Shown here: piece after piece, positions 1 through 64,000 of the stretch | Numbering within the stretch: position 1 is the stretch's first letter | How the letters are laid out: the number at the start of each line of letters is the position of its first letter | Source of the DNA: Mytilus edulis | Lineage: Eukaryota | Direction of reading: 5' to 3' | Length of the DNA: 64,000 nt | NCBI RefSeq assembly: GCF_963676685.1 | Contig: NC_092350.1 | Coordinates: 51,460,001 to 51,524,000 of the forward strand | Made by a program: the position numbers and the translations under genes | Notes under the pieces: model-generated | Seen by the model: only the letters and a program-made list of their open reading frames with translations | The model's database searches: none | Told to the model about the DNA's origin: nothing

Positions 1-1008
1 TTTCACAGTTCATCAATTTTATTATATTCTGTCAAAACATTATTCTCACTTGTTGCAGAAAAGTATTCTGTACTTTATTCACTTTCCTTGCAAAAGTACA
101 ACAAAATGTATCACAGCACTAAGATCTAACAATTACTTATGTCAAAGCATTCAGACTTCATGGAAAACAATACGCATGAACGAATTTCTTACACCGCCTC
201 TGACGTCATAGAGATAATGTTGAATAATTGCTGCTGTTTGTTTCTACACATGATCACTTTTGTTGACAGTACAAATTAAAGTACCTTTCTTGTTGTCTAA
301 AAACGACAAGCTTATGATTCTAAACGCATTGACTTCTTCCCTTAAACAATGTTGTCATGATCTCAAGTTCGGTGTTTCGTACTACTTTCTAGCTGTGCGT
401 CTGTATATTAATAAAAGCAGATATTTACCCCTAAAGTTAGGACAACACATGTATCGTGTTGGTAGTCATCCCTTTATTAAATAACTGTGAACTGAATTTC
501 AGGAGTAAGTTCGTTTTTAGTGTTGTTGTTCCACTAAACTCAACACGTTTCTTCTAATTTTGAATAACTGAAAACAAATACCTTGCTAAATCGTATTTAG
601 GTTAAAAAAAACATTTATTACAAGAAATCTTTATTACTAAATGAATTTTGTTTGCACAAAACTTAGATCACTCATATTGCTAAACACTAACATACATGAT
701 TTGAAGGTAAAATAACAAAAATACCGAAAGTTCAAAACGAAAAGTCCATAATCAAATAGAAAAAGCTCAGACATATCGTGAATAACAACTTTCATATTCG
801 TACTTGGTACAGGAATTTGTTATGTAGAAAATGTTGGATTCAGTCTAGTTTTACAGCTAAACCTCTCATTTGTATGACAGTCAAATGAAATTGAACAAAA
901 CAAACACTAGTTCACTAGTGTTTATCTGTCTTTTGATTGAGTCAAACCATTTTAAATTGATATGTTAAGTTGTGATATCACACTATTGTTTCAGATAAGG
1001 GTGAAGTA

Positions 1009-1050
1009 CGTCTGGCGTATAAAATTATAATCCTGGTACCTTTGATAATT
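1009..1050 (+). mobile_element. Short retrozyme family A 3'-end fragment
   Basis: cgtctggcgtataaaattataatcctggtacctttgataa is close to the reverse complement of 9790-9829. Flanked by agtac on both sides. Confidence 0.75.
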
Positions 1051-1156
1051 TTTTTAGTACCTATTAAAGCGTTTAAAACCGCTGCATTTGTTTGCACCTG
1101 CCTAAGTCAAAAATCAAATGTTCAGTAGTTTGTTGATGTGGTGCATTAGTGTTTCA

Positions 1157-1202
1157 CGTCTTTCGTACTAAATTATAATCCTGGTACCTTTGATGACTAT
1201 TT
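1157..1202 (+). mobile_element. Second short retrozyme family A 3'-end fragment
   Basis: cgtctttcgtactaaattataatcctggtacctttgatgactat, same end points as 1009-1050. Confidence 0.7.
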
Positions 1203-2421
1203 TATATAGATTTAACCATTGGTTTTCCTTGTTTAATGGTTACACACAAGTCATTTGACCTGAGATAAATTATATGCAAAGTTGCTGTCAATAGTTCGCA
1301 AACTGTTTATTCCTAGTTCTAAAATTCCTTTACAAAAATTAAATAGAAGATATGTCTTTCCTATATCAAATGCATACATTTCCTAATGGGTAATATCCTC
1401 TTTGCAATATACAAACAGATTTACAACAAAACCACGTGTTTTTGAAGGTTTGAAGCTACACGATACTGCATTAAATGAATGGTCACCATGAAATTAGAGA
1501 TTTAAGATTGACTGTAATATTTTTATGTGGGGTTTTTAATCAGACAAGCCTCTTGCAAATATCACGTAGAAGCAAGTTTGATAGGACTTTTAATTCAAAA
1601 CAAATTATGTTTGGCACCTCACTTTATAAAATACAAATTGATGACCTTTTATTCATGCCAATGACTACCATTCCTAATTCAAGTATTGTCAATGGATTGA
1701 ATATTCACCGTGTCACCCTTTTGTAACAGATTATTTTGAATCGTAGATTGTGGCACTTTGTAAGGGCTTTTACGTCCAAATATTAAAATGTACGTATCTC
1801 ACATTGTGCTGACATGGTAGCCTATAATGCACTATTATAAAGGTGTTATACCAATAAAGTATAGTATGCCACATCCATTTACGTATGGAAAGAGTCGAAA
1901 CAAAATATTATCTTAAATTTGACAGTTGTAGCAAACTTATCCTACATTTTACATGTTTTATTGCAGTAAAAAAAAATCTGGGTGTTTATTAGCACCATTA
2001 TTATTATTTTTTGGCGTTTCTTTAAAATATTTTGGAAACTGGAAGTTGCATGGTTACTTTTCTAAAATGCCATGAAACGTATGTGAAATTTTATCTATAG
2101 TACTGGACATGATAAACTTTACAAAAACCAAATATTTCTTATTTGAAACAAAGATAAATTCTGCATATTTTATTGAAAAAGGTAAAAAAAAAAATGACTG
2201 ATAGGGGATATCGATGGGGGTATTACACCTTGAGAGATTTCTTATGCCAATTTCAGGTTTTTGAAATAGATCAATTTACGAAAGTTTGGTCCTTTATATA
2301 TATATTGATATAGTAGAAATGTATGGTCGAGTTTTCCCAAACGTAAATATTGTTCATTAATACAATCGACCTAAATGGATTTAAACAAAAAACGAATTTC
2401 GTAACAAACTTTTATATAGTA

Positions 2422-2720
2422 TTATTTTTTCGATAATTCAAATGGTGCACATGGATTTGTCTTAACTATTCGTTTTTTTATTTCTTTCAGCAGGTCTTTC
2501 AGAACTTGAAAGTTGTCGACTGCAAATAAGTGATCAGGTTTAGGTTGACTGACATACGATGTAAGTTCGGCCTTGCCATTATCCGAATGTCCACCAATCA
2601 TTAATCCAAACACAGTTGCTTTTTCTTTCAACATAGGTAATACTGATGAAACAGGTCTTCCGCAGTTTGATTGTCCATCAGTAAGAATTAACACTTCATG
2701 TTTGGTACCTTGACGCATGC
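2422..2720 (-). CDS. Secreted TSP1 + vWA domain protein, exon 3 (C-terminal half of vWA, stop)
   Basis: Acceptor tttcag| at 2721/2720, in frame (G+GC = Gly). vWA motifs GMR..VLILTDGQSN, TVFGLMIG and HLFAVDNF. TAA stop at 2422. Confidence 0.92.
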
Positions 2721-3253
2721 CTGAAATGCCAAAACACCAAAATATATTACTTACATTACATTAAACATCAAATGATGAATAAATTAATAGAAAAACATTT
2801 CAAGAGACTGTGGTTAAGGTTAAACACGCATGAAAAACATGTTAAATTAACATTTAACGCCAAGCATATTTTACATGTAAAACTCTAGAGAACAAGTTAT
2901 ACCATAATAAAAACATAATTGCCAAATATATAAGGAAATTTTAACAGTAATAATATTATATTATAATAATAATGGATATTTTATAATAATAATGGATATA
3001 TTTTTTTGTCATTTTTATTTAGTCTTGGAGTTATATGTTTTCTCCCTCTTACATGACTTATGATGTTATCGACTCAAAACCATTTTTCTCTATTATTTGA
3101 GAAATTAATGCTTCTTTTTGTAAATTCATTAGTGTGTAAAAGCGTTGACCGAACTACATCTTGTATGAAGCGCCTCCCGCTTCATTCTACAAATGTACGC
3201 ACGGTCAACGCTTTTACAACCCTAGGAAATTACTCTCAGAAGCAATCAATACT

Positions 3254-3620
3254 ATACAATTACTGTCTTTTGATGAGGTAAATATGTAGTTTTATTGATT
3301 TTAGAAAAATAAATTATATGCACTGAGGCCAATGGCCGAAGTGAATATCAGTTTTTAAAAGTCAATTGAAACACACATTTACCGAAACAAAAGACAGTAT
3401 TGGTTTTATTCATTATTCCGAGAAAAATGTATGTATTGGAAATTATTTACCAAAACCAATTGTACATCAAACGTTTTTTACCCAAATTTATGCATGTAAA
3501 AGCACGCGACGTTTTGCGCGGTTAATATTCTTTTTCCGCAGATAATTATGCTTATATATTCACAATCCTATTCATAATAAAAAAAAAAGAAACTACTAAC
3601 ATTATATCAATATGGAATAA
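3254..3620. mobile_element. Hairpin-ended non-autonomous element in intron 2 of the vWA gene
   Basis: Reverse complement of 48860-49225, with a subterminal palindrome around cactgaggcc..ggccgaagtg. Confidence 0.7.
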
Positions 3621-3828
3621 TTATATTTACATTTTTTTCTTTATGATCAAGAAAACACGATAACAATCAAGTTTTTCTATATTTGCCTGTGCACTTTTTT
3701 TTAAAACATTATGCCATTATGTATAGTTCATTTTGAAATGAAGAATGACGCGAGATTTATGATAGCCTAAATAACGTATGATACTGAAACATACATAATG
3801 TAATTATTAACATATCAAATAATCATAC

Positions 3829-4266
3829 CTTTGGATGATGTAAACATTTGTATGGCCTTATAAAAGGCATCACCGGTACAAGTACTTCCTCCTTGATATG
3901 GTACTGACTGTATTGCTGCCTTGAGCTCAGCTAGATTATGATTGTCATTAAAATCAAATTCTTCAACCACATTATTAGAATACTGAATCAGCGCCGCTCG
4001 GTTATAAACAGTACGTTTATTTGAAATAAAGGGATCTGTAGATGGGCACAACAGACCTAAAAGTTCACTTAATTGCTCTTTTACTATTTTAAAGTTACGA
4101 GAATTTATACTGCCAGACGAATCAAGAATGATCAATAAATCTCTGAAATCACCTGGCACCTTTGCTTTAACAGTTCCTGGTGAAGACGATGGATTTCTCA
4201 TCAATTTTTTCTGCAGAAAACTGGTAATTACTGTATTTGCTGTTGATTGAATCGTTGGTTTCCTTG
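3829..4266 (-). CDS. Secreted TSP1 + vWA domain protein, exon 2 (linker + N-terminal half of vWA)
   Basis: Acceptor tttattgcag| at 4267/4266 joins in frame to exon 1. vWA motifs DLLIILDSSGS (MIDAS DxSxS), RAALIQYS and GGSTCTGDA. Phase-1 donor G|GTATG at 3829/3828. Confidence 0.92.
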
Positions 4267-5059
4267 CTGCAATAAATATTTATTATAATGAAAAAGTCAT
4301 ATTAATTTATAGCTTGAACTTATATGATACTGTTCATAGGCCCGATACATTTCATATTTGTGTTTATCATATAATCTTAATAAAAAAAGTATTTCCTCGA
4401 AGAAGAAATCTGTCTTATTATAACAAATTAAGTTATATTAAGAAAGGCATACATTTGTAATTTAAAAGGACATACTGTAGCCTGAATATCGAAACAAGTC
4501 AAAAATCAATAAAAAAAAACTGCTTTAAGTTTATAGGCGTGTATAGCGTGTAAAACATTGACATACGGTTTTTTTCGTTTTTTTTTTAGGAATTAAGAAT
4601 AAATGGAGAAATCAATTCAATATTGGATTACCAAGCGGTTGTTCCAGAATATCAAAAGCATAGAAAATATTAATGAACAAAACATGTTATTTCATTTAAT
4701 GAAATGAACTTAACTTCTGGATAATTTTAATTCAAATCTCGGTCTTTTTCTGAAATTAGTTTTATCAAAACTTTTGTTTTTTTCAACCCTGTATACCACC
4801 ATTCCCCATGTGAAATTATAATTTTGAAAATGCTTTGAACAACAAAATTATTTTATATTTCTTCCTGTGTGTTGTTTACATTATGACGTCAAACACGCGA
4901 CTCATTAGAGTTGATGTGAACCTTGCCATTCAGTCACAGGACTTCAAATACTTCAAATATTTATGGGTTGATTTAAAATACATATATACGTAAGCAATGA
5001 ATGTGTTTGTTTAATTTTATAGATGGTTTTTGTGCTTCTATGTTAAATATTTGTTTGTT

Positions 5060-5380
5060 TTGTTCTAATTGAGATTGTGACACAGTGCTGACTGCTGTAC
5101 CCCTATTTTGACACTTTTACCTATTATGTCTGGTTTGTTCACGCATCGTTGTAAATATTATGGAATTTAATGCGACTGTCATACAAGTGAGAGGTTTAGC
5201 GTTATAAAACCAGGTTCAATCCACCATTTTCTATATTTGAAAATGCCTGTACAAAGTCAGGAATATGACAGTTATTGTTCATTCGTTTGATAAGCCTGTA
5301 TCATTTGATTTTGCCAATTGATTAGAGACTTTCCGTTTTGAATTTTCCACGGAGTTCAATATTTTTTTGATTTTACTTTT
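5060..5380 (+). repeat. High-copy interspersed SINE-like repeat (inverse copies at about 710-900, 22340-22620, 33570-33850)
   Basis: Shared blocks aaaaccaggttcaatccacc...aagtcaggaatatgacag...ttttgccaattgattagagactttccgttttgaattt. Confidence 0.65.
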
Positions 5381-5535
5381 TGTTATTTATTATTGTAAAA
5401 ATGTATCACTTTAACATACATGAACGATTTATTTTTTTATTTTTGAAAAGACATACATGTTTGTATATATTTTCGATAATTCGTAGCAATTTAAAGTTCA
5501 TTATCACCATGTCCTTACAAATAAACGTAACTTAC

Positions 5536-5761
5536 ATGTGTACTCAGTTATGTCCGTATCAGTTGGACAGGGTTTGCCACCATTGTCGGGATACCTAAGA
5601 ATTACCCTTTCTTTAGATCGTGCTCCAAATCCATATACCTCGCTCCACTCGCTCCATTGCGATAGTTGACAATCAACTTTTTCTTTTGTAAATAGAAAAC
5701 AGTGATTTGAACCAATCATAAACACCAAAACTATAACTAACAGATCAATACGACCCACCAT
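5536..5761 (-). CDS. Secreted TSP1 + vWA domain protein, exon 1 (signal peptide + TSP1/spondin-like repeat)
   Basis: ATG at 5761 and a hydrophobic leader (MVGRIDLLVIVLVFMIGSNHC). TSP1 pattern DCQLSQWSEWSE...RSKERVILRYPDNGGKPCP. Phase-1 donor T|GTAAG at 5536/5535. join(5536..5761,3829..4266,2422..2720) = 963 nt, open, 320 aa. Confidence 0.9.
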
Positions 5762-6793
5762 GGTGTCTCTGTATGATACTTTACCAATGTTACACCAAAA
5801 ACAAAGCTTTGTTTATGTTAACTAAAATTTCCTGATACAATTAATGCTTACGACACTTATTAGAAAAAATATCTTTCTACACCAATCCAATTTCCAAGAA
5901 CCTTATATAGCCTAATAAAGACTACTATTTTGAGGAAATAAACAATTTGACAAATAGGATTTTTTTTCTACTGCGTGAGTAGTGGTATTGAGAGGGATCG
6001 AAAGCTACAAAACCAACAAATACCACAAATAGGAACAACACGTAGACTGATGTAATGAAAAGCCACCAACAGGAACTAAATTAAATGACGTAACGAAATC
6101 TACAAATAAAAACCACATGACATAATATACATATGTCACATGACACCTATCAAATGATACGTTGAAAAATGAGGCATTTTATTTAATATAAACATTTGCA
6201 TTAACATTTGCATTTAAATTGTTTGTGCAGTGCAAGACTGAAATCAAAGAGAGTAAAAAAAAAATTTTATAACGGAACGATTTAGAAGAGATAAGAAGAT
6301 GCCAAACCATTGAATATATAATTGTACTCAAAGAATACTAGATAATAGGATATTTGATAGAGTATGGAAATACATTAAAATTCACATTTTAATGCGTTTC
6401 ACGATCCTTATGAAAGTCGGAATGACCTTAAATTTAAGAATTAAAAAAACCACTCCAATCCAGACTCATTGATTATCTGATGAACAGATACCTTTGAGAC
6501 ATTGTTGTGTTATATCTATGTCCCCGTACTCAACAGTTTATAAAAATTACAACCTACATTTTTACTTTGACAGGTAAATCATGTTTGAGCCTTAATTACA
6601 TCGAGTTCGGAGCATTCTACAATGTTCTAGTCAAACCTTTGAAGGATATCTTATGCTTGATATATACTTTATAGGTTAATATTTTGCGTAAGTGATTACT
6701 TTTTCCGTCTTGTTAATCTTATTCAATGTCCAGAATAAAATAAAGTATTTGCCACTGAACATAAAACGAATAGCCAACAATTCTAATATGTAA

Positions 6794-7064
6794 GGTGGTA
6801 CCCAACTCCTTCACTCAAATTAAATTGGCTCGTTTAATTTTCATTAAACTTTGACAAAGTATTTACGTTGACCCTGTTACAAAAATATAAAAAATTCAAA
6901 AAATTTGAACCAACCATTTTATCAGAAAAATTACACTGGTTATATTGTAGTTTGACAAACACTAATTTTGATCTTTTAAGCTTAATATTTCCTTATCAAC
7001 ACAACGTAATTAAAACCTTTAGCTGATTTTACAGAGTTATCTCCCTGTAGTGTTATGTACCACC
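6794..7064. mobile_element. TTAA-flanked MITE (Kolobok-like), family K1
   Basis: TIR GGTGGTAC..GTACCACC, flanks GTAA/TTAA. Further copies at 7896 and 36580. Confidence 0.8.
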
Positions 7065-7068
7065 TTAA

Positions 7069-7406
7069 GGATGTTTGCTCCTCTATTTTTTTTTAATTTT
7101 TGTCAGATTTTTTGGAACCCTCTGGTTTAATCCATGTATTGCCATTACAATATTTTGCCCACTGACCCCTACTTTTCTTTTCATAATTTTATTGTATAAA
7201 GTTTAAAAATCCGTATTTCAAAATCTTAGATAATTCTTGTTATTTTTTCATAGTTTTTGAAACAAAAAAGGTGCCAATGTTAAATGTAAGAAAAATCTAG
7301 AGAGAATTAATTCCCGCCAAATTTTCAAAGGCTTGTATCTTGAAATACTTTCCATTCATAACAGTCTTTTAAAAAGCTTGGTTTTTTAACAGAGTAGCGA
7401 ACATCC
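7069..7406. mobile_element. TTAA-flanked MITE (Kolobok-like), family K2
   Basis: TTAA|GGATGTTTGCT...AGCGAACATCC|TTAA. Shares its left TTAA with the K1 copy. Confidence 0.8.
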
Positions 7407-7895
7407 TTAAAGATTCCGGAAGATGTAAAACTTGATACCATATATATGATATGTAAAGAATGTATCTTGCTTTGTAGTCTTTTTTATAGTTATCTCGTCA
7501 TTTAGATGCTGTTCCATTGCATCAAACCGCCTTTATTTCATACAATAAGGCTATCACACGCTAATTCCAATATGTAAATGATCGACACTATCGCCGTATA
7601 GAAATCCCCTTAAGATTGAAAGTAACTGAATTTAAACAATTGTGTGTTTGGAACATTGCAGTATAGTTGAATTCTTACAAAGAAAACGAGGTCATCAAAG
7701 AATCATTTTATTTTACTATATTGATACTTATATACTAAAATAGAGGCTAAAGATACAAGAGGGACATTCAAACTCACCAGTCGAAAAATAAACTGGCTAA
7801 AACATGGCTTAAAAGGGGAACTAACCAAAAGACAACATTAGTACACGAAATACAATATAAAAAAACTAAAGACCAACACGAAAGAATTGTATTAA

Positions 7896-8172
7896 GATGG
7901 TACCCAACACTTTAACTAAAATTACTTTGGCTCGTTTAATTTTTTTTAAATTTTGACAAAGTATTTACTTTGACCCTTTTACAAAATTATAAGAATTTCA
8001 AAAAATTTTAACCAACCGTTTTATCAGAAAAATTACACTGGTTATATAGCAGTTTGACAAACACTTATTTTGATCATTGAGAAGCTTAATATTCCCTTAA
8101 TATACAACACAACGTAATTAAAACGTTTAGCTGATTTTACAGAGTTATCTCCCTGTAGTGTTAGGTACCACC
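7896..8172. mobile_element. TTAA-flanked MITE family K1, copy 2
   Basis: TTAA|GATGGTACCCAACAC...GTGTTAGGTACCACC|TTAA, colinear with 6794-7064. Confidence 0.85.
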
Positions 8173-9464
8173 TTAAACAGATTTTATCAACATACATTAA
8201 TCTCGAAGGTAAAGTCAGGCCTTCAATAAGGAACAAACATTATTGTATCACTGCACGTTTAAGAATACCACTGGAAAGTTGTTATACGATCATGTTTATA
8301 AAAGTACAAAAGTCATTGCGTTTCGTATATTAAGTGCAATACGAATGGCATTGATTTATCATATAACACGAGGTTAAGTAATGAGAAATTATATCATAGT
8401 TTTATTTTAACATGCTATTTACAATGTTTGGTGATCTGTTATTCACACGACGTAATGTGTGTGGTTATTCGTGGAACTTATTAACATAATTTTGTATAAT
8501 GCATGTGGGCGGTGATATGTCCGCGAATGTTCATCAACAACATATATAATATCCAAGTCATTAGGACAGAACAAGACAATGAAATGTGACAAAATGTTCG
8601 GCACAAAGCATATCATTCCATAGTATGCATTATTGATGATACATTCAATTCAACTATTATAATTCAATAAACCATGTATATTCAACTGAACAAAGTCGCA
8701 GATGGTATAATATTTGACATTCCGTCTGTCTACCAGCTTTGTGCTTTCATTTTAAGCGGATTATCTTCAGATTTGATTTAATGTTACATCTCACCTACAC
8801 TACGGATAAAGTCTATAATCGCATAATCTGAAATATAAAACCAATTTTGCGAGGGGACTGGTAATAATATATCATAGCTATTACTGAATACTAAAATACA
8901 ATACCGCGATAGCGTCTCAGTTTATAATCGTATGTTTTTCTCTAATTTGAAATTATACTTCTGCTTACCATAACTATATAAGAGGAGGTTGAATATCAAA
9001 ATAATATGATAGAAGGTCCACTTTTGCCAGAAGGGATTAAAAAAAATATCCAATAACAATTCTGGTCGCTTGGATTGCATTTGTTATCATATCCTTTTCG
9101 GAGTACAAAGGTTTGGTATCTTTTACCAGTATTCGAAAATCAAAAAGTATTATTATTCTATCGAAAAAATCCGTAATATGTGCATTTGATATTAGTCTGA
9201 GATATATATATATATATTAGTATTTATAATTTAGACTTTTGTCCTAGATATGTGCATGCAATCTTTAAATTTTAGTGCAAACTTGATGAAAACGACAGAA
9301 TTGGACTCCTTTTGATATCTTTTCATAATCATCATATTTTTTCGTCACGACTTTACCGAAAAAGACTGTTTTCTACAAAATGTTTGTGGTGAAATTGTCA
9401 ATATATGCATGGTAAATGGACTAAGTAGTTATCAAAGGTACATGTACCAGGATTATAATTTAAT

Positions 9465-9508
9465 ACGCCGGACGCGCCTTTCGTCTACATAAGACTCATC
9501 AGTGACGA
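9465..9508 (-). ncRNA. Type I hammerhead ribozyme motif (copy 1; stem I and stem III mismatches)
   Basis: CGTCA CTGATGA GTCT-TATGT-AGAC GAAA GGCGCG TC CGGCGT. Catalytic boxes intact, but GAAAC>GAAAG and the first stem I pair is mismatched. Confidence 0.85.
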
Positions 9509-9819
9509 TCAACTCAAAACAGTTATAAAGCCAAGCAAGTACAAAATTAAAGAGCATTGAGGACCCAAAATTCCAAAAAGTTGTGCAAATACAGCTAAAG
9601 TAATCTATTCCTGGGATAAGAAAATCCTTAGTTTTTCGAAAATTTCAAAAGTTTTGTAACAGATAATTTATAAAAAATGACCATATAATTGATATTCATG
9701 TCAACACCGAAGTGCTGACTACTAGGCTGGTGATACCATCGCGGACGAAACGTCCACCAGCAATGACATCGACCCAGTGGTGTAAATAGTTATCAAAGGT
9801 ACCAGGATTATAATTTAAT

Positions 9820-9865
9820 ACGCCAGACGCGCGTTTCGTCTACAGAAGACTCATCATTGAGACTC
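9820..9865 (-). ncRNA. Type I hammerhead ribozyme motif (copy 2; C3>A core change)
   Basis: TCTCA ATGATGA GTCT-TCTGT-AGAC GAAA CGCGCG TC TGGCGT, with palindromic stem III ACGCGCGT. Confidence 0.8.
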
Positions 9866-10891
9866 AGATAAAAAAAGTTATAAAGCCAAACAAGTACAAA
9901 GTTTAAGAGCATTGAGGATCCTAAACTCCAAAAGATTTGTGCCAAATACAGCTAAAGTAATCTATTTCGTGGGATAAGAAATTCCTAAGTTTTTCGCAAA
10001 TTTCAAAAGTTTTGTAACAGAAAATTTAAAAATGACCATGCAATTGATATTCATGTCAACACCGAAGTGCTGACTACTGGGCTGGTGATACCCTCGGAGA
10101 CAAACGTCCACCAGTAGTGGCCTTGTGTCATATCTAAACAGACGAAATATGGGTCTCATGGCCATTTATGGTCAAGTATATATGTTTTTCCATTTTTACC
10201 ACGTCAAAATGCTATAACAAATCAACTTTCTGCACAAACGGTGTCCAAACGAGTGACAAAAGATACCAGCCTCACTAATTAGTCAAAAGGAAACTCAAAC
10301 GCATTGGCCAAAAATGTCAAATTATATAATAATTTTCATTTACATAGAGTGCATTTCTTTCTAACCAAAAATTTGTAAACGTTGTGTGGCGTTTGTTGTT
10401 GTTTTCTAAAAGCTAGAAAAGTGGAAACACATACATCCTTTAATCAGTGTTTACTGACCCTGTTTGAAATTTCAATAATGCATGCACATGTTGTTTGTAA
10501 ACAGACTTTTCTACACAGCTAACGTAGAAACAAATACATCGTTTCATCAGGTTGAAGTTAGAAACAAATGTAGCGTTTGTACTACCAAACGATGAACGAC
10601 AAACTGTAGACGCATTTCTAGCAAACTGTAAACTTTGCAAACGTAGGTTAGAAACAAATGATCAAAACAAAGAAATGCACCCATAATTTGGTGTTATGTG
10701 ACATAAGTTATTACTTTGTTAAACATTATGTTATAAAAATATGTTAAAGCTATTCAAAGAATTTATTATATTTTATTTACAAATTATTGTAAAACTAACT
10801 TGTTCCAGAACAGTTTTTTTTAAATAAATTCCTTGCAAAAGTAAAAATAAATGTTTCATAGCACTGATCTCAAAGTTACTTTGTAAAATAT

Positions 10892-11319
10892 TCAAACTTT
10901 TTGTATAAATATTCCCATGAATGAACTTCTAACACCGCCTGAGCCGTCATAGAGAAAATTGTCTGCATAATGGTTTTCGGTTTGAATCCAAACATGATCC
11001 CCCTTGTTGACAGAACAAAGTACAGTTCTTGTAGTTCCAAAATGGCCAGCTCCTGAACCTAAATTCGTAAACTGCTTTCCTTTAACAATGTTGTCGACTC
11101 TCAGTTCGGTCTGTACTGCTTTCGAAGTGTAAGTCTGAATGGTCCAAATAAATAGGTATACTCCTGGGATTGGGGCAACAAATATTCCGTCTCCTGTGTT
11201 AAAGTTATTGCCTTCGTCAATAAACTGAGTGTCGAACTTTACAATAGAGTAGAGATTTAGATGTCTGCTTCCACTTAATTCAACATAAAAAATCGGGCGT
11301 TTCATTTCATTTTGAACTC
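10892..11319 (-). CDS. Secreted C1q-domain-containing protein (C1qDC), exon 2 (globular C1q domain)
   Basis: Acceptor tttttatag| at 11320/11319, in frame. gC1q motifs IVKFD..F.DEGNNFNTGDGIFVAPIPGVYLF, VNKGDHVWI and SSFMGIFI. TGA stop. Confidence 0.93.
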
Positions 11320-12533
11320 CTATAAAAAAGGTAAAAAAAAATCATAGCTGAAACTAAATTTGCTACCAGATTGTTTTTTCAAAACTTAATAGATAACATA
11401 ATGTCTAAAAAATTATACATGCGTAGATAACATTCTGTCAAAATGAATTAAATTTTCCGTAGACTCTTAAATGTTTAAACAACATTTTGTGTTTTGATCG
11501 TATTTTGAGTGAATTTCATTTGGCAAACAGTACAAATATTTTCAAATTTTAACAGATAGAGGGCTAATTTCATTCATCAATTTTCATATGTCAATAATAT
11601 ACAATGAAAAAACACAGCCATGGTTTGGTGTATCAGCTGTCAGATATATCTTTTGTCAGAATTGATCAATTGCTAAAATTTATCAAAAACGAGAAATGAT
11701 GTGGTGATTAAGTATCACTTTCAAACATTCAAACTGTAACAGCTTTTTAATTCCATATATTGAAATTATCAAAAGTGTTACTAAAATAATCTTGGATGAA
11801 TAGAAAATCTACAATGCAATATAGATATTTTATTATTTTATTATGTTTTAAAATACGATTCTCTCTGCTCTATTATTTGCCCAGTCGTTTGAGCTATCCG
11901 ATCATTTCCAGCAACTGAGGTTTTCATAAACGGGTCTTCTCAATATGTTTCCTTGTTTGTTATTTGTTTTTTTTTTTTTTTTATGTTTTGACATTATCGT
12001 TTGCTTAATTACATCTGTACATTTTCTATTTTTAATTTGTGTACACGTATAATTACTGTCCTAAATACGCTTGAATAAATTGTATTGCAATGCCTTATTT
12101 TTCAAGTGTTTCAGCAGAAAGGGGCGACAAAAGTATGGTATAGTGAACAAAACACTTTTTTAAGAAAACATGTCTATATCTTTATGTTTTTCTTTTGTTT
12201 GTTTCTTTTTGGCTTCATGCTACAATTCCTGTCAAATTATATGAAAATTGCAACAAAACGGACCCAATTTGGTTTAAAAAAAAGATGCAATACAAATTTT
12301 GTTATAATAGTAACTAATGTTCCGTTATTTCATTTTAACAATAATATCATTTGAAATAAAAAATTGTTATAACACATTTGAAAAATATATACTTGCCTTA
12401 TTCAACACATAAAAATTGAATAAATTTTCTGTAATATGAATTGCTCAAAAACCAAATATAACGATATTATTGAAAGATCTAAAGTATTCAGTCATGTTCA
12501 AATCACAAATCTATGATCTTATGTATTACTTAC

Positions 12534-12708
12534 TATTTTGGAGGTTATTCATTGTGTCACTCAAATTGTTAAACCTTGACAACAATGTTTCAAAAGACTT
12601 TTCCAAGGCATCCGTTCTATTTCCAACTGTTGTGCCATTGCTTATGGATTTTGAAAGCACCTTTTGGAACAAAATTATTCCAACACCAAGAAAAATTGCG
12701 AAATGCAT
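12534..12708 (-). CDS. Secreted C1q-domain-containing protein (C1qDC), exon 1 (signal peptide + short coiled coil)
   Basis: Leader MHFAIFLGVGIILFQKVLS and heptad-like DALEKSFETLLSRFNNLSDTMNNLQ. Phase-1 donor A|GTAAG. join(12534..12708,10892..11319) = 603 nt, 200 aa. Confidence 0.85.
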
Positions 12709-14120
12709 GGTTCCTATTTTTCCGATTTAACACATTTACTACACCCGATTCAAAAGAAGTCAACAGTTATTTGGCATCTGACGTTTGTGTGTTAATGAAT
12801 AGATTATTTGGAAGTCAAAGGGTGGTATATTTTCAAGTACGACATGAGTAGCTTAATTTTGGCATCTAAGTTTGGCTCACCTGGACCTGATATATATATT
12901 GATTCTAAGTACGTATCTTTCAACCGTTTGCAAAGTTTTTGTTCTGCTAAATGTATCTAACACGTCTTCACCCAGTGGTAACTTTCCCCTCTCTTGGGCA
13001 AAGTTTACCTTAGATTGATTTGGCTATGTTTTAGATACGTTTTGTTTAAGTACATGTAGCTTTTTAATTGTGCTTTGGTTCTTATACCTGTACCGTGCAA
13101 GGCTATCTGTTGTTCAGTTTTTTGTTGTCCTTGTTTGTCAATATTTTCGGAGAGTTCGGTGTTTGGGTATATCTAGTCTGAATCCGCTTGGTTTCATTGG
13201 TAACATACTGCCTAATCTTCACTAGCATAATATGGTATTTAGACAAATTAGAGAAGGATTATCATCTATAAGTCAGCAAAATATGTCCAGATAGAGTTAC
13301 ATGACTACATTCGACATGCCACATTATGAGTTTGCCTTTCAAATCTGGCTTAGCGTGTCTATCTTGTGCAAAACAAAAGTTTCCTTTGCATATAATTTTA
13401 GCATCCTGATCATACATCACTTGATATTTTGCATTGTAAAACCATTCCATCAATATGAGTTTTGCCTGTTTTACTAGTCAGAGTGTTATTTTAAAAGTAC
13501 ATGTAAATCACGTTGTGTTTTATTATATTTCAGTATAAAGCAATGTGTTTGCATGATAACTGATTGGAAATCAAGATATATAAATAAACATAATTTTTTG
13601 TTCCACCATTAATTTATTCACCTCTCGCTCGGCTGGGAAGCAATATTATAAAATAAGATGCTGTAAAAGCGCTTAAGAGAAAAGCGTAATCATCAGGTGA
13701 GCAATGCTTATTGGAACTTCGAGGGAAAGTTGTCAATTAACATATCTATCTACTGCCTCTGAGGTAAATTGATTGCATAATCAAACACTTAAAATGTCAA
13801 ATAATCTAAAATTGTGTTTTAGCGTCTGATTGTTTTTCCCTAGTTATCTAATTGAATTTGGCATCAGTAATGTATGAAAACGTATTAAACGGAGTACAAA
13901 ATTGTGTTCCTCTACTTCAGGTTCATAACTATTCAAAAGCTAAATAATCAGACATTTAATCTACTTCGTTATATGAAGTGTCATAAAAGTGCCATGTGTT
14001 TCGCTTAGTTTTTGGAAATGGATCTGTTTAAACTATAATTGAGTATAATTGGCGTCCGGGCTCGTTCTAACAATGTCCACTTGCATACCGGTCACTTGCA
14101 TGCACTTTCATCTTATACTA

Positions 14121-14386
14121 AGGGAACTACCATTTGATTTGTAAGGGGAAGGGGGGTCTTGTATGAAAACTTTTGCCCTGCATTGTTTTTTAGTTGAAAT
14201 CTCTTTCATGTCTTTTAATTTTTCACTCTTTTTGGTACTGCCTTTTTTATTAGTTTATCCTGACTTCCGTTTACATAAATTGTCAAGTTGCTAATCCTGC
14301 CATATTTCACCCAAAACTCCAGCCCTCCCTTTTTTAAATTTCGTCAAGCCCCCACCCCCCTTTTTCATATCAAATGGAAGCTCCCT
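14121..14386. mobile_element. MITE with AGGGAGCTACCATTTGA-type TIR and TA target duplication
   Basis: TA|AGGGAACTACCATTTGAT...ATCAAATGGAAGCTCCCT|TA. Inverted relative of 19591-21152. Confidence 0.8.
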
Positions 14387-14599
14387 TAGAGACTATTTTA
14401 AAACAAGCATTGAAGGAAAACATCAGACACTAAAAGGATTTACATTCACAACACTTACCGTTATCTTGATTATATGTTTTCGTTACATAATAAAGAATTT
14501 TCTGAATTTACTGCAGAAATTTAATCAAAGAAACATACTTTAAATAAATCAAAAAACGGTAATAACAGTCTTTTCCTAGATTCAGGTATTTCGGTTTTA

Positions 14600-15010
14600 C
14601 ACGGGAAACTTCAAACTAAATTTTACGACAAAAGGACGATTTTTCGTTCCCTATTGTTAATTTTCCCTTTTTGGGGATACTCCTTTGGTATCGTCTTGTG
14701 GTGTTTATATTTCACAACTAGTTCGCTATGCCCGTGTCTGTTGTGACGTTTTTTGATTAAGCCAGGGATTTCGTTGCCACAAATTACTTAGAACCTTTAC
14801 TAAATTCTTCCATAGATACATTGTATAAAGATTTGATTTTGAAATCCTCATTTTTACGGAAATGTTGTTCACCGTGGCCGTAAATTTAGAAACGATCCTG
14901 GTAAACTTATCGATCCTTTAAATAATTACTAAAAGGTTAAAAGGTTACCAATTCAACACTGTAACTAAACCATTAAGTATTGCTTTTATTGGTATTAATA
15001 TTGGTTTTGT
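14600..15010 (+). mobile_element. Penelope-like retroelement RT C-terminal fragment (decayed)
   Basis: Frameshifted translation KLQTKFYDK(R)DDFSFPIVNFPFL..GVYISQLVRYARVC, the typical PLE RT thumb motif. Confidence 0.75.
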
Positions 15011-16326
15011 TATCAGTAAATTAAAAGCAAACTAAATATTATTGATACATATACACATGCATTGATCTACAATCTGTCTATACCTGTATCTATAACTGCG
15101 AGTACTCTCAGATAAGTACTTTGTGTCTTTTTGTTGTTGGGATAAACAAGTACCCGGCAACGTCCACTCTATGTTTTTGTTAGATGTTTTTCTATTTGTA
15201 TCCATCTGATGAGTTAAGACGTTTTCAACTGATTTTCATAGTTCGTTCTAATGTTGTACTGTACCACTATCCCAGGTTATGAGGAAGTTTGTGATCCCAC
15301 TAACATGTTTAATCACCCATATTCTGTATGTATGTGCCTGTCTCAAGTCAGGAGCCTGTAATTATGTGGTTGTCGTTTGTTGATGTGTTGTATAGTTGTT
15401 TTTCGTTTATTTTATGTACCTTAATTAGGCCGTTCTTTTTCTCGTTTAAATTGTTTTACATTTGTCATTCAAGGACTTTAATAGATTACTATGTGTAATA
15501 AGGCTTTGCTCATTGTTTAAGGCCGTACAGTTACCTATAGTTGTTAATTTCTGTGTCATTTTGGTTTCTTGTAGAGAATTGTCTAATTGGCAATCATATA
15601 TGTACCACATCTTCTTTTGCACGTACATGCGAACCTTTTTTTTTTAAATCACAACATCAATGGTTGTAATTGTTTGTTCAACTAAGTAAAAACTACGAGT
15701 ACATTTTGTAACTATTAAAAGCATAGTGTTAAATGTCGTTGTAAAAATATTCATAGTACTTTTGAAAAACATAATGTAGGTTCAATTCGACTTTAGATAA
15801 TTAAAATTAAATTAAAATAAAATATCAACTAATCTAATGTACTGGTAACCTATTTTGACATCTAATTAATGCGCTCGTGGTTTAAATATCAAAACGTTAA
15901 AGTTCACCACGTCTTTCAGTACAAATAAAAGATAATCCAGTTTAAAAGATTATTTACTTAAAATAACTAAAATAATTTATTTTAAAGGTTGTTTATTTCC
16001 GAAGATTTAGAAACAATGTGAATTTGGGCGAGTTTCTTACATTGAGGAAAGAGCTTTAGTTTAAACATATTTTAAGTAGCAAAAGGGATTGGACACAAGT
16101 TATAACAACATTAGAGACGTCCTCTCCCAATACTAATATAAACACAAAGTACATTAGATAATGACGAAAAAACATAGTAGGAATGCATGTAATACATCCT
16201 ACAAACGAAAATTAGAAATACAAAGAAAACAAATACAATGATATAAGGAATAATAATGAAAAAACTGGACTAGAGTGAAGGGTTGTAAAGTAGAAATTTA
16301 GAATGTTAATTGTTTAAATCTTTGTG

Positions 16327-17030
16327 TTATTCTGATATAAGATAGTACGGACTCAAAAATGTCTTTGTTTTGCTGAAAAGGAAGGCCACCGTCACCAGTT
16401 TTAATAGAAGCTCAATGGATATAGCATGTCTTTCTAATTTTGAAAACAGTATTTCTCTTGCTTCGTTGTGAATAGCGCTCTCTAAAAAATAGTGTATACT
16501 GTCCTCAACAGGGTGGCCACAGCTGCGTGCGGGACTGGGTTTAATATTAACACGATGTAAATCTGAATTCAAAGAACTGCACATATTTCTCAAACGTGTA
16601 TGAATGATATTAAGTTTTCTATCCCCACAACTAAAATAGGAAGGTGGCTGTATCAATTTGGACTTCATCTTTCGTTCAAAAAATATTTATATTTTTGGAC
16701 GTACGTATGTCGGGGTTAAGGCTATTCCATTCAATAGTAGTGGATGGAAAAAAGGATTTCTAGTTATGTCTAGTCTGTAACCGGGTACTACATAATTATT
16801 ACTGTTTCGCAAATCGTACTTAGATTCTTGATCAACAAGTGTGGGCATTAAATCACAGAGATAATCAGGGGCAGTCCCATTATGTAAAGAATAGAACATA
16901 TTGAGCTTTCTGGACTTTCTTCTGTCCACAAGCAATTGCCAGACAGTTTCAAAATATATAGCTTCCCGACTAGCAAACACGGGCAACCCAGTTACTAATC
17001 TCCCTGCTTCTAACTGAATATGTTCTAAAT
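16327..17030 (-). mobile_element. 5'-truncated LINE (CR1/L2-group) ORF2 C-terminal fragment
   Basis: IQLEAGRLVTGLP..SREAIY.E..W..L.DRR..RKL.MFY....G.APDYL, then IHTRLR..CSSLN.DL...SCGHPVED..HYFL. Frameshifted, A-rich 3' flank. Confidence 0.85.
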
Positions 17031-19218
17031 TGTTCTAAACATGTTCTAAAGGAAAGAGCAATCTGATCAATTTGAACTGTTTGAAGTAGGAAGTTTTAAA
17101 GAGGAATATATATACTCAGTGTCGGATTCAGGGAGTGGGGGTCGTATGTCCCCTTTCTTTATTGGAAAATATATCTGGTGTTTTTTTGGATTTTTTTTTA
17201 TTGGGGGGGAGGGGAGGGGGGGGCGCAAAATAATCAAAAAATATTCTACTGTTTTATTTTCAAAAATCCTTCATTTGCACATGATGTTAGTGCTTATTCA
17301 CAAATAGCATACCACAGCTCTGCTAAGGATCAAACTGTAAGAAAACTTTTCATAAATTGCTACAACAAAAAAACCGCAAAATGCATATTAAGATACTATA
17401 TTTTTTTACTGAATTCGTTCAGAAACAAATGTTTGAACATGGTTTTGGTTTACTCAGCATAATTTCAACATAAAAATACATAAATTCAGTACTAAATTTA
17501 CCTTAATCGTTGTCTCTCGTTAATATTGTATACTAATAATACGAATGTGTGTTCCCTCTTCAGTTTATAGTTCTGTGGAATAACATTTTGTAAAGTTTAA
17601 GAAACAATAAATTTGCTATCCTTTTTTTTTAAATATTTTTACAGATGCGACTGTTTCTTTCAACAACAGCAAAACAATGAAATACATGTAAACGACATAC
17701 AGCCATTAAAATGAAAGCTTACATCAAACATTTAGGTTTTCAAATATAATCAAACACTGTCAACATCTTCAGATATTTGCTGTGAAAAGTGGATCCGTTC
17801 CATTCCGAAATATCTGATGCACAAACAAAGGATTCGTGCTCTGTCACCCAACGTGACATAATAGGAGAATTAAGGACAGATATGTAAATGATAATGATAT
17901 ATACCATGGTTGTCTCATTGGCAATATACCACTTTTCTGCATTTTCTTATGCCAAGGAAAGGGTTCGTATCATATATGGTTAGCATATAAATTGGTCGAT
18001 TGTGTTGGCTTTTAAAAGTCACATTTTCCATATATAAATGCATTTGTTTTAAAATGAATCTTAATTAAAATATTGAAATTCCGTTCCATCCTTAGCTAAT
18101 AATCCATCTAATGAAAACATTACATAAACAAAATATTTTAATATACTGTTTGAAAATACAGAAACTCCTATACTTAATCATACTTGAATATATTTAACCC
18201 TATTATTCATATTTAGTCAACATATATGGGTACAAATACGAGCACGTGTAATTATTAATTCGATCCATGTTAAAATCTCAATACCTCTGTATAGAATTCG
18301 GTTATAATGTTAATTTTAAATTTAATCGGTTACACATTTATTTTAAACAGACGTACAAAGATCAATTGGTAATATGCATCATATGTATTCTAAATTGATT
18401 GAAAACAAATTAATCCCTTTTACTATTTATAACTCTACAAATTAAATTAACACGATTAAGCTTTTCAAGACCATGCACCTGCTGCAAGAAAACGAAAGTT
18501 TTTTTTCGGTCACTTTTAGAAATCGATTTTAAAGATAATCTGAAAAGGGGGAGGGCTGAGTAAGGGTTCGTTTCCAACCTTTTAAACGTAGAATGTGTAG
18601 TAACTTTGATGTGTGTTCAATAACATATTTAGTTTTAACTTTATTATTAGTTATCAAAACTACGTCGAAACAAGCGCCGTTATAACGTACAAGATTTGCC
18701 AAATTAGAATAGACCTAGATCTCCCTTTGATCACATTGTTGATATCTTGATAACAGTTGTTTGAAAGATATAAAATATGAATTGCCAACTTGTTTCTGAA
18801 CATGTTCAGGTTTATATAATTTTACATCAATAAGCTAAAACTAGCAGCCTTTTTTCTTTGATTTTCTACGTATTTATCAAAATTTTAATCCGTTATTATT
18901 TGAGTCGATAAAGGTCCGTAATTTGCCATACTAACTCTGTCTCCTTTATTGAGCCTCAGAACCACGGAATTCATGCCATTGTCGTAATGAAGACCAGAGC
19001 TGGCACCAGAATACAGCAAAAGTTTATACTGGTTATATTTATTACCGTTCTTATTTTTCTGGTTAACTACTCGTAAACCGACTTTCTAGTGTGGTACCAC
19101 GCTTCGTCAATAATGACGAAAAACATACCATGTTCCTGTAATCGGAACTGTGAAAATTCCATTTGATGGGTCATATGCGTAACCTTGATTAGTTATCCCT
19201 CTTCCAAACTTTATTGTC

Positions 19219-19323
19219 CAGTGGCGGACATGTAGTTGGACCCCCCCCCCCCTCCCCCCTTCCTTATTTTTGTCCTGGGTTACGACCCCGTCCCCTATTT
19301 TTAAACGGCTGAATCCGCCCCTG
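19219..19323. mobile_element. CAGTGGCGGA-type mini MITE inside the C1q domain
   Basis: TIR CAGTGGCGGA/TCCGCCCCTG with a TTGTC direct repeat on both sides. Excision restores SHATIKF. Confidence 0.85.
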
Positions 19324-19590
19324 TTGTCGCATGAGAACCTAGGTTTTGAATGCTATGTGACACTTGTGCAGTGAATGAAATGTCCAGTGTTAGTTTTACT
19401 GAGTTGTATTTGTTTTCTAGGGCAACAATGTTCTTGTTAACTTGTTTCCGCCTGGATGACACCGTTGATGTTACTTTCTCTCTTGATCTGCTTATTGTTT
19501 GGTCAAGTGCTTCACTTTTGTATCATGGTGGCTTGTTTTCCCAGTACAGGTTTCCTTTTGAGATTTGATGATTAGTTCTATAATTATTTA

Positions 19591-21152
19591 AGGGAGCTAC
19601 AATTTGATTTTATTGGAAGGGGGAATCGGCTAGGATGAAATTTGAAGATAATAATTAGGCAGGACAGAATTTTGAGTAAAAATAAAGGCAGGATGGCAAT
19701 TTATGTAAGAAAAGAAGTCAGCATAAAATAATAATGAATAAGGCAGGACCGAATAGAGTGAAAAATTAAAAAAACTAGAGGCTCTAAAGAGCCTGTGTCG
19801 CTCACCTTGGTCTATGTGAATATTAAAGGAAGCAGATGGATTCATGACAAAATTGTGTTTTGGTGATGGTGATGTGTTTGTACATCTTACTTTACTGAAC
19901 ATTCTTGCTGCTTAAAATTATCTCTATCTATAATGAACTTGGCCCATTAGTTTCAGTGGAAAATGTTAGTAAAAATTTACAAATTTTATGAAAATTGTTA
20001 AAAATTGACTATAAAGAACAATAACTCCTAGGTCAATTGACCATTTCGGTCATGTTGACTTATTTGTAAATCTTATTTTGCTGAACATTATTGTTTTTAC
20101 AGTTTATCTCTATCAATAATAATATTCAAGATAATGACCAAAAACAGCAAAATTTCCTTAAAACTAACAATTCAGGGTCAGCAACCCAACAACGGGTTGT
20201 CCGATTCATCTAAAAATTTCTGAGCAGATAAATGTTGACCTGATAAACAATTTCACCCCATGTCATATTGCTCTAAATGCTTTGGGTTTTGAGTTATAAG
20301 CCAAAAACTGCATTTTACCCCATGTTCTATTTTTAGCCATGGCGGCCATCTTGGTTGGATGGCCGGGTCACCGGACACATTTTCAAACTACTAACCCAAA
20401 AGATGATTGTGGCCAAGTTTGGATTAATTTGGCCAAGTAGTTTAGAGGAGAAGATTTTTGTAAAAGATTATTAAGATTTACGAAAAATGGTTAAAAATTG
20501 ACTATAAAGGGCAATAACTCCTAAACGGGTCAACTGACCATTTCAGTCATGTTGATTTATTTGTAAATCTTACTTTCTGAACATTATTGCTGTTTACTGT
20601 TTATCTCTATCTATAATAATATTCAAGATAATAACCAAAAACAGCAAAATTTCCTTAAAATTACTAATTCAGGGGCAGCAACCCAACATCGGGTTATCCG
20701 ATTCATCTGAAAATTTCAGGGCAGATAGATCTTCACCTGTTTAACAATTCTACCCTTGTCAGATTTGCTCTAAATGCTTTGGTTTTTGAGTTATAAGCCA
20801 AAAACTGTATTTTACCCCTATGTTCTATTTTTAGCCATGGTGGCCATCTTGGTTGGTTGGCGGGGTCACGCCACACATTTTCAAAACTAGATACCCCAAT
20901 GATGATTGTGGCCAAGTTTGGTTTAATTTGGCCCAGTAGTTTCAGAGGTGAAGATTTTTGTAAAAGTTAACGACGACGGACGACGGACGACGGACGACGA
21001 CGGACGCCGGATGCAAAGTGATGGGAAAAGCTCACTTGGCCCTTCGGGCCAGGTGAACTAAAAAAGGAAGGACAAAGATTGTAACTAAAACAAAAATGTT
21101 CATCCTATCACACCTCATCCTCAATCCCATTAAAATCCAATGGTAGCTCCCT
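19591..21152. mobile_element. Same MITE family inserted in the C1q pseudogene, carrying a nested Helentron-type element
   Basis: TA|AGGGAGCTAC...GTAGCTCCCT|TA. Removing it rejoins the C1q frame (MIV/NNYR). Confidence 0.85.
19773..21062. mobile_element. Non-autonomous Helentron-type (HINE/pearl-like) element with ~490-bp internal tandem repeat
   Basis: Left end hairpin GGCTCTAAAGAGCC..GCTCACC. Two core repeats (about 19990 and 20483). (GGAC/GAC)n microsatellite 20970-21006. Terminal hairpin GCTCACTTGGCCCTTCGGGCCAGGTGAAC. Inserted in an A-run with no TSD. Confidence 0.85.
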
Positions 21153-21771
21153 TACAATCATAGTTAAGTCAGTCATTTCTATCAGCCTTTGTGAGATTTA
21201 TATTATCTCCATATAACGGTGGCACAATGTGCAGATTTATACACATCAATACAATATAAGCTTTAAACATTAACTTTGTGAACTGAATAGCGGTTTTGAT
21301 TCTAGTTGGATTTCTCGAACTTTTAATTTTTAGAATGAATATCATTGAACGAAAAACAATTAGTTAAGATTTGTAAACGTAAAGTAAGATATAAATGTTA
21401 CAATAAATGGAATATTTGCATGCAGAAAGGTAAAAAATGGACCATATGTTCCAGATTTTTTTATTCTAGCGTTATCGATTTAATGTAATAACAAATGGAA
21501 ATATGACGAGGGAGGCTTATAACGACCTTGGCTTCCTATGAGGGTCTTCGAGGTCGATTTGGAAATACGTGGTTTGAGCAACAACAACAACAAAAAAAGC
21601 ATTGGTTGTTTATTTATATATATTTGTATCATTTTCCGTGTGCGTTAGATCATGCAGACTGTTGTCTGCTCTACTGTCGGGATATTGTCTCTTTGATGAC
21701 AAGACAAGACAAGATCAGGCTAATCAATCAATCAGTACCGTAAACTTTTTGTATTCATATTTACGGTGGTA

Positions 21772-21900
21772 CATAGGCGTATTTAGGGGTGGCCCTTTTT
21801 GTGGAAAAAAAAATTGTTTATATAGGGAATTACTGAACCATGACTGAAGCTCCCCCTCCAACTCACCCCCTCTTATATTTGTTTTTTAGATACGCTACTA
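21772..21900. mobile_element. hAT-like mini MITE
   Basis: Imperfect TIR (GCGTATTTA/TAGATACGC) and 8-bp flanking repeat CGGTGGTA/CGGTGGCA. Confidence 0.7.
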
Positions 21901-22707
21901 CGGTGGCAATATATATTTAATTAGGTTTAATGATTTGAAGTGCATACCTTCCGTTGTATTTGTAATTGTTATAGATTTTAAAACGTTGAACTTCCCTTTT
22001 CCATAACGGCACTGGTATCGTATCTATTAATCTCTCGTATCAAAGCGCTAGACATGATCTCATACGGGTCGAAGGATTATATCAGGGACGATATGGAAAA
22101 TGAGAGCATGTTATATTTTTTTTTGTTGCACATTAATACTTTTGTTGTTGTGGGTTTTTTTTTTTTTTTTAGGTGTTGTTGGTTATTTTTTGTTATTTTT
22201 TTTTGTTGTTGTTTTTTTTTTGGGGGGGGGGGGGGGTAGTAAGCAATAATATACGACTGAAGCGCATTTCGACATGTTATGTTTATTCATCGATGCACGG
22301 ATGCCAAATTCAAAACCATACATACAAACGTAATGGATGAAAAGTAAAATAACAAAAGTATCGAACTATGAAATTCAAAACGGAAAGTCCTTGAACGAAA
22401 TGCTGAAATCAAAAGCTTAAATACATCTGAACAAATGGAAACAATTTATATTCCTGACTTAGTACAAGCAATTCCTTATGTTGAAAAGGTTGGATTAAAC
22501 CTTGTTTCATAGGTTGTATGACATGGGCAAAACATTGCATTGTAATAACATTAATGAGTGAGCAAAACGAATCATGTAAAAATGTCAACAATTGGATATA
22601 GCCGTCAACATTGTGTTATTATTTTTATCCCTATAAAACCAAATAACTATTTCAACAAAGAAAACAAAAATGGCATGTAGACACTCTATAAACAAAGCAC
22701 ATATTAA

Positions 22708-22855
22708 CAGTGGCGGATCCAGAAATTTTTCGGGGCCAACTGACTGCCTAAGAGGGGTCCCGCTCCGGTCATGCTTTAGTGAATCCCTATATAATCAACC
22801 AATTTTTTCCCAGAAAAAGTGGGGGCAGGCCTCCTGCCTCCTAAATCTGCCTCTG
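22708..22855. mobile_element. CAGTGGCGGATCC-type MITE
   Basis: CAGTGGCGGATCCAG...CTAAATCTGCCTCTG imperfect TIR. Confidence 0.7.
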
Positions 22856-23253
22856 CATAAGCAAAATTGAAAGACACAAATACAACACTTTATACTGCAA
22901 CTAGTTGTTTTATTTCCTAAATATAGTAACATAGCTATATGTTGTATAAGGTCAATTTCATCAAGGAACTCTTTCTCCACAATCAGACGTCCATTAAGGG
23001 ATGAAAATAAGTTTGACATTTGTGTAACGATTTAAAAGGCTATCATTTAATTAATTCAAGTTTCAGTATAAAAACAAAATTAAGTCAATATCATAAAACC
23101 CTAGTTTCTCAGCCTCATACAAAAAAGTTTATATTTTCCTGACATTGATCTAATATTTTAAATGACCATTGCACAATTATTTCACATTAACTGGGCGAAA
23201 ATATACCGCGCCATGCCTTTTACTTCAAACTTTATTTTACATTGATTAAATTT

Positions 23254-23394
23254 TGCCTCCGTAGAGGCGTTCAGAAATTGCGACTGCTGCCGTATTTCAG
23301 GCATCAGCGCGGGGTATTGGGTATAGTTTTCAACTAGCAATAACCACGTCTCGGATAAACCTCATCGACTATGGTACCGCCACTGCGCAAAGCT
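23254..23394 (-). ncRNA. U4: U4 spliceosomal snRNA
   Basis: Minus strand reads AGCTTTGCGCAGTGGC (U6 stem II) ... GATGAGGTTTATCCGAGAC (k-turn 5' stem-loop) ... TTATTGCTAGTTGAAAACT (stem I) ... CCCAATACCCCGC ... AATTTCTG (Sm site) ... GCCTCTACGGAGGC (3' hairpin). About 141 nt, colinear with metazoan U4. Confidence 0.96.
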
Positions 23395-23438
23395 GACGAA
23401 TATTTGGGTTACATAAAACCCGGTTAAACTCATTTATT

Positions 23439-23456
23439 CTATTAACTACGGTATAG
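23439..23456 (-). promoter_or_regulatory. Putative snRNA proximal sequence element (PSE) of the U4 gene
   Basis: CTATACCGTAGTTAATAG at about -62..-45 from the U4 5' end. Position and the ACCGT core resemble metazoan PSEs. Confidence 0.6.
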
Positions 23457-24176
23457 ACTAAAATTTTAAAAAACAAACTTGAATTTAAAATATCTTAATA
23501 AATACTTTTAAAGCACTAAAATCATATAAAATCATGTATCAATTTTATTTAAACAACAAACATTAGATAATATGTCTGCCTAAAACATAACAGCATTTTT
23601 TTCCTAAAACAAGCTTTTCTAGGGGAAGTAACTCAAATTTTTATGCTATTTGTTATCATCACGAAATAATGCCTGCTAAAGAAAACAAGATTTAGAATTT
23701 GTACTATATTATTTGTCACTTATATATTAATTGCGCATAGCTAACAAGTTACAATCAAGACTTGAGGACACTTAAGATAAAATTAGAAAAAAGGGGGTGT
23801 ATTTAGTGTCAACTCACAACAACTGATTCACAGATCATCTCGAGCAGATCATGCAGCCCAGTTCATGAATTAGTGGCGTTACTCAGAACTTTAATTATGC
23901 TTGGGTGCGGGACACTAATATACAATGAGTGGTAGGGTAGGGAGCCACCGAAATAGTGTATAAGATATTAATATTGACTCAATATTGTGAATGTAGAATG
24001 AATACAAACAAAGATTGAAAACAGTTGTTGATTTTTAGATAATTCAATCTCATAACCGATCATAACAAATGGACAAACTGACACACCTTTTTCACTTCTT
24101 GGAATACCCTCCGTACAAACATACGTGTCTAGACTAACTTGTATCCAATAGATATCGCATGCACAAGACCAGACAA

Positions 24177-24330
24177 CAGTGGCGGATCCAGTCATTTAAA
24201 AAAGAGGGGGTTCCCAACCCAGGACAAAAGGGGGGGGCAACTATATGTTCCCATTCAAATACATTGATCGGCCAAAAAAAGGGGGATTCAACCCCCAGAA
24301 CCCCCCCCCCCCCCCCTGGATCCGCCAATG
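24177..24330. mobile_element. CAGTGGCGGATCC-type MITE
   Basis: CAGTGGCGGATCCAG...CTGGATCCGCCAATG TIR, poly-G/C interior. Confidence 0.75.
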
Positions 24331-27300
24331 CCAGTTGTTTTTTGTGACCTCCCCCTTTTTTCTCCAAAATCTATTCATTTTTTTTCTAATGCTATATATT
24401 ATATGTATAATGATTCAGTGAACGTGGGTTTCTGAGTACTGTTAGACCTTTACAAGTATTCCATGAACAATATTAGCTATTTCTTTACTGTGTTTACCAT
24501 CTATAGTGGAACTGACAATACAAATAGATTTTGGGGGGAAAAAGGGGGAGAGGAAAAAAGTTCCCAAGTACATGTTCTCATGGTTCTTGATTTATAAAAG
24601 TTAATGTTTTTTGTGTTTGAGAAAGATATTATTATATTTTCATCAAACTCACAAACTTATTCTACCCCAACGTAAGAGAATTCACTAGTCATTTAATATA
24701 TATTTTATACTTAGTCTAGCTGTATTGTACTAAGTATAGGGTCTGGTCTGTTAATTGTTACACATGCTTGTTATGTACTTATTGTGATAAATATTGTCAT
24801 ATTGTTACTTGTATGATTTGGATGCATTTACATTTTCTATTTTTCTTTCTCAAAAATTATCTACAGTATTTACATACTAATTTACTATCTCAAAAAATGA
24901 TTATTATATAGATCAACTGTCAGAATTTAGTCAATTACTTTTTATCTTTTAACAATACACAAATTCTATTTTTGTTTTACATATATAATGTAGATACATA
25001 CAAAGAGAGACAACTCTTATCTTCCTTCTATTCCTACATGATCAAACCAATAATTATTTAGATACTTTCATCTTTATTTTCTCGTTTAATATTCAACTAT
25101 TGTACTTCATGCATATGTAGCGAGTTGTTATTTAAAATATAAAAATATCTTTTTATCTATCTATATACCACGTGAACTGTTGTGACGATACATACTTTTC
25201 CTGTTAAAAGTCCATTAATATCATGATTTCTGTCTTCTTAGCTACATTCGGAAAACAGTTTTACTATCTTTCGGGCGAAGAAACAAATCGACCCGAATGA
25301 AGGGCGACAAATTCTGACTGTATGTGCCCTTTTGGTTAATCTGCTCCCTCTTTCTGGATATAAACAGAAATTTGTTATATTGCAACAGTCTCAAGACAAA
25401 CTCATAAAAGAGTTCGGACATGTCGGATGAACCGATGTACTCTTCTGTTTCTTCCGATAGAACTACAGGAATATATTCTTCAAACGTATTAAAGTGCTGA
25501 CAAAAGATGAAAATGCTGGGGTAAGAGTATGCCCGAGAACCAGTTACCATTATTTACTTAGCTAGTATGATCTGAAATGTCTGAAATATTTAAAATTGGT
25601 AGGGAAAAAGGAATATATGATTTAAACCGCATGTCACTTCATGCATATTCGGTAGGTTTGAAACTTAAATTTTTAATAACCCAAATAAGAGTTCCGACCG
25701 AGTTGTCAGAGGTCACACACCGAACCCCGTGGATTTGTCAGTATATTTTCTAAAATTCAACATTAAGACATACAAACAGCGTGTAACTATAATACATCAT
25801 GTGAATGTAATTGCAATTCTCAATTAAACTCACGGTACGTGTCAGTGTATTTACACAACCCTAAATGGCACATACTCTCAATGATAAAAGCAGGAATACT
25901 TTATCTATCATATCTATTAGATTCAGCTATATATAAAGAAATAGATATGACCCTTGACTTGCTTTTCAATGCTCTTATTAAGTACTAATGACTTTGATAC
26001 TCTTGAATATCAATTAATGCATTTCGCTTTCATATATCTTGGTGCAAAGGACACCAGTCATGTATTATACTTTGCAATAGTCAAACCTACATGTGTCTAA
26101 AAAGCAATTTATATGTGTTGGACGAGCAACGCAGTTATGTCCTGTAACCGTTGAACTTGCTTTTAAAAAGACTAAGATGAAAATTCTAAGATCAAATGGT
26201 CGTCCCTTCGTCCCAAATTTTAAACCAAAAGAACAAAAAATACAATCTGAGGACAGGTCACGTTTGCCTGTGAGCGTTGTAATCAACAAGTTCTTCCTTT
26301 AATGTATGGGTTCGTGTTATTTTCTTTAATATGATTATGTTATGATTGTGAACTTGTTGGTCTTTTTGTTGTTTCTCTTTTTGTCCATGGCCGTGCCTCT
26401 TTGACTTTTGACCTTTGATCTTTTATCCCCCCCCTCTTTTTTGGTATCTTATCTCTCTTTTCAATTAAAAATATTTCATTAACTAAAAATTGCTGATGCA
26501 AAAACAGGTATTGTTATGTTATTGATTGACGATACACTTAGGGACAAACATTCACATCAAAACAATTATTCTTGTTCAATTCAAAAAGAAGAAGGACTAT
26601 CGATGATCGGACGCCTACCTTTTAGAAATAACGATATTTTGAAGACGTCAATTATACAAATTTTCGGATTTTCATTGGCTGTTTGCTACCATATCTCTTA
26701 TTTCTTTGTATATAACATTCCTGTTTTGAGGCCTCAATCTATACAGACTAATTTTGTCGAAATTGGTTTGTAAATGTCTAATCAATACTTTACGAATTAT
26801 TGTAATAAAATAATGATGGTCCACTCGGGAAAGATATGAAGTAGGTAATTAGACGTATAATGGCGGCCATTAGCGTGATCGAAGTTTATAAAGGTCAGAC
26901 AAGGTGATCGTTTTACAATATCGTCCTGCGCAATACGAAAATATCTGCAGGGTACTCAGGTACTGTAACGTATGACAATGGAAGATGGCTTTATTCATCT
27001 ATAATATGAAAAGCTTAAGGTGTCTTTTTTACTTCGACTAATTATTTATCATTGAGCATTATTTAGACTGTACAAACGGCACCATAACTTATGCATTAAT
27101 TGATCAAAATAAATCATGCTTATTGACGAGTTCTTCAAACAATATAGATATGAATAGTCACACAAATATCTTCATCAGTGCCTTGTTCTGACATCTATAA
27201 TTACAAAAAAATAACAAAGAAGAGCGTATTGGACCGGGCGCGTATTAGACCGGGCCCGTAGCACTTGTGCCGATTTTTCAAAAATACAATATTGCATTGG

Positions 27301-27363
27301 CGCAAAAAAAAAATACTTCGTTCGCAGCAATTTACAGGTAAAATATCAGGAACATAATATTTA

Positions 27364-27510
27364 TAAAAGAAGATGTGGTATGATTGCCAATGGGACAACT
27401 ATCCACAAAAGACCAAAATGACATAGACATTAACAACTATAGGTCACCGTACGGCCTTCAACAATGAGCAAAGCCCATACCGCATAGTCAGCTATAATAG
27501 GCCCCGATAA
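27364..27510. repeat. High-copy interspersed repeat (other copies at about 15470-15617, 38060-38210, 45810-45895, 57330-57450)
   Basis: aagaagatgtggtatgattgccaatg...ggtcaccgtacggccttcaacaatgagcaaagccc recurs on both strands. Confidence 0.65.
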
Positions 27511-27809
27511 GTTTCTCCCATTCCCTCATTGGGAAAGTAATATTAGTGAGTATGATGACTTGTGCCAATGTCAATAACACAAGTCATGTTTAATTCTTAA
27601 AACTTGGCAGTCTAAGTTTATTTTCTTATAAATGAGTTCCATCGATTTTTTTCAGTGTCCTGGTGGTAAGCAGTGCTTTTCCTTTTCTTTTTTTTTACAT
27701 ATCATGTTGAGTAAACTTTTCCAATTTCATATTTTAACAAAGTTGATGTGGTCAACGAAATGTTAAGTAAACGGTCAATTTTCTGTTGAAAGTATATGGT
27801 AAAGGGGGG

Positions 27810-27995
27810 GAGGGGTTTTTATCCCGAAATCCCGGGCTTAAAAAAACGAAATCCCGAGGTCCCGAATTTAAATAAATTTAAATCCCGACATCCCGAAATT
27901 CGAAAAAAGAATTCCCGTATCCCGAAAGGGTCAATTCTGAAACCCCGGGCTTATAAACACCCGATCCCGGAGTCCCGATAAAGGTCCTATCCCCA
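27810..27995. repeat. Small element built of TCCCG(A) sub-repeats
   Basis: About 10 spaced atcccg/tcccga motifs. Confidence 0.6.
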
Positions 27996-29083
27996 TCAGT
28001 ATTATATATTCTGTGCTAGAAATATGCAGTTTGGTCTTTTAAAAAGCCTTCCCAATGTCCACATTTGACACTATGGTGGTTAAACATTTGTTACATATAC
28101 AATTTGGGTGTAGAAATAATATAAAAGTTTTACTGTAACAGATATGGATGGGTCTTTTTTGAAAAATGCCTATTTAAGCACTGAGTAATGGTGGCTTTAA
28201 ACTTCGCAGATTTGGTTAATAAAAAAGTTGAATAAGAAACATGTACTAGTATAATATAACAGACCGCATGAACCGCATGTAGCCGCATGAACCGCATGTA
28301 GCCGCATGAACAAAACACTAGAAATAAACGTGTTGACAGAACCGTATATGCATCTTCTCCTGTTGCAATGTAAAGTCACGAACAGAAGTATTAGCTTTCC
28401 ATAAAGCTTGTCTTATTTAAGCATCTATGAAATATAAGCGAAAGTGCGTTTGAAGGTATAATTGCAAATTCTTGCACAGATTTCAGCTACGATTGTTATT
28501 TAGGTTAGGCTGTGATAGCCATGTTATAATATGAAAATCGAATATGAAATCATGGCAAATATATAATTTACAACAGATGACTGTGAAATAATAAAATGTA
28601 TAAGGGTATTGAAGACATCATTTCATTCATTATTTTATTTTGTTATAGTGATTTGAATTTAGTTTCAGTCATATACACCGAATGCTGCTGGTAATTTTTT
28701 TTATCAAATACTGCATAACATGACAATAATTTGTAAACTACTAGAAGAGTATGATAGGCTAATAAATATAAGAAGATGTGTATATTTGGACATTAAATTA
28801 AAAAAGTTTGCTTTGTTTATCAATCGATTTTTCAGTGTATAAATGAAGGAAATGAAATATCAGGTTCTTCTCTTGGATATACTGGAAATGTTCTTATAAA
28901 TCTGAAAATATAGTATACGGTCAAATTGTTATATTTCAATAATTTTATTTGATAATATTATTAGTAAATATATGTTGTACTACGTGTGGTTTTGTTGTGT
29001 TGTCTTGTTGGTTTTTGGTTTTTTTTTTATATAAAGCAGTCTGCAACTTTTTTAATATCGCTCCTTTTGAGTACACAACTGCC

Positions 29084-29114
<31 letters not shown>

Positions 29115-29651
29115 AAAAAAAAAACCAAAACCAAAAACACTAAATACGATAAGCACAAAGAAACCAAACATAAAGGTGCATGTTTTGCAAATGTTAGAAT
29201 TATGTGTAACAGTGTTTGAAGTCGTTTAAATTTTTCAACGGATTCTTTAATGATGAGACAAATTTCGATTTATTGGTTTATCAATGAAACAAGTACAGGG
29301 GAGTCGGCACCTTTTTATTTATTTTATGATCACAAATTTATAATTCAACACTTTTATAAAAGACGGTGAATACCTTTGAAAAGTTCTTATAATGATTTCG
29401 AACAAAATTTAAATGAAACCTACGGTGCATGAAAACATATATAAAATCAATAGTTAGAATAATAAAATATATATATCATCATACGTAATATTTAAAACAT
29501 CTATTTTTACGTAGAAAATTCCGTTATAAATTAGGGGAAGCAATTGTAAATTTCAAAAAAATATGATGCTGCATAAGTCTTCCATTAAGTGATGATTTCG
29601 TGAAATAAATGAATATATTTGTTTATTTAATTACCTTGGATACATTTTCAG

Positions 29652-29990
29652 TTAGTGGATTCACAAATATTAAGACACAATATGATTTTTTGCAAACTTC
29701 TATATACTTTTAATACCTTAAAATTCTTTTACGGAAAATATGATGGGTATATAAGCCGAACAGGAAGTATGTTAAGTGTGATGCAAGTGGAAAATGAATT
29801 GACTTCCTGCTCTATTTGTATCCAGCAGCTCAGTCAATATAGTGAAATGGTTTGCATAAATATGTACACAAAGTGTAATCATATATATCATGAACACTGT
29901 ATAAAGCAGTGGATAGCTACCTGCAAAGGTAAACAGCAAACACCTACATGCCCTCTATGTAGACACAAATGGAAAAGTATAGCATACTAG
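29652..29990 (+). CDS. RING-H2 (C3H2C3) zinc-finger coding exon, putative small E3 ubiquitin ligase
   Basis: CSIC-x18-CNH-IY-HEHC-IKQW...CPLCR with all 8 ligands plus the conserved Trp and Pro. In-frame acceptor ttttcag| at 29651, in-frame ATGs at 29682 and 29769, TAG stop. 5' end uncertain. Confidence 0.75.
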   Translation, partial: LVDSQILRHNMIFCKLLYTFNTLKFFYGKYDGYISRTGSMLSVMQVENELTSCSICIQQLSQYSEMVCINMYTKCNHIYHEHCIKQWIATCKGKQQTPTCPLCRHKWKSIAY

Positions 29991-30253
29991 TAAAGGGTGT
30001 TGAAAAACATCGAAAGATTTCTAGTATGACTAGAGAGGGTGTGTGAATGGACTATATTAACTGAGCTTCTGAACAAACTAAAACCAAATTGTAAATTAAA
30101 TAGACTAATTGTCTATTTTTCTGCTATCCATTTCATTTATTGAATCATTTCATATAAAAATAGTTGATATCGATCTATAGCAAACGATTTAGAAGGATAA
30201 ACAAAACATATTCAAAGGCTCATAAGAAAAGACACACTATTGACTATATAAAT

Positions 30254-30330
30254 TGCGTCTGTCCAAAGATTTTTTTACTAGATTTACCTTCATCAGGAAC
30301 ACTTAAACCTAAACATTCAAAATATAGGAA
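30254..30330 (-). mobile_element. Degenerate family B retrozyme/hammerhead remnant
   Basis: GTGTTCCTGATGAAGGTAAATCTAG on the minus strand matches the 34.8-kb copy. GAAA box lost. Confidence 0.55.
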
Positions 30331-30772
30331 TGTTGAAATACGTGCGTATAAGTCTCTTTCCGACCAAAAATGTGTGTTTGTAGATCTGTGCGACAGAAAT
30401 GATACAATGTTGGATACGCAATACCTGTACTCCGTAAGGTTACAGATGTTTAGCGACATGTACTACGATTTACCATCCAAAGACCAAACACGTCAATGAT
30501 GAAAATAATAACTGTAGGTAACTATATGGCATTCAACAATGAGCAAAATTCATAACTTATAGTAAGCTATAAAAGACATGACAAATGGTAATTAAAAAAA
30601 ATCGTCTGAACAAAAGAATACAAATTTGTGTATATAATGAAAACTTGCTAGTGTGTACGTTACGCCCAACAAAGTGTCATATAGTATAGTCTGTCAAGAA
30701 CCATCTGAAGTTACATAAAAAAAAATAGGACGACTGAGTAAAATATTTGCAAGTTTCTTGAAACAAACAACA

Positions 30773-31218
30773 TAGAATCATATTCAAAACAGTGTGGTCC
30801 TGGCCATTGATTGACGACCTAAATTATCCCAGTGACTGGGACAGATTAGGTGAACGTTTGTCTGTAACGACCATTGCTCACCTCTTACTTATTATAGAAT
30901 TTAAACTATGGGGTCACCAAAGGTTCTTAACGCCTTTAATAATAAAATAATTCGAAAAATTATTCAGGAATAACCTTTATGTTTTGATTTATATTATTGA
31001 TATAAATCAACACATCGTATTATTCCGGATTCGTTTTTCGAATTTTTTTTATTTAGGTGTTGAGAACCTTTGGTGACCTCACAGATTCAGTGTCTTTAAC
31101 AAGTACATAGTGAGCAGTGATTGTTACCGACAAACGTTCACCTAATCTGTCCCAGTCAATGGGATAATTTAGGTCGTCAATCAATGGCCAGGACCACACT
31201 GTTTTGAATATGATTCTA
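30773..31218. mobile_element. Fold-back MITE with long near-perfect inverted arms
   Basis: The first ~90 bp (tagaatcatattcaaaacagtgtggtcctggcc...) are a near-exact reverse complement of the last ~90 bp. Looser pairing continues toward the centre. Confidence 0.9.
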
Positions 31219-34200
31219 CTAGGTAGAGAATTAAACTACTGAATAAAATTCAATGAACTAAAGAGTTAATATGCAGTTAAAGGTATGTTTGAATTTTTCA
31301 GCACAAACCAGGAAAAGATATAGTTTTGACATGAAATGACTGCCACTTTATTTGAACCTTCAATAGGATAAAATAGTCATTAATCCTTGCACTTTCCGAT
31401 TTTAACATAAAAAACATTTTTCTCCTATTTGTACTGAGTAGATTTTTTTTTTCCAGTATATTCAGTCGGCCTTTCAAGGAAATGGGTATAATTTTGTGAG
31501 CTTTACCACTATGATGTATAAGATCAATTCTTACATTTTGACCTGCAGTTTAATATTAGATAAACTTGCCTTATTGAGTAATCAGACTTAAAAGCATGGA
31601 AAAATGCATGCATATATTTTATCACTTTTTGTTTTAGCTAAGAGCAATTCAATAACCAATTTCATGTCAGATAAGGGAATTAAAGATATGCATGATTGCA
31701 CATTCACCATCCCTTTATATCATTTTATACATGTATTATTCATGACACAACTTAGGTTAAATCGATGATAAAATATCTATTGAAACAGAATACAAGCATT
31801 TTGTTTGCATGTAAAATTGCAATGAGCTAAAAGTATAGAATGAGTTCATGCAATTTGCCTCGACATTTCTAACCAATGTGAAATTATTTTTTTTAAAGCA
31901 CGAGGTATCGAAGTAAATATTTCATGTACAAACCTAGATAGACTTAGTAACAGTACGAAATTAATTAAAATCTAAACGATATGCAATACTAAAGAATTTT
32001 GTTCAAAGGAGTTGGGAGAAAGAAACAATTTGTAAATACAAAATACAATGTAGATGTTAAAGATGAACGATTAGTTGGTGAAAATAAAATTTTGAATGCC
32101 AATAAACATGATTATAAGTAATATATATAATTGTTTTAAAAAAGTTTATTATCTGAAATCATTGAAATTATACTCCTTTAAATACGTCATTGGTTGATGT
32201 GATCTGTTGTATTGTCCAGTATTTTTGTTGATTCAAATTATTCTTTTTACGATTTAACAATTGATATTAAATAAATCACATATCCATTGAAGACCTTCGA
32301 ACTCTATTTTAAAAATATAAAGCTCTTTTTCATTGTCAAGGTATTGCATGAACCAACATCAAACCGCATGGCTACCCAAGCTATGATTGAGTAGTTAGAA
32401 TATAAAACAAAATAAAACGAAAAATGAAAATATGAAAATGCTTCAAAAGATTATTTTATTTCTATTCATCACAAAAAGTGCGACCGATACTGAGTGTTTA
32501 GTTTCTATTTTATATAAAGATACCTCTTTATGTATGTCAAAGAATGACCTTTTTCATCTAAGATACATGGTAGTCATCACGACATGTCTCGGTACACGCA
32601 GTATTTTAATATTTGATAATAAAAATTAAGATCTTTTAAACAAGTAAGTAAACGTGTATCTGAGAAGACATGCTAATATGGTCATCAGCCTCTAATTCAC
32701 TCTTATACAAGATATTGTATGGCATATTAAACTTGAATCGTGCTTTTGATATAATAATTGAAATGATAATTTCATTTATTATCTATGTGATACAATGTGC
32801 CTTGACGTCATTTGATGTGAGTATTATCCACAAAATTCTAAGTCTAAATCAATAGTCTGATGTCTATTAAATTATAGAGTGCAAGCGGTACATGTTAAAA
32901 TTATATTACTAAGAGGCAAAGTTCCAGAAATTGGTCAGTATCCAATATCATATAAAAGGGCATACGTTCCTGTATATATATCTTACATAAAAGAGCATAT
33001 AAGAGCATAAAAACAAAACAAATTACAATTTAAGTCAAAAGAACTTCACAAAGTGTAGACATGTAATGATGTTGGAGAATAAAAATGTGCTGTGTCTTCT
33101 GTAATAACAGGAAGTAGAGGCCGAGCATTACCCAGGAAGGGGTTAATTGATGCCACTGAAGTCACCTTAGACTCAATGGCAGGAGAGTGAATAACTTTGA
33201 ATGTAAGCAATTGCAAAGAAACTAAATTAAAAGATTGTGCAACATGAACGCCTCCTGCTAATTAGTTGTGCCCATCTTGTTGCTCGTGACAAATAAAATC
33301 AAAATTGAAGACATCAAACACAAACAATAGACAACCAATTAAACATTTAAAAAGATGTCCAAGATATTTTTTTTTTTTTTTTTTTTTTTATTTGTTCACG
33401 TTTGTCCTGAGTAACAGCAATTAAAGAACACAAACATCAAAGCAATTTCTTTAATGTAAATAACATATATAACACTATGTAAAAATACAAAACAATAACA
33501 CATTGTAATATAAACTCATGTGAAAAGTATAAAACATATGGTAGCGGTAAATACGGAACTCTGAAAAAAAGTAAAATCACAAAAATGCTGAACTCAGAGG
33601 AAAATCAATTTGGGAAGTCCATAATCACATGGCAAAATCAAATAACAAAACACATCATAAACGAATGGACAAGAACTGTCATATTCCTGACTTCGTACAG
33701 GCATTTTCAAATGTAAAAAATGGTGGATTAAACCTGGTTTTAAAGCGCTAACCCTCTCACTTTGAAAGTCTCATCAAATTCCGTTAACTAAACAGACACA
33801 ATAAATAAAATAGTCAAAATATTGGTACAGCAGTCATCATCGTGTAACAATTTTAAAAGGAACAATTTAACAGACCTAAAGTGAATGTAGAGGCACTACA
33901 GAATTTTAGTATCAGTTTAAACTCTTAGATTTTCAAGGCATATAAATGCTGAAAATATTTAGCTCTGTCTTTTGACCTCTGAATAAAATAGTAGTGCTTA
34001 AAAAATTTCGTTCTAGGATATGATTTTGTTACGAAACTTAATAGTAAAAGTGGCACAGTCTTCGCCACAAAGGAAGTTCCTATCATGGGAAATTACATTG
34101 TCTAGATTGACAGAAGTGCAACATCTAGCATTAAACATATGATAAGTTCACAACACCAATGCTTGGAGGACAAGGATGTTTAAAAGAGCTAGTTTAATCA

Positions 34201-34342
34201 GGGTTTGCACAGTTTATACAAATTGGTTCGGTTAAATAAAGGAAGTTAGTAGAAATTTTATCTTTATTTCTTTTTACAACATGAACATCAGAAGAACTTT
34301 AAGACGGCAGATATATGTAACTATCATTTTGTCATAATTACA

Positions 34343-34702
34343 TTAGATGTATGTTTCATTATAATACGTTATTCTGATTGGCTAACTGCACATCACATGT
34401 TATTCCGTAAGCAATTGTATTAGACAATAAAATTTATCATTCATGATGACACGAGGTCCCACAATAAAGTGCACAGGTGAATTAAATAAAACTTGATAAA
34501 AATCGTGTTTTCATGATCCTAGCTAAATAAATGTAATTATAAGTATTGAATGCTTCTTTTTGTAACTTTATAGGGTTGTAAAAGCGTTGACCGTGCGTAC
34601 ATTTTTAGAATGAAGCGCTTCTGCGCTTCATACAAAATGTACTTCGGTCAACGCTTTTACACCGAAATAAATTTACAAAAAGAAGCATTCACTTCTTAAA
34701 TA
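34343..34702. mobile_element. Hairpin-ended non-autonomous element (partial copy at about 3105-3245)
   Basis: Palindrome gtaaaagcgttgaccg...gaagcgcttctgcgcttc...cggtcaacgcttttac. Confidence 0.7.
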
Positions 34703-34774
34703 CATCTGATAGGATATTAATACTTTTGGTGAACAAAAAGATTTAGACTAAGTGAAATTCTAAAAAAAATTGAA

Positions 34775-35125
34775 AACAACACGTTTAAAATTTCAAGCAT
34801 CATAAGCGCTTTTCTGGATTTACGTTCATCAGGAATTAACGCTCAAAGCCGAACATTTGAAATCCGAGGATGTATAAGTACCGAAACCGTTGAATAGCTA
34901 TATGACAAACACACCTAAAGGAAATAGCCAAATTCATTTATAGTCAACTTTGCCTGAGGGAGTTGAAACCTTAGTTTCTTAATAATTTCAAAATGTATAA
35001 ACGGACAATTTTAGAAAGGTTTGTTAAATCATGTCAGTACCGAAGTAATAACTCCTGAGCTGATGATAGTACCATCGGGGACTGATAGTCCCTCAGCAGA
35101 GGTATCGACCCAGTGATATAAAAAA
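34775..35125 (-). mobile_element. Retrozyme family B unit with degenerate hammerhead (about 34795-34843)
   Basis: Minus strand GAGCGTT..CCTGATGAACGTAAATCCAGAAAGCGCTT. The distal block catgtcagtaccgaagt...gacccagtg is homologous to family A. Confidence 0.7.
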
Positions 35126-36579
35126 ATGTGTATACTCGTTTTACCTCAGACTTACAATTTTGCTTCTATTCCTCTATGTAACCATGTAATACACCTGTTA
35201 TACTGGCCTTGTGGTCTTCGTCTGTCATCGCAAAGGAACATTTATGGCAGTCCTAAAACTATAAAAATCAGTGCAAACTTTGGTCTTGAAAGAAAACATC
35301 ATAAAGTTGAAATACATGATGAATAATAGAAAATACCTATTAAAACCAACTACATGGTATGTATTTTTCTCATTGTTGAGGGGCGTATGGTGACCTATAA
35401 ATGCTCAAAAACCACCTCATTTTATCTCTAGTGGATATTTGTCGCATTGGCAAAAAAAAACAAATCTCCTTGTTTTATATCACATACATTTTCCCTACTT
35501 CTTAAAGTTAAGATAACATACCATATTTGAGATTTACGTTATTGGCCCCACATTTCAATGGTTAAAAACCTTAATTAAAAACATAAAAATCAAGAACGCT
35601 ACGTATACTGCTGTTTGTCATTGCATGCTTCAACTTGATGACTTATATTATTAATGCCAATGACTAAGTTTGGATCAATAAAATGTCTGCATCACTTCTT
35701 CAATAATTTTTACCAATATTGTAATGATACGGGCATGTGAATCTAGATCGATCAAAGGAATTCTGCCGGCATCCACGCGATGAGAGGTTGAAAGGTGTAA
35801 AATAGCCAATCTTCCAACAAAGATTCTTCGGATTTCTTCATGATTTAGTCCGGTAGACATTTTTTTCAAGTTGAGTATTGACGGAGAAGTAAGGAATACG
35901 GACATTTATTAGGAAACAGGATTGATTTTGTGGACGTCTAGAATGAATAGCATCTTTAGACTTGCTTTAGTTTGTGGACTTTTTGTTAGCTGTGTAATTT
36001 CTAAAAATATAGAAAAGGAACAAAATAAAGGTAGGTCTATTTGATTTTTCGCATCTGATTAGACTTCCTACATTTTGTCTGTTCCTGGCATTTCAAATCT
36101 CACTGTACAGTGCGGGCTTTTTATCAATGTTGAAGGGTGTCTGGTGACCTTAGCACTTTACAACTTCGTCTCATGGATAGTTTTCCCCTTGTCACTCATA
36201 CGACACCTCTTTTGTGTATTAAATGTTTTGAACAAGTATTTTGTTGGTTTTTTTTTTATTTTCTACAGTACATAAGTAAAAATAAAACCGTCAAAATTTT
36301 GTGACAAATATATTTTTACACAAAACCTTAATTTATCTAATAAATTAATTAAATTGAGAACGGAAATTGGGAATATGTCAAAAACAAAACCCAACCAAAA
36401 AGCAGATTACAGCCGAAAAACACGAACGCAGCGAGAAAAATCCCGCACTGGGAGGTTGACCTCGGCCTCCTCCTAGAATGTGTACTAGTTCAGTGAACAT
36501 GTTTAGGACATTTAACTTCAATTAATTGTATGTGCGTTTGAAAAGTTTGATGATAATCGTAAAAAAACAATCCATTTAA

Positions 36580-36800
36580 GGGGGTTTTTCACAAAGTTTT
36601 GACAAAATATTCACTTTGACCTGTTTACAAAAATATGAAAAATTCTAGAAATTTGAACCGTTCAATTAACAGGAATAATATGGTTGGCTATATAGCAGTT
36701 TGACTAACACTAATTTTGATCGTTGAAACGCTTGATTTCTCCTTATTAAAACACTCAGCTGATTTTTAAGAGTTAATTCCCTTAGGTGTTTTGTACCCCC
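36580..36800. mobile_element. TTAA-flanked MITE family K1, diverged and internally deleted copy
   Basis: TTAA flanks and internal homology (tttgacaaa..actttgacc..acactaattttgatc..gctgattt). Confidence 0.65.
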
Positions 36801-38861
36801 TTAAATATATGTTGAATTAAAATAATTGGAACATGAAAATATTTAAACCCTTTGAATCCAGAGTTATATTGACCCTTTTTCTGGGTCTCGTTTGATTGTT
36901 GTCCCATTGACGTATATTTTCATACTTTTATTAAATTACTTTTCTTTTAATTTTCTTTTTGACATTTTTGTTGTTATACATCGATCGAGTTACAACGCTT
37001 TCATAGATATTCGGGAACTACTTGTATGTTTAAGCTTTAATATGGTATTCTTACATGTACATGTGCTGCATTTAACAAGTAAAGCAGGATCTGTTTACCC
37101 TTCCTGGGCGCAAGAGATCACTCTTGGTTTATATGAGACAGAAGGTTACACGGTGTTACACGGTGTTGCTCTATGTTGTGTTTTTTATACTGTTGTTTGG
37201 TTTTTTTTGTTTATAGTTTGTCATCGTATTATAAGTTTGCGTATCTCTTCAAGTATTTTCTGCCTCTCTCCTGCTGTTGATTGGATCTGTCCACTACAAT
37301 AACTTGACGAAATATGACAACACATGCATGATTTTTAAAAGACACTTTATTTCGTACTTAGCATTTTTGCACCGGTTTTTAAAACATCTTAAATTATGCG
37401 AAGCATACAATCCTATAAAAGGCAACGATATCTTGGTAATGGATAAGTATTAAAGAATATAATTAGAAAAAAAATCTTAAAAAATGAAATATTTTCAATT
37501 TACTTGAGACCATTAAAAGTCAATTGTTGCGACTATTTTCATTTCAATGAGAATTTTATCTTAAAAGATGACTGACTATTATAAATGTTTTATAGACTCA
37601 CAGAATCCTCGTGTGTCTATCTACAACTATTTCTTATGTCTACCATTATAAAACAAGTCTGCAATAATTGGCGTAAAGATATCCTACAATCGGTCCAAGG
37701 AAACCAAAGGAAAATATTGTGATCAAGATTTAGTTGTAGTTTGTTGTATCAAACTATAACTTATAACTTTGTTAGAATCAAATAAAAAGAATTAAGAACT
37801 GAAGGAGAGGCTGAAGGTCTCAAAAGGATATTTACACCCGTGAGTCCAAGAAACATAAGACAAATAGGTGTCCATAAAACAAAACATAGATAACTAACGA
37901 CTGAGCAACACAACTGAGGTAAAAACTAGGGTTGATCTCAGTTGCTCCTCATTTTGTGATGCTCATATAAGTTCTAGTATCTAGTGATAGTTTCCACAGT
38001 CGCCATGACGACCTGGTTGGTCACTTATTGTCTTGCTTTGTAAACGTTCTGTTATATAAAACATGGAGATATGGTTTGATTGCCTATGGAAACACATTAC
38101 AACAGAGTCCATATGACGTGGATAAAAGCAACAATTATTGGTGACCGGACGGCCTTTAACGATGAGCAACACCCATACCTTATAGTAAGCTTTAAAAAGC
38201 TCTGACAACATGTGGAACAATTCAAACGGCATGGTTAATGATGATACAACTAACCAAAAACAATTAGGACAGAAAGTCGCTGAATAACACCTTGACTTCG
38301 GTCATGGACATATATATAGAACGTTGTAGGCTTCAACAGTTTTTTAGCACTCAACCTAGTTTGGAATGGCTTGACTAGTCAGATTGGCACGACGCACAAA
38401 CAACAGTTTACAATAAGACAAAAGATAAAAAAAATTGCGAGAAAGTGTAAATTGTTGTTATTTTAGAATCGCGATATAGCATCTATTGAGACTAGTTATA
38501 TTTGTTGTCTTATTGTTTGCTACATGTTAACGTCCAGTGGCAAATATTGTATGCAATTTTGGACGAGTGTTATTTTTTGAGTTGCAGTTTGTTGATTACA
38601 TGCTACACATAACACGAAAACTGAAGCCTATAACAATATAATAAGCTAGATTGTAATTACACATCCTTATTGACACTTTTATGTGTAATATCCTGTACAA
38701 ATGTTTACAATAAAACATACATGACCTTTTTTATTTGAGGTGAAGTAACACTATGAATTATTTAACAACATATCAATTAAAAAATCAACAAATTTGTGTT
38801 ATTGCTTTCAAATATGAAACTTATCTGATTTGCACTCCGGTACTGTCGTATTATCGACTAA

Positions 38862-40172
38862 GGGACTTATCATTATTTATCTGGAAGGAGGGGGGTGGGG
38901 GCTGGTCAAAATACAGGGGGGATCAAGTTTTTTTCTGTGTGTGAAAAAGGGGGGTTCAAATTTTTTTATAAATTGAAAGTGGGGGATCAATATTTTTTAC
39001 ACATGGAAAAAAGTATTTCACATACTTCAAGAGTCAACATGTCAAGAAGAACATTGCAACAGTCAAATCGAAGTATATTTTTAGCACCATTCATATACAG
39101 TTAAGTAAGATATCACAAGAATTTGATGTAGGAAGCTGCATAGGTGCCTCATTATCCAAATAATTCAGTCGTTGTACATGTATTTCACTCACTTTCATCA
39201 CTAAATTAACAAGCATTACTGCCAAGTTTTGTTTTCATCAGCTCAATAGTTTGAGAGAAATTAAGTATATATTAAAGCGAAATCTGCATAAATACATATA
39301 GCATGCCGCATCATGAAAGAATATAATGTAGAGTAATAAATTCTCCAATAAATGATTAAATATTCATCTTAGAATCTGCAGCTGCATACAAACAGTTGAA
39401 TATTGAATAAAAATTGATTCTGAGATGATGAACACCACTAATGTATCTTTTTGTTTTCATTACAAGATCCCTTCGGGTCCATTTATACCTCTTACTCCCG
39501 CAAAATTTGTACTTTTAGGCTAATAAATCAAAATTTTGAGGCTAATATCACACATTTATGAATGAAATGTGACAATTATTGAGTAACTTAATTGTTCAAG
39601 CTGAAAGCATGAACTATCTCCATATGAAAGTTTAGCGACTCAATTGACATTTCAATAAGGCCTTACGTAAAACTAAGCAGTGTTCAAGCGAAAAACATAT
39701 AATAGATCCCTCTTTGTAAATAATGTGTTGTTACTGTTTAAAAAAGTAATTTTTTTAGAGTTACTAAGGATCAAGTTTTCTTTAATAGCACAATACAGGA
39801 AATGAGAAAAAAAATCAGAAAAAAATTACTCAAAGCACTGGCTTGTGCTACCTACTTAAATTCATGGAAGAGGCCTCATGGACGTGACCTATTTCAAGAC
39901 AATTTTCCCTCAAATATGTTTTTTGACTTAATCCACTGAGAATATTTCATTTTCAATATTTTCGTGAAATAACATGATCAGTGTTTTGCATGTTAAAATT
40001 TTGGCATGTCTAATAGAGGGGGGATCAAAAATTTTTAAATGTTTTTACTGGGGGGATCAAATAAAAATAGTGAAATATTATAGTGGGGGTAAAGAAATTT
40101 TGTATGTTTGATTTCAAAATAACCAGCCCCCCCCCCCCCCTCCCCCTTACAAGGTAAAAAATGATAAGTCCC
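38862..40172. mobile_element. PIF/Harbinger-like non-autonomous DNA transposon (1.3 kb)
   Basis: TAA|GGGACTTATCATT...AATGATAAGTCCC|TAA. The paralogous empty site cgacTAAatgc at about 54936 confirms a 3-bp TSD. Confidence 0.88.
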
Positions 40173-40750
40173 TAAATTCTTTCATAAATAAAACTCAGCA
40201 ATACATTTGCATATTATGCAACTTATGCTCTGTCATTTATGTTTTAAAATTCATTACTATTGATTCGTTGTTGTTTGCATTAAAGCCCAGGGAAAATGAT
40301 TCATGCAAATTCAGGACGAGTACATTAAACAAATAAAGCACTTACACGAATTGGTAGTTTGGGTCGGCTGGAATAAAGGGCGGGAAAGAGGTACATTTTT
40401 ATGACCAGTTACCTAATATTTGTTTCATTCATATTTGATTCGGTAGTTGTTTTAGACACAGAACCTACGAAACATTATTTTTTGCCTCAAATTTCTACTA
40501 TATAAATATCAATATGGCTTAAATGTTATTTCAGGTCACAAAATAAGTGTACGGAGGTCAGTTAAGGTCAAAGATGTCAACTTTAAGATGTTGATAACCT
40601 CATATGAAGATCTATGAAATATCCAGATTATTTCATCCTTTTTATTTTTCAATAAAACTAAACGTAACTTTGAAAGGATTGTAGAATTTATTATTAATAT
40701 AAATTTCAAGGGCCAGACATACATAATTGTTTTCCGAATATTGATTATTT

Positions 40751-42044
40751 TTATACCTTACATATATTTTAAACAATTCTATTGGGTGAAACGTTATCAC
40801 GTGTAATGGAATAATTCAGTTTGTTTTTCATTCAATTGCAAGGAAGGATGAATAACCCTAAAAATTTCCACAAGCTGTGAACCTATTATTCACCGGTGAA
40901 TAGCCTTTTGAGTTTGTTGTTTTTTACTTGAGTTACCTCCCATGAAAATGACGTCACAGACGTAAATAAACAAAATTGCAGCGTTCACGTTAGACTGGAA
41001 GCCCATCGAAGAGGAAATAAGGCATTGGACATGAAAAGAGTGCCAGCAGCCGATGATGTCTCTTATAAAAAGGTCCTTTTCAGGGACATCAATATTTGAA
41101 AAAAAGATTTTACCTTTGTTGTACATTCGAGAAATTCTAGAACACAAAGCCGTCAAAGGTATTTTTGTGTGTGTTATGTAAAGTCCAAAGAATATAGTAA
41201 GTGTTCGAAAGACCTTTCCACTGTTAGTTCGGTATACTAAAACAATTGTGGCCCCTTAGAATCGATGAATTACCAAAATTGTCAACCCTAAAAGGTTATT
41301 TCACTTCGGGCTGCGCCCTCAATGAAAGAACCTTCTCGTGTTGACAATTTTGGATATTCACCTCTTCAACGGGCCATAATTGTATATTATTATACCTTAC
41401 ATATATTTTAAACAATTCTATTGGGTGAAACGTTATCACGTGACATGGAATAATTCAGTTGTTTTTCATTCAATTGCAAGGAAGGACGAATAACCCTAAA
41501 AATTGCCACCATCGGTGAATAACCCTATTATTCACCGGCGAATAACCTTTTGGGATTGTTGATTTGTACTTGAGTTATCTCCCATGAAAATGACGTCACA
41601 GACGTAAATAAACAAAATGGCAGCGTCACATTACACTGGAAGCCCACCGAGAGTCGAGGAAATAAGGCATTGGACATGAATTAGAGTGCCAGCAGCTGAT
41701 GATAGCTCTTAAAGAGTAACGGTCCTTTTCAGGGCCATCAATATTTTACAAAAAGATTCTACCTTTGTTGTACACTCTAGAAATTCTAGAACACAAATGT
41801 ATTTTTAAACGTCAGTTTGTCTTTGACTTTGTTATGTAAAGTTAAAAAATATAGAAAGTGTTCGAAAGGCTTTCCACTGTTAGTTCGGTATAATAAAACA
41901 ATTGTAGCCCCCTAGAATCGATGAATATCCAAAATTGTCAACCCTTAAAAGTTATTTCACTTCGGGCTGCGCCCTCATTGAAATAACCTTCTCGTGTTGA
42001 CAATTTTGGATATTCACCTTTTCAACGGGCCATAATAATATATT
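40751..42044. mobile_element. Head-to-tail dimer (~640-bp units) of a hairpin-ended non-autonomous element (Crypton-like, tentative)
   Basis: Units start ttataccttac at 40751 and 41390, each with a long subterminal palindrome centred on ttcgggctgcgccctc. Absent from the paralogous site at about 55432. Confidence 0.75.
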
Positions 42045-42480
42045 AAACTATTTCTTGCGACTGTGACAATTTAGAACGGCATAATTATTTATCAAGCTTC
42101 AGTTTAAAAGAGGATGACAGACTAAACTTTTATGATATAGCTATATTTTGCCACATATTTTCAGGAGGAGAGAGGCTTATGGATACTAATAACTTATAGT
42201 TGTCGTAAATTAACACAAACTTGATTTTAAAAACGTTTCTGTTTTTAGAAAAGAACCGATGTTATCGCTATTTAAAGAAATTTTCCTTTGATCTAATAAT
42301 TTCCTTTCTCAGCAGAGTCGAGTGATATGAAAAGTATCACTAGGGTACGTGACAACATCGTCATAGGTAAAATAGCGATACACAGGTTATGTTTGGTCAT
42401 ATCAACTCGATTGCTTTTCTCGCTTTCGCCGTTCCGGCTCAAGCGATAGATTCAATCTCATTGAGATGATCAACGATAAA

Positions 42481-43549
42481 GTAGCACTCCACAGTTAGAA
42501 AATGAAATTAAAAATGAGCCACAAAATGTTTTATCATCTCCTATTTCTGGATTTTCAATACATTTACCTAACTGTTTGTGTTGTACATGTGCATATGTAT
42601 GTAATCAGTATCTTCCATAGATTTGATTTTCAAAAGTTAAAAGGGTGAAAAATACTTCCTTGTATGTGTATCCATGGCAACATTCTGCATTTATTTACCA
42701 TAAAATATTGCAAAAGGGGAGTGAACATGTCACATACCCCCCAAACAAAAATTTGGATCAAACTAGCATTTCAATGCCTTTCAGTGATAACTTTTTAGAA
42801 ACTATTGACATTAATCTTCCTAATGATCAAATAAAATATTGTTGTCTTTCGCCTCATTTTTTCGTAAAATCTAATCACAAAGTTCGTGCGACAAAAAGTT
42901 GGAAAAACATTACAATAATTGCCGGACCAATGTATGGTATGGACATATAATACGGACAGTCATACAGTAAGCAGCCTATATAACATGTATGACATAATGT
43001 TGATGTTCATATAAACCCAATACGACGGCTATTTTAGTACTCAGTTATCCAAAATGAATTTTTTGCACACTAGTTCTCATATTTGAAAAATCCAAAATGC
43101 GAAACTACAGGTGGCACGGTAGTATACCCTGGCCCATAAGGGATAATGATAGCCTTTTTAAAATTTTCACTACTTTCTAACACTGCAAAAAATTCTACAT
43201 TCACAGTTAACTGAGTACTTTCATTTTACTATTCAGAAATGAATTTGAATATGTATCATGACCGTTTACTTTTTTTGCTATTTTTAAAAACCTACGGCCA
43301 CTAGTACGTTTAGGTCTTTTACGGTGCAGTGAATACAAAATTTAAAAAAAATTCTCAAAAATTCATTTTCATCTGTATGTAAAATTATTTCATATTTTTC
43401 TACACCTGATTCATCCCTCAGTTTGGGAATATATATAGTCCAATAACACTGTTTAGATATATTTACCTAAGTAGGGTACACAAAAGAGCAACCTAAATTC
43501 TGGAATGCAAATACTACCGTGCCACCTACACACCTAACTGGAGTGCTAC
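42481..43549. mobile_element. TIR element with a second TIR element nested at 43109-43527
   Basis: Outer TIR GTAGCACTCCA..GTTAG / CTAACTGGAGTGCTAC. Inner TIR AGGTGGCACGGTAGTAT / ATACTACCGTGCCACCT. Confidence 0.8.
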
Positions 43550-43564
43550 ATAATCTATAATTAT

Positions 43565-45425
43565 TTGATTTAACCGGAATGGATATGATTTAATCCGGAA
43601 TGGAATTTAAGAACAATAGATAATTCTTCAATGATAAATTAGCATTCGTTTAGATGACGCTTACAATTTGAAAATCACGACTTTACATTTAAAAAGTCTT
43701 AGCAATTCAATACTGTGGTTATAATAGATCGATGATAACTTAATAAGCTATCTAAATCGAGAATGGCAAAACTAGGAATGTTTTACTATCATGAATAAAA
43801 GACAAATCTTTACATCATGGTTATTTTATTATGACTGGCTATCTTCTTATTGAAAACTCTTGAAAAACAGTCATGACAGTCATCGATTACAAATTATTAG
43901 AAGATACCAATAAACGGATAAAAGAAATCTTATCCACGATTTTCATTGTTTGTGGACAATAATTGTTTCTCTACTTTTTATTTATTTCCTATGGTTTTAT
44001 TCAATAAATGTGAAATAATCAATGAAATACCGCCGAGTCGAAAAAACGTTACATCATATAACCCATGTTTGAAAAGTGACACGCTCTCAGTACACATTAG
44101 ATAACCCACTGAAACAAGCCTCCCTAAAACTCATAAATTACAAACTGTATTACATTTTAAACAAGAATGTGTCCTTAGTACACGGATGCCCCACTCGTAC
44201 CATCATTTTCTATTGTCAATGGACCGTGAAATTTAGGTAAAATTTGTTAATCATGTCATAAGGAACATGTGTATTAAGTATTAAGTTGATTGAACATCAA
44301 CTTGGAAAAAAAATAACTACCTTGACCAAAAACTTTAACATAAAGCGGGAAAGACAGACGGATTATTTTTATAAAAGCAGGAGCCAGACATATATTATTG
44401 TTTTTCGAAGTGTCAGGCTTCGAATTAAAAGACGATAACATGCTATACTTTATAAAGCTATATTTGGCCACCTACTAGTATATTTGGAGGATGAGAGAGA
44501 AAGAGTCTAACAGTTTTTGTAAATTAACACTAAAAATTGTTTTAAAACTTCCGTTTTCACCAAAAAAACCTACACTATTTGATTTAATCTGGAATGGGAT
44601 TTAAGAGAAAAAGACAATTCTTTCGCGGAAAGAACATTTCAATTGTAGAATAGTTTTCGGTTAAGTGACAGATTACTATTTAGAAATCACGACTTTACAT
44701 TTTAAAAGCATTAGCAATTTAATACCGTCGTTATAATAGATCGATAAAAACTTAATAAGCTATCTAAATCGAGAATTGCAAAACAAGGAATGTTTTACAA
44801 TTATTGATAAAAGACAAATCTTTACATCATGGTAATTGTATTATGGCAGGCTATCTTATTATTGAAAATCTTGAAAAATGGTCATCGATTAGAAATTATA
44901 AGAAGATATCAATGAACAGATAAAAGAAGTCTTATGAGAGATTTTCATTGTTTGTGGACAATAATCGATTCTCTACTTTTTTAAACTTTTTCCAATGGTC
45001 TTATTCAATAAATGTGAAATAATCAATGAAATACCACACAGTCGAAAACAAACTTTACCTCCTATGACCCATGTTTGAAGAGTGCCACGCTCTAAATACA
45101 CGTTAGATAACCCAATTAATCAAGTCTTTCAGAAACTCTAAGATTACAAATTTTATATCAATATAAACAAGAATGTGTCAATAATAAACGATGTCCCACT
45201 CGCACTATCATTTTCTATGTTCAGTGGATCTTGAATTGAGGTCAAAATTAAATTTGGCATAACAAATAGAACTCTCATATTATTATAAGTAACATGTGTA
45301 CTAAGTTTCAAGTTATTTGGAATTCAACTTCATCAAAAACTACAATGAGCGAAAACTTTAATCTGAAACTGGGCAGACGGACGGATGGAAGGACGGACGC
45401 ACAGACCGAAAAACATAATGCCCCT
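43565..45425. repeat. Diverged ~1-kb tandem duplication
   Basis: 43565-44370 is colinear with 44578-45390. 42130-42260 matches 44445-44570, so the first unit was split by the 42.3-43.55 kb insertions. Confidence 0.85.
45165..45425. mobile_element. Short Helentron-type element (paralogous copy at about 44160-44370)
   Basis: aaacaagaatgtgtc start, (GGAC)n microsatellite, cataatgcccc end. Confidence 0.65.
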
Positions 45426-48400
45426 TAGTCCAATATTGTCGTACTCCCTCCATGTAGACTCACTTTGCTGAATTCATATATAATACCAGACAATTAAAGA
45501 TTTTTCCACAGACTTTAATATTTGAAATTGAATTGCGTGTTAACTGATACAGCAAGTCTGAATATAGATAATATTTCCCTCTGGCATACCACAAGCGACA
45601 ATTAATCAACCAATTAAAGAGGAACATGGATGCCGTTAGGGTATTGAAAGTCGTGGTTTAGAAGCGAAATGGTAGGATTATTATTCTTTAAACGTACTTC
45701 ACATTAAATGCTTTAATATTTTATCCCATCCCTGAATGTTATATCAATAATTATATCAATATTTATATCGATGACCATAAACCACAGTTAAATTTATATG
45801 GTGTATATAAAAAAAGAAGATTGGGTATGATTGCCAATGAGACAACTCTTCACAAGAGACAACATGACAGAGAAATTAACGACGAAAGGTTACCGTTGCA
45901 ACTTTATTTTGAATTAAAATAAATTCAATTCTTGCGTACGATATCTAAACTTTACTAGGTTTTGAATTCTGGAATTTTTAGGTACAGGGGAAAATGGCAT
46001 TGCCTCTTTTTACTGAAATTGATTAAACATAAAAAATACATTGAAGCTCAGACTTTTCAAAATTGTTTATCCTACAATAACAACATACACCAACCTCAAC
46101 CTCATAAAATATTATAGTTTCAAAATTTTGAGAACATTTAAAAGTCTGAGATTTGAACATGTCACTCTGCTTAATTATTTACAAAAAAGGTCTGTAATTG
46201 TTTGGTATATATGCATAATTATGTATTTTTCTGTATTCTTAAGTTGAAACATACAAGTCCAAGCATGTAATCATAGTCATGTTTGTTTCGACGATACCTT
46301 ATACGTGTCCCTCCCTTTTCTTTATTTAAAGTTTGATAATGTTCATAAAAATAAGGTTTGAATATTTTTATTGTTTATTTCTCGCTATTTTGAACAAACC
46401 AACACGTTAAGCTTGTTGCCGATGGCTCCTACCATCCTTGATATTATTTTTGCATGTGCAGACTTTGTTGGTTTATACGTTACAAAGGATGGGAGCATTA
46501 AATCAATAATCTTTATTTTATAGTCCTTATGATATATTATATATTAATGTTGGTTATTGTTAGTTTTTTGTTGTGCCTAAGGCGATGATATTTTGATTGA
46601 AAAATAAGAATTTAATATTAACGTAATATTGAAGAGACAGGATTTTGTAATTTATTATAATTGGGTTATAACGAAGTATAATAACATGCGTATATTAAGT
46701 CGAAGGTATATAATGTACAATTATATCCAAGCTCCTTTGTTATCCCAGAAGTGATGTGAGCCAAACATTTATTTATCGTAACTATGATCAGTGATATAGA
46801 TACAATGGACAAGCGTTGATTCTTCAAAAAGAAGCCATGAGCCCGACCGGCGCGACGGATTTAGGAAGCGTGGATTCTAGAAAAAGAAACCCACTGTTAA
46901 TGAACAGGCTGACGTCCCCACAATGGTTTAAATCTGATTAAAATTCAGATCTATCGCAACTCGCTTACACGCCAGAGATGAGCATAACGAATCAGAGATC
47001 TATACTTTTATTCGATTGTCACATAATCATCGGTGCAATATACTTTTGTAGTTGTGTAGAATATCATAATGCTTGATGGAGATGTAGTATTTCCTTTGTT
47101 TTGGTTTAAGTGTATTTTAAATGTTTTTCTTTTAGCTCCTTTAATGGTAGTTTTTAATTTTGGTTTCTTGGGTTGACATTTCCTTTTCTTGTCTTTAATT
47201 CTACGTGCTTTTTCGAACAAAAACTTTCTTATAGGAATTTAAAAGAGAGAAGAGTGATTGTGTTATTCTGATTATAATTCTAAAATATAGATACATGTGT
47301 ACTGTGGGAAATAAGCGATCCAAATATTTTCTCCTTTAAAGTAAAATTTAATATCCCATACTTATTCATAGACTCATAAATTCATAATGTACGTCAGGAT
47401 AATCCTACGTGTTCATGACGTTTATGTTTATAAGCTGACGTTAATCGCTCCATAACGGATTTCAAAACCAGACAGACCTTGCTTTTGTAAACATGTAGGT
47501 AGCTCATCTTGCCATCCACTATTTTTATCAAACTATATTTAAATTTGGAGACACGAGACACGTTTTCAGTTCCTTAAATGTTTTTTCCAGTTTGCCAAAA
47601 ATGATATTATATATATCTCGCATTTTCGTCAATTTTTTCGGCATCCACTGGTCTGCAGTTTAGTTTTATATCAAATGAAATGCTATCTTGGTAGTTCAAA
47701 GGTAGTGACACTGTTCCCTCTCATTCGATGTTCCACTTCCTGTTTGCTTAAAACTTCCATCATTAAGATATCAAGCACCTATTTGAAATTTTGATCGAAT
47801 TAAGTCATCAACCATGATTGAGCGGGGATATTATTAATGAACATTTGTAATAGTGCATCTTGTTTAAATCTCGTTTCCTTAATGTTAATTCCATTTACTT
47901 GTTTTGTAAACGTTGATTTAGTTCAGAATGCGTGACTTTGTTTTAACTGCAGTGCAGTGAATTACGCAATTGTTCGGGTTTTTTTTTTTTAACTTTGTAG
48001 GAACTGTAGTATCAGTGATATTATTACTGTATTATCCATCAAAGCGTGACCCAATTTGCAAAGAAAATTATTACACAATCCACTACATCGCACTAGAGCT
48101 TTAGTATAAATTGATAAAAGCGATCGAAAACCATATTTTTGTCGTGTAATGATTGACGTTACGTAAGAGTAATTTGTTAAATTTCTATTTGAAAATTCTT
48201 CCATTTGCGTTAAATTCTAGTAACGACTTGAAAATGGGAGGAATCCGTGAAGTGTAATTGTAAAACAATGTTATAACATTGACGCTGTACATTCTATTTT
48301 ATCTTGTTTGATTAATCTCTTCAGAGATGTTTTGACAGAGGTGCCGTGGAGTTAAAAAGACAAATCTAATTTAGCGTTTGCTAGATATGAGTAAGCAAAA

Positions 48401-48859
48401 AAAGATTTAAACCGATTTATTTTTCCGAACAAAGATTGCAATAAAAATCATGTAAAAAAATAGACTAATATATTGCCAAAAAGAAAATCGACAAAGTTCA
48501 AAATATATTCAATCGTCATTTGCCATACACAGAAAAGAGTAGACTTTTTCTAAGTGTTAATTTAAATAAAAATTAATTTGTACCGTACAAAGTTTATAGA
48601 AGAGGGACTAAAGAATAAACAACACGAACCCCATCAAATATAGCTGTTACTATATAGATATATTTCTGAAATAGAACATTTTAATCATGACCAGTGTTCT
48701 TCACAAAATGAAGAATAATCCAATTGAAATATACTATATTTTTAAATCTAAAAATGAAAATAATCTTTATATATAATGGTTTTGTTGTAGTGTAATGTAA
48801 TACCGCTAGTAGTATAGCTACAGCGCTATTGTTCTTGTCACGAAGAATTAATAAAGTGA

Positions 48860-49225
48860 ATAAAAAAAATTATTCTATATTGGAATTATTTTAGTAGGTT
48901 TCTCTATATGAATTGGATTTTGAATAAATCATATTCACCTGAGAAAGTGTTATTCACCGCGCTAAACGTCACGCGCTTTTACATGCAACGTTATGGTAAA
49001 ATGTTTCGTGTAAAATTTGTTTTGGTATATGTTTGTCATTAAATACATTTTCTTTTCTCAGAATATGGAATAAAACAATTACTGTCTTTTGTTTCGGTAA
49101 ATATGGGGTTTTATTGACTTTTGAAAAAACTGATATTCACTTCGGCCGTCGGCCTCAGTGAATATCATTTTTTCAAAAGTCAATAAAACCGCATATTTAC
49201 CTCATCCAAAGACAGTAATTGTATA
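48860..49225. mobile_element. Hairpin-ended non-autonomous element (same family as 3254-3620)
   Basis: Long palindrome acaattactgtcttt...ttcacttcggccgtcggcctcagtgaa...aaagacagtaattgt. Absent from the paralogous block near 57.0 kb. Confidence 0.75.
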
Positions 49226-51781
49226 TTGTTCTTGTCATCAAGAATGGTTTATGTGCATATGTTCTTGTTCATGATGAATGACTAAAGCACAAATGTTCTT
49301 TTCAAGAAGAATTCTTAAGATGCAAATATTCTAGATTTATTTTTCTAGATTTATTCGTTCAGTTTATGTTTATAAAGTATACTTGTTTTTGTTAATATTT
49401 ATTTCTAATCGAGTTTTATAAAAGCCATTTCAATTGATATTATGTATTCTTATGTTGTAATGGTATACCTCTGTATCAGGTCAGGATAAAGGATGGCGCT
49501 TGTCAAATGTGTAAACCTGCTGCATTGGCCTTAGTCAGTAACCTGTTGTTTAGTGGTTGTCGGTTGTAGTGTGGTTCATAAGTGTTTCTAGTGTCTGTTG
49601 GAGTATCAAGGATATACGTTGAACGTATATGAGACAGAAATTTAAACATGTGTGCCTTCTAAAAACACATCAAAGTAAAACAAGAACAACATAAAACAAG
49701 TTTGTAGGGATATACTTTTTTTCCCTTTTGAACTATGTAAATGAATATTAGAATCTATCACATGTCTTTTTGCGTTTTTGTGTGTTCTGTTTGTGTGCGA
49801 TTTTGTGTGTTTTTGTGTTTTTTGTTTTTGTTTATTTGTCACCTCATTGACCTGTTCACATTTAAGGAATAAAATCAGTTGCTGGAAATATATTATACTG
49901 GAAATGTCAATGATACCTTACCATGTATAATATGAACTGATGCCATCACGACTCTTTCTAATACATGTTAGTTTTCAATAGCGAGATCCGTTGGAAAAAA
50001 CTACTAATGCATTCTCCTCTTGGAAAAGCTGATTAGGACCAATCTATGAAATATTAAGTTAATCCTTACATGCTATAGGATACTACAACGATTTCAGATC
50101 GATTTCTCTTTTCCTAGGATCTGCTAATGAAAGAACTATCCTTTATACTAACGTTATGAACTAACATTGCATGCGAGCAATATGATATCTTTCGGTATAT
50201 GTTATTGGAATACTAATAAAACAAAAAAGCTTACGCTTGATTTGATTTGGAGAGTCACTAAAAAGTAATTTACCATGACGTTCAGATATGAAACCATTTA
50301 GTACATAGCCCCATTGCTTTCTATGCTAAATTCTGCAATTTCAAGTATTAATGGCTATGCTGCCAGAAGTTCAAATAGAGTGGCATTCCTTTCAGTTCAA
50401 AACTATACTTTGTTGAAAAAAAGGAGACTGCCATTGCGTTTGAGAACAACAAAGTATTTCGACCTAAAACTATAATGCAACAAATCAATCAAATGCAACC
50501 CCACCCTTCACCTGAACAACAAACGTTTTTAAAGTACATTGAACGGCATTACTAATCATTACTCTGAGGCATTACTAATTAATTACAAAATAAAAGAAAT
50601 CACTTATTTTGAAGCCATATCTGTAAAATTTCTTTCGTCTTTCTGTCCATGCTTAATCTATACAAATGAGAAAGTTTCGCGAGGGAGCCTTCAGACATAT
50701 CACTTTCGAGTATGTACATAACAGACGCGCTACTTCTTGTTACCAGAGTTTGCTTGACACATGGTCTAGACATACCATGCTGAAATGTACAAATTGATTC
50801 AAAGGTGTCTATTGGATTACTTGACCAGAAAAAGATTTAATTTTTATATCGGCAATGTTATAAAAGATCAAAAAATTTAAGGACAGGTATATGTCGAATC
50901 TCTATGACCTTGTCCCAGATATTCATGTCATCCGTCTCTTGAAGAATGATTGTTCAACAGTATTTTAAAAATACTACTCTAATATTCTTGTTAATGTAGA
51001 ATTATATATATATGGTTGATAAGCAACAAACAGAACCCATCTTCATTTGCATATGTTTTATATTGAATTTTAATGGTGATAGATTATTACTAATGATATA
51101 TGTTACATGCATTAGGGATACTGATTTTTATTATCTATGACTCGTTTTGCAGAATAATTTAGAATTATCTTTTTAAATCTATCATAAACTAGTAGTTAAA
51201 AAGCAATTTTTAGAAATCTCAAATTATCTCAAATTTTCTCTTTCTTTTTCAATAGAAAAAAATGTCAATTTTAGATTTATGAGAGAATCATTTCTTGCCA
51301 AATTTTTGATTGCTTATCTCACAAAACATGGACACAGACCTTTAATTTTTTATGCTTATTCTAGTTCTGTTATTCATAAACAATTAATCTATAACAATAG
51401 TTTAAACTTGGAAATTGTAAACATAGCTGCACAAATCGTTCAATAATTCCCTTTATTCCTAATATTGTTCATAAAAAAACAATCGGATTCATTCTGATGT
51501 TAGCCTTAACGTCATATAGAAATTCTATATTAGTTGAATCCCTTGATTACCATAATAATCTTATTTATAGGCTAATAGAACTGACCAGTTGAGCAGAATT
51601 GTTGTTGACGTAGATAATTTAGACAATTAGAAGAGGAGATAAAATTCACGGATTGAATTAAAATCTGCTCTTTGATAAGTTACATCGTCTCGGAGTTTAA
51701 ATTCAAAAATATAGTTCTGAAAAAGAATATGGAAAAAGTATACTTTTTTGTTGTTTTTTTTTTTTTGTTTTTTTAGGGGGA

Positions 51782-52697
51782 CAGCATTGTTGAAAATACA
51801 AAATCCAACATTTTTTTTCTATGAATCATGGCGTTAGTCTTATTAATTTCCTTGAGCAGAAATGAGTAATATCTGGAAGTTCATAGCAGAATGTCTTTTG
51901 AAAGCTGGATATATATAAATAGCGTGAATTATAAAAAAAAATCAGCCTTGCACATGCCGTAAGAATAATACATCAGTATGACAGATCATTAGAAATAGTT
52001 TTCCAATATTTTCCAGGTCTTCGTTTACCATAAAAGATCAGACCAGTGAAATGCATATTAGAATAAGGAGCATTCAGCATTGTTGAAAATACAAAATCAT
52101 ATCTTTAAAAAAAAAATCCAACATTTTTTTTTCTATGAATCATGGCGTTAGTCTTATTAATTTCCTTGAGCAGAAATGCGTAATATCTGGAAGTTCATAG
52201 CAGAATGTCTTTTGAAAGCTGGATATATATAAATAGCGTGAATTATAAAAAAAAAATCAGCCTTGCACATGCCGTAAGAATAATACATCAGTATGACAGA
52301 TCATTAGAAATTGTTTTCCAATATTTTCCAGGTCTTCGTTTACCATAAAAGATCAGACCAGTGAAATGCATATTAGAATAAGGAGCATTCAGCATTGTTG
52401 AAAATACAAAATCATATCTTTAAAAAAAAAATCCAACATTTTTTTTTCTATGAATCATGGCGTTAGTCTTATTAATTTCCTTGAGCAGAAATGCGTAATA
52501 TCTGGAAGTTCATAGCAGAATGTCTTTTGAAAGCTGGATATATATAAATAGTGTGAATTATAAAAAAATCAGCCTTGCACATGCCGTTAGAATAATACAT
52601 CAGTATGACAGATCATTAGAAATTGTTTTCCAATATTTTCCAGGTCTTCGTTCACCATAAAAGATCAGACCAGTGAAATGCATATTAAAATAAGGAG
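51782..52697. repeat. Recent tandem triplication of a ~315-bp unit
   Basis: Units start cagcattgttgaaaatac at 51782, 52075 and 52390 and are nearly identical. A single diverged unit lies at about 63340-63603. Confidence 0.95.
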
Positions 52698-53549
52698 AGC
52701 GATTATTAACTGTCATTTTCATATGTTTGTGTTTTTCAATTTTCATGGAAAAGATCTATTGAAAAGTATGATGATGTCATATTTATGCCATATATTTACT
52801 CCAGAGACAGTATCCGTCAATTGGATATCCGTCATATAGAATAACAAAGATACAAAACCGGATTTGAATATCCAGACGGAAGAAATTTTTAATAAATTGC
52901 AAAAGGGAAAGATCAAGCACACCAATCGCATGGAAAACATCTGTCATATTCCTGACTTGTTACAATCATTTCCTTATGTCGGAAATGGTTGTTAACAAAA
53001 GCTCATCATTTATTTGAAGGACTGCTATCTATGTTTGACCATCCGTATTCATATCCATATGTTTTTCTGTTTTCGTCATTTCGGTTTCAAACATCTGAAC
53101 AGCATCGTTGCAACTCATGCATTACTCTTATTTATTGAACGCGTTTGGCGAAAATGTGTGGCCCTTTTGTTTTTGTTTTATTCGCTATTAATCACATGTT
53201 CTAAAGTGGCAGTTGTGGTATAAATGTGTATCTACGATTCATTTAACCTAATACTATTCGATATTGACGTTTTAAAGGTTTGAAGGGCAGGTTCACACTT
53301 TCCGTGTTTGTTTATTAGAGAGGTACTGATTAGCATAAAATACAGATTTTTGATAGGTTTCTGTCATATTTAGTGAAATGTCTTTCATTTAGTTTTTGAG
53401 TTTATCCAACATTAGAAACAATTGAAGTGGTAACAGCAGCGTGCCTTTCCTCTTGTATCGAGTCAGATCGTATTACCTTTGTAGAGTACATCGCTCTATA
53501 GATATAAGTATGCTCATTCCAGAAATAAACTCAAGAAAAGACATGCCAA

Positions 53550-54040
53550 ATACTTGTGCAAGTCTGTACAACCATATATTCAAACTACCTATTATTGTCC
53601 GATAATACATATTATGTTTCACGGATTTTCCCCATTAATGAGTTGTCGAAGGAAATAGCTTTTTTGTATGAAACGGCATTGCTTTGCATTGGTAAATCAG
53701 GAAGACGAATCATCGTTTAGTTTTGTGTTTCTTTATGGTTATATCTAAATGTGTATTTTATGTACTTATTACAGTTCAAGACGTATTGTATATTTTATTA
53801 AATGTATATCAATATGCAGAAACCAGAAATGAAATACGGATAAAACATCCCTATTATTACTTGTGCCAGTTTGTGCAACCAATTATTCAAATTACCTATT
53901 ATTGTCCGAAAATACATATTAATTTTGACAGAGCTTCCTCTTAATGAGTTGTGGAAGGAAATAGTTTTCTTTTGTATGAAACGGCATTGCTTTATTTTGG
54001 TAAATCAGGAAGACGAGAAAGACGTACGAATTATCGTTTA
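53550..54040. repeat. Diverged ~308-bp tandem duplication
   Basis: tacttgtgc...tattattgtccga...tgtatgaaacggcattgcttt...ggtaaatcaggaagacga at about 53551 and 53858. Confidence 0.8.
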
Positions 54041-55610
54041 TGTTTGTGTATTTGTTATATCGAATGAAAATTATTTTCAATAATTATGTAAGTTGCAACT
54101 TTCGCTTTTAAAATCCTTCGATCAGTCAGTCATTCCAAGGGTTTGCTTGAGGGATGATGTTTACCAATTGCGTTAACAATGAATCTTTTTATCCATAATT
54201 TGCTATAGGAATAGGAAAATAAAAATGATGATTCGGGTAAAATGACGTAACAACAATACTAATTTTTCAAATTTACAATTTTATTTCGATCGGAAATTAT
54301 CTATGTGTATTCTATGTACTTCTTACAATTCAAGACATATTATATGTTTTATAAAATGTGCAAACACAATTGTTGCTGGTTGAAGGCTAAACAGAAAAAG
54401 CAACGTCCATACTTTTTCTGGCAATCTGTATCTTGAGCGGTTCTGGCTGTTTCTGTAAGATTTTTCTTTAGTTGTTTTACTATTGTACAAGTCACTTTAA
54501 GTTTTGAGATTCCCCTGTATAGTTTTGTCATAAATATTTTACCAGTACTAGCAAAGTGGCCTACCCTGTCAACACAAATGTTGAGAGTACGAACTTTTAA
54601 CGCGGTAACGTCCAGTAGCAAGTATTTTTATGCATATTCAAAACGAGTGTTATTTTTTAAGTTGCAGTTTATTGATAACATGCTAGACAGAACACGAAAG
54701 CTGAGGCCTATAACAGTATGATAAGGCTGTGTTGTAATTACACATCCTTATTGACACTTTTATATGTAATATCCTGTACAAATATTTACAATAAAACAAA
54801 CATGTCCTGTTTATTGGAGGTTAAGTGACACAATGAATTATTGAACATGTATACATTAAAAAATCAACAATTTTTTGTTATTGCTTTCAAATATGAAACC
54901 TTATTGGATTTGAGTTCTGGTACTGACGTATTATCGACTAAATGCTTTCATAAATTAAAAAAACTCTGCAAAAAATTAACATATTATGCAATACTATGCT
55001 CTGTCATTTATATTTAAAAATTCATTGCTATTGATTGCTAACCTTGTTTGCTTGATATCCTGTAGCAAATGATTCATGCAAACTCAGGACGAGTACAAAT
55101 GAAACAAATAAAGCACTTAGACCAAGTTACCTAATATTTGTTTCATGCACATTTGATTCGGTAGTTGTTAAGACACAGAACCAAGAAACGCTATTTCTTC
55201 CTCAAAATTTCTACTATATTAATATAAATAAGGCTTGAATGTCATATCAAGTCACAAAATAAGTGTACGAAGGCCAGTTAATGTCAAAGATGTCAAATTC
55301 AAGTTGTTGATAACGTCATGTGAAATGTCCAGATTACTTTATCCGTTTCATTTACCAAAAACTAAACATAATTTTGAAAGGATGGAATTTATTCTTTTTG
55401 AAATTTAATAATTGTTAACCGAATATCGATTATTAACTTATTTTTGCAATTATTACAATATAGAACAACATATTTATAAGGCTTCGGTTTAATATGCATT
55501 CATATAACAATCATGTTTATGTTGTTCACCAGTGAACCGGAATATGACGTGATAAGTTCGTGCCAAACTTATCAACGTCGATGATATGGTCGGGTCAAAG
55601 TTGTTTTAAG

Positions 55611-55900
55611 TAGTTATCAAAGGTATCAGAATTATAATTTAATACGCCAGACGCGCGTTTCGTCTACATAATTAGACTCACCAGTGACGCTCAGATCAAA
55701 AAAGTTGAAAAGCCAAACAAGTACAAAGTTGAAGAGCATTGAGATCCCAAATTTCAAAAAGTTGTGCCAAATACGGCTAAGGTAAATCCTTAGTTTTTTG
55801 GAAAATTCAAAGTTTTGTTACAGGAAATTATTAAAAATGACCATATAATTGATATTCATGTCAATACCGAAGTGCTGACTACTGGGCTGGTGATACCCTC
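55611..55900 (-). mobile_element. Retrozyme family A, single 5'-truncated unit with hammerhead at 55644-55692
   Basis: Colinear with the 9787-10096 unit. GAGCGTCA CTGGTGA GTCT...AGAC GAAA CGCGCG TC TGGCGT (A6>G in the core). Confidence 0.88.
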
Positions 55901-57639
55901 GTAACCTGACCTCACAAAGCCGATTTCATGAAGCGCGGAGCAGAGTGATAAAGAAAGTGGAAACACTTATATTTTCGGCACATTTTTATCAACATCTTCA
56001 AGTCAAAGTTTCTTGAGGTATGGCATCAAACAATATTTAAATTTGGAAACATAAGACACGTGTACAGTTCCTTCAATGTTTTTCTTCCACCTTGCCAAAA
56101 AGATATAATCTTTAATATCTCGCATTTTCGTCATTTTGATCGGCATCCACTAGTCTGAAGTTTCGTGTTATATGAGATGAAACTCTGTCTTGGAATATCA
56201 AAGATAGTGACACTTTTCCCGCCCCTTCGAGATACTACGTCCTGCTTACTTGAAATATCCATCATTAAAATATCACGCACATATTTGAAATTTTGATCAA
56301 ATTAAGTCATCAATCGTGATTGAGCGGGGGTATAATTAATGAACATTTGTAATAGTGCATCTTGTTTAAATCTCATTTCCTAAATGTGAATTCAATTAAC
56401 TTGTTTTGTAAATGTTGATTTAGTTCAAAATGCGTGCCTTTGTTTTAACTACAGTACAGTGAATTACGCAATTGTTCGTATTTTAATTTTGTAGGAGCTG
56501 TAGTATCAGTGATTTTATTACTGTATTATAAATCAAAGCGTCCCTCATTGACCAAATTTGCAAAGAAAATTATTATACAATCCACTTCATCTCACTAGAG
56601 CTTAAGTACAAATTAATAAAACCAATAGAAAACAACATCTTTGTCGTACTATGGTTGACGTTACGTAAGAGTAGTTTGTGAATTTTCTATTTGAAAAATC
56701 TTCCATTTACGTTAATTTCTAGTTATGACTTGGAAATGGAAGGAATCAGTGAAGTGCAATTGTAAAACAATTTTGTAAAATTAACGTTTTAAATTGTATT
56801 TTGTCTATGTTTGATTAATCTATTTAGAGAGATGTTCAAATGGTGTCGTAGAGTTGAAAAGACAAATCAAATTTAGTGTTTGCGAGATATGAGTTAGCAA
56901 ACAAAGATTTTGCCGATTTATTTTTCCGGGCCAAGATGGCAATATGAAACCATGTAAAAAAACAGATCAATATATTGCCAAACAGATGAATGGTTAAAGC
57001 GCAAATGTTCTGTTCATGCAGAATTGTTAAGGTGCAAATGTACGTACGTGCATGTCATGAAAAATGGTTAAAGCGCAAATGTGTTTTTTATTTATTTTTC
57101 TAAATCTAATTGTTCTGTGCATGTTTGTAAACTATACTTTGGTGAGGATAAAGGATGGCGCCTGAATTTTTTTTAACTCACTGCATTGGCCTAAGTCAGT
57201 ATTCTGTTGTTCATTGGTTGTCGTTTATAGTGTAGTTCTTACGTGTCTCTAGTTTCTCGTTTTTTTTTTTTTTTTGTATATATAGGTAGTTGTTTTCCCT
57301 GTTTGAATTGAGCGCACTTATCATTTTGGGGTCTTTTATAACTAACTGTACCGTGTGAGCAAAGGCTCTATGTTGAAGAAGGTATAAAGGTCAATTATTA
57401 ATACAGTGTGACTTAAATAAAGAGTTCTCTCATTGGCACTCATACCACGTCTTTTTGTGTCTTTTTTCATAAAAAATGCATGGTTAAAGTTCAAATGTAC
57501 TTGACATGACGAATGGTTCAAGGGCAAAAGTTTTCAGTCATGTGGTAAAGCTAAAGAATTTGCATTTTAGACGTAAAATAAGGTTTTAAATAAAACTAGA
57601 AATCAACATCGAGTTAAGAAAACATCCATTTCTTTTTAC

Positions 57640-58380
57640 CGCCTAATTTCATGATGTTAGGTCAATTGTTTTTTTTATTTGATGTAACTATCTTTTTTTT
57701 TTCTTTTTAGTTGATTTTTTCATATTTAACCTATTTATTGTGATTTAAAGACATATGGTGCATTATAATTAACCTTAAGAAATAAATTTCAAACACTTGA
57801 TAGTATGATTAAACCTTTCATGTTATGTAAACATGAAAACTGAGGAACTAAGCTTACTCTATGCATGCATGGACGAAGGCAACTAACGTTAACTTAGTAC
57901 ATGCTTGCATGGACTAACACAACAGAATAAGTCCATGTATGCATTGATGATGGCAACTAATGTTAATTTCGCCCATGCTTCATGGACTAACACAACAGAC
58001 TGGGGAGTCCATGCAGGCATGGACGAAGGAAACTACTGTGGATGTTAGCATGAGCTAAACTAATTTTACAAATGTATTGGAAATTATTCACTTATTCAAG
58101 CAGACTTAGTTCATGCAAGCATAGGCTAAATTAACATTAGTTGCATTCGTCCATGCATGCATGGAGTAAGCTTAGTTCCTAAGTGTTATTGTTTACATAA
58201 TATGAAAAGGTTTAGTCATACTATCAAGTGTTTGCAAGTTATTTCTTAATATAAGTTATAATGCACAATATGTCTTTAAATAATAATAAATAGGTTGAAT
58301 ATGAAAAAATCAAATAAGAAAAAAAGATGACAGTAACATAAAATTAAAAAATAATTGAACTAAAATCATGAAATTAAGCA
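57640..58380. mobile_element. Fold-back element with ~260-bp diverged inverted arms and internal sub-repeats
   Basis: For example aggaactaagcttactctatgcatgcatggacgaa (57843) vs ttcgtccatgcatgcatggagtaagcttagttcct (58146). Pairing extends out to aatttcatga/tcatgaaatt. Confidence 0.85.
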
Positions 58381-61300
58381 GAAAGACGTAATGCAGGTTT
58401 TCAATATATGAAACAACCATTACAAGTGCTATTACATAAGTGCATTCTGATATAACCAAGATTATATGCAATTAATTGACCAAGTTGTAGTTGAATTTCT
58501 CTCATGAGAACATATATTGTATATAACATTAAATTTACTCTTGAAATTGTATTAGTTATTTAAACAAAAATCTAACAATAAATGGGATCTCAAGTTTAGT
58601 TACCGGAGTACGACAGTAACATTTCAAAAAGGAAATTACTTGCAGCAACTACAACGTTAGTAGTGTAATCGAGTTAGACAATATACGGAATGCTCTACAA
58701 TTGTATTCTTAACTTTCATTCCGATGCTAATAAGGTCCAATTTGTTGGTTTCTGGTATATTATACCAGAGCTATTTTATACCTTGATAATGATTTTTTTT
58801 AAGTAAAAGAAAATTACTTACCGAATAAAAGGTATAAATAAATATGCTATCGTCTTTTTGGCTCCATTCACTGTCTGTCTAGACTTAAAAATAAGTTTGA
58901 ATTGCCGAATTGTGTTTGCGCCGTCCATATGTAGATTTATCAACTTGACATTCTCTCTTATTAGTATTTTACTTAAATATACGATAATTAGTATGTACTG
59001 CATTCTTAGAACAAAAAATCGACCTTATAAGATTATAATTAAATTCCATAGTATGTTTCATGACGTGCAGTTTTATATTTCATATAGATACGAATGATTG
59101 ATTGATTTCATTTTTGGTTGCTTAACGTCCAGTGGCAAATATTTCATGCAAGTTCAGGACGATACGTTCTACGAGTATAAGTAGACCACTTAAGTATGAG
59201 CTTAGTCATTTTGTGTTAGGGTTTTTATTTTTTTAATTGTTACCTCGAGCTCATTGACCTGTTCTGCTTTTAGAAATATAACATGTATAACATGTACATT
59301 TATTTTATATATAAAAACTATTAAAAAAAATGAGTTGCTGGAAACTGGAAATATCAATGGTACCTTATTATGTTTAATGTTAACTGATGCCACCATGACT
59401 CTCTCTAAATGTGAATTTTCAATAGCAAGATCAGTGTGAAAACTACTAATGCATTCCACTCTTGCAAAAGCTAAGTAGGACCAATCTATGAATTATTTAT
59501 ATGATTAAGTTGATCCTTATATGATACTACAACGATTTTTATACAGATCGATTTCTCTTTTCCTAAAATCTGCTAATGAATCAACTATCCATATACTAAC
59601 GTTATGAACTAACATTGCGTGCGAGCAATATGAAATCTGTCGGTATATGTTATTGCAATACTAATAAGCGAAACGCTTACGCTTGATTTAATTTGGAGAG
59701 AAAATGGTATATATAATATACAACATTATCACAGAGGCAAAGAAATATTTTTTTGTTAGCGATTAAAGTCATGACAAAATACGCTACGATAACGTTAAGT
59801 AATAAAAACCATTAGTGCATAGCTAAATTGCTTTCTATGCTTAATTCTGAAATTTCAAGTATTAATGGCTACATTGTCAGAAGCTCAAATACAGTGGCAT
59901 GCATTTGAAAACTATACCTTGTACTTTTGCTGAAAAATTCAACCTAATTATTACCTTAAATTGCATATTAGTGCATATCGGTTCATGGGAAGTTTAATAG
60001 TACAATACATGTTCTTCTGTTCGAAACAACATGCAAATGTGCTCTCCTATTATATTTGTATATACTTGTTTATTATTCAAAAGGATCTTTCAACAAGGTT
60101 CCTTGAGTGATCCCAGGTCTCCAATCTTTAATTTGATACCATAATTACCCAAATATTTCATCTATTGACACAGATACAGTAATGCGTAGGAAGTATTTCA
60201 TTTTGTTTAAATATGTTGATTTATACCTTAAGAGGAATTATTTGTTAATGCAGATATTTCATATATTGTTTTGCTCTTCTTTATTGTACTTTATTCGATA
60301 GTGATATAAAATAAATAGAGTCTGCAATGAGTTGTTAAAGATATGAAACTTTATCCAAGATACTAGTCTTATAATTTAGTATGAATAAAGGCAATATTAG
60401 TATACCGATGTTTAAAAGTCTTAAATCGATTAAAAGAAAACAAATCTGGGTAACAAACTAAAACTGAGGACAACACATCAACTATAAGAGGGAAACAACC
60501 AAACAACAGAACAATGAAGTGCAATAAAAAAAAACGCATTACAACATATATACACAGAAACGAAAAACTAGATACAAATACCTCATTCCTTAGTACTAAG
60601 TACTTAGTACAGGACATATTAAGAACAAAATGTGGGTTGAACCTGGTTTTGTGGCTAGCTAAACCTCGCGCTGTATGGGAACGTTAAATATACCGCTGAA
60701 ATGACAAGTGAAATAAAGTCACAGACACATGTTTTGTTTAAATAAGACTCATCTGTGGCCCTTAATGAAACCGACTGAAAGGCTGATGGGTCGAATCTTT
60801 GCGGTCGCTACTTTCTTTCATCAGCTGTATATATAAACGCTAAATTTAGATTTGTCTTCAAATACCCTTTTCTGGACATGACATTTACGTCTTATGTACT
60901 ACAAACAAAGACATAAAATGTTTATCCGATACAAGGATTTGAAATCCCTTTGTTGCATCCAATTAAACTCAAAGGTAGATCTATATAGACATTAACTGCT
61001 TGATCCCGATTTATATATAAACGTCAATGAGACAACAACCCAAATAAAGTTTTGTCTTTTATATATGAAAATAATGTTAACAGTTGTTACAAAATAGGAA
61101 ATGTATAGAGCCCCATCGACTCGGAACGAGAATAACCATGAATTTCACAATACAAAGATCTTGCTAGGAATATCAAAATTGTTGTTAAAAGTAATTGTTC
61201 GCGTCATTCAAAACAATTACAAAACAGCAGAGTATTGTTAGATAATTTAAACTTTATTCTGAAACTCATTTAAACCTGACAAACCATGTGTCAATAGCGT

Positions 61301-64000
61301 GTAAAATCAAATTAACAGATCTTTAAATCAGGAATTTGACTTCAAATTGAGCATGGACATAAAACAATTTCAAGGAAAAGAGTAGTCGTTCGCTTCGATA
61401 AAAAAAATCTCATTTCCGAATAACTAATGTTAAAATATTACACAAACTAATTTTGTTTTATATAATGCAATTTTAGGTGGTCACGAATACAATAAAATAG
61501 GATTTATGGAACTATTGGTCATATAAATCACACATTTTCTTGACATGAAAGAGCCCGTCAAAATCTATAGGGTATAACATAAGATTTAAAACATTTTGTA
61601 GCTTAGTATTTTTTGGGGGGTGGCGGGGGTTTTGTCTTTATTTATATCATACATTCCTATAGTTAAACACATATTGACATAATGTAACCCTTTGAAAAGT
61701 ATTGGGGGGGGGGATATTTATAAAGCTTTTGGTATAGTCGGGTACCTTCAGATCGAAAATTATTGACAATTGTGCTGTCACTATGAAATATATATATATA
61801 TAAACGGGAAAATACAACTGCGATTGAGAAAAATAAATCATTTCGATCGAAAAAAAAAAGAATCAACAAATCAATCAAAAGGAACCCCATCCTTCCACTG
61901 AACAATAGACGTTTTTATAAATACAAAGAACGGCATTACTCATAATTACTCTGAGACATTACTAATTAATTACAAAATAAAAGAAATCACTTATTTGGAA
62001 GACTCATCTGTGAATTTTCTTTCGTCTTGCTGTCCATGCTTAATCTGTTACAATAAGGAAGTCTCAAGAGGCATCCTCCAGACATATCTCTTTCGAGTAT
62101 GTACATAACAGACGCGCCTCTTCTTGTTACGAGAGTTTGATTGACACATGGTCTAGACATACCATGCTGGAATGTGCGAATTGTTTCAAAGGTGTCTATT
62201 GGATTACTTGAACAGAACAAGACGTAATGTTTACACCAGATGATGAAAATTTTATGTCGAAGCTGGAAGACCTTGACCCAGAGAACCATTTCATCCTTAT
62301 AATGAATTATTACTGTTAAAGTATTTTAAAAATACGACTTTAAGGTTTTTGTTAAAGTAAAATGATATAAATTAAACGATTGATAAGCAGCAAACAGAAC
62401 CCATCGTCATGTGCATATGTTTTATATTGTTTTTTCGTGGTGATAAATTGTTACTAATGATATAGGTGGCATGCATTAGGGATACTGAATCTTTTAATCT
62501 ATGCTTCGTTTTGCAGACTAATTTAGAATTATATTTTTAAATTTATCATATAGTTAAAAAGCAATTTTTAGATATCTTAAATTTTCTCTTTTTTTTTCAC
62601 GACAAAAAAAGAAGTCAATGTTAGATATATGGGCCAACCATTTTAGCCAAATTTTCGAGTCCTTATTTCTCTTAAACACGGCTACATTTCTTTCATATTA
62701 TTTTGTTCTGTAATTCATAAACAATAATATATAACAATAGTTTGAACTTGTAAATTCTAAACATAGCTGCCAAAATCGTTTACCAATTCCTTTGGTACCT
62801 AATATTGTTCATAAAAACATTCGAATTCTTTCAGATGTTAGCCTTAACGTCATATAGACATTCTATATTAGCTGAATCCCTTGCTTACCATAATTATCTT
62901 ATTTATAGGCTAATAGAACTGACCAATTGATCAGAATTGTTGTTGAAGTCGATAATTCAGACAATTAGAAGAGAAGATAAAATTCTCAGATTGAAATATA
63001 TTAGAAATCTGCTTCGTGAAATGTTACAGCGTCTAGGAGCTTTGAATACATAAATGTAGTTTTGAAAAATCATGTGGAAATAGTATTCTTATAGATAGAG
63101 ACCCCAAGGCGGCATTTTTTGTGTTATTAATAAATTTAAATTTAGACGGAAATTCATTCATGAATATACTCATGTCAGTTGCTAACGTTGATTTATCTTA
63201 CTCTCAATCTGAGTTTGTTTGTTTGTTTGTTTGTTTGCTTGGTTGGTTTTTTGTTGTTTTTTTTGTTGGGTTTTTTTTTTTTTTTTTTTTTTTTTGCATT
63301 ACTGCGTTCATATAAAGACAAAATCGTATCTTTTATAAATTTCAACATATTTTTTTTTATGATTAAGCATGGCGATAGTCGAATCAATTTCATTGAGCAA
63401 AAATGCGTTATATCTGGAAGTTGACAGCACAATATTTTTGAAAGCTGGATATATAAATAGCATGATTTATCAAAAATCAGCCTTGAACATGCCGTTCTAT
63501 AAATACATCAGTATGAAAAATCATCAGAAATTGTTTTCCAATATTTTCCATGTCTTCGTTTAACATAAAAGAACAGACCAGAAAATGGATATTAGAATAA
63601 GGAGAGCGATTATTAACTGTCATTTTCATATGTTTGTGTTTTTCAATTTTCATGGGAAAAAAATCTATTGAAAAGTATGATGGTATCATATTTATGCCAT
63701 ATATTTACTCCAGAGACAGTATCTATCAATTGGAAGTGCATATAGAATAACAAAAATACCAAACCGGATAGGAAAATCCAAGTAGAAAAATCCTTAATAA
63801 ATGGCAAAAGGGAAAGATCAAGCACACAAACGCATGGAAAACATCCGTCATATTCCTTCCTTACGTTGGAAATGGTTGTTAGCAAAAGCTCATAATCGTT
63901 TTGAAGGACTGCTATATACGCAGTATGTTTGAACATCCGTATTCATATCCATATTTTTTCAGTTTTCGTCATTTCGGTTTCATACATCTGAACAGCATCG

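Follow-up and report, generated by a model that had tools for sequence, protein, structure and literature searches.

Our preferred reading, which we hold to be probable, is that a tandem array in a 64,000-nt stretch of Mytilus edulis DNA (contig NC_092350.1; henceforth the window) is a decayed insertion of a retrozyme family whose insertions stop shortly before a 63-nt segment also present at the 5' start of the Penelope-like elements (PLEs) of the Naiad type, and that it was likely copied by a Naiad reverse transcriptase (RT) binding the hairpin predicted for this segment and starting a few bases 5' of it. The segment opens the Naiads and adjoins the point at which the insertions end, and for this reason likely names both the enzyme that spreads the retrozyme and the place where copying starts. 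With somewhat less assurance we lean toward a wider view, in which mussel retrozymes would be ribozyme circles that have captured a deeply conserved Naiad hairpin as internal origin of reverse transcription, the RT priming ~5 nt upstream, rolling round the circle and writing tandems. If this is true, the hairpin would represent a previously undescribed RNA family and, as a portable signal, would make any circular RNA integrate.

The array occupies positions 9422-10121 (-) and contains 1.97 units, arranged head-to-tail with a period of 355 nt. Aligned by blastn with a concatenated family unit (88.8% identity), it extends from a random 5' start at unit position +59, counted from the ribozyme cut site, to the fixed 3' end at +43. 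Read along the minus strand, it comprises a 5'-truncated and mutated copy of the Naiad-type hairpin, which lacks the first helix arm and is predicted to fold differently (10074-10121, z = -1.2); an upstream type I hammerhead (9820-9863, cut site after 9826); a would-be 355-nt monomer between the two cut sites (9471-9825), including a full copy of the 63-nt hairpin common to the Naiad 5' start (9719-9781; 82.5% identity to Naiad-A over 63 nt, E = 9e-12; by alignment the core is mutated here, and the same long hairpin is predicted with z = -2.3); a downstream type I hammerhead (9465-9508, cut site after 9471); and a tail from the cut site to the fixed 3' end (9422-9470, 42-43 nt plus a 6-nt local insertion), whose 3' end, from the sequence and end mapping, would be the start of reverse transcription. 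The two local units are 87.6% identical, as expected from two identical units decaying apart; the local monomer is 93.5% identical (6.5% off) to the majority of 68 other distinct units, for which the median is 97.5% (2.5% off). No open reading frame longer than 68 codons overlaps the array, the autonomous Naiad ORF (GIY-YIG, CxC, DKA, RT) is absent from it, and no target duplication was seen in its flanks. A first-pass annotation of this DNA had described two tandem noncoding units of ~360 nt, each with a type I hammerhead on the minus strand, and had assigned them to the metazoan non-LTR retrozymes of the mussel kind; all of this agrees with the layout given here. A search of the 1.37-Gb genome for the 34-nt majority ribozyme of the family gave 7,826 exact copies, and none for its reversed control, which is far beyond chance. 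We take the locus to be an ordinary dead copy, a decayed two-unit insertion of a known mussel non-LTR retrozyme that is likely inert.

Both hammerheads, one unit apart, are found by the Infernal search with Rfam Hammerhead_1 that the annotation had proposed (28.2 bits, E = 0.002, for 9820-9863; 24.7 bits, E = 0.03, for 9465-9508), although both remain below the gathering score of 34; intact units of the family reach 33 bits. The stem II (GTCT/AGAC) and the GUC triplet described there are present in the two copies, the palindromic stem III ACGCGCGT is present in one and missing from the other, and the stem I given as GCGTCA/TGGCGT is found in neither, as the helices quoted are those of the family majority, seen in the 60 + 48 hammerheads listed from loci L001-L030 (these loci overlap, and some hammerheads are counted twice). 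Each local ribozyme carries two lesions. The core of the right (upstream) copy reads AUGAUGA, with C3 changed to A, and its stem I has a C-C mismatch; in the left (downstream) copy, 15.2 and 16.2 form a G-G mismatch (AGGCGCGT), and the first stem I pair, which adjoins the cut, is an A-C mismatch. Cleavage depends on C3, which forms a pair with G8, and the C3G change abolished activity (PMC11167929); families A, B and C preserve the 15.2-16.2 pair through compensating changes. In a double-hammerhead arrangement the most that the intact left core could achieve is cleavage at 9826, and the cut at 9471 would be left without a good core-substrate pairing. Working ribozymes at the window locus were rejected on account of these core and helix lesions and, judging from the sequence, release of a monomer or circle is unlikely, so that the array is an improbable source of the circular RNA that had been considered for it. 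The accompanying statement that such elements cleave as dimers fits the amphibian retrozymes; the mussel ribozyme, in the portion of the work covered, cleaved as a single copy at ~0.1/min (PMC7229834).

The RT at 14.6 kb belongs, as judged from tblastn, its translation and the 3' end of its family, to a 5'-truncated remnant of an older Naiad-type element at 14414-15618 (+), which consists of a C-terminal RT up to a stop at 15035 followed by the 3' UTR, and which is separate from the retrozyme. The identity of this family to Naiad-A is 31-33% in the window and 45% in a better copy; its relatives have a GIY-YIG-like N-terminus, and the full-length ones open with a diverged hairpin (3 of 15 loci, by eye). 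No nucleotide match of the family to the retrozyme monomer was obtained with blastn and, since there are thousands of candidates genome-wide, the nearness of the remnant to the array means nothing. The earlier suggestion that this RT is the kind of element able to mobilize the array was right as to clade, a Naiad-type PLE, and probably wrong as to partner; a link of the retrozyme to this RT family was discarded, the sequence link being to another, young Naiad family. It is accordingly very improbable that the window locus is a working retrozyme that releases a circle and is mobilized by the RT family at 14.6 kb: the two recognizable hammerheads and a Naiad-type remnant whose full-length relatives carry a diverged hairpin are what one would look for, but each ribozyme has two lesions, of which those affecting the 9471 cut would not be rescued, the RT family lacks a blastn match to the monomer, and no flank reads mark the locus in four RNA runs, where 94-99% of the reads on it continue into other sequence. 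This expression negative is weak, because the runs come from other animals, in which the insertion may be absent, and the neighboring C1q exon is likewise uncovered. As a separate observation, a lone CUGAUGAG half-core occurs at 15208-15215 (+), in the 3' UTR of the older Naiad family; it is kept in most copies, without a GAAA partner, and is comparable to the HHR_half_core cases in the part of Craig et al. 2021 that was covered.

The positions at which insertions end were mapped in the first 30 ribozyme matches in genome order, 28 of which are loci with a central family-A array. The 3' ends fall at +36..+50 past the cut site in 21 of 23 distinct cases, mostly at +41..+43, while the 5' ends are spread over +11..+306 with 0 of 23 in the +36..+50 bin; two other, partly overlapping samples have the 3' end in the same bin in 15/19 and 10/14 cases. 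Among 85 distinct tails, a further unit follows in 54 cases; in the other 31 an AT-rich +40..+43 gives way to unrelated flank. Hundreds of unrelated continuations at +41..+43 are seen in RNA reads. The window copy ends at +43, and three more family-A pieces in the window end at +42 or +43. Target-primed reverse transcription (TPRT) characteristically leaves such a fixed 3' end together with 5' truncation at random points. No excess of target duplications over the control could be recognized at the 23 loci (the longest shared flank word is 5.6 versus 5.3 for mismatched pairs, with two loci reaching 8-10 nt). The mapping suggests that reverse transcription starts inside the unit rather than at the ribozyme cut, the end that a linear monomer would have. 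In families B, C and D the ribozymes or tails are different and the hairpin is the same, and their few flank ends (4, 1 and 1, respectively) lie just before it, at +34 to about +44; as tail lengths differ among families and yet the ends stay ~4-9 nt upstream of the first hairpin helix, the ends follow the hairpin and not the ribozyme.

Family A copies are both dispersed and in arrays, from 0.3 to more than 9 units, and all four families A, B, C and D are present in the first 30 loci matching the shared-core pattern described below. Seven of nine long arrays are homogeneous within (99-100%), compared to a median of 97.7% between arrays, a difference that fits rolling and also fits recent local amplification; the other two are heterogeneous (96.5-97% within), which points to some local amplification or age. 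We give hardly any credence to the notion of a satellite-like repeat that arose a single time from a Naiad end and owes its spread chiefly to unequal exchange, an amplification at the DNA level of the kind proposed for vertebrate retrozymes. In its favor are the long arrays, of which some contain mixed units, and the model in the covered portion of Li et al. 2026 (10.64898/2026.07.22.740005); however, most loci in genome order are dispersed, have less than 2 units, are 5'-truncated and share one 3' end, which is a signature of reverse transcription and makes of local amplification only an add-on.

The identity of the probable partner emerges from the monomer itself, whose comparison with the 3,370-bp unit of the family we call Naiad-A gives a single substantial match, +45..+107 against the Naiad 5' start (56/63, 89%, E = 6e-19); a 21-nt match on the opposite strand (E = 0.003) was taken as chance. 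The starts of Naiad_Mgal and Naiad_Mcor in the covered part of the supplement of Craig et al. 2021 resemble the same retrozyme positions, and the shared-core pattern has 10,274 matches in the genome (control 0). The reference Naiad-A locus (L111, G000:C1:408000-417500) is a tandem of at least three copies with an intact 995-aa ORF, which encodes an N-terminal GIY-YIG (Pfam E = 0.0013, under the cut-off), CxC, DKA and a C-terminal RT; a PDB search with this protein returned 0 matches. Identity over 150 aa is 100% for 57 of 150 scored matches, and a 1,000-codon open frame is present in 18 of the first 30, so that Naiad-A is a young, intact element. A scan for the hammerhead core CUGANGA..GAAA found none in Naiad-A, nor did Rfam find a hammerhead; the silence of Rfam is weak evidence because it missed the ribozymes of families B and D, and the core-motif scan is the better test. 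The 5' start of Naiad-A was seen at 21 of 30 loci (eight had no match, and in one the match is a family C retrozyme), and the element's own 3' end lies directly before it in 21/21, some of which are tandem neighbors; all 12 distinct 3' ends that run into flank stop in a T-run just before the hairpin position. Naiad-B, a Naiad_Mgal-like family (24 matches, 8 examined) that begins with the same sequence as the published Naiad_Mgal, likewise has the hairpin directly after its own 3' end. The retrozyme, in summary, shares with an intact Naiad both a terminal cis element and the end geometry, with the 3' end just before the hairpin and 5' truncation. The earlier proposal that PLEs mobilize such elements is in this way supported as likely, and the exact partner may be another Naiad family than Naiad-A.

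Retrozyme A, Naiad-A and Naiad-B are predicted to fold alike, into a long bulged hairpin (z = -2.9, -3.4 and -3.9, respectively), and the insertion that Naiad-B carries in it is itself predicted to be a perfect hairpin. We have evaluated covariation with two alignments. The first has nine rows, in which Naiad-B is counted twice and few lineages are independent: in the two outer helices 98% of the cells are paired and 7 cells are changed on both sides (0/500 shuffles reach 7), and when pairs are counted, 4/11 are changed on both sides, a number reached by 34/500 shuffles. The second alignment, with metagenome rows, has 96.7% of cells paired and 3/20 pairs changed on both sides. These counts lean toward structure, because the structure was drawn from the same sequences. 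Stronger support, though obtained by eye, comes from the placement of the core and from paired changes in the outer helix. In the covered portion of the Craig et al. 2021 supplement the core 11-mer matches at Naiad 5' starts in 11/11 cases (10 named consensus starts and one tandem junction). The outer helix, in the consensus sequences covered, is replaced wholesale yet remains paired (by eye), with ACUGGG/CCCAGU here, ACCAAG/CUUGGU in Naiad_Mgal, ACCGAAC/GUUCGGU in Naiad_CGi and ACCAGG/CCUGGU in Naiad-1_Pfla. From the abbreviations, we take CGi to be an oyster and Pfla and Skow to be hemichordates. A metagenome scan yielded 120 loci, of which 7 are AT-rich and look like animal DNA with the hairpin; the rest were dropped as GC-rich chance matches. 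Two AT-rich metagenome contigs (L201, L234) contain a further ribozyme-tail-hairpin family, with a stem III of one pair capped by CGCG, like the amphibian type. Overall the comparison suggests that a covarying hairpin is common to the four retrozyme families and the published Naiads, with insertions ending ~4-9 nt before it.

No Rfam family matches the hairpin. Matches to mir-2 and Ysr35 were far below the gathering scores and were taken as chance, and a further ribozyme (HDV-like, twister), whether encoded on the plus strand or lying within the hairpin, was rejected, as there is no Rfam match and the required pseudoknot is not conserved in the Naiad-A alignment. These negatives bear on the improbable alternative that the hairpin is an RNA-processing signal (a new ribozyme, a nuclease site, or a promoter/terminator boundary) that makes an RNA 3' end at +42, followed by end-primed TPRT. 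The Naiad 5' start is indeed the place where other retrotransposons carry HDV-like or twister ribozymes (PMC7761336, in the portion covered), and sense-strand depth dips by about a third at +50..+60; against this, there is no read-end pile-up, ~900-1,900 sense reads lie deep across the +42 site in the three stranded runs, and a linear unit ending at +42 would alone give no multi-unit arrays.

The four raw RNA runs contain 5,928, 6,667, 10,053 and 3,239 reads of the family unit among 8.7, 8.3, 7.3 and 12.7 million records, respectively. Strand bias is ~2-11-fold in three of them, toward the ribozyme sense assuming the customary stranded protocol, and the fourth is unbiased; on that assumption the family is abundantly transcribed in the ribozyme sense. 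No conserved match to Pol III A/B boxes was recognized by eye. Head-to-tail joints are common in the reads, which, being short, fit circles and tandem read-through alike.

These results can be combined in the following mechanism. Intact arrays are transcribed in the ribozyme sense, as observed; the hammerheads would cut out 355-nt monomers and a host ligase would close them into circles, as described in the covered part of the study on mussel retrozymes (PMC7229834). From the mapping of the ends and by analogy with the anole Poseidon (PMC11167929), we infer that the hairpin serves as binding site for the Naiad protein, which would nick AT-rich DNA and prime ~4-9 nt upstream, and that the RT, passing the ligated cut site, rounds the circle until it falls off; such rolling would produce the observed pattern, with 3' ends at one point, 5' ends at random points and lengths from 0.3 to more than 9 units. 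A circle places the 3' end of the unit before the hairpin, so no template jump is needed and the RT can go round repeatedly. The copy in the window would afterwards have decayed.

A possible, if less likely, reading keeps the same Naiad partner and the same internal priming, and takes as template the uncut linear read-through of a tandem array, the hammerhead and the circles being passengers. It is in keeping with the RNA runs, in which reads cross the cut site without a drop and no read ends pile up there, with the tandems that Naiad-A forms without any ribozyme, and with the in vitro behavior of the anole Poseidon protein, for which ribozyme-dead templates inserted normally (PMC11167929): as cleavage is not needed there, the circle may be dispensable. 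A passenger role is harder to reconcile with the conservation of the ribozyme, which at +321..+355 (99%) belongs to the best preserved stretches of the unit and has been retained by four families, its stems compensated; mussel retrozyme RNA consists predominantly of circles (PMC7229834), and the contrast in homogeneity within and between long arrays also speaks against a linear template. We continue to prefer copying from a circle.

The element itself is already known; the fixed 3' end, the Naiad partner and the hairpin appear to be new within the literature covered, in which no description of them was found; a prior description elsewhere may exist. In the covered text of Cervera and de la Pena 2020 (PMC7229834), ~5,000 mussel ribozymes are reported in 350-390-bp repeats, with the single-copy cleavage mentioned above, abundant circles and RtcB ligation, and PLEs are only suggested as mobilizers. 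These M. galloprovincialis non-LTR retrozymes resemble the present family in their tandem units of 350-390 nt with one type I hammerhead each, thousands of copies, AT-richness and lack of LTR, PBS and PPT; unlike them the window copy is decayed, and the text covered names no partner family, fixed 3' end or Naiad-shared hairpin. By its size, the window family would correspond to the 353-nt construct of that study. The published 375-nt mussel Rtz (PMC4918200 Additional file 11, as covered) has the ribozyme and body of our family C (by eye), and family C and the window unit share 79% identity over 403 nt.

The Naiads, as described in the covered part of Craig et al. 2021 (PMC8557442), are similar in the 5' hairpin, the 3' end abutting the 5' start in tandems, the fixed 3' end, 5' truncation and the lack of a clear target duplication; they have no hammerhead, whereas the retrozyme has one and no ORF. 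Neither 'stem-loop' nor 'hairpin' was found in the portion of the main text covered. The non-autonomous Chlamys elements of the same paper share the 3' end of their partner, while the retrozyme shares the 5' start. The Xenopus retrozymes of Li, Clavereau and Pollet 2026 (10.64898/2026.07.22.740005, as covered) are also non-autonomous dependants of PLEs, shown by terminal homology; there the common part is a terminal pLTR and no mollusc was sampled, whereas here it is a 63-nt 5' hairpin and the partner has no ribozyme. For Poseidon PAc of Anolis carolinensis (Frangieh et al. 2024, PMC11167929), too, copying begins at an internal site of the RNA, upstream of a 3' stretch that is required and is regarded as the likely binding site of the protein, nicking is AT-rich and genomic ends mark the start sites; it differs in being an autonomous element of another PLE clade with the ribozyme in its pLTR, and its templates were not circular. 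The two questions of the 2020 paper, which autonomous element spreads animal retrozymes and how a circle without a free end is primed, receive named candidate answers in the young intact Naiad ORF, the 63-nt RNA element and the predicted start site. The results support the idea that hammerheads can parasitize PLEs without a ribozyme, and offer a first candidate cis-acting RNA for the Naiad clade.

Other features of the window can be listed briefly. Besides the array, family A is represented by a 5'-truncated piece of 0.9 unit with a mutated ribozyme, ending at +43 (55607-55901, -), and by two fragments that consist of the tail alone (+1..+42), are separated by 110 bp and each reach the fixed end (1013-1054 and 1164-1202, +); in a family-D unit at 34764-35128 (-) the hairpin lies on the 5' side, and the hammerhead, close to the 3' end, is degenerate. 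Short pieces of the Naiad-A 3' UTR lie at 37075-37130, 37879-37948 and 48607-48638. Two frames at 16327-17034 (-), for which there is no Pfam match, we take to resemble the end of a LINE-type RT. Exons encoding C1q domains are found at 10892-11341 (-) (Pfam E = 8e-16) and 19107-19352 (-) (Pfam E = 2.5e-5), neither with RNA reads, and the retrozyme array is 770 bp downstream of the former on the same strand; a Spondin-like TSP1 domain exon is at 5504-5812 (-) (Pfam E = 1e-8). Finally, a 315-bp tandem repeat without a hammerhead core, of 2.9 copies that are 98% alike, occupies 51800-52697.
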